A stretch of DNA of 64,000 nt from contig NW_026920828.1 in the NCBI RefSeq assembly GCF_032062105.1, forward strand, positions 186,001 to 250,000, written 5' to 3'. Position 1 is the stretch's first letter. Every line of letters begins with the position of its first letter. This DNA is from Saccostrea cucullata. Taxonomy: Eukaryota. The position numbers and the translations under genes are program-made. Shown here in pieces: positions 1-64,000 of the stretch. The notes beneath the pieces were generated by a model. That model saw only the letters and a list, made by a program, of their open reading frames with translations, was not told the origin of the DNA and searched no databases.

Positions 1-3000
1 ATCGTGTGATGATAGGACGCTTGAGTGAGTCCAGACAGATAGCACATTCCTCGTCCGATCCCGAGTTCAGCACCATCATCAGAGTGTCCACCAACTTCTG
101 TCTCAGGGCGTCGTTCATCCCACCACTGGATTCAGCCTCATCTTAAACACATCAAATAGTTCTGAGAGGTCCAAAGATGTTTTAATTTCACAGACTGTTA
201 CCAACATAACTTATAATTCTTACAAATAGAAGTTCCTTCTTGAATCCATCAATGATTTCTCCCCTCTCTCTGTGTGGTCCTATGATGGTACTTATCTTAC
301 TGATGGTTTCAAACCTTTATCTCATGATTTCCTCTCATCCATGTGTTTCTTCTCTGATGGTGGTTTATTGCATATAATTTCCTCCCATCTTATATATATG
401 GACTTCCACTCTCTCTGTGTGGTGGTTTGTGGTGGTTTATTACTGAAGGAGTACATACCTTTTATCCAACCTGTTGTGTGTTTGGTTTATTATCCCCGAG
501 CCTTGGCGAGGGGACTTCCAAACACACTGTTTGGTGGTCTATTGAGTTGGATAAAAATCATATCAAACCACAACTCTCTCTGTGTGAGATTCTTTTTATC
601 ACATATTTATGTGTATTTTGTCTTTATTTTTATTACTGAACGTCCTTTACTGGTTACTCTCTCTGTGTGGTGGTCTTTTAACGTAATAAATAATATTACG
701 TAGAATGAAACAGTTCGTACAAAATTAAAAGAAAGAAAGTATTTCAACTCATATTTATTTAATTCATGAATGATAATTTGTTAAAATATATCAAATAAAG
801 TGAAATTTGACAAATTAAGTCATTCTCCCCATCATACACATGTATTTGTTTATTTACGTTACGTCACGCGGCGTAGGAACACATAGTGTTGATACGAAAA
901 CGATATCACATGAGCTATATCAACGGGATAAAGGTAAAAATATGTGATAAAATTCCCTACCATCTTCCTATCTTACGTATAATTTCCTCCCTTCCTCCTA
1001 TCTTATATAATTTCTTCTCCTCCTATCTTACAAATAATTTCCTCCCCTCCTTCTCCTGTCTTACATGACTTCCTCCCCTGCTTCTTTCTTACTTATGATT
1101 TCCTTCATGGCAGCTGCCGCCTTGGCCACCAGAAGAGGATGACAACACATCTGTCTGAGTCTCATCAGAATAGCCAGCACGTCTCCATAGTGATGCAGCA
1201 GAGTGCCTTGTTGGAAATATCTGTAATTAAATTGACAAAAGGGTCATGGGTCACAACTTTCTACTGAGTACTTTGATTAGAGAAAAGCAGAAATTAGTTC
1301 AGTACAAACAGTTGAAATATTGACACATGTTTACGATAAAACATTGTTTCATTCTGTATGGCATCATACACTGACTTACCTACTGACAATGATTTTGCCT
1401 TCATTCTGCATGGCCTCATACACTTACCTACTGACAATGATTTTGCCCTCATTCTGCATGGCCTTGTACACTTACCTACTGACAATGATTTTGCCTTCAT
1501 TCTGCATGGCCTTGTACACTTACCTACTGACAATGATTTTGCCTTCATTCTGCATGGCCTTGTACACTTACCTACTGACAATGATTTTGCATTCATTATG
1601 CATGGCCTTGTACACTTACCTACTGACAATGATTTTGCCTTCATTCTGCATGGCCTTGTACACTTACCTACTGACAATGATTTTGCCTTCATTCTGCATG
1701 GCCTTGTACACTTACCTACTGACAATGATTTTGCCTTCATTCTGCATGGCCTTGTACACTTACCTACTGACAATGATTTTGCCTTCATTCTGCATGGCCT
1801 CGTACACTTACCTACTGACAATGATTTTGCCTTCATTCTGCATGGCCTCGTACACTTACCTACTGACAATGATTTTGCCTTCATTCTGCATGGCCTTGTA
1901 CACTTACCTACTGACAATGATTTTGCCTTCATTCTGCATGGCCTCGTACACTTACCTACTGACAATGATTTTGCCTTCATTCTGCATGGCCTTGTACACT
2001 TACCTACTGACAATGATCTTGCCCTCATTCTGCATGGCCTCGTACACTTACCTACTGACAATGATCTTGCCCTCATTCTGCATGGCCTCGTACACAGATC
2101 TTTCTTCCTCTGACAGCTTGACGTGCTCCACAAACACATTCCTCTGACAATGATTTTGCCTTCACCTTCATGGCCTTGGTTCACTTACCTACTGCAATGG
2201 CTCCCATTAAATGCTGTACACTTACCTACTGACATTTAAATTGATTTTGCCCATTAAATGCTGAACACGCCTACAGCACCAATACAGCATTTAAATTGTA
2301 TTATACAGGGCGATGGCTGCCCATTAAATGCTGAACACGCCTACAGCAATACAGCATATAAATTGTATTATACTGCATGGCTCCCATTAAATGCTGAATA
2401 CCTACAGCACAATACAGCATTTAAATTGTATTATACAGGGCGATGGCTCCCATTAAATGCTGAACACGCCTACAGCAATACAGCATATAAATTGTATTAT
2501 ACAGGGCGATGGCTCCCATTAAATGCTGAATACGCCTACAGCACCAATACAGCATATATTTTGTATTATACAGGGCATGGCTCCCATTAAATGCTGAATA
2601 CGCCTACAGCACCAATACAGCATATAAATTGTATTATACAGGGCGATGGCTCCCATTAAATGCTGAACACGCCTACAGCAATACAGCATATAAATTGTAT
2701 TATACAGGGCGATGGCTCCCATTAAATGCTGAATACGCCTACAGCACCAATACAGCATTTAAATTGTATTATACAGGGCGATGGCTCCCATTAAATGCTG
2801 AATACGTCTACAGCACCAATACAGCATTTAAATTGTATTATACAGGGCGATGGCTCCCATTAAATGCTGAATACGCCTACAGCACCAATACAGCATATAA
2901 ATTGTATTATACAGGGCGATGGCTCCCATTAAATGCTGAACACGCCTACAGCAATACAGCATATAAATTGTATTAACACATGGCTCCCATTAAATGCTGT

Positions 3001-6000
3001 TTCACGCCTACAGCAATACAGCATATAAATTGTATTATACAGGGCGATGGCTCCCATTAAATGCTGAACACGCCTACAGCAGTAATACATCAATTAAATT
3101 GTATTATACAGGGCGATGGCACCCATTAGATGCTGAACACGCCTACAGCAGTAATATAGCATTTAAATTGTATAATACACAAAGAAACATGGTTATAATG
3201 AAGAAACCTGTGAAAACCTTTAATTTTTCAAGGAAGAGCAACTGATAGAATTCCAAGTGAAACAAATTTTGAAAGTGCATGTTAATGTTGCTTTGCTGTT
3301 CTTAGCAGAATTATTTTTACAGAATGAAATAACGTGAGTAAAGTTTGACCATTACTTGATAGCACTTTCATTTCCCTGCTCCAGCGGTCTCTCTATGGCT
3401 CTGGTCCACCACTGTCTGTCAGTGAACGGACTGATCTGGAGAAAGTTTACCAGGGACCAAAGGTCTTTTATAGAGTTCTGAATGGGTGTTCCTTTAAGTA
3501 ATACAAGTATATACAGTAGCCAAAAAAATAAGAGATGTTACATATCACATAGTTTGTGAACAGGCTGGATTCAACATTTAATATGAACAATGTGCATTTT
3601 TCCGTATAGGAAAATATAATGTATATGTAGAATTCTTTGCAACGTCAAACATAACATTGTATTTCTTTACTTTGAATAATTGAGAAACAAACAGGTATAA
3701 CAATGAATTTGTGAGTAATTATATGTTGCTATATTTTTTACCTGTAAGAACCCACTTCCTCTCTGCTTGTAAGGCATATATAGCCTTGGTTTGTTGGGCA
3801 TTGGGATTTCTGATAGCATGCCCTTCATCCAGGACTATCCTCAGCCATTTCACCTTCTGCAAAGCTCCATCACCCTGAAAATAAACTTGTCATGGTCAGC
3901 TCGTACATTGAATTGTTTTGCATTACTTCTATGCTTTGTCTTACAACCATCAATTTTCTAGTGCAATCAAGCAATCATAATATATCCTAGAGTTCTGTAA
4001 TCTGGTGAGTACTTACCTTGGCATCACATGAGAGAGTGGAGTAGGTGGTGAGCACGATGTCTTGTTTGGATAACACGGCTGGATCGCGGATTCTGCTGGA
4101 TCCGTAGTACGTGTAGATATCCAGGTGGATGTTCTCGTGAATATGATCCTCCAGCTGATCCTAGACTCAAGTAACATCAGGGATTTACATCAACACAAAA
4201 AGATTTGTCAAAGAAAAATGTATTGCGGAAAACAAAATGTTAATATTGAAATTTATATCCGAGTTTGTCCGTAAAATTCTATTTAAAATGCAAAATCAAA
4301 GGTACATGTATAAGCAACAAAATTTTTTAACACAAATTCTCTTGACACCTAACTTACAAGCCAGTTACTTAACACAGACAATGGACAGACAATGAGTGTG
4401 GCCCGGGCTCCTGTTGTCGGGGTTCTTCCTGAGAACTTCCCACATTTACTGCTCCCTGGTAAAGACATACACAAGACATATAAGACTTATAAGGCTTCCT
4501 TGCAATAGTTTTTCATTGTTAAAATTAAAATAAGAATTATTTTTTTACAAACACGTTGAGTTCAGTCTAATATTGGGATCTTCACAAATTTGTTTCAACT
4601 TTAAAACTATGAGTATTAAACTAACAGTTGTTTATCAATTTCACTATAAAGATTATTTACTGTGAGTTCTCCAGACTGCTTACAATATACATACCTGGTG
4701 TTGAGCAAGAGGGGAGTTCCTCAGGTCCATGTATATCAGGTAGTTCCTCACCTGGAATATACATGTAACAAACAAGTAGGTCAAGGTGAGTACATTCCAA
4801 GTCTATATTCAAAAGCTTCACATGATCAGATATGCTCTTGCTGTATGTACATACTACATTACTGAACAAATTGTCAATTGATATAAAACCATGTTATTTC
4901 AATGAATTCAAAATACGGTCATAAAAATGAATAAAGAGGAAAAACTTTTGAAGTTCCCCCTATAGGAGTCCTGTTACAATATTCTCTGGCAGACCTCATA
5001 TCATCTTCTCAGTGTTTTCCCTTTATTTCAAAGTAAAGGGTTAGAGATCAGTTGTAACAGGCAAGGGGCTAATGGTTTATGAACAAAATCTCTGTGGACC
5101 TTACAACAATTTTTTATTTCAAAGCGGCTTTTTTTTACATTAACTGTGTTTCAGGGAAAAACTTTAATTTTAAACCTTGCAAAATCTGCTTTGTTTTGTA
5201 GTAGACTGTCCAGGTAAAGTAGGTAAGGATGGGTCAGGAAGGTCATCTGTAAAGACAAATCAAAGGGCAAGAAAACAAGGACATCTAGTCCAATACTTCT
5301 TTTTTTATTTTAATTTGTCCCATTGTTACAATTGTTTCAAAAGATTTGAACAAATTTGAAATTTCATTCTGACAAAATTTTTCCTTGACATCTCATTATG
5401 GCCAAATATAGGTATTACTGTATGATTTGTGATTATATTTTCCCCACATTATTTTTTCACAATTGTTGATAAGCTTTCCAGAAAAAAATTTCCAATCTGA
5501 GACTAAAGTGCTGTGTTAATAAAATGGGGGAAAAAAATTCAATTCACATTTTTTTTTTTACCCAAAGAATCATCTTGATTAAACTGCTTTGCAATAACAC
5601 TTGGGGGCAGCTTTAAAATTTTTAGTATCTTTAAAAAATAGTCCATCAAATACTTGAAGTGAGAGGGAATTTTCAGTACCAGGATTATATGAACACACTA
5701 CACTTACCTGATACAGATGTAATTCTCATTTTCTTTGGAGTCATCATCACTGGCTGACCCTGTACAGTAATCAAAATAGACAATGAAAAGTCAAACATCA
5801 AATAATCAAAGAATTTTGACTTAAAGATCTCTTAACTATCTTAATCAAAACAAATAACTGAGTAAAACTTACAGGAACAAATGGCCTGGCCTCTGGGTTC
5901 AGTCCTGATGTACTGGGAAAACTGTAAAACATTTGTATGAGATTATTATCACATCAAGTGTGCCATAAAATGTTATACAGATACTGAATACAAAGAAAGC

Positions 6001-9000
6001 TGCAGTATCATAGAAATTGCAGCAATGCAGCATTCATTTGTTGAAAAACAAAAAAAGTACTGTCGAATAATTAAATAAATTTCTTATTATAAAAGAACAA
6101 ATTGTTTAAATATGATAAAACTTTTTATTTGCTGAGGCTGTTGGTATCCTCTCCTCTCCTTTGTTTTTCTCATTTTCTGTTTTTGGTTTAGACTCTACTT
6201 GTGAAGAAACCTGTCCCAAGTTTGTTCCAATGACTGTCCTCTCTGTAAAATATAGACACAAAAATGCAATATTTGTTCACCAAAGTCTATGCAATTTAAC
6301 CTAACAATTTTAATACATACTTCTGAAATAATTTTAATCCTGTTTACATGTTAGATAACAACTATGAACTTTGATATGTGATTTCACAATACTTTTTCCA
6401 TGGTTATGATCATCTGTATTAATTGCTGGTTTCATTTAGTACATGTATCTTTGTTTATGCTTATATCCTACATCTGTGGGTCCACTTTTCAAAGCAACAT
6501 TCATCTACTTGCATGCATAAGTAAGAACATATCCACTTGATTATTTCCCATCTTCCAAGAGAGCAATAGGATTACCTGTAAATGACAACTGTGTTCCACA
6601 ATTGGAACAAAACTTCTGAGGAGGGTAGACAATGTTCTCACAAATTTTCCCCTCATCTATTTTGTTGAGACACATCTTGGCATTCTCTATAAATATGTCT
6701 GGGTTAATCTTCCATCCACACATGGTACAAAACTTAAACTCTTTCTCCAGCTTTTGTCCACATCCTTTTCCCTCCGTTTTCAACTTTGGGCACAAGACTG
6801 CATTAATTTGCTCATTATCTGAAAAATCAAAACACTGCATATAATTCCATAATAAAACTTTTAATCTTGAAATCTTTTCCCCTATTCAAGTTTCAAACTA
6901 GAAATATGTCCATAGGACATGAATGCCCCGCCAAGAGTATATTAGTAAAGCAAGATGAAAATTTGTATGTGTATAAAATTTGATCAGAATATCTTGAATA
7001 GTGATGCAGTTGAATTGCTTACATTAGTATATATCAGCATGTGAAGTTTGACACTAATTTCATAAAAGTGAGGTCAAGGTCAAAGGATTTGCCAAGGTCA
7101 AAAACTGTTGATTCAGTTGAAAAGCTCTCATCAGTAAGTATCAGCACATGAAGTTGAAAAAATATTATGGTTTCTTTAAAACTGACTTAAACACAAATGG
7201 ATAAAAGTGAGGTAAAGGTCAAATGAAAGGTCACGGTAAAAAAATGATGATACACTTGAAATGCTTACCTCAATATCTATCAGCTTATGACATTTGACAC
7301 TAATTTAGGAAAAGTGAGGTCAATGTCAAAGCAAAGGTCCAGGTCAAAAATGTTGATGCAGTTGCATATTTCTCATCAATATGTATCAACAACATATCAA
7401 GTTTGATAAAAATACAATTTGAGAAAAATGACGTCAAGGTCAAATAAAAGGTCAAGGTCAAAATTGTTGATGCAGTTGAATTGCTTACATCAGTATGTAT
7501 CAGTATATGAAGTTTGACACTGATTTAGGAAAAGTGAGGTCAAAGGTCAAAGCAAAGGTCAAGGTCAAAAATGTTGATGCAGTTGCATATCTCTCAACAA
7601 TATGTATCAACATATGAAGTTTGATAAAAATATCTAGAAAAGATATCTTTAATTAAAACTGACTTAAACACAAATTGATAAGAGTGAGTTCAAGGTCAAA
7701 TAAAAAGTCAAGGTCAAGATTGTTGATGCAGCTGAATTGCTTACATCAGTATGTATCAGCATATGAAGTTTGACACTGATTAAGGAAAAGTGAGGACAAG
7801 GTCAAAGGTAAGGTCAAATGTTGATGCAGTTGCATATCTCTCATCAAAATGTATCAACATATGAAGTTTGATAAAAATATCTAGAAATGATGTCTTTAAT
7901 TAAAACTTAAACACAATTAGATAAAAGTGAGGTCAAGGTCAAATAAAAGATCAAGGTCAAAATTGTTGTTGCAGTTGAATTGCTTACATCAGTATGTATC
8001 AGCATATGAAGTTTGAAAAAGATTTAAGAAAAGTGGGGTCAAGGTCAAAGGAAAGGACAAGGTCAAAAATGTTGATGCAGTTGCATATTTCTCATCAATA
8101 TGTATCAACATAAGAAGTTTGAAAAAATATTTTGAAGGTATCTTTAAAAGTAAGCGAAACACTAATTAAAGATAAGTAAGATCAAGGTCAAAGAAAAGGT
8201 TGATGCAGTTGAATAGCTCTCATCAGTATGTATCAACATTATTATTATCATCTTGAATGGTATGTTTAAAACTGAGTTAAACACCTATTTAAGAAAGGTG
8301 AGGTCAGGGTCAAAGGAAACATCAAGGTCAAAAATGTTGATACAGTTGCATACTCTCATCAATATGTATCAGCATATGAAGTTTGATGAAAATATCTTGG
8401 ATAGTTCTTTGAAACTTAGCTTTGAACAGAGCTAAACGCAAAGTGTGACGGAAGGACAGACGGAAGGATGGAAGGGCAGAAGGACGGAAGACGGACATGA
8501 CAAACACTATATGCCCCGGCCATATTCATGGCGGGGCATAAAATTTCTTAAAAGATAGTCATACCAGCATTAGTTACAGTCCCTCCAGTACTTTGATTTC
8601 CTGTTTCTGCTACACAAGATGCCTTATCTTTACCATCTGCAATGGGGCTGCTCTGATTCCTTTCTGATTCTTGTACCTTATTGTCGCAAATAGGTGCCCC
8701 CTCTTCCCTCCGTGCTACAGGTGTCCCCTCCTCCATCTGTGGTACAGGTGCCCCCTCTTTCCTCAGTGGTACCTGCTGCCCCCTGCCTCCACCCTCTACC
8801 AAGACACTGCCAATCTTGGTAGTGTCCTCCCCCTTAAGATCCTGTTGATCTTTTCCTATATCCCCTGTAGAGATTTTGTCAATCCTTATCGTGTCCTCAA
8901 TCAGTTTATCCATCTGTCCCTCACATTTCTGTCCACCAGATTTTAGGAGTTGTTTCCCCTTCCCTTTACCACGTCTTTGACCTTTTCTTGCTGTTTCAAT

Positions 9001-11471
9001 CTGCAGACAATTTTCTTTGTCTATCTGGACTACTTTAGCTATAATCATTGAAAGTGAAAATCATATTTAGAATTCAGGTATGCATGTACCTAGAATGAGA
9101 AACAGTTGCATGGCAAATGTATTTTCTGTAAACATGAAACAAGAGATGTTTATTAAACATGTATGCCCCCTCCCTCTGAACATTACATGCAAAGAAAATG
9201 AACAGAAACTGTAAATAATTGGAATTTTTCTAAGTCAAAGAGTATGACTTTGTCAAAAATTGCTCAATAGTTCCAAAGAAAACTTGACTTATATATTCTA
9301 ATGATAAATCTATACCTAATTTCATTCCAATATGTGTATCTTTACCTCAATATTTCAGTTTTATCTAGGTTCTATTTTCTTTGAGATTATAACATTTGAC
9401 ATCATTGATAACTCTTTAATTCCGAGTATAAGTACCTCTTTTCATTGGACTCTCTACGACTTCTTTATCCTCATCCTCACTACTGTAGGTATATCTTGTG
9501 GGCTTCTTCACAGTTCTACAGATCAACAAAATTAGTACATTATCATGTCTAGTCTAGAAATTATATAATTGATTCCACTCCTTAATCCTCACAATGTCAT
9601 GGTTTTGTGTTTTCGGAACTCCACACAAACCCCTGACATGTCACTATTTAAAAGCTGGGCAAGAAAGCTATTATTTTAACTGTTCCTAGTCTAGGACTGG
9701 AACCAATCAGAATTCAGCTATTATTGGAGGTGTTTTGCTATCAAATATGACAATATTTGTGGACAATAAATATACCCTTTTTTCAGTGGATGGCACTGCA
9801 GCTCTCTGGCCAACCATCCCAATGACCAGCTAGCTACAGATCAGCAGCTAACCGTTTCATATATGCTTGGATCATAGACAATATCACATAGAGGTTTGAC
9901 TTCATTTTCATACAGGGTCAGAACATTATGATTACTAACAGACAAGTGAAAATATTAAAATCATTGTTTTCTTTCGTTCTCAAGGTCATGTGAAACAATT
10001 GTACCTTCTAGGTCTCCTACTTGCAATGGGAGATGCAATTTTTTCCAGTTTCTTTGCCTCTTTTGCTAACTTGAATTCTGGATCCTCTTTTTTTAACATG
10101 ACTTGCTCATCATTTCTATCTACAAAATTGAAATACTAAAAGTAAAATTCATATACATTTACCCAGTATTAAAATCATAGACAAAATTGTCTCTGCTGTG
10201 ATATACGTGAGTGAACTGCCAACTCATGTATGTGCTGATACAGGAGGGACTGACTCAGTCAGATGTATTATTTATTGCAGTAAACCTTGTTGTAGATGTT
10301 ATGCAACAATTTTTAATCAAGGATCACATGATAACATTGCCTCAATCATACATTTACTTAGCATGCTTTTAATCATTGCTGAACATGCCTGTCTACCTTC
10401 TCATGTGCTGAAAATTCCCTGCCTACCTTCTAATGTATGAACATGGCTTTACCTTCCTCCTCAGACTCCTCCTCCGCAAGGTCAGTGCTGTCCTCGTCCG
10501 TGATGTCGTCCACAGCGTTGTTGTTGTACCGCGACAGGTCACCTAGAGTTTTACGTTTTCTACTGAATGATGGTTTCTTCTCATCTAACATCTCGCTGGG
10601 CTCCCCTTTGATGACAAAGGACTTCTTAGCTTTACTTGGAGTGCTTTTATAATCCTCTATTCTCTGAAATCAATGAAAGGGAAAGTTGTTTCAATGCTGT
10701 TTGTTAGAAATAATGGTCCATATCAGGGTTCGACACTAACTTTTTTACCTTGGTGGACCGCAGGTCCACTCGTCAAAAATTATTGGTGGACCTTCTCAAT
10801 ATATGGTGGACCTTTAAAAAATGCTTTAATTAATGAATGAATCATTACATAAGACATTAATTAAAACTACCTTTAATATATATACGATTCCAGTCAGCCT
10901 AATAAAGCATAAATCTAACCAGTCAACAGAATCAAATCGATATGGGACTAGTCAGATTTTTTTCAAGAATATTGTAAAACTTAAAAAACAAGAGGCCCAG
11001 GGGCCACAGCGCTCACCTGAGCACATCGGGCTTGAATTTACTCCCCCCCCCTTTCAGGCGTTCATCATTTGAACAAACTAGAATCTACACTACCTGAGGA
11101 TGATTCCATATAAATACCCCGGGTATCACTAATCATAGCTTTGAAGTACTTGAAAAGAAGATTTTAAAAGGTTTCTCTATATATCCCTATGTAAAACTTG
11201 GGTAGGCCATTTTGGCCCCACCCTATCCCCAGGGCCGGGGGTCATGATTTGAAAAAACTTGAGTCTACACTACCTGAGGATGGCTTCCCTATCAGTTTCA
11301 TCTTTCCTGGCCTAGTGGTAATTGAGAAGGATTTTTAAAGATATTTCCTATATATTCCTAGGTAAAACTTAGGTTGGCCATTTTGGCCCCATCCTTGCCC
11401 TGGGGGTCATGATTTGAACAAACTTGAATCTACACTACCTAAGGATGATTCCACACAATTTTCATCTTTCC

Positions 11472-11505
<34 letters not shown>

Positions 11506-11637
11506 GATTTTTCCTATATATTCCTAGGTAAAACTTGGGTCGGCCATTTTGGCTCCATCCTTGCCCCGGGGGTCATGATTTGAACAAACTTGAATCTACA
11601 TTACCTGAGGATGATTCCACATGAGTTTCATCTTTCC

Positions 11638-11671
<34 letters not shown>

Positions 11672-11805
11672 GATTTTTCCTATATATTCCTATGTAAAAC
11701 TTGGGTCGGCCATTTTGGCCCCACCCTTGCCCCGGGGGTCATGATTTGAATAAACTTGAATCTACACTACCTGAGGATGATTTCACATGAGTTTCATCTT
11801 TCCTA

Positions 11806-11837
<32 letters not shown>

Positions 11838-12047
11838 GATTTTTCCTATATATTCCTATGTAAAACTTGGGTCGGCCAGTTTGGCCCCACCCTTGCCCCA
11901 GGGGTCATGATTTGAACAAACTTGAATCTACACTACCTGAGGATGCTTCCACATGAGTTTCATCTTTCCTGGCCCAGCGGTTCTGGAGAAGAAGATTTTT
12001 TAAAAATGCCATTAATTTTTAACAAATTCATGATTATCTCCCCTTGA

Positions 12048-12092
<45 letters not shown>

Positions 12093-12110
12093 TTAAGGAT
12101 ACTTTGTGCA

Positions 12111-12172
<62 letters not shown>

Positions 12173-12208
12173 ACGACAATGACTACAACGACGACGACAA
12201 CAACGACA

Positions 12209-12270
<62 letters not shown>

Positions 12271-15200
12271 TGTTATCAATCTACAAACCAAAAAAAAAAA
12301 ATTATTAATTATCATTAAGTTACAATGGTGAAAATTTGCATTTATTTTGGTTCCAAAGGAAGATTAAATTCAAAATTCCAATTAATAATTAATTTGTTCA
12401 AATATATAACAAATGAATTTTTGATGTATATATGGCTTTATGATTATCATTTTTTTTTTACTACGATGCAAAACTGACATAGGTACATGTATGTGTATTA
12501 ATTATTTTCTAAATTTATTGTTCATTCAAATAAGTAGTAATAAAATGTATATCAAGAAAAAAATGAAACTGCAAATAGGCCTAATAGTTCATTAAAAAAA
12601 AATGCATAAATTCAGCTGTCAATCAATTCTAATTATCTCTAACCATGCTAACAGTGTGCGTTCAGGCGTGAAGTGATTTCCTGTTACCCAGTGTAATTTT
12701 CACACCTTTCTGTGCATTACGTAAACAGAGGAGAGACTGGCTAATTTGCACGGTTTTTTCATGCTTCTTGTTCAAGGTCCGTGTTGAATGTTCTTTTGTT
12801 TATATTGGAGTTATCAATTTAATATAATGTAAAATATATCGAGTTGCTAGGTCCCCTGATTACCTAAAACATTATCTACAAGTATATTTATTTCTTGTAA
12901 AATACAGATATGGAGGAATTAATAATTTGAATTACGGATTTCGATTTAGACAAAAATAAAAAAACCCCTGAAATTTCACTGTTTTTTAAATACGGTGTTT
13001 AAATTTTAAGTTGTGGACCGACAGTCCACCTACTACAGAACGTTTGGTGGACCTTTCAATTTTTTGGTGGACTCGGGCCACCGGTCCACCGTTAGTGTCG
13101 AACCCTGTATACTTACTTACTTATCCTCTCCGTGCCTCGGAGGACGCATGAGGCCGTGTATATGGGTATTTTATGTCCTTCATATTGTACATGTACATGT
13201 ACAAAGATATACATATAGCATACAACAATGACAAATATTAAAAGGTTCTTATTGATATGTTGCCTCCATGTACTACATGTATAATACAGTACTCATTTGA
13301 ATATCTTATACCCATTTCTTAACAAATATATACTCCGCTATAAGTCAGTCTGCCTGTAAGTCGGTTGTACTTTTGAAGCTAATATTAGAGGGATTGACCT
13401 TTTAAAATACCAGTCTTTTAATAACTCGCCTATAAGTCAGACATAGAGTTTATGACCAAAGTTAAACTCCCCCAAATCTGACTTGTAGGTGAGTATATAT
13501 GGTATGTCTCACCTGAGCTTTGCGCTGCAATCGTAATATCTTGGACTGACGAACTTTCCCAGCCACTGGAACAGCAAGAGGTTTTCCATCTTTGAAGTTT
13601 GTCAAGATCAAAGCAATAGTTTGCAGTGTCTTTCCAAGACCCATGTCATCAGCCAGTATTCCTAGATTTAACAAATACATGTGTAAGATTACAAAAGTCT
13701 ACATTGTTTGTCGTTGTTGTTGTGGGATTTCATGTTTAAAATTAACTTCTAAATGAGACCTATTCCAACCTCCCAACACACTCTTTGGTTTAGTTTTGTA
13801 TACCTACCTCCACAAACACTCTTCGGCTTGGTTTTGGTTGTGAAGATCGTCACCGAGTTGAAGTACTGTCCATTCCTGTTCTCCCAGAAAGGCGGCAGTT
13901 GATTCCCGTTCTCTCTCTGAATCATCCAGTGTAGAGCCTGCTTCTGGTGTTTATACATAGCGCTGGATATCGCCTTCAAAAGAAATGTACTATCCATCGA
14001 TCCTGTGATTCACATTAATCTGTAGAGTTCACATTTTATAGGTTCATTGGAGCATGTTGTAAGTTGTTGTAACTTGTTTCAAAAACAGGGTCACTATGCT
14101 TATAAAGAACAATTTTACATTTTTTTTTTTAATATATTTTACAGCATAGGGAATGAGACTCAGAATGCTATGTTCTCCATAGGTTTAATGATTTGTTCAA
14201 AAGTTACAATTTAAGGAGATGTAAATTTATGGAAAGGTGAGCCACAAATTCCACAAAAATGATGATTCTGAAGTATTGTCAGAAAGATTTGATTGCCGAT
14301 ATCCAAGTCCTTAAGTTAAAATTTCTTTTTAATCAATCAATAAACAAAATATATTCAATGCCATTAAGCAGCCATCTTCAAATTTCTTCTAGTGTGCATT
14401 TATGAAACCAATTTACCAATATTCACTATTACACTGTACCTCTGTTGGCTCAGATGGGGTTGTTTTATCACCCTCATTCAAACTCTCAAACAATTTGTCA
14501 AGTTCATTCTTCACCTTTAAAAACAAAATCATTTTTTATCATTTATTAGCTTGGCAAAGTCAGTGTGGTAAGTCTTTTGCCACTTGTAGTGTTGGACATT
14601 AACATCAGTCAGTTATTAAGTCACAGACTAAATACTTTCTAAATAATAATATCTGTGGTTAACATGACCAGACAAATAAAAATTCTTGGTAAACAAAATA
14701 AACTACTGACATCTTATTTAAATGCATTTGAGCTTTCTAATTTCTTGGTGGGTATGTAGGCAATACAAAGTCAATTCGACCCTTACCTGTACAATATGAA
14801 GTGAAAATTTTAGTGATCATGATTTAGTGTAACACATATAAAAAAAAAAGATGCATGTTGGATGTAATGTACAAGGAAAAAGGAATAAGATTCAGGAATA
14901 AGATAAAACTTTCTGATCACAAGATTTCAAAGATTCTAATGAATTTGTGGAATAAAACACTCTGAAAATGTTTTTTTAATCTTTTTTTTCATTTCAAACA
15001 AAAGTATAAAAAGTTTAATGCAATAAAATGTCATTTTAATGAAGATAAATAAATAAAAGACAGCATTTTCTGTATAAAATGGTTTCTTCCCTCTTGACAT
15101 AAAATAAAGTTCTCAAGAAACCAAAAGTAAGCTAAAGACTGGACACTGCCACTATTACCTCTGCTGGCGTGAGGAATGTTCTCCTGTTTGACACCACTCC

Positions 15201-16735
15201 ATACATCATACCAGAACTGGGCCCTGGTGCTGAGGCCCCACCCATAGAACCACCGACCCCACCCACAGGATCGCTGGCTACCTTCATCTTGATACCACTT
15301 CTCTCTAGCCTGGCGATGGTTTGCTGCTTGTGTTCTGGTTTTCCCCAGAGAGTGATGTCTACAGGCATGCTGAACTGGTTCTGACTCCCAAACGGAACGA
15401 TCCTGTCATTTTTCATAACAATGAAATCAATTTACCTTCTTTTAACTTTAAAATTTTGATATTTCACTTTACAATTTTTTGTACAAGCATCAGATGTTTA
15501 ACTTTAAGTATCTTCTTGGCTGGTTAAGATTGTACATTTTTTCTTTATATTTCTTGATCATAACAGAATAAGTTACCCCTCTAATCTGGCCCAACCACTG
15601 TCCATAATTGGTGCTAAAGCTGCAGCCAGCTCTCGTTTAATGTGTCCTACTTGTTGACGGACAACATTGACCACTTTTATGGCATTTCTATCAAACCTAT
15701 TTTGTGGTTCTCTCTCCAAAGCCACCATTTCATTATTGTTCACCTAGAAGTAAAATCATCAGTCTAAGGCCTAAAATAAAATTAAGTTTGCAGTTGCCTA
15801 CCGACCCACTGAAAATGCACCCGACCCAAACTTTTTTTTTAGCCATTTGGTAATTTTTTTTTTTTTTTTCAATTTTTCAGAATATTGAAACAGTTTCGTT
15901 TTCAAATTTTGACACATTTTTTATCAACCAGTGGTTTATAACAAGAGGTGAGCTTATTCATGTCTAGTAGGTGTATGAAAACCTCTTTTATTTGTTATCT
16001 AACAAAAATCTGATTTTTTTTTCAAAAAAAAAAAGAATTATAATGCCTACCTACACCCAGTCTAAAAATTACAGGTCGGCAACTGCAAACACAGAATTTT
16101 TTAAGCTTGGCCTAATACAGTGTGTCAAACAATATTCCAGCACTAAAATAAGAGGGGACATTAAAACCAGAGGACAAGGTCTCAAGTTCCACCCTGATTA
16201 CAATATAACAGGGGGAAACCCACTGGATCTGGCTCACAGGGACAACTCTGGTTTTTAACTAGTATTATTAAAGTTATGCAATATTCCATAGAAAGGTTAT
16301 CTATTTCTAAGACTGTTATAAAATAATTTGTAAATGATAAACTTACGATTCCTGTATAATACCGAATCCCAACAATGTTACCACGGAGACTGCCGAACAG
16401 AATTTCATCATCCAAATAATCGTGACCCATCTCATCATCTGAATCCGAATCCGAGTCGGATTTGTTCCACGGATCATAGCGGTATGGCAGATAAAGCCAG
16501 GGGGCTCTCGCTTCTCTTTCGGTCATCCATAAGCGCTCAGCTCTCGGTTTTCTAGGACGCTTTCTCTGACGGGCCTGATAAAAGAAAAAATCCATATAAA
16601 GGCCTATATAGAGTTCACAAGTATGTTCTACACAAGTGTCATACTTAATGACATTAAACTTACTGGTTGAAATGTTGCCCGTGGAAATGAATTTCTGTTT
16701 GAATTCTGCCTGCTTGTCTGCTTAGTTCTTGCCAT
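1..16735 (-). CDS. HLTF: Helicase-like transcription factor (Rad5-family SNF2 ATPase with HIRAN and RING domains), multi-exon; 3' part lies beyond the left edge of the window
   Basis: GT-AG exons on the - strand: 16664-16735 (MARTKQTSRQ...), 16347-16574, 15577-15743 (HIRAN: VALEREPQNRFDRNAIKV..VGHI), 15159-15402, 14440-14514, 13808-13973 (YKHQKQALHWM), 13513-13661 (motif I GILADDMGLGKT), 10453-10663, 10005-10119, 9436-9515, 8565-9038, 6576-6818, ~6123-6242, ~5873-5921, ~5708-5759, ~5176-5246, 4695-4751, 4358-4455 (ATLIVCPLSVLSNW), 4017-4160 (DIVLTTY), 3742-3874 (WLRIVLDEGH), 3356-3491 (GTPIQNSIKDLWSL), 2052-~2270 (middle garbled), 1093-1220 (LMRLRQMCCHP), 1-141 (SGSDEECAICLDSL, start of RING). 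These motifs closely match vertebrate HLTF. Phases between the 5176-5246 and 4695-4751 exons do not fully reconcile. Confidence 0.95.
1325..2090 (-). repeat. 48-bp minisatellite (~15 copies) made of an HLTF exon 3' end plus its 5' splice site
   Basis: Unit on the - strand: TACAAGGCCATGCAGAATGAAGGCAAAATCATTGTCAGTAG|GTAAGTG. Confidence 0.95.
2245..3177 (-). repeat. 66/69-bp minisatellite (~13 copies) made of an HLTF 3' splice site plus exon start
   Basis: Unit on the - strand: TATAATACAATTTATATGCTGTATT(GGT)GCTGTAG|GCGTGTTCAGCATTTAATGGGAGCCATCGCCCTG. Confidence 0.93.
6896..8541 (+). mobile_element. Non-autonomous Helentron-type (HINE/Pearl-like) element with an internal AAGGTCAAGGTCAAA tandem array
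   Basis: ATGCCCC motif near both ends, internal ~120/240-bp repeats, GACG/GAAG microsatellite and 3' hairpin ATGCCCCG..CGGGGCAT, followed by an A-run. Confidence 0.65.
10724..13107. mobile_element. TIR element (hAT-like CAGGG ends) containing a nested satellite-bearing element
   Basis: Perfect 17-bp TIRs CAGGGTTCGACACTAAC / GTTAGTGTCGAACCCTG; subterminal GGTGGAC motifs; no clean TSD. Confidence 0.75.
10986..12270 (+). mobile_element. HINE/Pearl-like element carrying ~6 copies of a 166-bp satellite (resembles oyster Cg170-type satellite)
   Basis: Start AACAAGAGGCCC..GCTCACCTGAG; period of exactly 166 (GATTTGAA at 11411, 11577, 11743, 11909); ACG/ACA microsatellite; 3' hairpin GCTCACTTGAGCC..GGCTCAGGTGAGC. 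Confidence 0.75.
13328..13498. mobile_element. Short degenerate MITE with TA-flanked inverted ends
   Basis: TATATACTCCGCTATAAGTCAG ... CTGACTTGTAGGTGAGTATATA imperfect inverted repeat. Confidence 0.4.
15768..16112. mobile_element. ~345-bp PIF/Harbinger-like MITE, copy 1
   Basis: GGCC termini with TAA 3-bp TSD; internal inverted GTTTGCAGTTGCC/GGCAACTGCAAAC; second copy at 20610-20956. Confidence 0.75.
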
Positions 16736-17031
16736 CTGAAAGATAGATAAAATTCTTTTTAAAAGATGAGCAAGAGGCCCATGATCAAGAGCCTTATAGG
16801 TCAACTGAGCATCATGCAACTTCTTTCCAACAATTTAATTTGGTTTATGTTATAAACCAGAGGTCATGGCATTTTCAATTTTGAAAGTGGCACCATTGCT
16901 CATCATAACTATACACTTAGCATATTTAGTTTGGTTACTAAATACTGGTACCCAGAGGCAGAGTAGGGTAACAAAAATTTATGCATTTCAAATTAATCAG
17001 TATAATATTCAACAATAATCAGTAGTGCCCC

Positions 17032-18132
17032 CCGTGATTGGAAAGGACATGCGCCACGAGCCATATTGGCGCCATGGTGCGCATTCACTTTTTAGCGATC
17101 TTATTTGAAAACATTTTGCGTATGATTTTCTTACTTGTTTTACTTTTGTTTTAAATGCAGTCAGTTTTAAAACTGCTTCCGGTTTAAGGAAACACCTAGA
17201 TTTGGTACATTACTACATTTATTTTTAGGGAAGGGTGGTGCTCAGTCCAAAGTTTGACATAATGTAATACAAAATACAGGTAAATTATATGCAATGCAGG
17301 TTCCATTAAGTTTTTGCAATGTATACAGGTGTCTCATTATATCGCGGTACTTAAATCTTTTGCATAAAAAAGTGTAATTTGATTTTTTAAATTTAACTGT
17401 CATCAAATGATATTAATAAAGCAAACTATGGCCTAACTTTTTAGTATCAAGTTATTTCCCAAGCTTGCATCATCTAAGTTGTACTCTATTTTTAAAACAG
17501 GAAGTCTCATTTACCTCCTAAATTGGAGAGTCTCATAGTATCGCGGTATGGGAAAACATGGAAACTTGAGGTTGACATGGACTTCAATTCTTATTTTCTA
17601 TTTTACCATGTAATTTTACATAAGAAAATAAACAATTATACAAACTAAAGACTTTCAAAACATGAACTTTATATGGATTTTATGCGTTTAATGTTACTAG
17701 ATTATAAACTCAGTGGGCTAAAATAATAAAAACGGAGACCGATTTCTGTAAAATTATGTTTTATTTGAATATTTTTTTTCCAACGCATTTTCCATAATTT
17801 TTAATCATCACAAAAATTTACATTCAGATGACAGACTGATATTTTTTTTCAACAAAAAGCATATGAGCAATGTATCTGATTTTTTCGGAATATACCGCGA
17901 TACAATGAAAAAAACCCGCGATATAATGAGAATCGAGTATATAAGTTAAAAATTAGATTCGGTTAATTAAAAACATGTTTTTTTTTATATTTCATATTTG
18001 TTAGTCATTTTTATTTCTTAAAATGGCCCCTTAGATTATAATGATGGCCCATTCATTTTCAAAATGGTCCATTGAAAATGTTGACAGTTGCGCCATGGTC
18101 CCATTTACCTTTTTGGGCTTCCCAAATCACTG
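17032..18132. mobile_element. hAT-like non-autonomous element, related to 33725-34283
   Basis: Ends (C)CGTGATTGGAAAG / CTTCCCAAATCACTG; shares ~100 bp (17078-17175) in inverted orientation with 34105-34200. Confidence 0.6.
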
Positions 18133-18421
18133 CCCCCACCCCACAGGAACCCCTGACCCTAGGTCCACACACTTCATAAAAATATCATTGGAAAGTAGCT
18201 CTTAATTGCTGTTACTTACAAATATAGCAATTATTCAGAATTCAACTCTAACTGCTAGTGCTGTCTGTGCATACTATAGCAGTTCTGTTGCATATAATTT
18301 CCTTAATTTTCGGATTAAAATGCATTTACGTGCCTTTAAAATCCATTTCCTAATCACGCACACAAAACACCTTTAAAAATAACCCAGTTTGTAACATGTA
18401 ACTTGCATATTAATAAGATAC

Positions 18422-18490
18422 CTTCTTCGATATTCCAATGCCGCCCTTTTCACTGCTGCAGCAGTTTTTGATGTTTCGCGCGAATTTTTC
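18422..18490 (-). other. HLTF: Probable non-coding first exon (5' UTR) of HLTF
   Basis: GAAG|GTATCT donor at 18421 on the - strand, no ATG in the exon, CpG-containing. The coding ATG at 16735 directly follows a TTTCAG acceptor, so an upstream UTR exon is required. Confidence 0.55.
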
Positions 18491-18726
18491 AAAAGTTAAG
18501 TCAAGAAAAGAAATTTCGATTCGATTACATAAATTTTTCAAATCAACTAATTCATGATATTATTTTTGTTGTTTGAAAATGCATACAATCGAAATTTTAC
18601 TATTTAATTTGATTGACGAAAACGGAAAAATAGACACTGAAAATTATGCTTGCAATGTTTCCATTTAGTTTTAATCTAGAATAAGCACGACTTATCTACT
18701 AATGTCCCGACGTGGCTAAATCCAAG
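18490..18726. promoter_or_regulatory. Bidirectional promoter between HLTF (-) and ACBD3 (+)
   Basis: Head-to-head first exons only ~250 bp apart, locally CpG-rich. Confidence 0.6.
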
Positions 18727-21700
18727 ATGGCAGACGCCGAACAGTCGCTTGTGAATGGTGTCACCAATTTAAGTGTTAATGACAATGATAAGGGCAAAGA
18801 GGGCGGAGATGAATTTGCAAAAGGCTGGGGATTTAGTCTCCCCGAGCTCTACAAACTTGCTGTTCGATTTTTTAAAGGTACTATATCTATACATTGACAA
18901 TATCAGATTCGCTTTTGACTCTAACCCGGTTAACCCCTCTCGGGTAAAATAAATGGCAAGAAATCTGTGATTCAGGCTGTAGACAATAGTTAATCATTAA
19001 GGTGTGATTTTATTCATGGAAATCAGAAACATGCATTTACAAATGTAGGGCTTAAACTCTCTCAAACTAATACATGCAGGTCCAGTATACCACAATCTCT
19101 TGATTTAGCTATACTAAGATAGCTTGATTTAGCCTTTTCATCACCTTTTTTTCTTAAATGTGTTAATTTCTCTGCATGTATAAAAAGTCACATCTTGGTA
19201 CAGTGGTGATATACACTTTTGAATTCCTCTGAAAATAATGCACAGTCTTTGACAAATCCCACGAGTCCGATGCCTGGGACCTGGTAAAGTTGGAAGTACG
19301 CTTGTGAAAACTGCACACTTACAAGCCAAAAGGGCATGTAAATATAGAGGATTATCCTTCATATTGTTTAATATGACGTACTTTCACTTTTGATTTGAAT
19401 GAAGAATTCATTCATAGGATGTTTCATTTACATGAAGTAGTGATGGAACGATTGTCGGCGACAATCGATTGTCGGTCGTTAGAAGCTCTTCGATGCTACT
19501 AATCGATTATAAAATAAATGTCGCCGACATCGCTAACAAATAATAAAATTGTCATACTTTAATTTTATTACCAAATCCAAGTGCAAAGAGCATAAAAGTA
19601 GTGATGAATGTTGAAAACATGGAAGGATCCCGTGTCTTGTTGATACTTTTACCGCCATGATTAAATATGGGGTTAGACTAATACCAGGAAACGGTAATAT
19701 TGCAAGTAAAGGAAAACATAATTAGTCTAGTCAATCTTTAAACGTAATTATAACCATAAATACAAGTCTAACTTCTGGATAATTACTTTTACAACTTGCA
19801 ATTTTAACTAATTAAAACTAATTTTAAGAAATAAATACGTACATGTATTTAAATGAAAGGTGGGGCTGATATCAGTAAAATACCCATTGCATGGACTTTA
19901 TAAAAAAAAAATAAATTCCCATTCTGTTTCAATAGTCTTATATTGTTTAAAGTAAACACAATACTATTTTCCACTTTTTAAAAAAGAAATTTCATTAACA
20001 TTTTTTAATATTTTATGTAAGTAAATGATTTTTTTGTAAAAGTCTGACAGAAATCTGAATAAGTTTTAACTTTTCTATATTAATTTCATTAAAGTTCAAA
20101 ATTTCGATTATAATCGATTATTAATCGATTATGCCCAGTCGATTATTACCGATAATCGATTATGATTTTTTCCCGATTCCCCATCACTAACATGAAGTAC
20201 ATAAAAATTAAATGACAGTAATATGTTGACGGTGGGATCATTTGTGCGAGCGCAGATATTTAATATACCCCACACAACAAGTTGCAGGAGGTATAATGTT
20301 TTTTACCCTTCCATCAGTCAGTCAGTCCATCAGTCCTGTTTTTTTTTTTTTTTTTTGTCAGCGCAACTCCTCATAAACCACTGCACAGAATTTCCTCAAA
20401 CTTTGCAGATATTTAGGACACAATGTGTAGATGTGCATATTACCAGGAAATTCTGATTCCTTAATTTTTTTCTGGGAATTTCTACACTTTTCAACTTAGA
20501 TTTTTGGCCATGCCTCGAATATAGAGATGAACAGTTTTTCAGTGCAATTCCTCTTAAACTGCAACACAGAATGTTGTCAAACTTTGCAGATATTTAGTAC
20601 AATGTGTGAGGCCAAGCTTAAAAAATTCTTTGTTTGCAGTTGCCGACCTATAATTTTTAGACTGGGTCGGTAGGTAGGCATTCTTTTTTTTTTTTTTTGG
20701 AAAAAAAATGGATTTTTGTTAGATAAGAAATAAAAGAGGTTTTCATAGACTTACTACACATGAATAAGCTCAACTCTTGCATTAAACCACTGACTGATAA
20801 AACAGAAGTCAAAATTTGAAAAAGATACAGTTTCAATATTCTGAAAAATTGAAAAAAAAAATTAAATTACAAAATGGCTAAGAAAAAAGTTTGGGTCGGG
20901 TGTATTTTCAGTGGGTCTGTCGGCAACTGCAAACAAACTTATTTTTATTTTAGGCCTGAAGATATGCATATTACCAGGAAATTCCCATTCCTATATTACA
21001 TGGAAATTCCCATTCTTTTATTTTTCCTGGCAATTTCAGCACTTGGAGTTTTGCGGGAGTCTGGGGTATGTGAGCTTGCTCACTTTTTCTTTCATATAGT
21101 TTTAAGTTAGACTGGGCTTGTCAAACAGCACGTGACATTTTGTGCATCTAGACTCTGACGTCAGATGAACTCATATGTAAGCTGCATTACTCTCACCAGA
21201 ACATATCTTTAACAAGCGATGCATTTTGGGTCCAGAGTAACTGTGGAAAAATATTAATTTGGAACAATATGCAAAGTCCAGATTTTCTCTTCGTCCAGGC
21301 ATTGCTTTAAGAGCTGCACCTACTACCAACACCAATATTAGTAAATATGCTTAAAATTTGTTCACCTAAAGTGAAGGAAAAAATGAAATTTTTCAACAGT
21401 TTATTCTGTTCCAATTACCAAGAAATGCTTTTGCATTGGAGTAAAACAAAGCCTACACCAGAACAATAACAGTGTGGCAATAGATCGATAAAAAATGATG
21501 AAATACATGATAAAATTCAGGGTATGTGAATATTTGTTCGGGCTACTGTAATTGGTAAGTAAACCTGCCGAAGGTGCCTTGGGCAGGTTCTGAAAAACAA
21601 GATTTGGTGAAGTTTCATTTCAACAGTTAGATTTGAATTTCAACCAACTACCCCAGTATTGTTGAATGAAATAGCTACAATACATGCCAACAGTTATTTT

Positions 21701-23646
21701 TTTTTATTTCAACCAATGATTGAATGAAGCAGCTGCAATGCATTTCAACAACTAGGTTTTCAAATGAACTTCCCAGCCTCCCCATTAAAAATAAAATGAT
21801 AATAAAATAAATGCAATAATCTTATGAACCTTTCAATTTATTTTTTATTCAGAGATAATGAGTTAATTAAATAAGAATATTTTGAAATTTGTAGAGAAAG
21901 ATGGGAAAGCTCTGAAGCTGACATACAAGGATAAACTTCGATTAGTGGCTTACACAAAGCAGGCTACCTACGGGAAGTACCGAAATGATGTCTCTCCGGA
22001 AGTCGGCTTCCTGGATGTCGTGGGGAATGATAGAAGGTAAGGAGAAATAAAGGGAAAAAACAAGAGACGGATAATTGAAATGGATAAACAACTATTGTTA
22101 TACCTTTGAAAATTTGTTCCTATACAAGATAGTGAGATGTTGGACTGGTCGATGAGATGTTGGACCGTTTACGTCACAGAATGGGCGGAGCGTAATCTCA
22201 TTTTTATTCGTTGGTGTTCAACACTGACAGATCTGAGGTTACATCAAGAAAGACAGTACAAAAACATGTGTCAAAAAAATAAAATGAAAGGTATAACAAA
22301 ACATTTATTGACTATGTTCTTGGGCAAAATGTGTTTTTTGTTGACCCTTGAACCAAAGTGTCCACCTTCGGCTTAACGGCCTCAGGCAGACAGTTTGGTT
22401 CTTGGGTCCTACAAAACATGTTGCCCTCAAACTCAGTCAATAAATGTATAATGTTAACCAAACTTAGGCTTTGACACAAGGAATCAAGATTCAATAAAGA
22501 GAGATTTTCTCTTTCCATGTGGAGATGATTTAATTTTTACATTTTTAATCCATTGCCAGTTTTAAAACTACTTGTACTTTGAAATTTTAAGTTCATTTTG
22601 TCTTTCATTTTCCAATTTATTCAAATGGGATTGCTCATATCAGCATCATTTCTTCTCCATGTAACTGTAATTTTTTGTAATGATTTCTCAAATGAAAATA
22701 AGGATAAGTTAATTGAGCCATTAAGTACCAAAAAGGGAAGTCAAATTTTTTACAAAGACATTTTTGGATAGTAATCTATTATGTATAGACAGTATAGGTC
22801 ATTACAACTAGTTCAAGAACAACCATAAAACAAAAATCTTCATCCAGACATCATTATACTTGTGTGGTTTAGTCCTTGTTATATTTTTAAGGAAACAATG
22901 TAGTCAAATATCTCTACAAACATTTCGTTATAAGAATAAAGTGATTATAAGTTCATCTTGTTTTAAGTATATAGGCTATAGAATGAAAAACCAAGTCCCC
23001 AATGGTGTTTTGAGTTCTTTGTTTCCTTCCAAAAATCTTGATTAATCTCTGTAATTAGTATCATATGTTTATCAGTCTGAAATTTGAATGTCAACATAAC
23101 AAATGTACTCCTTATCCCTATGTACATGTCTGTAAAAACAGACATCTGTACACACATCTGTGAATGTTTACAATATATATTGTAAGATGGATTGGTGACA
23201 ACTTTTTTTATGTCCATTAGTTTAAGTACCAATCCCAGTGAATGGTAAGTACAGCATCATTTACAGACATTGTATCCATGGTTACCATTTCCCAAACTCT
23301 ATATTGTAACTGGTCTGTCGCTGCTTATCAAGTTTTTTATAAATGTAGTGTAGTGCAAGTTTTACTGTTAATTACCAGGGTATTACAGTGTCTCTCCAGA
23401 TGATGATGAAAAGCACAAAAATTATTTAAAATAAATGAGAACACATTAAATAAGAATTCCTTTAATTTATTTCCATATGGGTGCAGTATTAGACATCTAA
23501 TTGGTTTAATTACATTAAGCTGGCTCTGCTTCCTCTCTTCTCATTCTGTGGTGCACCAAACACAAAATTTCATGTACCTCATTAGTATAGTGCATTGAGA
23601 ATATATCTTGAATATTATTAAAGCACAGCATTGCCTGGATTTTTTT

Positions 23647-23677
<31 letters not shown>

Positions 23678-26600
23678 CTACTGATTCTGATGGTAAAGAT
23701 TATTATTCTTTTTTTTTCTTCTACTTCCTAGACCGCAACTTTGAGGCTTCATATCTCACTCATTTCTCAACGGATTTGGCTCAAATTTTCAGGGGTTATA
23801 GACGTTTATAAACTCTACCAGAATGCTGACTAAAATTTCAAAAATTCACTTCCGGTTTTGAGTTATTTTCCTTTAAACGAAAATTTATAGGCTTTCGTTT
23901 CCGGATAAAGGCTCAGAGACCACAAAGGCTGAAGCAGAATTTTTACTGATTTTAGGTAACAGAAGGATTGAAGTTGTGCACATCGGTTTTTGTTTTTCGA
24001 TTTCTGTATTAACAATGGCGCTATATAGGGGTCAAAAATTAGAACGCCGAAAAGAACGAAAATTTACACATATTTTCCTTTTTATCTTGAAAACTAAAAA
24101 TATTTTGTTAAGACATAATGAACAATAGTTGTGCATAATTGCAAGGGCTTTCATTTAATAATATTCAAAAGGGGCTGGCCCCTATAATTAGGGCTCTATG
24201 GAACTTGAAAGTTTTTGCTTTATAACTCAAAAACGGTAAATATTTCGATCTAGATCTTACGAACAAAATTGTTCGTTTACACCTTTTTGATCTGATGAAA
24301 ATGCTGTTTTGTTCGATTATGCCGGGAATAGTGGTAAGCAGGCAAAGTAAACAGGTAGCGTTTTTCCGATTACATTCACCTTGTTTGTTTACAATTATAT
24401 AACACGCCTCCCTCGATAGCGCGGGGCAAAGTCGGTCACCGGGAATCAATCGGTGGGTAATCCAGCGACCCACAGTTATACACAAATAAAAACACAGAAT
24501 GGTTAAATTCATTTCTTTACTATATAAAATTGTATCTTAATACTATCTCTGTCCTATGAAAATATTATTTTGTTTGAGTCTAACGTATTATAGGAAAGAA
24601 AGCTAGACAGTTCTCATCTTGCTATTGAAGGAAAACTCTGTAGTCTTTATGCGCAGAATTGAAGTAAACTTGCCGTAAGTAATAAATATTTTACAATGCT
24701 GTATCATATCTCTTTTATTTAATTAGGTTCTAAACGTGTTCTTTGGTTCCCGTTCAGAGTATTCAATGGCATCATTTTCCTTTTATTAATCAAGATCTTT
24801 CCAAGAGAAAGAGTTTTAGAAAAAAGCACGAGTATCTTTTCTTCGTTAAAATATGAACACAAACAATATGAACGAAAACCATACACGCCCGGGTCTCATA
24901 AAAAGAACTTTCAAAGAGTCCAATAATACAAAATTATTTACCGCGCGATTCTCACATTCACCTGGAACCCAGATTTTTAGCGTGTGTACCATTGCGTAAT
25001 CTTACGATTACACGTGTCCAAGAAAATCTAAAGCGACACACCGCGGCGAACCATTGACCCCGTAGTCATAGACAAAATAATTGGTGTATTAAAACTATTT
25101 GACAATTAATGGAAAATTATTATTGTCGGATATTTGAGATTAATATGTTGGCTTATCTTTGTTTTAAATTTGATTGCGATACATGTTTATCTAAAACAGC
25201 TATCTAAGCTTTGTGTTTGTTTACAATTACGCGACCAATCATTCCTTCCATCGCTTGTTGACATTAATTTACACAGCGTGGTCGAATGTTAAATCTAATT
25301 TTACAAACTTACGGAAAACATTATTTTCTGTAAGTAAATCGAATCTTTCAAAAATATTTTAAAATATCTTAGGTTAGACTTTAGAACAAAACGCTGGGGT
25401 ATTTATTTTATATGTACATAAATCAATCTTCCAATTTTTATAGTTCGTTAGTTCAATGTGTAATTTTACTTTTCATTTTGACGATTCATAGCTTAAGGAC
25501 TGGTGATCTGCGGTTACTTAACTTCAATCAATATTGATTTAAATGCACAAGCTTAATTTGTGCTTTTAACACACAAATAAATCTGTTTTCAACACAAATT
25601 TTCCCAAACACATTTTATTTTCTTCACAGATTTTTACCATGGCTATTTCAGTTTTAAACTTTTATAGAAAATCTTCCGAATCATAAGGATCTAATTAAAA
25701 AAAATACTCAATGAAATGGACTAAACATCGATAAGTATCTCCGCACCTGTAAACTTCATAAGTGACTTCTGTGCTTGCACAATGCCCATTTTTATTACAG
25801 GTTGAATAGTCAAGTTGAAAAAATTATTCAAGATTTTAAAGCAATAAATTTAATTTGTGTATAATTTATTCAAAATCTGTAAATGATTAGTATAGTGTGC
25901 TAACATTTTAATTTTGTTCCGTGATTTTAAAAATATCAGTAGCAGGTTATACAATGAACATGTAAGTAGTAATAAACCCGCCTCGTATGTACGGAATCGA
26001 AAATTTAAGAACTTATATAACAATCTGCAGCTACATGTACTGAATATCAGAAATTTATCATGTAATTACACACTTTTATTTCCTAATTTAAACTGTTAAA
26101 ATCATAACCGGCACCATAGTTAAACATTAATTGTCTTATAATCGGCACTTAGGGCCTTTGAGCAGGGAGGGATCTTTTTTGTGCCAGCACCTAAAGCGAC
26201 ACAGGACCTTGTTCTATACGGTCTCATCGGAAGAACAGGTCCCCACATCCCACAGTGGGATTCGAAACCACGACGTAAGGAGCTGATCCTTACCTGGCGA
26301 CTATAGAGCAGTCTCTCTAATCACTGCGCTATGCGGGCAACCTTGGGGGATATAAAATGAAAACAATGAAGAAAACGGTCAGTTAAAAAAAAAGAATGGG
26401 TCGTTTTGAAATATTATTCTTACGAACTTCAGGGCAAGTATGAGAAACCATATTTATGAAAGCTTCCTGATGTAAAAAAGATTACTTTTTTTTCAAATCA
26501 TGACTAGAGTTTTCCCTTGCAAAGTGATTGTGTATTTTGGGGGGTAGTGTGGATGGGACGGGAATGAAACGGTCTGTTTAACTGTCCATATGTCTGTCTG

Positions 26601-29600
26601 TCCCTGAAAGTTTTTCCCAGAAGGCCAGGCTATAACATAAGAAACCAGAAGCTTGTACTCGATACAAAGATTTCAAATGATCCTAGGATGTGTCATTGTA
26701 TTTATTCAAGGCAATATTACGGGAAATTCAAGATCACTGGAGAAAGAATCAATGTTTTGTTGCATTCATTTATATGTAATCGAGAATATCTGTAAGCTCA
26801 TGCTTGATACAGAGATTGCTTGTGATAAAAAGGTTTTTTTTTTACGATTTTGACTCAGAAAATAGTATTTTTTCATTCTGACTATATTTGTTTAAGTTCA
26901 TACTTGATACAAATTGCTTATAGTCCGCCGGTTTTCAGATGACTTAAAATAAGGTCATTTTAACAAATTCAGGGCCAATGACAGAAAAGTTGTAAAACAC
27001 CTGTCAGAGTTATGAATTTCTAAAAGTTGTTTCAGATTGAGGGTTTGTCTTGACAAAGAGCCAAGGTTATTCTGTTAAAAACAAGGTCACTAACAGAAGA
27101 AATCTGTTCTTCTCCAGGCTATGAACTAGTAAGTGAAAATCATTGGAGGCTCTTACTTGAAACATAGATTACTTATGATTGGAGGTTGTGTCATGTCACC
27201 CTGATCAAAGGTCTTTCTGGCAAATCAAGGTCACTGAGAGAGAAAAAATGTTTAAGCATAACTTTGTAATTAAGATTCAGTGGAGGCTCATGATGAGAAG
27301 AAAAGGTTGTTTACATAAGAAAGTGCAGTGACCTTGACCCAAGGTCGGTACTTCCTGTCCACAGCTCCAACGGAAGACCTACTCGTTGCTTTGCAACGAG
27401 CTCGGCTCTAGTTCAAATACTGCTTGTTTTACTCTGCTGTTTATTTCAAAGGAACACATTAAATCCTATATCATTTCTCTACTATTAATAAAGAAGAACA
27501 TTTTGTGTGTTGACTTGTGAAAGTACAGATACTTCGGAAGCCTGCTGGCATGTTGACATTCTCTGATGGATGTAACATCATTTTAACATAGATTAACCCC
27601 ATTGATTGAGTAGCTAAGACCTTATGGTTGTGATGTCTAGCATGGTCTATTGATATATGATCTAGAGTTCACACCGTTCCTCAGGTGAACTCCTTGTTTA
27701 CAGAACGTGATGTTGTACAAGGATTGTTGTACATTTGTTATGTTGTCAATACACCCTCCATTTTGTTTACAATAGTTAGAAATCTAGTTAACAAACTTCC
27801 TACTCATGTCATCTTTTTAATATTTAGGTCACATTGTTTTTCATTAGAAAAAGACCTTTAAAGAAATTATAAAGGACAATGTTTATTTCACTCAAAACGA
27901 TCCTCTTTTTCCTGCTACTACAGATACACTGATCATGATAGTCATAAAATTTTTATTGCTACATTTGTCATTGAATAATCCATAGAGATTGAACTAAATG
28001 TAATATCATGTTACTACTGTATGTGATTAAAATGATTTTTAAGAATGTCTGCTTTTTTAACAGGCAAGCCTGGCAGGCCCTTGGGGACATGTCCCAGACT
28101 ACAGCTATGGCTGAGTTTGTGAAGCAGTTAGACTCTCTGTGTCCACTCTTCAGACCTTTCACAGAGGCTCACAGCGCTGAAAAACAGGAACAGCAAAGAA
28201 AAAAGTAAATCACTGAATTCAACAACTTGTATCTTCAGTACTTTATTGAAAAGTTTAGGGGAAAAAATCCATTGTAAATATCACAATTGTACAATCGCAA
28301 ATATAATTTTAGAAATTCATTAATTGGTAGCTATTTATACCTTTTGATACAAAATGAAGCTTGTTTGATTGCGACTTGTCTTTTAAAAATAGCAACTGAA
28401 ATGAGGGTTAAATATTTATTTCATCCATTCACCAAGTGGTCTAGTTTACCTTCATTTTACATGACTGGTCCACTTTTTTTCTAGTCTGGGTTTGTCAGAG
28501 GAACCTTAGTGTCAAACCCTGCACACTTTAATTTGTAATTTTTAATGGAGATGAAAACATTTTAACCAAATTAATTAGTCAAATATATACAAATAAGAAG
28601 TTTATTGAGACCTTGCTTGTGTTTTCCCCTGTAGACAGGAAGAGGAGGATCGCTTACGTCGGGAGGCCGAGGAGAAAGAGAGACGACGAAGGGAGGAGGA
28701 AGCTCAGAAACAACTGGAGCTACAGAAACAAAAGCAGCTGGAGCAAGAGTAAGTCAAGGGGATCAGTGATCTCAGTGTTGTAGAGGAGCTAGAGTAAGTC
28801 AAGGGGAGGGGATCAGTGAACTCAAGGTTATAGAGAGAAGCAAGAGTAAGTCAAGGGGAGGGGATCAGTGAACTCAAGGTTATAGAGAGAAGCAAGAGTA
28901 AGTCAAGGGGAGGGGATCAGTAATCTCAAGGTTATACAGGAGCAAGAGTAAGTCAAGGGGAGGGGATCAGTGAACTCAAGGTTATAGAGAAGCAAGAGTA
29001 AGTCAAGGGGAGGATATCAGTGATCTCAAGGTTATACAGGAGCAAGAGTAAGTCAAGGGGAGGGGATCAGTGATCTCAATGTTATAGAGAAGCAAGAGTA
29101 TGTCAGGGGGAGGGGATCAGTGATCTCAAGGTTATAGAGGAGCTAGAGTAAGTCAGGGGGAGGGGAATAGTGATCTCAAGGTTATAGAGAAGCAAGAGTA
29201 AGTCAAGGGGAGGGGATCAGTGAACTCAAGGTTATAAAGGAGCAAGAGTAAGTCAAGGGGAGGGGATCAGTGATCTCAAGGTTATAAAGGAGCAAGAGTA
29301 AGTCAAGGGGAGGGGATCAGTGATCTCAAGGTTATAGAGAAGCAAGAGTAAGTCAAGGGGAGGGGATCAGTGAACTCAAGGTTATAAAGGAGCAAGAGTA
29401 AGTCAAGGGGAGGGGATCAGTGATCTCAAGGTTATAGAGGAGCTAGAGTAAGTCAAGGGGAGGGGATCAGTGATCTCAAGGTTATAGAGAAGCTAGAGTA
29501 AGTCAAGGGGAGGGGATCAGTGATCTCAAGGTTATAAAGGAGCAAGAGTAAGTCAAGGGGAGGGGATCAGTGAACTCAAGGTTATAGAGAAGCAAGAGTA

Positions 29601-32600
29601 AGTCAAGGGGAGGGGATCAGTGAACTCAAGGTTATAAAGGAGCAAGAGTAAGTCAAGGGGAGGGGATCAGTGATCTCAAGGTTATAGAGAAGCAAGAGTA
29701 AGTCAAGGGGAGGGGATCAGTGAACTCAAGGTTATAAAGGAGCAAGAGTAAGTCAAGGGGAGGGGATCAGTGATCTCAAGGTTATAAAGTAGCAAGAGTA
29801 AGTCAAGGGGAGGGGATCAGTGATATCAAGGTTATAGAGACGCAAGAGTAAGTCAAGGGGAGGGGATCAGTGAACTCAAGGTTATAAAGGAGCAAGAGTA
29901 AGTCAAGGGGAGGGGATCAGTGATCTCAAGGTTATAGAGAAGCAAGAGTAAGTCAAGGGGAGGGGATCAGTGAACTCAAGGTTATAAAGGAGCAAGAGTA
30001 AGTCAAGGGGAGGGGATCAGTGATCTCAAGGTTATAGAGGAAAGAGTAAGTCAAGGGGAGGGGAATAGTGATCTCAATGTTATAGAGAACAAGAGTATGT
30101 CAGGGGGAGGGGATCAGTGATCTCAAGGTTATAGAGAAGCAAGAGTAAGTCAAGGGGAGGGGATCAGTGAACTCAAGGTTATAAAGGAGCAAGAGTAAGT
30201 CAAGGGGAGGGGATCAGTGATCTCAAGGTTATAGAGAAGCAAGAGTAAGTCAAGGGGAGGGGATCAGTGAACTCAAGGTTATAAAGGAGCAAGAGTAAGT
30301 CAAGGGGAGGGGATCAGTGATCTCAAGGTTATAGAGGAGCTAGAGTAAGTCAAGGGGAGGGGAATAGTGATCTCAATGTTATAGAGAAGCAAGAGTATGT
30401 CAGGGGGAGGGGATCAGTGATCTCAAGGTTATAGAGAAGCAAGAGTAAGTCAAGGGGAGGGGATCAGTGATCTCAAGGTTATAGAGAAGCAAGAGTAAGT
30501 CAAGGGGAGGGGATCAGTGATCTCAAGGTTATAGAGGAGCTAGAGTAAGTCAAGGGGAGGGGATCAGTGATCTCAAGGTTATAGAGAAGCAAGAGTAAGA
30601 CAAGGGGAGGGGATCAGTGATCTCAAGGTTATAGAGGAGCTAGAGTAAGTCAAGGGGAGGGGATCAGTGATCTCAAGGTTATAGAGAAGCAAGAGTAAGT
30701 CAAGGGGAGGGGATCAGTGAACTCAAGGTTATAGAGAAGCAAGAGTAAGTCAAGGGGAGGGGATCAGTGATCTCAAGGTTATAGAGGAGCTAGAGTAAGT
30801 CAAGGGGAGGGGATCAGTGATCTCAAGGTTATAGAGGAGCAAGAGTAAGTCAAGGGGAGGGGATCAGTGATCTCAAGGTTATAGAGAAGCTAGAGTAAGT
30901 CAAGGGGAGGGGATCAGTGATCTCAAGGTTATAAAGGAGCAAGAGTAAGTCAAGGGGAGGGGATCAGTGAACTCAAGGTTATAGAGAAGCAAGAGTAAGT
31001 CAAGGGGAGGGGATCAGTGATCTCAAGGTTATAGAGGAGCTAGAGTAAGTCAAGGGGAGGGGATCAGTGATCTCAAGGTTATAGAGAAGCAAGAGTAAGT
31101 CAAGGGGAGGGGATCAGTGATCTCAAGGTTATAAAGGAGCAAGAGTAAAATCCCTGTCAGGTTTCCAAACATGACTCCTCTATAATATGGGGGTTTATAG
31201 GCAAAAATGGGATTTTTTGGTGATGGTTGGCAGTTCATCACCAGTTGTATTTCCTGATCTAATCTCTTTTTCCATAGGTCAATGAACTTCATCGGTCCAA
31301 GTTATAATCCTTTCTATTGTCGATTTTTTCAAATAAAGCAGTCATTGAATATTTCCTCAACCAGCTTTTGGTCATTGTCCAAACATCAGCAGACAGTTTG
31401 TAAAGTCTGTCATCAGCCTGAAAAAATAACATTATTTTACCTCGAAAGTTGACTCTGCATTTTTTTCCCCTTTCTGTACAAATAAACATGTTTTTTTTTC
31501 ACTTCAGAATGCAAATAAGAGCAGCATTGAATCAACAGACAGCTGTCCAGTTTGCCCAATATGCCCAGCAGCAGTACCCCAACAACAAACAACAAGTAAG
31601 TATACCAGTACCCCAACAACAAACAACAAGTAAGTACAACAGTATCCCAACAACAAACAAGTAAGTATAACAGTACCACAACAACAAACAATAAGTAAGT
31701 ACAACAGCAGTACTCCAACAACAAACAACAAGTAAGTATAACAGTACCCCAACAACAAACAACAAGTAAGTATAGCAGTATCCCAACAACAAACAACAAG
31801 TAAGTATAACAGTACCCCAACAACAAACAACAAGTAAGTACAACAGTACCCCAACAACAAACAACAAGTAAGTACAACAGTACCACAAGAACAAACAACA
31901 AGTAAGTATTTATAACAGTACCCCAACAACAAACAACAAGTAAGTATAACAGAACCCCAACAACAAACATCAAGTAAGTACAACAGTGTCCCAACAACAA
32001 ATTAATACAACAATACCCCAACAACCAACAACAAGTACAAAAAACTGTACAACAGTGTCTCAACAACAAAAAACAAGTTAGTACAAAAGCAATACACAAA
32101 CAACAAACAACAAGTTAGTACAAAAAGAGTACCCCAATAACAAACAACAAGTTAGTACAACAACAATACACAAACAACAAGTAAGTATAACAACAGTGCC
32201 CCAACAACAAACAACAAGTAAGTATAACAACAGTGCCCCAACAACAAACAACAAGTAAGTATAACAGTACCCCAACAACAAACAACAAGTAAGTACAACA
32301 GCAATACACAAACAATAAGTATAACAACAGTGCCCCAACAACAAACAACAAAATAAAACAACAGCAATATACAAACAACAAGTTAGTACAACAACAATAC
32401 ACAAACAACAAGTAAGTACAACAACAGTGCCCCAACAACAAGTTAGTACCACAGCATGTCCCCCAACAACAAATAAAGCACAATTATACAATAGTACCAC
32501 AACAAATAATAAATAAGTACAAAGCAGTACCCCCAACAACAAACAACAAGTATGACACCAGTACCCCTTACAACAAATAACAAGCACAAGTAATTTCAAC

Positions 32601-35600
32601 ACCATTACCTCAACAACAAATAAGTACTACAGTAGTATCCCAAAAATAAACAACAGATAAGTACTACAGTAGTATCCCAAAAATAAACAACAAATAAGTA
32701 CTACAGCTGTATCCCAAAAATAAACAACTGTACATCAGCGCCCCAAAAAATAACAGCAAATAAGTACTACAGCAGTAACTCAACATCAAACAATAAATGA
32801 GTTTAACAAGAGTACCCCAACACCAAATAAGTAAAATGGCAGTTCCTGTACAACAAACAACAAATACAACAGCAGTACCTTAACAACTAACTACAAACAA
32901 CAAATAAAGTACAACAACAGTATCCCCAACAAATAACGACAAGTAACTACAACAGAAGTACCTCAACAACTAGCTACAAATAACAAATAACAAATACAAC
33001 TGTACAACAGTATCCCCAACAAATAAAGACAAGTAAGTACAACAGAAGTACCTAAACAACTAGCTACAAATAACAAATACAACTGTACAACAGTATCCCC
33101 AACAAATAAAGACAAGTAAGTACAACAAAGGTACCTCAACAACTAGCTACAAACAACAAATAACAAATACAACTGTACAACAGTATCCCCAACAAATAAA
33201 AACAAGTAAGTACAACAGCAGAAGTACCTAAACAACTAGCTACAAACAACAAATAACAAATACAACTGTACAACAGTATCCCCAACAAATAAAGACAAGT
33301 AAGTACAACAGAAGTACCTAAACAACTAGCTACAAATAACAAATAACAAATACAACTGTACAACAGTATCCCCAACAAATAAAGACAAGTAAGTACAACA
33401 GAAGTACCTAAACAACTAGCTACAAATAACAAATAACAAATACAACTGTACAACAGTATCCCCAACAAATAAAAACAAGTAAGTACAACAGAAGTACCTA
33501 AACAACTAGCTACAAACAACAAATAACAAATACAACTGTACAACAGTATCCCCAACAAATAAAGACAAGTAAGTACAACAGAAGTACCTAAACAACTAGC
33601 TACAAATAACAAATACAACTGTACAACAGTATCCTCAACAAATAATGACAAGTACAACAACAATACCCGAACAACAATCTGAATACTGTTTACAGTATAA
33701 CCAAGTTTATATGCTTTACTTTGCCAGTGATTGGGAAGGCCAAAATGGTCAATGAGATAAAAAATTATACTGTCCACACCTTTGATGGGCCATTTTGAAA
33801 ATAAATGGGCCATCAATATAATCTGAAGGGACATTTTAAAAAATAACAAAGTGACAAACAAATATGAAATACGAGAGAAAACACGTTTTTAATTTACCAA
33901 ATCTGATTTTTAACGCATGTAATGCAGCAAATTTAAAGGAACTTGCTTAGAATACAACTAACCCGTATTCTGTGTTAAAATTACGATAATTTTGGAAAGG
34001 GAACAGCCCTAAAATACAAATGAATGAACTATTGTACCTAATGTAAGTGCTTCGTTTAACCGGAAGTACTTTTTGACGAGGTTCAACCAATGAGATTTGT
34101 TGTTTTAAATTGACTGTATTTAAAACGAAAGTAAAACAAGAAAGAAAGTCATACGCAAAATATTTCCAAATAACATCGCTAAAAATTGAATGCGCACCTT
34201 GGCGCCATGATTGATTGATTTAATGCGCCATTTTTCACTTCAATGCGACTATGGCGCGTGGCGCAAGCCCTTCCCAATCACTGCTTTGCAGATAGACTAA
34301 TATCTCACATTATCTTGATAAAAAATTATACCTCCACACCTTGGATTTACTACCTGGTAAAAATGGGCTTATAATCCATTGATTTATAGGTGATATTAAT
34401 TAATTTACCAATTGCAACATATTTCTTGGGTGATAATTAGCAGCCTAGTTACTAATTACATAACCTAATCCCATACCCCTAATCTGGCCATTAATTGATT
34501 GTTCCTAGTTAAATCTTTGCTTCTCTAGATCTCAGTATCTGTAAACAAGACTTGTTTGAAGGAAGATGCAGTACCTTCATAAATATATATACTAGATTGT
34601 TCAATAACCTGATACACCCTTGAACAGGTGAAATAAATAATTGATGAATAGCCTGCCTTTTGTGTCCCATGACACCTGTAATTTATGGATACTGGTGTAT
34701 ATTTCTGTAGACGGTTCTTCGTTTTTATACATTGATTGATTGATTTATTTGTCCCTGGTCTGTGGTCAAACTTTCTTGAAATAAACTATTAAGCTTTTGT
34801 GTGATGTTCCAATTGGTTTTGTCTTACTCGAGAAATGTCAACATTGCATTTTACCTTGCTTTCATATATGTTTTGTTTAACTAGGTCCTGTGAAATTGAA
34901 GTAATCTTCACTTTGTGATATTTTATTTACAACTTACCAACAAAATGAAGGACTTTAATGTCAATGTAAATGTTTAAATATTGAATGATGGATTTTTTAA
35001 AGAAATTTTTTTTGGGGGGGGAGGGGGGTTAAAAAAGTTGCATGTCAGAAAAAATACACAATTTTCCCTATCAAAATGCAATGTGATAAAATAATTGCTT
35101 TCTGAGATTTAAACTTGTTTATTTTCTAATTTATCTTTTGTCCATGCCTGAAAATTCCAATTATGGACAGAACTATTGGCTCTAATTATGGAAAATTAAA
35201 ACTCAATTTAGACACTAACGGACATTGTATTATTTAATACCTCAATAATAAGATAAAAAAACTAGTGGTAAAACTACTTTTTAAAAAAAGTGAGACATAC
35301 TAAATTAGTGATATACAAAATATGAGAAAAAAAAATTGACTTTTTTTCAGTTCAAGAATTTGCCTCCCCTTAAGTTGAGAAGAATTTAGTATGAAGTGAA
35401 GAAGTGAAAGGGGGAGGGGGTGGATGTGTAAAAACCAAAACCATTTAAACTAAAAGATTGCAGCATCCTGTTTACCGTGGATGTCTCAGAGAATTAACCT
35501 ACAGGACAGTCTAGTCATGTGTTTACTGTTTTATTAAATAGTCTAATAGTGATCCTGCTGCTACAGTCATTTACAAGAAATGATTTTATGGGTTAATCTG

Positions 35601-35768
35601 CATTAAGAGATGTAAGCAGCTGAATTAAGTCAGAGCTTGGTGTCTTGTTTTTTTTAGGTCACCTGAGTAAACTCAGGTGACCTATTGCTATCCGTTTTCG
35701 TCCGTCGTCGTCCGTCGTGTGTCGTGTGTTGTGTGTCGTGTGTCGTGTGTCGTGTGTTAACTTTTCAC

Positions 35769-35841
<73 letters not shown>

Positions 35842-37256
35842 GGATTCAAGTTTGTTGAATTTCATGAAGGGCCACGCCCTCATTCAAGGGGAGATAATTG
35901 GGAATTAATGAAAATTTGGTGGCATGTTTTAAAAATCTTCTTCTCAAGAACCACTGTGCCAGGAAAGATGAAACTTATGGGGTAACATCCTCAGGTAGTG
36001 TAGATTCAAAATTGTTGAAATTCATGACCCCTGGGGTAGGGCGGGGCCAAAATGGCCGACCAAAGTTTTATAGAAATATATTGGAAAATTCTTTAAAAAT
36101 CTTCTTCTCAAGAACCACTGTGCCAGGAAAGATGAAACATATAGGGAAGCATCCTCAGGTAGTGAAAATTCAAGTTTGTTGAAAATCATGACCCCCGGGG
36201 GTAGGGCGGGGCCAAAATGGCCGACCAAAGTTTTACAAAATAGAAATATATAGGAAAATTCTTTAAAAATTTTCTTCTCAAGAATGACAGAGCCATAATT
36301 CATCAAATTTATATGGAAGCATCCTTAGGTAGTGAAGATTCAAGATTGTTCAAATCATGACCCCCGGGGGTAGGGCGGGGCCAAAATGGCTGACCAAAGT
36401 TTTACATAGAAATATATTGGAAAATTCTTTAAAAATCTTCTTCTCAAGAATGACAGAACCATAATTCATCAAATTTATATGGAAGCATCCTCAGGTAGTG
36501 AAGATTCAAGTTTCTTGTGTGTGTGTGTGGGGGGGGGGCGGGGCTATTGATTATATAGTGAAAAATGACCTTGAAAATCTTCTTCAAGCTGTTACATAAA
36601 GAAATATATAGGAAAATTCTTTAAAAAATCTTCTTCTCAAGAATGACAAAGCCATAATTCATCAAATTTATATGGAAGTATCCTAAGGTAGTTAAGATTC
36701 AGAGTTTTTTCAATTTTATGACCCCCGGGGGTGGGGCGGGGCCAAAATGGCCGTCCAAAGTTTTACATAGAAATTTATAGGAAAATTCTTTAAAAATCTT
36801 CTTCTCAAGAATGACAAAGCCATTATTCATCATATTTATATGGAAGCATCTTCAGGTAGTGTAAATTCAAATTTTTTCATTGCCCCCGGGGGTGGGGCGG
36901 GGTAAAATGGCCGACCAAAGTTTTACATAGAAATAAATGGGAAAATTCTTTAAAAATCTTCTTCTCAAGAATGACAAAGCCATTATTCATCATATTTATA
37001 TGGAAGCATCTTCAGGTAGTGTAGATATCAAATTTTTTGAAATCATGACCCTTTGTATTTATAAAACATTTATTTACTTTTTGATAGGCGGGGCCTTTTA
37101 AAAATGTGCAACCGTCACCAAAGTTTTACATAGAAATATATGATTAGGGAAAATTCTTATGGGTAAGAATAGCAAATCCATGATTGATCGTGGGATTACT
37201 TTTGGATTTTAACTTTTCAATAATAAACCAATTTCTACTTTTTCTAAGCTACAGTA

Positions 37257-37294
<38 letters not shown>

Positions 37295-40200
37295 TCTTCC
37301 CGTTGTCTCCGGTTTCCTGTGCCGTATTACAGTAGAGGACCAGGTATTGATTTGCTGGCTCTGTACTCGTGCGTTGGTTATTGATTCCTCCTCTTTTTAA
37401 CTGTATTGACTTTTTTCCACCGTTACTGTAATGTTGTAATTTCCACATTGTGAGTGAGGGAGACTGTTATCTTCAGTTCTTTGTTATAACTTCTGGAAAC
37501 AGGAAATGATGATGTAAGTACACGTTTTTTAAGTGTACGAGATGCAGGTGGATGGAATTTCATTACAATATCATCAGATGGGAATGCTCCAGACTGTATA
37601 ACACTGTCCGAGCATTACAGATTCACTTGATCAGACAAGTGTTTGGTTTGACTTATCCAGTATAATTATCAAATCCCAGGATAGGGAAGTTAAATGTTCA
37701 CTAGGCTGTATATCTGGGCTCTTAATAGTCTGTGTTTAATCTGTAAACGTGCTACACTGTTAGTCGTGTGACAGGAAAACATTCTCACAGGTCAGGCAGA
37801 TTTTTATATTTTGTTGGAAGTTGATTTTGTGATTTGAGGATAATCTTTATTGTGATCATGCTAGTCAGTTTTAAATATTTCAGTGCAGTATGTTGTAGTT
37901 ACATTTTTTTTCTGACTTCCGTCTGAGATGAGATATAAGTTGACTGACAAGTTTGTATTTCCTGTTGAATGAACATCGGTTTTTTATGCATTCTGTTTAC
38001 ATACTTTAACACTGTAGCACTGTGTACTTACTTCTTTGTGAAGCAATCTGATTTCAGATGCTACATAATGTAGAAAAAAAACTAATATAACATTGTCAGA
38101 TAAAGTCCATGCAGGTCACTCTATGGTTCAATATTTCAATACTTTGACAGGGAGAATTAGTATTAATGCAAAGCCTGTTCTGTATTGATTGGCCACAGAA
38201 TGTTTCTAGTGAATGAAAGTTGCAATACAGAGACATTCAAAATTAGATCATTGATAATGTACAGTTGTATTTATTTCTTTTTTATTGAAGAGAAAAAAAA
38301 AATCTTACTCTTTCTGTTTACATAACAGCAACATGTATAGTGTTATGAACTATTGATTAACTGAAATTTTGCATGGGCAGAAAGTCTCAAGGAGGAATTT
38401 AATGTCTATACGGATCTAAATACAGTACATTTATCTTATTAACAGCAAGACGAGTTGATCCGACAGCTGCAAGAGCAACACTACCAGCAGTACATGCAAC
38501 AAGTGTATCAACAGCAGCTTCTACATCAGCAACAGCAGTACCAACAGATGCATCAACAAGCCAGCAACACAGCACCAGCACCAACACAACCCACACCTGC
38601 CAGTCAACAGATGGCCCCGCCCCCTACCCAACAGCCAGCCAGTCAGCAGAGCGAGGCTCCTCCCCAGACAAACGTTAACTCTAATGTCACGCCTAATGGC
38701 CCAGTGGAAGGGACAACAGAGAAAAAGCCAGAGGGAGAAGGTACTGCATAACTTGATAAATATCACTGATACAATAGTAGTCTTATCAAGTATACTACAT
38801 AAACACTCTTCATCTTTAAGTATAAACTCAACTGGGCCAAAAGCCCAAGGCTTAAAAGAGATTTTATGATCAGAGTTTGCTTTTTTGTTTGTTAAGTTTT
38901 CTGGATTTTATTTCTTAGAGCCAAATTTCAAGCAAACTAAGTCCAATACTTTTTTACTAAAGGGAATTTAAAATGTTTGTGCCCATACCAAGGGAACATA
39001 ATTAATGGTTAAAAATAGGCTATAGCAACCAGTCATGAACTAGGTTAGGACCACAGCAACCAATCATGATCTAGGTTAGGACCACAGCAACCAATCATGA
39101 TTTAGGTTAGGACCACAGCAACCAATCATGATCTAGGTTAGGATCACGGCAACCAATCTTAATCTAGGTTAGGATCATACCAACCAATCTTGATCTAGAT
39201 TAGGACCACAGCAACCAATCATGATCTAGGTTAGGACCATAGCAACCAATCATGATCTAGGTTAGGACCATAGCAACCAATCATGATCTAGGTTAGGTCA
39301 TGATCTAGATTAGGACCACAGCAACTGATCTTAATCTAGGATAGGACCTTAGCAACCAATCATGATCTAGGTTAGGACCATAGCAACCAATCATGATTTA
39401 GTTTAGGACCACAGCAACCAATCATGATCTTGATTAGGACCATAGCAACCAATCATGATTCAGTTTAGGACCATAGCAACATGATCTAGGTTAGAACCAC
39501 AGCAACCAATCATGATTTTGTTTAGGACCATAGCCCATAGCAACCAATCTTGATCTAGATTAGGACTACAGCAACCAATCTGAATAATATTGATTAATAA
39601 TCATTTTAAAAGAAAAATCTGGGCTTTTAAAATCTTGAAGACCAGTATTGATTTTTAGCTCCCAATGAATAAGTACTGTTGAGCTTGTGTCATACCTTTG
39701 GCATAAGCCTCAGTGAACAAGTCAAATTCTTTTGAGCAGGTACAAGATCCAAGTACAAGAGTGTTCTGCTGATGATTAATGAATCTGGAAATGCATAGAA
39801 ATATATAGTGATGCTTTATTTAAGACTCTACAAGTATTCTTTATTTAAGTTATTATATGAGAGGCCTGTTTTAAATAATGATTTTAAAGATGACTTTATT
39901 GTACATACCTTTGGTTTGAGACTTTGCCTTATTTATAGATAACATTCCTGAAGGTGAGCTTCATATCAAATTTGTGATAATCTCAGTTTTAATTTAATGT
40001 TTCAATACATTCAGTTTATCAAGAATTTCTAATGAAAATCTGAGATTTAACAGATTACAGTAAAACACGGTTATAGCAAACATGCTTATAATGAAGTGAT
40101 TTTCATTCCCCTTGACTTTAAAATATTTTGTAAGTGTGTGTAATAGATAATGAATTATGCTTATAGCAAAGTGAAATCGTCCGTCCCTAGCCTTCGATAT

Positions 40201-43200
40201 AAGCATGTTTTACTGTACATTTCCAATAGAGAGACTGTAAGGTATGATTGGGAACTTTTCAGGCCATGTTCCGCCCCCTGCTTTGTTAATGCCCGCCTCT
40301 GTCTGGACTCGTAAGGACATCCAATCATTCAAAGACAGTGTCAAACACTGTCAAGAAAATGTTATTAAGATTGGGTCCCTAGCAACGGCGACTGTGAGTG
40401 CCCTTCAGAATTTTATTGGTGTATCACTGCATGGTTTCCTGGGCCCGCAAGTCTTCAGAATAATACAAGTACTATGCTCTGGATGTATTGTATAAATATG
40501 TTCTTTTTATAATCTCTCAGTCTATAATAGTCTTAAATGATTATTGAAAAGTCGGACCTTTTTCAAAATGTGTTACCTCTAAATATAACTTATAAATTTT
40601 TCTTGTACATTGTGGTCTAACGTTATCTGAAGACTTGCTGGTTTTTCGAGATGCAGAGCATGGTGCAAGTCTCTGGAACTTCCCATCAGGCTTTGCAGGC
40701 ACGTAGAAGAAACCTTTGGCTTTTTTTGTTGGTCTGCTACGTTTCTCACTGATTTTGTAGATGAAATGCCTCCCCTTGCTGCTGCCTCAATGTGGACTCG
40801 TAAAGACATTAAAGAATTTAAAGAATCACTTCAAAAAGATAAGGATTCAGTAATAAAGATAGGGTCTGGAGAGACCGTTACTGTAAGTAGGCAAACCTGG
40901 CAACTCTAACCTGCAATTAGCCTAACCCGCACTTAATATGGTGGCTTTCTGCTAATAATCTAGAAATATGGCTGCTTTTGTAATCACTGAATTGATTTTT
41001 TTTATTAATTAATTGTGAAAAAATTAAATAAGAAAACACTTCTAACATCTTCATTGTGTGTCATTATCTAAAGGGGATTTCTTAGCCTATAACATAATGT
41101 ACAGTTTATATGTCCGCTAAGAGTGTATGATTTGTTGTTATGTGATTTATACAGCACCAAGAGCTGGTCAGAGCTGATCCTTGAAGTCTAAGACATATTA
41201 ATTTAATTACCTTAATTTTACTTTTGACTGTGACTTAGAACCAAGATAGGTTTTTAAATTAGATTAACAGTAGCTTCTTAGCTTCTTTAGCTTCTTAATC
41301 TATCTAACTGGATGCATTTCATATACAAATAATTGTTGTAACTTTCACACTTTTTTATTTTCATCTTTTTCATAACTCTACCTGCTACCCTCATCATCCC
41401 TTTAAAATTAGAATAAGCAGAATAGATATTGCTTTAATTCAATTTAATTAGAAGACTGGGCATTTGATCTCCTACCTCCTTTGTAGCTTCAGATTCCTCT
41501 TTCCGTTTGTGTAAATACTATCATCTCCAGCACCACCTACACTGTAGTTTAGAATTTCTCACTTCAGAATGATTGTGAACTTAATCTATAAAAAAAACAA
41601 AGCTTGAATGAATAAACAAACATCTTTATTATATCACAATTTTACAATTTCTGTATGTCTTTATTATCATTCAATGTTTAACCAAAGCTGACTTGTATGT
41701 AGTCCTTTATGATTTGGGGGAACATTAAAGATTCATATGCTTTAATCCATTCTAGGTAGTCAGCTTTCCATTTTTGAATGAATTTTGCTGTTTATAAATC
41801 CTGTATATAATTTATGTTACTTTTTTTACCTGTATCAGGTGAGAGTGCCCACACATGAGGACGGCACCTGCCTGTTCTGGGAGTTCGCCACGGACTACTA
41901 CGACATCGGGTTCGGTGTTTACTTTGAGTGGACCGTGTCCCCCAGTACTACTGTCAGTGTGACAGTCAGTGAGTCAAGCGATGAGGAGGAATTCGATGAA
42001 GAACAAGGTTTGTATTTTATCTAATTTTGTTTTTTAAGGGGATTAAATTATGCCCCTTTAGTCAAAGATTCGGGGTAGTTTTTGCTCAGTCTGTCTGTCA
42101 GCAAAAACTTCAATCTTACCCATAACTTTTAAGTGGTGTGTGACTATGGCTTTTATGTATCACATCTGAAATTCCCTGTGACAAGATCTTTCTCAGGGTA
42201 CCCAGAGTTTTTGAATAAAAAAAAAATTTACTGGTCAAGTGGATTAGTGATTTAGTGAAATTCACTTGTCCACACAAATATTCACTGGTTCATCAGCATG
42301 CATATTCAAAAAACTGAAAATTATTTTAATTCCAGTTGGGACTTAAAAAATTAATAGGGTCAAACATCCCCGAACAGAATTAACCATGTGTGATGTTTAC
42401 AGTGGCTACCCAAAGTGGCTGTCTACCGCAGAAAACGAAGTTCTAAATGTTGGGGGGAGATGTTTATTGTTACAATAATGGTTATTACTCTTCATATTTA
42501 AGGTAAATGATAATAAAGTTGACATATGTTGTATCCTAAATAAAGCTACAGTTAACTTTTTTTGTACAAATTGAATCAGCTGATAGAAAAAACACAGATA
42601 TTGAAGAAAAAAATCACCCAGGAATGATTTGAATGGGTCTGATTTTCTTTTATGGAATTTATTAGGCCATGGCGCCTCCATTTTATGAAAAACTAGCTGT
42701 CATAAAAGCCCTTGAGTTTATTCTATCATACACACAGATTCAATCCTTTTGACAAACTCACAAAAAAAACTTAACATTCACAGGTTAAGAGGTTAAAATT
42801 CTGGAAGGGTCATTTTTTTTATCGGTCCCTTGGACCAATTACATGAAGAAAATTACCAGTCTTTTGAAATATTTACCAGTTTTGCCGGTGGGACCAGTGG
42901 ATTTCAAAAACTCTGGGTACCACCAAATCTTACCTCTTGACCTTGGAGTTTGACCCACTGTTACCAAAAAATTCCCAACTTTAAATCTGGCCATAACTTT
43001 GGTTATGTTTATATAACATTATATTATACAAGTACTATTTTTGCTTGTAGACACAAAGAATGATGTGGAGCAAGGTGCTAAGAAAGACGACCGTCCACCA
43101 ACTGACGAGATTATTCCGGTTTATCGCCGCGACTGCCACGAGGAGGTGTATTGTGGAAGCCACGCTTACCCAGGCCAGGGCGTGTATCTATTGAAATTTG

Positions 43201-43262
43201 ACAATTCCTACTCCCTGTGGAGATCAAAGACACTGTATTACCGTGTGTATTATAGCAGATAA
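18727..43262 (+). CDS. ACBD3: Golgi resident protein GCP60 / acyl-CoA-binding domain-containing 3 (ACB, coiled-coil, Q-rich and GOLD domains)
   Basis: Exons 18727-18877, 21895-22036 ([14 protein letters not shown]), 28064-28204, 28635-28748, 31508-31595 ([19 protein letters not shown]), 38446-38740 ([16 protein letters not shown]), 39939-39953 (microexon), 40263-40393 OR 40761-40882, 41839-42007 ([26 protein letters not shown]), 43051-43262 ([25 protein letters not shown]). Phases are consistent throughout. Confidence 0.96.
19438..20189. mobile_element. hAT-family MITE
   Basis: TIRs TAGTGATGG / CCATCACTA; exact 8-bp TSD ACATGAAG (19430-19437 and 20190-20197); subterminal AATCGATT motifs. Confidence 0.85.
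20262..21092 (-). mobile_element. HINE-like element interrupted by the Harbinger MITE
   Basis: Terminal hairpin TATACCCC..GGAGGTATA, CAGT microsatellite, internal repeats. Confidence 0.45.
20610..20956. mobile_element. ~345-bp PIF/Harbinger-like MITE, copy 2 (inverted relative to copy 1)
   Basis: GGCC termini, TGA 3-bp TSD; reverse complement of 15768-16112. Confidence 0.75.
23645..27413 (-). mobile_element. ~3.8-kb non-autonomous Helentron-type element in ACBD3 intron 2
   Basis: Terminal hairpin AAGGTCTTCCGTT..AACGGAAGACCTT at 23649; the same CCAACGGAAGACCT motif plus hairpin CTCGTTGC..GCAACGAG and CTAGTT at the other end. Confidence 0.55.
26140..26340 (-). mobile_element. tRNA-derived SINE
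   Basis: - strand shows box A (TAGCGCAGTGA) and box B (GGTTCGAATCCC) followed by a non-tRNA body. Confidence 0.55.
28741..31147 (+). repeat. 50-bp minisatellite (~48 copies) made of the ACBD3 exon 4 end plus its donor site
   Basis: Unit GAGCAAGA|GTAAGTCAAGGGGAGGGGATCAGTGATCTCAAGGTTATAGAG. Confidence 0.95.
31572..33670 (+). repeat. 34-bp minisatellite made of the ACBD3 exon 5 end plus donor, decaying into a 90-bp higher-order repeat
   Basis: Unit CAGTACCCCAACAACAAACAACAA|GTAAGTATAA; 90-bp period at 33321/33411/33501/33591. Confidence 0.92.
33725..34283. mobile_element. CAG-terminated MITE with 6-bp TSD
   Basis: TIRs CAGTGATTGGGAAGG / CCTTCCCAATCACTG, flanked by CTTTGC on both sides. Confidence 0.8.
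35650..37292 (-). mobile_element. HINE/Pearl-like satellite-bearing element, same family as 10986-12270, opposite orientation
   Basis: Hairpin AGGTCACCTGAG..CTCAGGTGACCT, GTC/GTGTC microsatellite, ~170-180-bp repeats, end CTCAGGTGAGCG..GGGCCTCTTGTT. Confidence 0.75.
39020..39580 (+). repeat. 31-bp intronic minisatellite
   Basis: Unit AGCAACCAATCATGATCTAGGTTAGGACCAC, ~17 degenerate copies. Confidence 0.9.
42203..42915. mobile_element. CAG-terminated MITE with 6-bp TSD, nested in an older repeat
   Basis: TIRs CAGAGTTTTTGAA / TTCAAAAACTCTG, flanked by GGTACC on both sides. Confidence 0.8.
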
Positions 43263-46200
43263 ATATTGTTCTGGGAACTCTTATGTGTACTGGCGTGTTG
43301 CCAAATGTGATACCTTAAGCTTTTATGATAGAGTACATTGTGAGAGTGGCCTCGGACTGTCCTCAGTTTCATGGAGAGCTGATTCGGGTCAGCAGTGGTT
43401 CTATGGCTTTATAAGGTTATAGGCTATATGTTATAGCTCTGTGGCTTTTTTTTCGTATAAGGTTTATCTTTTTTGTTTTAGCGATGCCTAAATAATATCC
43501 TGTTAAACTCAGAATTGATTTTATTCTTGCCTGTTGTAAATTAATGGTTCTAGTCTCGGATATGCCGGGGATATTCTGTTTTCAATAAAAAAAGAAAATG
43601 GTATTTCTAAATATTGGACTATATGAAATTTATGAAAAACTATACTTAAACAATTTGGGTCATAAAGTATTCTGCCATTTAATAGTAATTTAATTTAATT
43701 AATGTTTTTTCTGTATTCTTTTCATAAAAAATTCTGTTAGCATTTTTTTTTAATTTGCTTAACATGTGCTATCAAATCATTGTTGTTTATTATGAAATAC
43801 TTGTTGAATTTCAATTCATCATAGATTAAGATCAAATCTTAAGCAGTTATCTCTTATTATGTGGATCTTTGGCATGATGCACATAGGTCTTTGGTTAAAA
43901 TATTAATATATAAATAACCATTTATATAAGGTCAAATGGAAGATAGGGGTTTTCAGGACAATATGTTACACAGAGTTAGGCATTTTATAGCTGATGGGGG
44001 ATTATTAGACATAAAATGTTATCAGTTTCATTTTATCAAGACAATATCTTGAGTTTTTTGTAGAGATAGATATAACAAAGTTATTTATTACCTATTAAGG
44101 GGCAAAAGGTTGACTTATGTTTGACCTGAATTATGACATCTTTGATCCAGATCAAATTCCTGAAAAGGTCACAATCTCATTGCTGTAGTAGATGACCAAG
44201 AATGTTTATCCTTCCAAAAGATCATTGTGAACAGGGGGAAAAGTATTTGAGTTTTTCTGGTCAAAAATTCAGAAATGTTTTGAAGGAATATTTTTCTTGT
44301 CAACATATGATCAATACCAAGGGAATCTTAGATTTTTTACTCTTAATATTATTTGATACTTGGTAAACTAATCAATTTTATTCAACATTTTAATAAAAAG
44401 GAATATATGGTTGAAAAGGGAAATAACCCAATTTTCTTTTTTCAACTTGAAAAATATAAAGCTGATTTCTCTATCTTAATGTGATTTATAGTGTTGTCCA
44501 AGAATTTTTTTAAACTGCCTCTCTATTTACATATCACATTGTTGTTGATAAAATTAATGTAATTGTTCTTTAATATTATCTCATGTTAAAGTATTAAAGG
44601 CCTATTAAGCTGTAAAAAGATTGTATTTCTGAAAATTATGAAATGTAAATTTTTCTATAGTAATATTTGATTGTCTAGATACTTTTTATTAACCAAAAAA
44701 TGTGTATATGCATGTTTAGGATTTAATACATTTGTGATAATTTTTGGCAAGTATTTAATGAAAAATGATGATGAAATACTATTTCCCCTTATAAGAAACA
44801 GCATTGATTTTTCATACATGTATGTAAAGTATGTCATAAATTTGAGTCCTTATAATTAAGAAAATTAAAAAGAAAATTTTTCATCGGAAAGATGCGGATA
44901 GGAGCAATTTTGTTTCCCTACATATATACCATTCTGCAGTCATACACACATTATTCACCAATCAATCTTGGAGTAAATGTATATCCATATTGTATATTGC
45001 ATGAAACACATTTACAAATGTGGCACATTTACTGTGGAATCTCTTTTAAAGTTGTTTGGAGATAATATTAATAACACTGTAGTCAGTTATTTACTGGTGG
45101 GTAAGTGTTGTTCTTTGGATATGAAGTTTTGTTCTTGTTAAGAAGCAGGTTTATCTCCCTTGAGTTTTTTTTAACTGCACTGTACTTTCTAGTTATTTAT
45201 AACACACAACTTTCTCTGGTCACATTTCTACCTTTTGTTTGTTTGTTTTTTTTCTAAATATTTTCAATTTTTCCTTGTATACCTACCTATACATGACTTT
45301 GTTTTAAATAAGATTGACTATATTGTCCGTATGCCTATCAGTGCAGTATTTTTGTACACTGGCCAACAGTGTTGTGACATGTGTGATTGTAAATCCAATG
45401 TTATATATTGTAAATTGTAGTTAATATATTAATGATATGTTGGTCATTACAAGTGAATAATATAAAAATAAATGATTCAAAATTCTAAGTGAGTCATCTT
45501 CTGTAATACTCTATACACTGCAGACTGTTGACATGTTGCTCTACTGAGTTCATTCTGATGTAAATACCAGTACAGAATTCAATCCAGATAGATTCCGTGT
45601 ACTATAGAAAATACGACGATTTCAATGAAGCAGTGCTTTTGTTTGAAATATTTTTGAAAAGAGTTTATGGGTAAAATGGGTGTCATACGATCAGCTAGGT
45701 TCGATCATTAACTCTATGCTCATTCTGATATATCATTTCTGTGATTAAAGTATCTAATGTCAGGATTTAAGGGGAAATAAAGAAGTTGTTATTTTCTATC
45801 GGCGCTTTGAACAGCCATTTATATGAAATATAATAACTGGGTATTTAAATCTTTTGAAAATAATTTCACATCGACACGCACTGGGATGCGATGTAAACTC
45901 TACATTTTCTGAATAATTAGATACCTGTAATTTATATTTCATACATGAATAAAAGACCTAGAAGTGTCACAGAAAATATCCTATTGCTAATTATTTGGGA
46001 GAATACTGATTTCTCGCATTTCATTTTACCGTGGAAAACAATTCGGTAGTGTTGCGGTAAGGCACATTATGAATTAATGTTCCGTCACCAAGGCTTATTG
46101 GACATTAGTTATTATCGGCTGTTGAAGTTGCTCATTAATTACCATGGGAAACTTGTCGATCCATCGATATTTCACAAAAGTGTAACATTTCTCTCTCGAT

Positions 46201-46954
46201 CGGAGAACGAATCGTCTGCATCACCTGTTAAGGATGAAGAGGTATTGATCACTCAGATCTACGTCCGCGACCCTGGAGAGAGAAAGAATCCCGACACTAG
46301 TATGGAATTCAGAACCAAAGGACTCGCCAGACCAGAACGTTTCCGAAACTTGGGGAGCACTTCCATCTAATTATCCTGTAACATTAAGATTCCTCTGTCT
46401 GTGCTTGATTTCACTTCGTGTTTTAAATGTCTGAGGTCGTGGCAAATTTCATTTTTATCTTGATTACTTGTTGATTGGAGCTGGTTTCTTTTGTATCGAT
46501 TGGAGGAATGATGTGTGGGTATATAGCCATTTAATGGAAAGTCTGCTGCCTTTTTCTGTTTGTAGTTTCACCAAATATTACTCAAACATACTATCTGGAT
46601 TTCAAATTAGGCATTGTGTCACCAGGACAAATCTATTAGGCCGCTTTAGTAATAACTTTATTGACTTAGAGAGAAAATCTGTGCGTATCATTACATCCGC
46701 GGGTGATTTCCTTGTGGAGTATTCTAAACACTAGGACCAATATTTACATTCTTATTCTAACCCCGTAAAAATTTGTTTAAGTGAAGCCATCGGTGTGGTT
46801 TAGCCCTCGCCTGACGATCGTTTTATGATATTGGTGTCAGGCCCGATTATTGCTAAATCAATCTATCTTCTGCGATAAAAGGATTCAACGTAAATAAGCG
46901 ACTGACAAGAAGCTCTCGAACAAACCTTTTACTGGAGGGGGCAATATTTCAAAT

Positions 46955-47641
46955 ATGGACGGAAAGTTGAGTGCGGACTTGTTGAAAGTTCACAATGCTA
47001 ATATTAAGAGAGAACACACACCAGAAAAGGGCACGATGGCATCTTCAGCCAGCAACGTGAGCGGTCCAACAACGACCAGACTGAGTATGAAGAGCAGGAT
47101 TCTGGGGGGTGGGGGAGGAGGGAGTCAGGATAGATCGGACAAACACTCGGAAACAAGTAGTAAAATTTCCCTTGTTCCTGGAAACAGATTCTCCAGAATC
47201 CGGACAAAGTTAAGGTTACATACCTTGTTTGGTGGTGCTTTATCAAAACGGTCGGGATCCGAAAGGGGAGGACCGACGAAGGCACTGGAGAATACATACA
47301 AAGTGGGTCCGGAGGACGGGACTAAATTCAATCCTCAAAAAGGAGAACAGATCATTTCTAATGTGCTTAATATGTACTTGAAGGATAGAGTTTACGACGA
47401 GAGAAAGTTTCCACAGTTGTGTAAAACCTTGTCTGATTTAATCAAGGAGCGTGTTAAACTCTCAGGACTCAAACGGTATAAGGTGATAGCGTATGTTATG
47501 GTGTTTGAAAATAAGAAGCAAAGTATTCACTACACGAGCCGGTGTCTTTGGGAATCGAACCTCGACAACTACGCCTCCGCGACGTACAATGGAACTGACT
47601 TCGTTGCCATAGGAACTGTTTTTGCCACTTATTACGACTGA
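46955..47641 (+). CDS. Tctex1 domain-containing protein (TCTEX1D1/DYNLT5-like dynein light chain), intronless, copy 1
   Basis: 228-aa ORF with ENTYK..P, RYKVIAYV, SRCLW...DNYASATY and VFATYYD motifs of the Tctex-1 fold; low-complexity N-terminus. Confidence 0.9.
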   Translation: MDGKLSADLLKVHNANIKREHTPEKGTMASSASNVSGPTTTRLSMKSRILGGGGGGSQDRSDKHSETSSKISLVPGNRFSRIRTKLRLHTLFGGALSKRSGSERGGPTKALENTYKVGPEDGTKFNPQKGEQIISNVLNMYLKDRVYDERKFPQLCKTLSDLIKERVKLSGLKRYKVIAYVMVFENKKQSIHYTSRCLWESNLDNYASATYNGTDFVAIGTVFATYYD

Positions 47642-50267
47642 ATTTAGTGCTGTTTGTGATTAATTAACGGAGGTACACTTCTCTGTCTGGAACACATGAT
47701 CATACTTTACTTGTACAAAATAAAATGTCATTATAGAAAATATACAGTTTTAAAGTATGGAAAGTTTAACTTAAGTTTTAAACGTCAGTGTTTAATTTGC
47801 ATATATAATATTTATTATTTTACAATTATCTTTAAAAATCAATCAAAATTCTAAATAAAAATATCTGAATAATGTTTTAGCTGTTTGGATATACTCGACA
47901 CGCCACGAAATTAAAAAATTCCTACAGTTTGTGACCTGATGTATACCGGTATATTTTTATCAAATTACACATGCCTGCAGTTTTAACTGAAATTGAGAAA
48001 ATAGATGATCCTTTGTTTAAATGAGAGTTGTGAACTTTTTTTGTTTGCATCACGTTTTCTACTGTTGTTGTTGGTTTTACTTTATTTATTTATTTATTTT
48101 TCATTCATGTACTACTTTTTATTATTTAGGATTTTTTCCTCTATTTATATTTTGTTCTTTGTAATAAAAAAAATTGCTTGATTAAATTCACTAGCCGCGT
48201 TCTCCTTTCAAAAGATTGAAGAAAAAAACTTTCAAAAATTGAATGTAACATTGTTAAATTTTTTTAACTTATGGATATTAAGTCATAATTTTAGGTAACT
48301 CTTATACCAACCCTTATGATTTTTTTTTCAATTAATTTAAATCCATAAATTTTTGAAGGATAGAAATAAGGAGAGTCATTTTCGGAAAAAAATCGAACTC
48401 TAGATAATTCAAATATTTAAATCCGCACTTCGCCCAATGTCAAACCAAGCCCTTTTCAGAAGTGACATACTTAACGTTATCTACATGAAAATTTAATTCG
48501 TGTCGACATAAAACTATAATTTTATGTTTATTACATTAAAAAGTGCACACATAAATCATGGATTTAACAGCGGAGAAAATCGAACACTTTACAGTTACCC
48601 GGGAGACTGTTCAGATTAAGAAGGCGATCGTAAAATCATAATTTGTTTGTAAACGACTCGAGCTTTTGGTTTTTAATGCCTCTTCTCGTTTGATCCTTTT
48701 AAATTGATGTAATGTTTGCTGGTCGTCTAAGAAACAGCCCTTGGGAGAAAAGCAATGCCACTCGTTCATCTAAATTGTTTGTTTAGTACGTACATATTAA
48801 AGCATTGTCCTTTTAAAGTTCAACGTTACCGATCTCCATGTGTGTTGATATTTTTATCGCTACTCTCAGTCAGGGAATATTTTTTCTTTGTAAAATAAAA
48901 TATTTTAATATGTAATTTACATGTTCATTTCGTGCTTTTTAATGCCAATCAAAGAGAAGAGAAAACCCTAGCTTGACACACACAAATTAAATCTGTAAAA
49001 ATGCATATCAAGAGCTTTTAATGAACCTATAGTCAAATTTTGGTAATTAAATATGTGTTATTGGTTAAAAATTCAATATATAATAATAAGAATATATCAA
49101 ATTTAAATTATGCTTTATTATTTGTAATATAATAATATAACTAAAGTAATGTCAAATATTATTTACATTTGTTTATTTGCCTGTAAAAGCGCTAACGTTG
49201 GTCTCATTGTTTTAGTTCTAAACATGTTGTACAGCGTGTTTCCCATGTTGGTTACATGTATATATTTGAATCAGTTTTAATAATTATGATCTTTTTTGAT
49301 AAACGCAATCAAAAAAATAATTGTAATTTGTTTTATTACATTTTGCGTTGTCTTCAGTGCAAAAATAAAATAATTCAAAATGTTTCATGTTATTTTTTTT
49401 AAAAAATGTAATAAAAATGTAATAATCTTAAAATCATGTTTTATATTTTGCGTGAAAAATATTTTTTTTGAAATAATGTATAATACAAAATGTAATAACC
49501 CAGGTTTATTACATTTCGCGTTGTTATTATATTTTGCGTTGTAACAGTACCCTGTTTGAGACTTTTATTTTCATGTCATTTTCAAAAGAATCTACACTAA
49601 AAGTGTACCACGGTTCTTTTATACAGTGAAAGATATGATAATTTGAAATATCATTGTAAATACACGTGTAGAAATGACCGGACTTTCTGGCATCCTAACA
49701 CCTGAAAGCAAAATTAAATGAGTTATAAGGGCGCGCTTTTGAATCTGTATGAGCATCCTTGCGCTGTTTAGATTTCTTATTTTCCTTTCCTGTCAGAAAT
49801 TACGCTTTAAGGAAAATCCACCGAAATTAAGAACTGACACAAATCAGATTTTATATTGATCTTTTCGTGAATGATTATTGGCGATATACACACGTTCCAA
49901 GTTAATTATATTTATGGATAGATAAGGAGAGTGTATTATCGGAGTTGTCCATTAGAATCAGGGAAAACATTTACATACGTATTGACAGTTTCTTAGATTA
50001 CTATTCAAACATGCATTCGCTTTGAGAATTTTAAAAGGGCTAATTAAACGTATTATCTCCGATGCGCAGACAGCGAAAATAGCTTTTGTTTTGGTCACTT
50101 GCAATCAATACCTTTGTTTCACTTTTATGAACAAAAGGCGAAGTTCTTTACAATCAGACATATAAAGCAGTCCTCAATACACGAATTAGTCATCGCGCAG
50201 ACGACAAGACAAAGTTTACCAATTCTTCATTATTAAAGTTTGGAATTTTAAAATTCATTATTTTACC

Positions 50268-50918
50268 ATGACAACAAAGAGTGACTTTCCAACCGGAAGA
50301 CGCAGCAGTGTGACTTTTAACCTAAATGATGAGGCCTTCCGGATCCGGACTCCCAGTATGGGAAAGAGAGAAAATCAACAGATCCGGGTGTCCAGTTCGG
50401 GAAAAGTGAAAACGGAATACGCCCAATCCGACACCAGCAGTGTAGTCTCCAGCTCACTTCCAAAGAAGTTCCACAAGCTTAAAGGACCAAATCGCCTGCA
50501 ACAGAATTTAGACCGGATCAAAAGTCCTAGTGGGTGTGTGCGACCTCAACATAATGTTAATTATGAAAATACGTACAAACTATCCCCGGATAAAAACACT
50601 GCTTTTGATGAATCAAAAATCTCAGAAATTATTGAACGCATTTTGTCAGAAAACCTTAAGGACGAATCATACAACCACGACGACTGTTTAAACTTGTGCG
50701 TCCGTCTTGCAGAATTGATTAAAGATGAGGTCAAAGCGACTGGAATTCCCAGATATAAATTGATTACACACGTTGTTATATTTGAAGACAAACGACAGGG
50801 TTTTCAATATGGTAGCCGGTGTCTCTGGAACCCTATCTTTGACAATTTTGCTACGGCATCGTACTCAGGGCCCGAATACAGGGCCGTGGGGGCATGTTTC
50901 GCCACTTACTATGACTAA
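50268..50918 (+). CDS. Tctex1 domain-containing protein, intronless, copy 2
   Basis: 216-aa ORF with YENTYKLSP, PRYKLITHV, SRCLWN..DNFATASY and FATYYD motifs. Confidence 0.9.
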   Translation: MTTKSDFPTGRRSSVTFNLNDEAFRIRTPSMGKRENQQIRVSSSGKVKTEYAQSDTSSVVSSSLPKKFHKLKGPNRLQQNLDRIKSPSGCVRPQHNVNYENTYKLSPDKNTAFDESKISEIIERILSENLKDESYNHDDCLNLCVRLAELIKDEVKATGIPRYKLITHVVIFEDKRQGFQYGSRCLWNPIFDNFATASYSGPEYRAVGACFATYYD

Positions 50919-51349
50919 CATGAGTCAGACCCAGTGAACCGGATGGACAGTCACTTTCCAATATACATGTATAACTTAACAGAACGGTACTAAAAGGGGG
51001 GCTTTAAAAGTCCCTTTAGAGTAACTGAGTATGTGAATGTTTTGTAAGGATAAAGACATTTATTTATTACCAAATAACACAATTAGAAGACAATTGTTAG
51101 CCTGTATAAAATTATTAAATATTGCTGGAATTCACGGAGAAGCCTACAATATAGTTAGAGAGAATTTACTGTAAATTGTTGCCTTTATATTGTATTGAAA
51201 TAAAAATGGTAATCAGTATTTCAAAAGTGCAAAATTGATATTTCGCTTCGACAAATGGAGAGGCGATCCGAGAGTACAATATTTCATTCAAAGAGACGTG
51301 TTTTTGTTTGTTTGTTTGTTTATCACCATTTACCACCATTGGTAATAAA

Positions 51350-52260
51350 ATATACTAACAGTTCCGGGTATCCAGCTCCTCTTGTCATTGTTACACTAAG
51401 CATGATGATTTCACTGCTGCCTAGCCTCTGTCAGTTGTCGACTCCGCGTACACCAGCTTTCAAGAAGGATGAAATGATGAAATCATTCCTAATTAAGGTC
51501 TACAACAAGCAGCTTCCCAACTGTTTTGTCTAAAAATAAATCCGCTTTCCCCGACTACAGGGAACAACTTCAATGTCTAACTCTTTTCCCTGCAAGCTGC
51601 ATACTTCAGACTCTTCCCGATGCGCCTCCATGGCAATGTCAACACTATGGCTACTGGGTTCTGATCTCATGCATTATCTAGTCTCAGAGGCTGTGAAAAC
51701 CATCTCCAGAAAGAAATCTTCTTTATAGATACACCCTGAGATTCCAGTCCCTCCTATGTCAAACACCGATGATTTCAATCTTCGCATGTTCGTCAGTCTA
51801 GTCCCCCCCCCGGCAAAGTTGAGGACGCCTGACTTCTAGCTGCTGTTGCTCTTTCCTGCTCTCTTCTTCACCGCGTCAAACAATTCCTTCGAGACGATAT
51901 GTCTCCGCCTGTATAAGCCGTGCATCAGTGTAAGTAATCGAGAACCCAGGTAAAAAGTGCATCATGATGGTCCCTTTTCCACAAATCTTGCATGCAGGAT
52001 CTTCAGAGAGCCGTAGCCTCCCTTTCGAGGAGACTGTATCGAACACAATTCACAGTAAAAACGCAATCCTGAGATGCTAGAGATCTTTTGCAAATCAGAT
52101 CATGTAATGTTGCATTGTTGAATCCCCCATCTCATCCAGGACTCCCCCCTGCTTACTATGTTCTACCGCGGCGCTCAATCTTTTGGCATCTTCAACTTCT
52201 TAACATCTCCATCAACATTGCTTTAGTTTCATGGTATCTCTCTGCCACTGATGGAGTGAT
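51350..52260 (-). mobile_element. Decayed 3' part of an RLE-type (HERO-like) non-LTR retrotransposon
   Basis: Fragmented - strand translation: LRIAFLL..FD, LSEDPACKICGKGT..H (zinc knuckle), LTLPW, KSLKYAACREK..LFPV..SGF (restriction-like endonuclease region). Many stops and frameshifts. Confidence 0.6.
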
Positions 52261-52279
52261 TTTTTTTAATTATTGTTGG

Positions 52280-53617
52280 ATCGTCTCTTGCAATTTTATT
52301 TTGAATTATTGACTTATTTGTCTCTTACAACTTCACTTTGAATTGTTAACTTATTCCTCTCTTGCAACTTCATTTTGAATTGTTAACTTATTCCTCTTGC
52401 AACTTCACTTTGAATTGTTAACTTATTCCTCTCTTGCAACTTCATTTTGAATTGTTAACTTATTCCTCTTGCAACTTCATTTTGAATTGTTAACTTATTC
52501 GTCTCTTGCAACTTCATTTTGAATTGTTCACTTATTCCTCTTGCAACTTCACTTTGAATTGTTAACTTATTCCTCTCTTGCAACTTCATTTTGAATTGTT
52601 AACTTATTCGTCTCTTGCAACTTCATTTTGAATTGTTAACTTATTCCTCTTGCAACTTCATTTTGAATTGTTAACTTACTTATTCATTTTGAATTGTTAA
52701 CTTATTCGTCTCTTGCAACTTCATTTTGAATTGTTAACTTATTCCTCTTGCAACTTTACTTTGAATTGTTAACTTATTTCTCTCTTGCAACTTCATTTTG
52801 AATTGTTAACTTATTCGTCTCTTGCAACTTCATTTTGAATTGTTAACTTATTCCTCTTGCAACTTCATTTTGAATTGTTAACTTATTCCTCTTGCAACTT
52901 CACTTTGAATTGTTAACTTATTCCTCTCTTACAACTTCATTTTGAATTGTTAACTTATTCCTCTTGCAACTTCATTTTGAATTGTTAACTTATTCCTCTT
53001 GCAACTTCATTTTGAATCGTTAACTTATTCCTCTTGCAACTTCATTTTGAATTGTTAACTTATACGTCTCTTGCAACTTCATTTTGAATTGTTAACTTAT
53101 TCCTCTCTTACAACTTCATTTTGAATTGTTAACTTATTCCTCTTGCAACTTCATTTTGAATTGTTAACTTATTCGTCTCTTGCAACTTCATTTTGAATTG
53201 CTAACTTATACGTCTCTTGCAACTTCATTTTGAATTGTTAACTTATTCGTCTCTTACAACTTCATTTTGAATTGTTAACTTATTCGTCTCTTGCAACTTC
53301 ATTTTGAATTGTTAACTTATTCGTCTCTTGCAACTTCATTTTGAATTGCTAACTTATACGTCTCTTACAACTTCATTTTGAATTGCTAACTTATTCCTCT
53401 TGCAACTTCATTTTGAATTGTTAACTTATTCCTCTTGCAACTTCATTTTGAACTGCTAACTTATACGTCTCTTGCAACTTCATTTTGAATTGTTAACTTA
53501 TTCCTCTTGCAACGTCATTTTGAATTGCTAACTTATTCCTCTTGCAACTTCATTTTGAATTGCTAACTTATACGTCTCTTGGAACTTCATTTTGAATTGC
53601 TAACTTATACGTCTCTT
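52280..53617. repeat. 35/37-bp minisatellite (~36 copies)
   Basis: Unit TTGAATTGTTAACTTATTC(GT)CTCTTGCAACTTCATT. Confidence 0.95.
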
Positions 53618-53651
53618 CTTCAGGACAGTCACCTTGATTTCTTTCAGTGGT

Positions 53652-56426
53652 TTAATCTTCATGCAAGCAGTATTCTGAAATAAAGCAAAGCCTATACAAT
53701 GTATGTCGATTGTATGCATGAGAATATAATTACTACGATATATCCATCAAACATATTAAAAAAAAAGTAAAAAGAAAACACAAAATCCTCAGTTAAGCTT
53801 TAGCGCTTTCATTTTCAATCTTCAGAAGCTTTGTATCATAGTAACAGTGATTATGACGTCATGTTAAGCGGAACGTTAAATGTCTGTTATGACGTCATAG
53901 ATACAATATGACAAAAGTACGGGAAAATCACAAGTAATTTATGAAACACTATTAAGTTTTGGCTGAAAAATACTAATAAAATGTTTTTTCTTTTTCCCGT
54001 CTTTGGATATCAGTTGCACAACTGAGTTTATAGAAAGGGAAAATTTTGAATTGTTTTTACCACACGCCTCCAGGTGCGAACTTAATTGAATTTGTCTGTA
54101 TTCGGGTGTACTAATGTGTTGCTTATGTACACGTACACGGGCACGGAGAGTGTTGCCGGTTTCACCAATATAATATTCCTTGCATCCAGGACATGTGATG
54201 ACATAAATGACATTTTTTGTATCGCATGACATGTTAACTTAAATTCACGCCCATTGAAATTATAGCTGGTCATTTTGTAATGTATTCACTGTACCGCATC
54301 GAGGGTTCTTACACTTAGAGACTGTATAAGTATGGTTTGAATTGAACAAAGTATTCTCTTTAGGTTTTTGGGTTGGCGTTTACTGTTGATAAAACGACAA
54401 TTTTTGTATACGTTTTTGTTTAACTTCCTCTCTAAGTACGTTGTTCAATTCATAAATAATTGAACTCACGTTTTGATTTCTCGGGTTATGCGTGTGCACA
54501 AATGGAATTATTTCAATTTTGTATGTTTAAAAGTAACTGACTTCTATCGCACTCCTCTTTCTTTATACCATTATCTACAAGTTGTTCTGGATATTTTTGG
54601 TTTAATAAATACAATTTTAATTCCTCCAGTCGAATATCCTTGATATTGGTATTACTCACAATGGTGCATATCCTTCTTGCGAGGTTATATGGTATAGCTG
54701 TTTTAGTGTAATGGGGATGGCTCGATCCAAAATGCCGATATTGGTGTGTGTCGGTTGTTTTATAGTAAATATCCGTATTTAAGGTATACCTTTACTCAGA
54801 TGACTAAACATTCCACTGATAAGAACGAAAAACAACCTATTGCACATTGTACAACTATGATTCTTGTGTTAAATTTCAATTTCAAATAACTAGGTCAATG
54901 ACCTCGTTTTCATGATAGTGGCCCTGTGTTTTTCTCGGGAAATACCTCAATTTTTCACACTATGACCAATTTTTTCTTCACTCACAAAATATTACAAGCA
55001 ACAAAGCTCTTTAAATAATGAAATATTATAGCAATGGAACAGAGTTGCTTTATATAAAGAAATGAGTAGAGTTTGGGTCATAAACGTGATAATTATTACA
55101 TCCGAATTTCCTCTGTCATATTTATATTTTTTTCCTATTTTTAATCAAATATTACAAAAATCTGAATGATAAGAACTCTAAATTATTTATAGCCTCAGGT
55201 TACTTTTGTTACCCTAATTCTCATGGTATTAATATTGTATGGGGTCAATGATCAAATTATTGAGATATGTTGTCTGGAGTGGTTTTTGTACATATTTTTT
55301 AATTTATTTATTTCATAGCATTCATTTATTTAAAATAATTTATGAGCTTAAACACATATAAAATTTGCAAAATGATGTCTTAAAATACATGTAACCTTTA
55401 CTTTGTGATTAACATTGCAAGAAATAAAAATTTTGACAAAAATCAAAAATTAAAAATTTAGTCCGAATTTCCTCTGCATAGCCATACATTGAGTTTAGCT
55501 CCTGTATATTTTCTTCAAGTACTAACATATTAAATTTTTAAATTGATATTGAGATAAAACTTAGTTATTTCATCCATTTAGAACAATTTTTTATTCAACA
55601 TTGTAAACTTTATAAAATTTCCTTTCTGATTTCTGAAACCTGAGTAAACGTCATCCTTAAGCTGGTATTATCCTTTGTTACAAGAACATCGATTACTTGT
55701 GATTTTCCCGTACTTTTGTCATATTGTATCTATGACGTCATAATAGACATTTAACGTTCCGCTTAACATGACGTCATAATCACTGTTACTATGATACTAT
55801 TGTAAGCTTCTGAAGATTGAAAATGAAAGCGCTAAAGCTTAACTGAGGATTTTTGTGTTTTCTTTTTACTTTTTTTAATATTGTTATCCGATTACTGATA
55901 CATTATTTAAATTTTATCCATCAAACATATATATATAGTACCTGCGGTTTGCAAATTCCTGATTTCAACTTTGTTCCTCTTGTTTCTCTTTCCGCAACAG
56001 ATTGTCGTAATTAAGCCTACTTTGGTAGTACGTCTATTATCTGAAAGATAAACAAGTTTTTAAAACATTTGAAAACCTTAATATAATCATGTAATTTTTA
56101 GCTTTTTTTTTGGGGGGGGGGGAGGGGGGTTGTACAAATTCATGAAATAAGAATCCAGCATTTTAAAGATGGGTTTGGACAGTAGTGAAAAAAGAATGAT
56201 ACAATCAATGTCTTGTTTTTTAAATATTTATTCATTTATTTTATTTGGTTAACCCCCTTTTTATAATTGTAAACATAAATGGTGCATAAAAATTATTTTT
56301 ACCTGTAGAATAATAAACAAATACATCTATAAAAAAACAACAAAAAAAAAACAAAAAAAAAAACGGACTGTCATACACGTTTAAAAATACCAGTATATTT
56401 CTCTAAAATATTTTTTTACCATCCAT
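53652..56426 (-). CDS. Candidate 4-exon microprotein gene (50 aa) divergent from DPY30
   Basis: Exons 56420-56426, 56303-56326, 55942-56040 and 53652-53674. All introns are canonical GT-AG and all phase 1. Spliced product: MDDVFVYYSTDNRRTTKVGLITTICCGKRNKRNKVEIRNLQTAEYCLHED*. No recognisable domain. Confidence 0.45.
54783..55656. mobile_element. TTAA-specific non-autonomous DNA transposon (Kolobok-like GG termini) inserted in the Penelope RT
   Basis: TTAA TSD at 54779-82 and 55657-60; TIRs GGTATACCTTTACTCAG / CTGAGTAAACGTCATCC. Removing it restores the RT reading DNTS-LN-TDIYYK. Confidence 0.8.
55803..55841 (+). ncRNA. Candidate minimal type I hammerhead ribozyme in the Penelope pLTR (second copy on the - strand at ~53795-53831)
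   Basis: TAAGCTT-CTGAAGA-ttgaaaat-GAAA-GCGC-TA-AAGCTTA: 7-bp helix I, conserved CUGANGA/GAAA core, palindromic AGCGCT stem III; weak helix II. Confidence 0.55.
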
Positions 56427-56597
56427 GATTTTTTATGAAAAGTTCTGAGTGTTATATAAAAAGTTATTTTTCTTAATAGTTGATTTTATTATTTTATTTT
56501 TAGTGTAGTTTTCACATGTTTCAGAGTTGTCCCTCTTTCTAGACAGGTGCACTCGCGGTAATTCACGAGATTACTATTGGCGACCATAACACTGAAA

Positions 56598-59340
56598 ATG
56601 GCGGACGGTAAAGTTTTGTTTGTACACAGACGCTTTTGTTATGTTTGATCGTATAATTTATGGATGTACAAGCGTTAAACCATTTAATGAAAAATTATAT
56701 ATACTATTCTTGTATTTAAATAATTGCCAAAGCCCATGTTAAATGTTTACTTGTGTAAAATTAATAGAAATTGTCGGCTCTTATAACCCGAGTTTCCTCA
56801 ATAATTGATGTGATATTCATACTTACGATTTCAGATCAAATCAACACAGGATCAGTTACCGGAAAACGTACAGGTAACAAAAGCGGGTCTTTGATCTCAT
56901 TTCTGTTCAGCAAACCAAGTCGAATGGGAACGACTTTACTTTACCGGTCCCCAGAAAAATGCGCTAAAATGTAGTGTCGCCGAAGGCGACTTCAGTATAT
57001 ATGAGATCGCGTGAGCGATCGAAAAAAATTTTAAATACGAGTTTTTTTTGGCCTTTTGACCCCAAAATTGGATTCTACGGTTAAAAGTTTAGTTTAAAAC
57101 TTTGTTTTTAAACAAAGTTTTTAACCTCGTTCTCTGAAAAAAATTAATAAACGTTGTTTATTCATGGAAAAAAATCGACAAAGAATATTTTGAACGAAGC
57201 GCGTGCGGCGCATGCTTAGTGTCATTTCTTTCGGACTTAGTCAATCTTCCATGTAAACAAACGAAAGAAATGCCTATGAATCTGAATAATGATCTTGGAA
57301 AAATTACAGAAACAACTAAATTTCTTAACTTAACAAAAAGAACGATTCACTAACCCTAATCCATCGTATGGTATGCAAGGACTAAGACGTTCAGACGAAA
57401 TCTCCCGGGCAGATGCTAAACTAACCCTAATCAGTCGAATAATGTGCGAGGATAACCCTAATCTCTGAACGCGAGACTAACCAAAAAGTGATACTAGTGC
57501 AAGGACTAACCCTAATCTCTCAGGTGGGTGCAAGACTAGGCCTTTATTAGTGTGCAAATTTAACCCATTTCGGTTGAGTGACGTAGTTGTTTCGTCACAG
57601 TCCAATGAGCGCGAGGATCTTGCGGATCTGGGGACCGGTAAAGTAAAGTCTACCCGTCGAATGAATGAAAGAAATGATCAGTTTTCGATATTTATTATTT
57701 TTTTTTAGAGTACTAAGAGCAAGAACAATTTACAAAAAAAAAAGCATAAACTATATGTACTATGTGGTTTGAAACAGCATTAGAAACAAAAATCTGAGAT
57801 TTCTTCTGTGTATATATAGTAGTAATTAAAGTACAAGAAGAGTCGAGCAAATGTCTTACAGAAGAGACAAAATTCATTTCAAACAGTCAAGACTCCTCTG
57901 AGTAATACTTGATATCGCGATTACTTAACTTAGCGGAACTCTTTCGCGAAGGAGGTAGGAATCGTCTGTTGGGTGGGGGCAATGTGCTTTTCAATACAAT
58001 GCAAGATCGGTCATTGTAGCATTTATAAGGACAGATAAGTAAAACATCCTGGTGGAATACCTCGCTAAACAATCGCTGAACCAGCCTAATATATTTTTGA
58101 GAGGAGCAAATCCTAAATTGTCACATTTTTAACGATATTTTTAATTAAGCGGACTCTTCTCGTTAAATTTTCATTGAAAATCGTCACATTTTTAAGCAGA
58201 TAAAATATTCTAACTTTCCTTATTTGACATTCTACTATTTGGAGTTCAATATCTGGCAAAACATCGTGATTTCGGCATTAAATTGTTCGAATCATTCGAT
58301 TGTCACTACTGTAAACAATGTCATTTGCCCCCAGAAATGTAGACTTTTCTCGACTCCCCCGCAAAAGAGCGGTAGTAAGTTAGATAACTGCGAGGTACTC
58401 ATTGGTAGTCGCGATATAACGTATTAAATGTGCTTATTAAGTTCTTGGTTTGAATTAAGGTACATTCATAAAATGTTGAAGAAAGGCTCACATTTTCTAT
58501 GCTTTAGCACCATGATCACTAGCCACTAACATATATTCACCTAGTCAATTCATGAGCCTGGAAAGCAAATGGATAGATCCAGGTAAAGCTAGGTGGATTT
58601 TCATGAATTATCACATTGGAATAAAAAAAAATCTGAATTATCTGTCCCTTGTTACTTTGCTGCATGACAAATACAAGAACAAATTCTTTTGTTTATTTGT
58701 GTTCATAAAACTTTAAAACATTCCATCTAAACAAAGGAAATAATAATTTTAAAGTTAATTTTGCACTAATGCTTAAGAAATACATGCTAGTCCTTAATGA
58801 TGAAAATTTACTCATATTGCCTGATTAAATTTCAGAAAATAATAACAAGTGAGAAAGAACTTCAGGAGAATCCCTCAAAGCGACCACGAGTTGACCTACA
58901 ATCTCTTCCTACCAGAGCGTATCTGGATACCACCGTAGTCCCCATACTGCTGAGTGGAATGTCGGTTCTAGCCAAAGAAAGGTAAAGAGTCTCAAATGAT
59001 CTCTCTCTGTATTTGAATGCGCGTTAAAAGTGTAAGAAAATTTTTATTTAGATTTACGAAAAAAAGTTTTGACTAGAAAACTGGAAAAAAATTGAATCAA
59101 AATTTAACTGATCACAGTGAAATAAGAAAATTGCTGGAATTTCAAGACTGTTTGAATTTTTTATTCACTTCAGACATGAAATACACTTGTAAGTAAAAAC
59201 TAAAGAGAAAAATTTTAAAAATAAAATAAGAAGAATTTAAAGCCAAAAAGTTTTAAATGTGTTTTTTTTTTTCCAGACCACCTAACCCTATAGAATACCT
59301 CGCAGCCTATTTATTGAAGAACAAAAATCAGTTTGAATGA
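56598..59340 (+). CDS. DPY30: Protein dpy-30 homolog (COMPASS/H3K4 methyltransferase complex subunit)
   Basis: Exons 56598-56607, 56835-56873, 58836-58981 ([31 protein letters not shown]) and 59277-59340 ([20 protein letters not shown]); AATAAA at ~59433. The exon1/exon2 phase is off by one base. Confidence 0.93.
56927..57655. mobile_element. MITE with 8-bp TSD and GG termini in a DPY30 intron
   Basis: TIRs GACTTTACTTTACCGGTCCCCAGA / TCTGGGGACCGGTAAAGTAAAGTC; TSD GTCGAATG at 56919-26 and 57656-63. Confidence 0.8.
57904..58426. mobile_element. Possible degenerate MITE
   Basis: Imperfect inverted ends TAATACTTGATATCGCGATTAC / GTAGTCGCGATATAACGTATTA. Confidence 0.4.
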
Positions 59341-59969
59341 GAGAGGGGATATCATCAGGGGTAGATTACTCTCTCTAGACATTGTTATTATTCATGTTAT
59401 TTGTGTCAGGTGTACTCTTTTATGTCATTGTAAATAAACAGGAAAACACATCATATTCACTTGTTTATTGTTAATACATACCAGGATCAGGTTGCACAAC
59501 AATAGGACTAAATGCTAGAAAAAATTCATGGAGACTCTGATATGATGATCATTGTTAAAGTGCTTCTTTTGAACAGAATTTTCCTCCTACAGGGCCGTCA
59601 CCATATTTCAGAAAAGGGAGGGGTGTTGGATTTAAAAAAAAAATGTAATGGATATCAGATAAACAAAATAATGGAGCATTACCTGAATCACGCGAATAAT
59701 AAATAATTTTGCGAAAAGATATATACAAGTTTTGTTTGTTTGTTTTTTATGGAATTTAAGGTGCAAGAAATGTTGACAATGAATTTGAAAGATTCGTAAA
59801 ATACAGCTTTTAGAACAAAATATTTCAAGAATTATGAATATCAAAGTAAAGAAAATTAAGAGTAGAATAGTCAATTTGGTGATAGTTTCCATCTCTCCGT
59901 TGGTATTATCCTAACTTTTATAGGACTCGTGTTTTATATTCATTGATTGTAAACAGACTCAAATGCATA

Positions 59970-61637
59970 TTAACGCGCTAGGCGCCTTTTGATGGTATAG
60001 GTAAAGAGACACTTTTCAGATGCTCGCATCTTATCTCGTTCCCTTGACACATTTTGCCAAAATACGGTTGAATTGATTTGCCTGATGTATTTACACTGTG
60101 GAGACAATAGAGCATGCTTATAACGAGGGTCATCCCACTTCATCCAGTTCCTAAAACCATGCCCACAGTAGAAACAACACACTTTATCTTCCAGTCTGGT
60201 GTAGTATAATCCAGCATCCGCCATCTTTAAGGCGTGTGGGAGTTCCCCGTGGTTCCAAGTTTGGTATGAGATAAGTCGATCCAGAAATCTTACAAATCGT
60301 AAGTTATAGACCCTGCGCGGAGTACTCTTCCCAAATCTACTCTGATAAATGAAGTCAGGTGTTTTATTCTGTCGTATAAATGGACAGTTGTAATACCATT
60401 TAGCATGTCGCTTCCAGGGGTCCTCATGTGGCTTAAAGTCCCAGTCCACTCCATTACAATAAAAACAACGCAAAATTACACCATTCTGTTCACAAAAGTA
60501 CCCTGCTTCAGCGAACTCCTCTTTGGAAGGTGGCGGACTGGCATGCCAAGTTTGAAAACTGTCCAGCCTTGCATCGTAGGAAACGAATTGTGGATGAGCC
60601 GCTATCTCTGGAATAATTTCCACCAATGCGTCATGAATCAAGAATCGACATTTGTCTCTTATGTTTCGGGATTTCGGAATACCCTCGACATTGTACATTA
60701 TATCGGTCAAGTAATGATCACTTCTTGCTCTTAAAACCATTCTCATTAATTCATTGAACTCTTTAACGTCACTCTCAGTTTCTCGACATATCAAATCATC
60801 TTCCAGAGATACCTCTAATGTTACACTTGTTAACTCATTTGGTAATTCTCCCATGTTTTGCCTGAAAATGTTTGCTATTTGATAGGGCCTAGAGGCATAT
60901 GTTCTAAAGGCATTCATAGACAAGGAAACAGTTTCTCCACTGATTTGAATACCCAAAGTTTCCACGGCGAGATGGAAAGCCATCGATCGACCACTTTGGT
61001 TGAGAAAGTGGCATAGATTAAGCGCCATTGGGGTCAGAAGAAACGCATGCACTTCTTTTATTTGGGCTTCTTTCAGCTCTTTTTCAAATATGTTTGCAGC
61101 TGCTTCTAGGGAATTTACAGCAGTGTCATTGTTGGGTTTCGAGGTACTTTGAGAAGTTTTTGCATTTGAATCAATCGACCCAACAAGTATATCCATCCAG
61201 TTTTTTGGGTGGTCATAAATATTCAGGGGTTTAACGAGGACCAATACCTCTGGAAGCTCACATATTTCGAGTCGGACTGGAATCAAACAATCCGGATCAT
61301 CCTCTTTGTCCCTTGACAAGTCTTCATGCACTGCGTAATTCGCCCTCAGTAGACTTTTCTTACATGATAAGAATTCGTTGTTGAGAATAATGACGATTTT
61401 TAACGCTTTTCTCATATTTTGAAGGACCGACCCTAGAATGTTTTCTCCAGGGCACACGTCTCTCTCCTCATAAAAACATATAAATCCAATCTTTTCTAAG
61501 TTTCCCACCGTTTCTCGTACCCAAGCTAAAGCCATATGATGATAAATAAAATAAATGTGATGGTACTTTCCATATCGTAAGACTCTTGTATGACGAGCAA
61601 CTGATGGGACATATCTTGTTAACATTGAGGCTTCCAT
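59970..61637 (-). CDS. Intronless IAP-like protein: N-terminal TIR domain, uncharacterised middle region, two BIR domains, no RING
   Basis: 555-aa ORF. TIR-like box motifs (HIYFIY..WV..L...GF.C...RDVCPG.NI...V..NM...KIVIILNNEFL...LIPVRL). Two perfect C-x2-C-x16-H-x6-C BIR signatures (CFYC..DPWKRHAKWYYNC; CFYC..DPRYKHALLSPQC), each preceded by RL.S[FY]QTW and [EA]AG[YL][FY]. Confidence 0.88.
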   Translation of the reverse strand: MEASMLTRYVPSVARHTRVLRYGKYHHIYFIYHHMALAWVRETVGNLEKIGFICFYEERDVCPGENILGSVLQNMRKALKIVIILNNEFLSCKKSLLRANYAVHEDLSRDKEDDPDCLIPVRLEICELPEVLVLVKPLNIYDHPKNWMDILVGSIDSNAKTSQSTSKPNNDTAVNSLEAAANIFEKELKEAQIKEVHAFLLTPMALNLCHFLNQSGRSMAFHLAVETLGIQISGETVSLSMNAFRTYASRPYQIANIFRQNMGELPNELTSVTLEVSLEDDLICRETESDVKEFNELMRMVLRARSDHYLTDIMYNVEGIPKSRNIRDKCRFLIHDALVEIIPEIAAHPQFVSYDARLDSFQTWHASPPPSKEEFAEAGYFCEQNGVILRCFYCNGVDWDFKPHEDPWKRHAKWYYNCPFIRQNKTPDFIYQSRFGKSTPRRVYNLRFVRFLDRLISYQTWNHGELPHALKMADAGLYYTRLEDKVCCFYCGHGFRNWMKWDDPRYKHALLSPQCKYIRQINSTVFWQNVSRERDKMRASEKCLFTYTIKRRLAR

Positions 61638-63524
61638 ATCATACCCGTTATAAGGTATTCTTGTTCATGTCAATTTTTTATCAATTCTTCATACTTCCTC
61701 TTCCGTTAAAAAAATGATTTCAATTGTTTGCGTCACCCACGCAAGAGTTACGACCTATGACACTTATATATCTCGCCTCAAATTATACTAAGAAATTTTT
61801 ATACATGTCCATTTACCTTTAAATTGCATTGAAACCATCTCAAGCGTCACATTGCACAGCAAATTATAATACATGTACAAAATCAGGGTAATGGCAATTA
61901 AGCCGTCTTTTGAAGTTCTTTGCTAAAACCATTAGAATGGCAAAACTAGACCAGTAATATTAATTTCGTTTACAGGACTCAGTATTTTTTTTTTTTTTTT
62001 TTGTATTTCGATGGTAATTTAATTTCATACGTTGTCTCACAGTTTGTATGATAACTTAAGTTTGAAGTCGTTGAATAAGAATGGAATAAAATATGTGTGC
62101 CTTAAATCACTAATTTTAGAAGGGCCAAAATTTAGGGAGCCTAGATCTTTCAACCGACGTCTTCCTTTTATAAATGAAATATGGAAATAACGAAAGAAGT
62201 CAAGCTCAAAGTCCATGGAAACAGTACAAGTCAGGAGCAGATCAAACGCAGACCTCTAAAACACCGCATGTGGGATCAGGTGCCATGAACGAGTAAGCAT
62301 TCCATGTAGACCGATCACATCCGCCACCTGCGCTCCTTCTCATGATCGGGCAAATTAAAAAAATCGGTAAACAGTTAAGTGTGTAACTTAATTATAGATT
62401 GTATTTGCCGACAAGATCATTGTATCGACCATAGAACTTATGGAATGATGACTTTAATCGAAATTTAAGCGATCTGTTAATAACGGCGTAATGGGAATTC
62501 TGACATGTTTGGAAAACTTGATCTCCGAATCTACTGTAGATGATATCAATCAGAAACTCAAGCATCTTTTTAAAATCAACTTCAGATTACTTGTGTGTAC
62601 AAAGAGAATGTTAACAAAATAATTTTGCAGATGACCAATGACGAGGTAAGTTTATTTAAGCGTTCCATTTTTACTGAAAGAGCAGCTGTCTATGATGTTA
62701 AGAAACCTGAACATTAATTTATTGTGTAACCGAGCAGTAAGGCAGATGTTATGTTTTCATAATTTATTCAGGAAATAAAGGCATTGATCTAAAATAAACA
62801 AAGTACATAATAAGTCAAAATTACAAAAATTGAGAAAATAACGTATGAGATAATATACCTTACAGTATACGTTTAAGAAAAATGAACTCTATGAAAAATT
62901 GTGTTCTGTAAACAATTCAAATTGAAACCTTACAGACTCATTTCATTTACAACTTTGAATGCAAAAATACAATAAAGTAAAAAGTTTGCAATCAAAATAA
63001 TAACTTAAATCAAATCATTACATGGCAATGAAACACATAATTAAATATACACGTTATATACCTTAAGAAGCGTATGATGGACACTGGATTTAAAATATAC
63101 TTATCTCTGGAAAACGTATTACTGCTCTGATATACAAGGTAAAGCGCGGTAAATTTATACTTATAATGAAAATGTACTATTGGATGAAAAAATAGTAAAT
63201 AACCAATCAAATGAAAGAGCCAATGAAATCATAGAATAAAACTTTACTCAGGCAACTCAATCCAGGTGCGCAATAGAACTTTTAGTTAATCAAATTTTAA
63301 GATTATATTTCTCAAAACGATATGAAAAAATAAATAAAAACGAATAAATACATATAGAAATAGATTTCATAATGTCACAATTGTAACATGATGTAATCAC
63401 ATGTAGTTAATATAGTACACGGTTAAAAGTATTCGTATTTGTGGCTTTCGGGAGCCAGAAAGAATCAATATCTACATTGTCCTTGAATATATATGTAGGA
63501 AATTAGGCTGGACTGAGAACATCA

Positions 63525-63597
63525 GCCTGGATATCTCAGTGGTTAGAGCACCTGACTAGAAATACAGGGGTCCCGGGTTCGATTCCCGGTCCAGCCA
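63525..63597 (+). pseudogene. tRNA-like sequence (tRNA pseudogene or SINE head), AGA at the anticodon position
   Basis: Box A TATCTCAGTGGTTAGAGC, T-arm CCGGGTTCGATTCCCGG. Mismatched acceptor and D stems; lacks the long variable arm expected of tRNA-Ser. Confidence 0.6.
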
Positions 63598-63661
63598 TAT
63601 GTTTACAATATATATGTATTTATGAATTTTCAATGTATGTTTACTCATTCCTCCTTTCCAT

Positions 63662-63666
<5 letters not shown>

Positions 63667-63742
<76 letters not shown>
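63667..63742. repeat. (TA)n microsatellite
   Basis: ~38 uninterrupted TA units. Confidence 0.98.
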
Positions 63743-63747
<5 letters not shown>

Positions 63748-64000
63748 CCTTGACTTTAGCTCTGATCAACCATACTAATTTAGTACTCACCATTTACCAG
63801 CACTGCATAGTCTTGGTGATTTTAACAAATAAAACCAAATAGCCTTCATCTTGAGGTTATAATCTGAGTGTTGTCACCGTTGTTGTGTATAAAACAAAGC
63901 ACTATCATAGACCTAAATTGAAATCTAGATCTAGATGACACTACCAAAGTGTATCCTCAGATATACAACAGCCAAATAAGTGTATTGTCAAAGTGGTTTA

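Follow-up and report, generated by a model that had tools for sequence, protein, structure and literature searches.

H3 N-Terminal Mimics and the HLTF Family

Proteins that imitate the N-terminus of histone H3 have been described previously, and include PAF15, VRK1, and PDPK1. The H3 N-terminal mimicry proteins (H3TMs) VRK1, PCLAF, BCL11B, TSHZ1, and MEF2C carry an N-terminal iMet-Z-R-X-K motif on a disordered tail of a nuclear protein, and such mimics bind PHD/Tudor domains and NuRD and are methylated by SET7/9, MLL1, and PRDM9 in vitro, although K4me3 was not found in vivo even for the human mimics (PMC8166343). PAF15/PCLAF, a PCNA-linked replication-fork protein, has an H3-like free N-terminus (VRTK) with two ubiquitin-acceptor lysines at H3-like spacing, and the UHRF1 PHD finger reads both ARTK of H3 and VRTK of PAF15 (PMC7060239). 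PDPK1 has a Met-cleaved ART start that acts as a WIN motif, diverges from H3 at position 4 (T), and works in acetylated form, binding WDR5 about 400-fold better when acetylated (PMC7871196). Vertebrate HLTF, of the Rad5 family, has a HIRAN domain, a split SNF2 ATPase, and a RING finger, with an N-terminus of the MSW/MAW type and no H3 motif.

The HLTF gene of the oyster Saccostrea cucullata begins with M-ARTKQT-SR. In comparison with the H3TMs, the match to H3 is exact over six residues plus R8, rather than being restricted to R2 and K4; it sits on its own exon, appears to descend from an H3 gene, and is found on a SNF2/RING fork-reversal enzyme, a Rad5-family translocase and E3 ligase, whose vertebrate orthologue lacks it. 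In comparison with PAF15, the HLTF tail has no conserved acceptor lysines and coexists with an intact PAF15, and in comparison with PDPK1, it keeps K4-Q5-T6. Literature searches found no report of an H3-like tail on HLTF, in a collection of papers from which most subscription journals are missing.

Identification of the First Coding Exon of HLTF

The window analyzed here is a stretch of 64,000 nucleotides of S. cucullata DNA (NW_026920828.1, positions 186,001 to 250,000), and its features are summarized in Table 1. The sequence-only reading had proposed that a 72-nt exon, TTTCAG|ATG...CCA|GTAAGT, is the first coding exon of HLTF and imitates the H3 tail, and this observation was confirmed. The exon translates to MARTKQTSRQNSNRNSFPRATFQP, in which residues 2-9 match H3 at 7 of 8 positions and the H3 K9 position is Q. 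It ends in phase 0, and after an 89-nt intron the following exon continues in frame into the HIRAN domain. Window exons were searched one by one, while full-length comparisons used database proteins of relatives. An exon-by-exon map with Ostrea edulis HLTF covers residues 1-1133 up to the window edge, with many exons at 75-94% identity, and no second copy of the gene was found in the genome. The RING finger and C-terminal helicase lobe, which lie beyond the window edge, are present in the oyster orthologues. The exon does not belong to a histone H3 variant gene, as it splices into HIRAN and not into a histone fold.

Table 1. Coordinates of the features discussed in the text. Positions are those of the window unless another source is given; L numbers denote metagenome loci and G000:C10122 an oyster genome contig.
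Position	Strand	Feature	Supporting observation
16664..16735	minus	First coding mini-exon of HLTF (24 codons, phase 0 end) carrying the H3-like module	Same stand-alone exon of 24-29 codons in O. edulis, C. virginica, P. maximus, and M. edulis; spliced in M. gigas RNA contigs
16715..16735	minus	M-ARTKQT, Met plus H3 residues 1-6	Invariant in all pteriomorph HLTFs seen
16688..16714	minus	Fast-evolving linker (H3 positions 7-15)	R/K8 kept, K9 replaced; in-register H3 leftovers in relatives
16670..16687	minus	Second conserved block FPRATF ([FYL]-[PQS]-R-A-[TV]-F)	Column conservation in 8 species; RAAF in Sinanodonta; YPRATF in a Maverick-type ORF
16736..16741	minus	Splice acceptor directly before the ATG (5'-UTR intron)	Acceptor 0-7 nt before the ATG in oysters, scallop, mussel, abalone, and also Mercenaria
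16347..16574	minus	Next exon: basic cluster (NLS-like, inferred), acidic stretch, start of HIRAN	89% identity to O. edulis over residues 37-102; single copy in the genome
15577..15743	minus	HIRAN domain exon	PF08797, E 1.9e-15; HLTF HIRAN structures in the PDB, E 1.4e-16
15159..15402	minus	Exon completing HIRAN	Exon-by-exon map
13513..13662	minus	SNF2 ATPase Walker A exon; the gene continues past the left edge of the window	PF00176, E 3.2e-8; exon-by-exon map
6559-6798	minus	Internal HLTF exon rich in CxxC pairs (zinc-ribbon-like), inside the long insert of the ATPase	69% identical in O. edulis
1427-1909 and 2316-3144		Tandem repeats in the HLTF gene that copy pieces of coding sequence	Match O. 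edulis residues 1028-1044 and 984-998
18422..18490	minus	Probable non-coding first exon (boundaries inferred)	Donor-like GTATCT at 18421; no open in-frame ATG upstream
18727..18880	plus	First coding exon of ACBD3, head-to-head with HLTF; bounds the HLTF promoter	81% DNA identity with C. virginica, where an ACBP/GOLD gene is the divergent neighbour
59970-61637	minus	Intronless ORF resembling TIR plus two BIR domains	Judged by eye
46955-47641 and 50268-50918	plus	Two Tctex-1-like ORFs	Judged by eye
G000:C10122:161765	minus	Oyster PAF15, start MVRTKAD	First intron of about 8 kb
L044:2855-3517	minus	ORF of a Maverick/adintovirus-type element	Begins MARTKQT and carries YPRATF
L196:8001-8663		ORF of the same Maverick/adintovirus-type element	Begins MARTKQT and carries YPRATF
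L041:2634 onward	plus	ORF with an intact H3 tail (first 19 residues) fused to a non-histone, vWA-like region	Judged by eye
L042:728 onward	plus	Divergent H3 variant with RAVF in its tail	The search pattern selected for this motif

A genome-wide pattern search for M-ARTKQT gave 24 hits, whereas the reversed control pattern gave 0. Of the 20 hits fetched as loci, 19 are H3 genes or fragments and one is this exon, while the other four have the canonical-H3 match string, making the exon the only non-histone M-ARTKQT among the pattern hits. The expected frequency by chance is about 1.2e-8 per start codon, or 3.5e-4 over 30,000 genes. M-ARTKQT starts do occur by chance in very large collections, for example in some phage ORFs; the MASTKQT hits in that search are explained by the codon pattern MGN, which also admits Ser codons.

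The start at this Met is shown by RNA contigs in Magallana gigas and is inferred for S. cucullata. Two M. gigas RNA-seq contigs contain the exon spliced to the next one, after 30 nt of leader that hold an in-frame TAA and no ATG. In the window, the only in-frame ATG (18664) between ACBD3 and the probable donor is cut off by stop codons. About 240 nt separate the ACBD3 ATG from the probable first exon of HLTF, and the head-to-head arrangement is conserved in C. virginica. RefSeq models of O. edulis, C. virginica, M. gigas, M. angulata, three scallops, M. edulis, and M. trossulus begin at this Met, although shorter isoform models starting at a later Met also exist. In addition, two of three Mytilus galloprovincialis RefSeq isoform models (P0163 and P0166) add 7-11 residues upstream of MARTKQT, which would mask the free N-terminus, and if these are real, alternative splicing could switch the mimic off. 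The tandem repeats within the gene could offer duplicated splice sites. The CxxC-rich internal exon is not known from vertebrate HLTF.

Conservation and Distribution of the N-Terminal Motif

The same six residues open HLTF in four oysters, three scallops, and three mussels. In pairwise comparisons over six species, codons 2-7 showed 38 synonymous and 0 amino-acid differences, against 101 amino-acid differences in codons 8-17; synonymous change is saturated while exactly A1-T6 is invariant. These results show that the motif is conserved under purifying selection across Pteriomorphia as sampled here, which left out ark shells and pearl oysters. Conservation across related species had been set beforehand as a test of the histone-tail reading, and the motif passed it. 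The possibility of a neutral relic, a chance match, or a gene-model artefact is refuted by this conservation across three orders, together with the spliced transcript in M. gigas and the low chance expectation per proteome, and is considered very unlikely.

Position 8 remains basic, whereas position 9 is Q, N, or A in all species; the ARKS/T motif of H3K9-type mimics such as G9a and LIG1 is therefore absent. The second block, [FYL][PQS]RA[TV]F, is as conserved as the mimic itself. In a gene tree built without the N-terminus (quick tree), the species with the motif form one clade (SH-aLRT 92), and the gene tree matches the species tree. Bivalve orders radiated from the early Ordovician (PMC10294476), from which it is inferred that the motif is several hundred million years old.

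Imparidentian clams, Solemya, limpets, Physella, Lingula, amphioxus, hemichordates, echinoderms, and vertebrates lack the tail; cephalopods and abalones other than Haliotis asinina were outside this sampling. H. asinina HLTF begins MARTKSG, and that of the unionid Sinanodonta begins MGRNKQ, with RAAF near the same spacing, the unionid motif resting on one gene model. The amphioxus HLTF start MPRRF (P0023, P0024, and P0028) resembles the SNAG H3-mimic start MPRSF, and the ancestral HLTF N-terminus may already have been a ligand. A metagenome scan for further bivalve HLTF exons found none.

Origin of the Motif

In pteriomorphs the module is a stand-alone mini-exon, while in Mercenaria and Haliotis the first coding exon is longer (49 and 110 codons, respectively). 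The decayed linker holds H3 residues in register, namely S10-T11-G12-G13 in Mytilus, R8 and G13-K14-A15 in Mizuhopecten, and P16-R17 in Argopecten, the last of which depends on a one-residue deletion. Together these cover 9 of 11 positions in 7-17 (shuffle p 3e-4), whereas slid registers give 0-4, and positions 10-15 alone give 6 of 6 (p 3e-4, or 5e-3 under a conservative null). The test was devised after seeing the data, but it favours, without establishing, the capture of an H3 5' end over convergence. In this view, the 5' end of a histone H3 gene (about 17 codons) became a new first coding exon of HLTF in the ancestor of oysters, scallops, and mussels, and selection then kept H3 residues 1-6 and a basic residue 8, while the rest decayed and K9 was lost.

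Alternatively, the motif could have the same function but have arisen by point mutation from the old M-G/P-R start. Outgroup HLTFs start MGR/MPR, Haliotis has ARTK at the front of an ordinary exon with no H3 leftovers, and Sinanodonta has GRNKQ plus RAAF. However, in-register STGG (Mytilus) and GKA (Mizuhopecten) in a region not under constraint, and the dedicated mini-exon, argue against this alternative, which remains possible but less likely. The splice acceptor next to the ATG was considered as a sign of H3.3 exon capture and rejected, because Mercenaria and Haliotis have it too; it is an ancestral HLTF feature. Haliotis sits with gastropods in the tree and keeps an outgroup-like GGW, so its ARTK is probably a separate gain from the old start, whereas the unionid form may be either an eroded homologue or a third gain.

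A metagenome scan for the two-part motif returned one contig family of Maverick/adintovirus type (pPolB, A32-like ATPase, and chromodomain integrase). Its 220-aa ORF, structurally close to GasderminX-family clusters, starts MARTKQT and has YPRATF eight residues later. The search pattern itself demanded MARTKQT and RA-x-F, so only the frame and the YP and T residues are extra evidence. This is a single element, 48% identical in integrase to the Mavericks of the S. cucullata genome, where homologues match only residues ~95-211. Scans of viral sequences found no two-part motif and no relatives of this ORF.

Predicted Role of the N-Terminal Tail

The sequence-only reading had inferred that HLTF docks on, or is modified by, the H3K4 machinery through histone mimicry, and this interpretation was partly supported. 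The identity of the gene (HIRAN and SNF2 exons, orthologues, and gene tree), the start codon, which is the annotated one in nearly all relatives, and the absence of the motif from vertebrate HLTF are all in agreement with it, while binding or modification by H3K4 readers or writers remains an inference from sequence. The probable H3 origin, the loss of K9, the RA[TV]F block, and the likely independent ARTK of abalone are additions of the present analysis.

AlphaFold2 modeling of O. edulis residues 1-235 predicted almost no structure for residues 1-80 (pLDDT about 50-60 for most of this region) and a confident HIRAN domain (pLDDT over 90), suggesting a disordered, accessible tail. Met is expected to be removed before Ala, which would leave a free ARTKQT end, and the motif meets the three PHD-ligand rules (PMC8166343). 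Retention of residues 1-6 with loss of K9 points to the K4 branch of histone-tail proteins. The tail could thus be a ligand or substrate for PHD/ADD-type readers, WDR5-SET1/MLL writers, or, when unmethylated, NuRD. H3K4 methyltransferases, CHD4, and HLTF all act at stalled forks, and SETD1A, MLL3/4, and CHD4 govern fork protection (PMC8287955). Because HIRAN binds the nascent 3' end, HLTF would carry an H3K4-type docking or modification site to the stalled or reversed fork, and K4 methylation could switch partners there. The sequence, the splicing in M. gigas, and the conservation are established by the data and the disordered tail by prediction, whereas Met removal is deduced from established rules and every functional step, including binding and methylation, is inferred; this explanation is held with moderate confidence. 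As the RA[TV]F block has no H3 counterpart, the real partner may instead be a specific protein that reads both blocks.

A PAF15-like route, in which the unmodified tail docks on the UHRF1 PHD finger at replication forks and HLTF is ubiquitylated or co-recruited with the maintenance-methylation machinery, was also considered. The genome has SRA-domain (UHRF1-type) exons. However, UHRF1-PHD needs residues 1-4 only, yet Q5 and T6 are invariant, and no lysines are conserved at the H3 K14/K18/K23 spacing: lysine positions differ among species, with none between 5 and 27 in C. virginica or in the S. cucullata exon. Oyster PAF15 still has its own H3-like end, so replacement of PAF15 by HLTF was rejected, and the UHRF1 route appears unlikely. 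A role outside the H3K4 machinery is also conceivable, such as WDR5 WIN-site binding after N-acetylation as in PDPK1 (PMC7871196), binding of T3-phosphate by Survivin in mitosis, or nuclear import and chaperone binding. An N-terminal ART is a WIN motif, haspin-phosphorylated T3 is recognized by Survivin, and importins bind H3 tails. Nevertheless, WIN binding does not need K4-Q5-T6, and the separate basic cluster in the next exon can supply import, so these roles are regarded as doubtful.

A more speculative possibility, considered unlikely although compatible with the data, is that the fork-reversal enzyme acquired a real piece of histone H3 by exon capture and uses it as a portable, methylation-switchable H3K4 mark at nucleosome-free fork junctions, with a dedicated reader for the two-part motif (ARTKQT ... 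RA[TV]F), and that the same solution was reached again by abalone HLTF and copied by a Maverick/adintovirus-type element.

The exact copy of the first six residues of H3, probably taken from a histone gene and kept unchanged since oysters, scallops, and mussels split early in bivalve history, suggests that proteins that read histones also act on this fork-repair enzyme. This is an apparently unreported case of a host protein gaining a histone mimic from a histone gene, with a closer match to H3 than the mimics consulted here. Anti-H3K4me and anti-H3T3ph antibodies may cross-react with HLTF in these bivalves. H3K4 methyltransferases and CHD4 control the protection of stalled forks, but whether the relevant substrate is nucleosomal H3 or a fork protein is hard to separate; bivalve HLTF is a natural fusion of the H3K4 epitope to the enzyme that binds the nascent 3' end, so that the link becomes accessible to study with one peptide and one point mutant.
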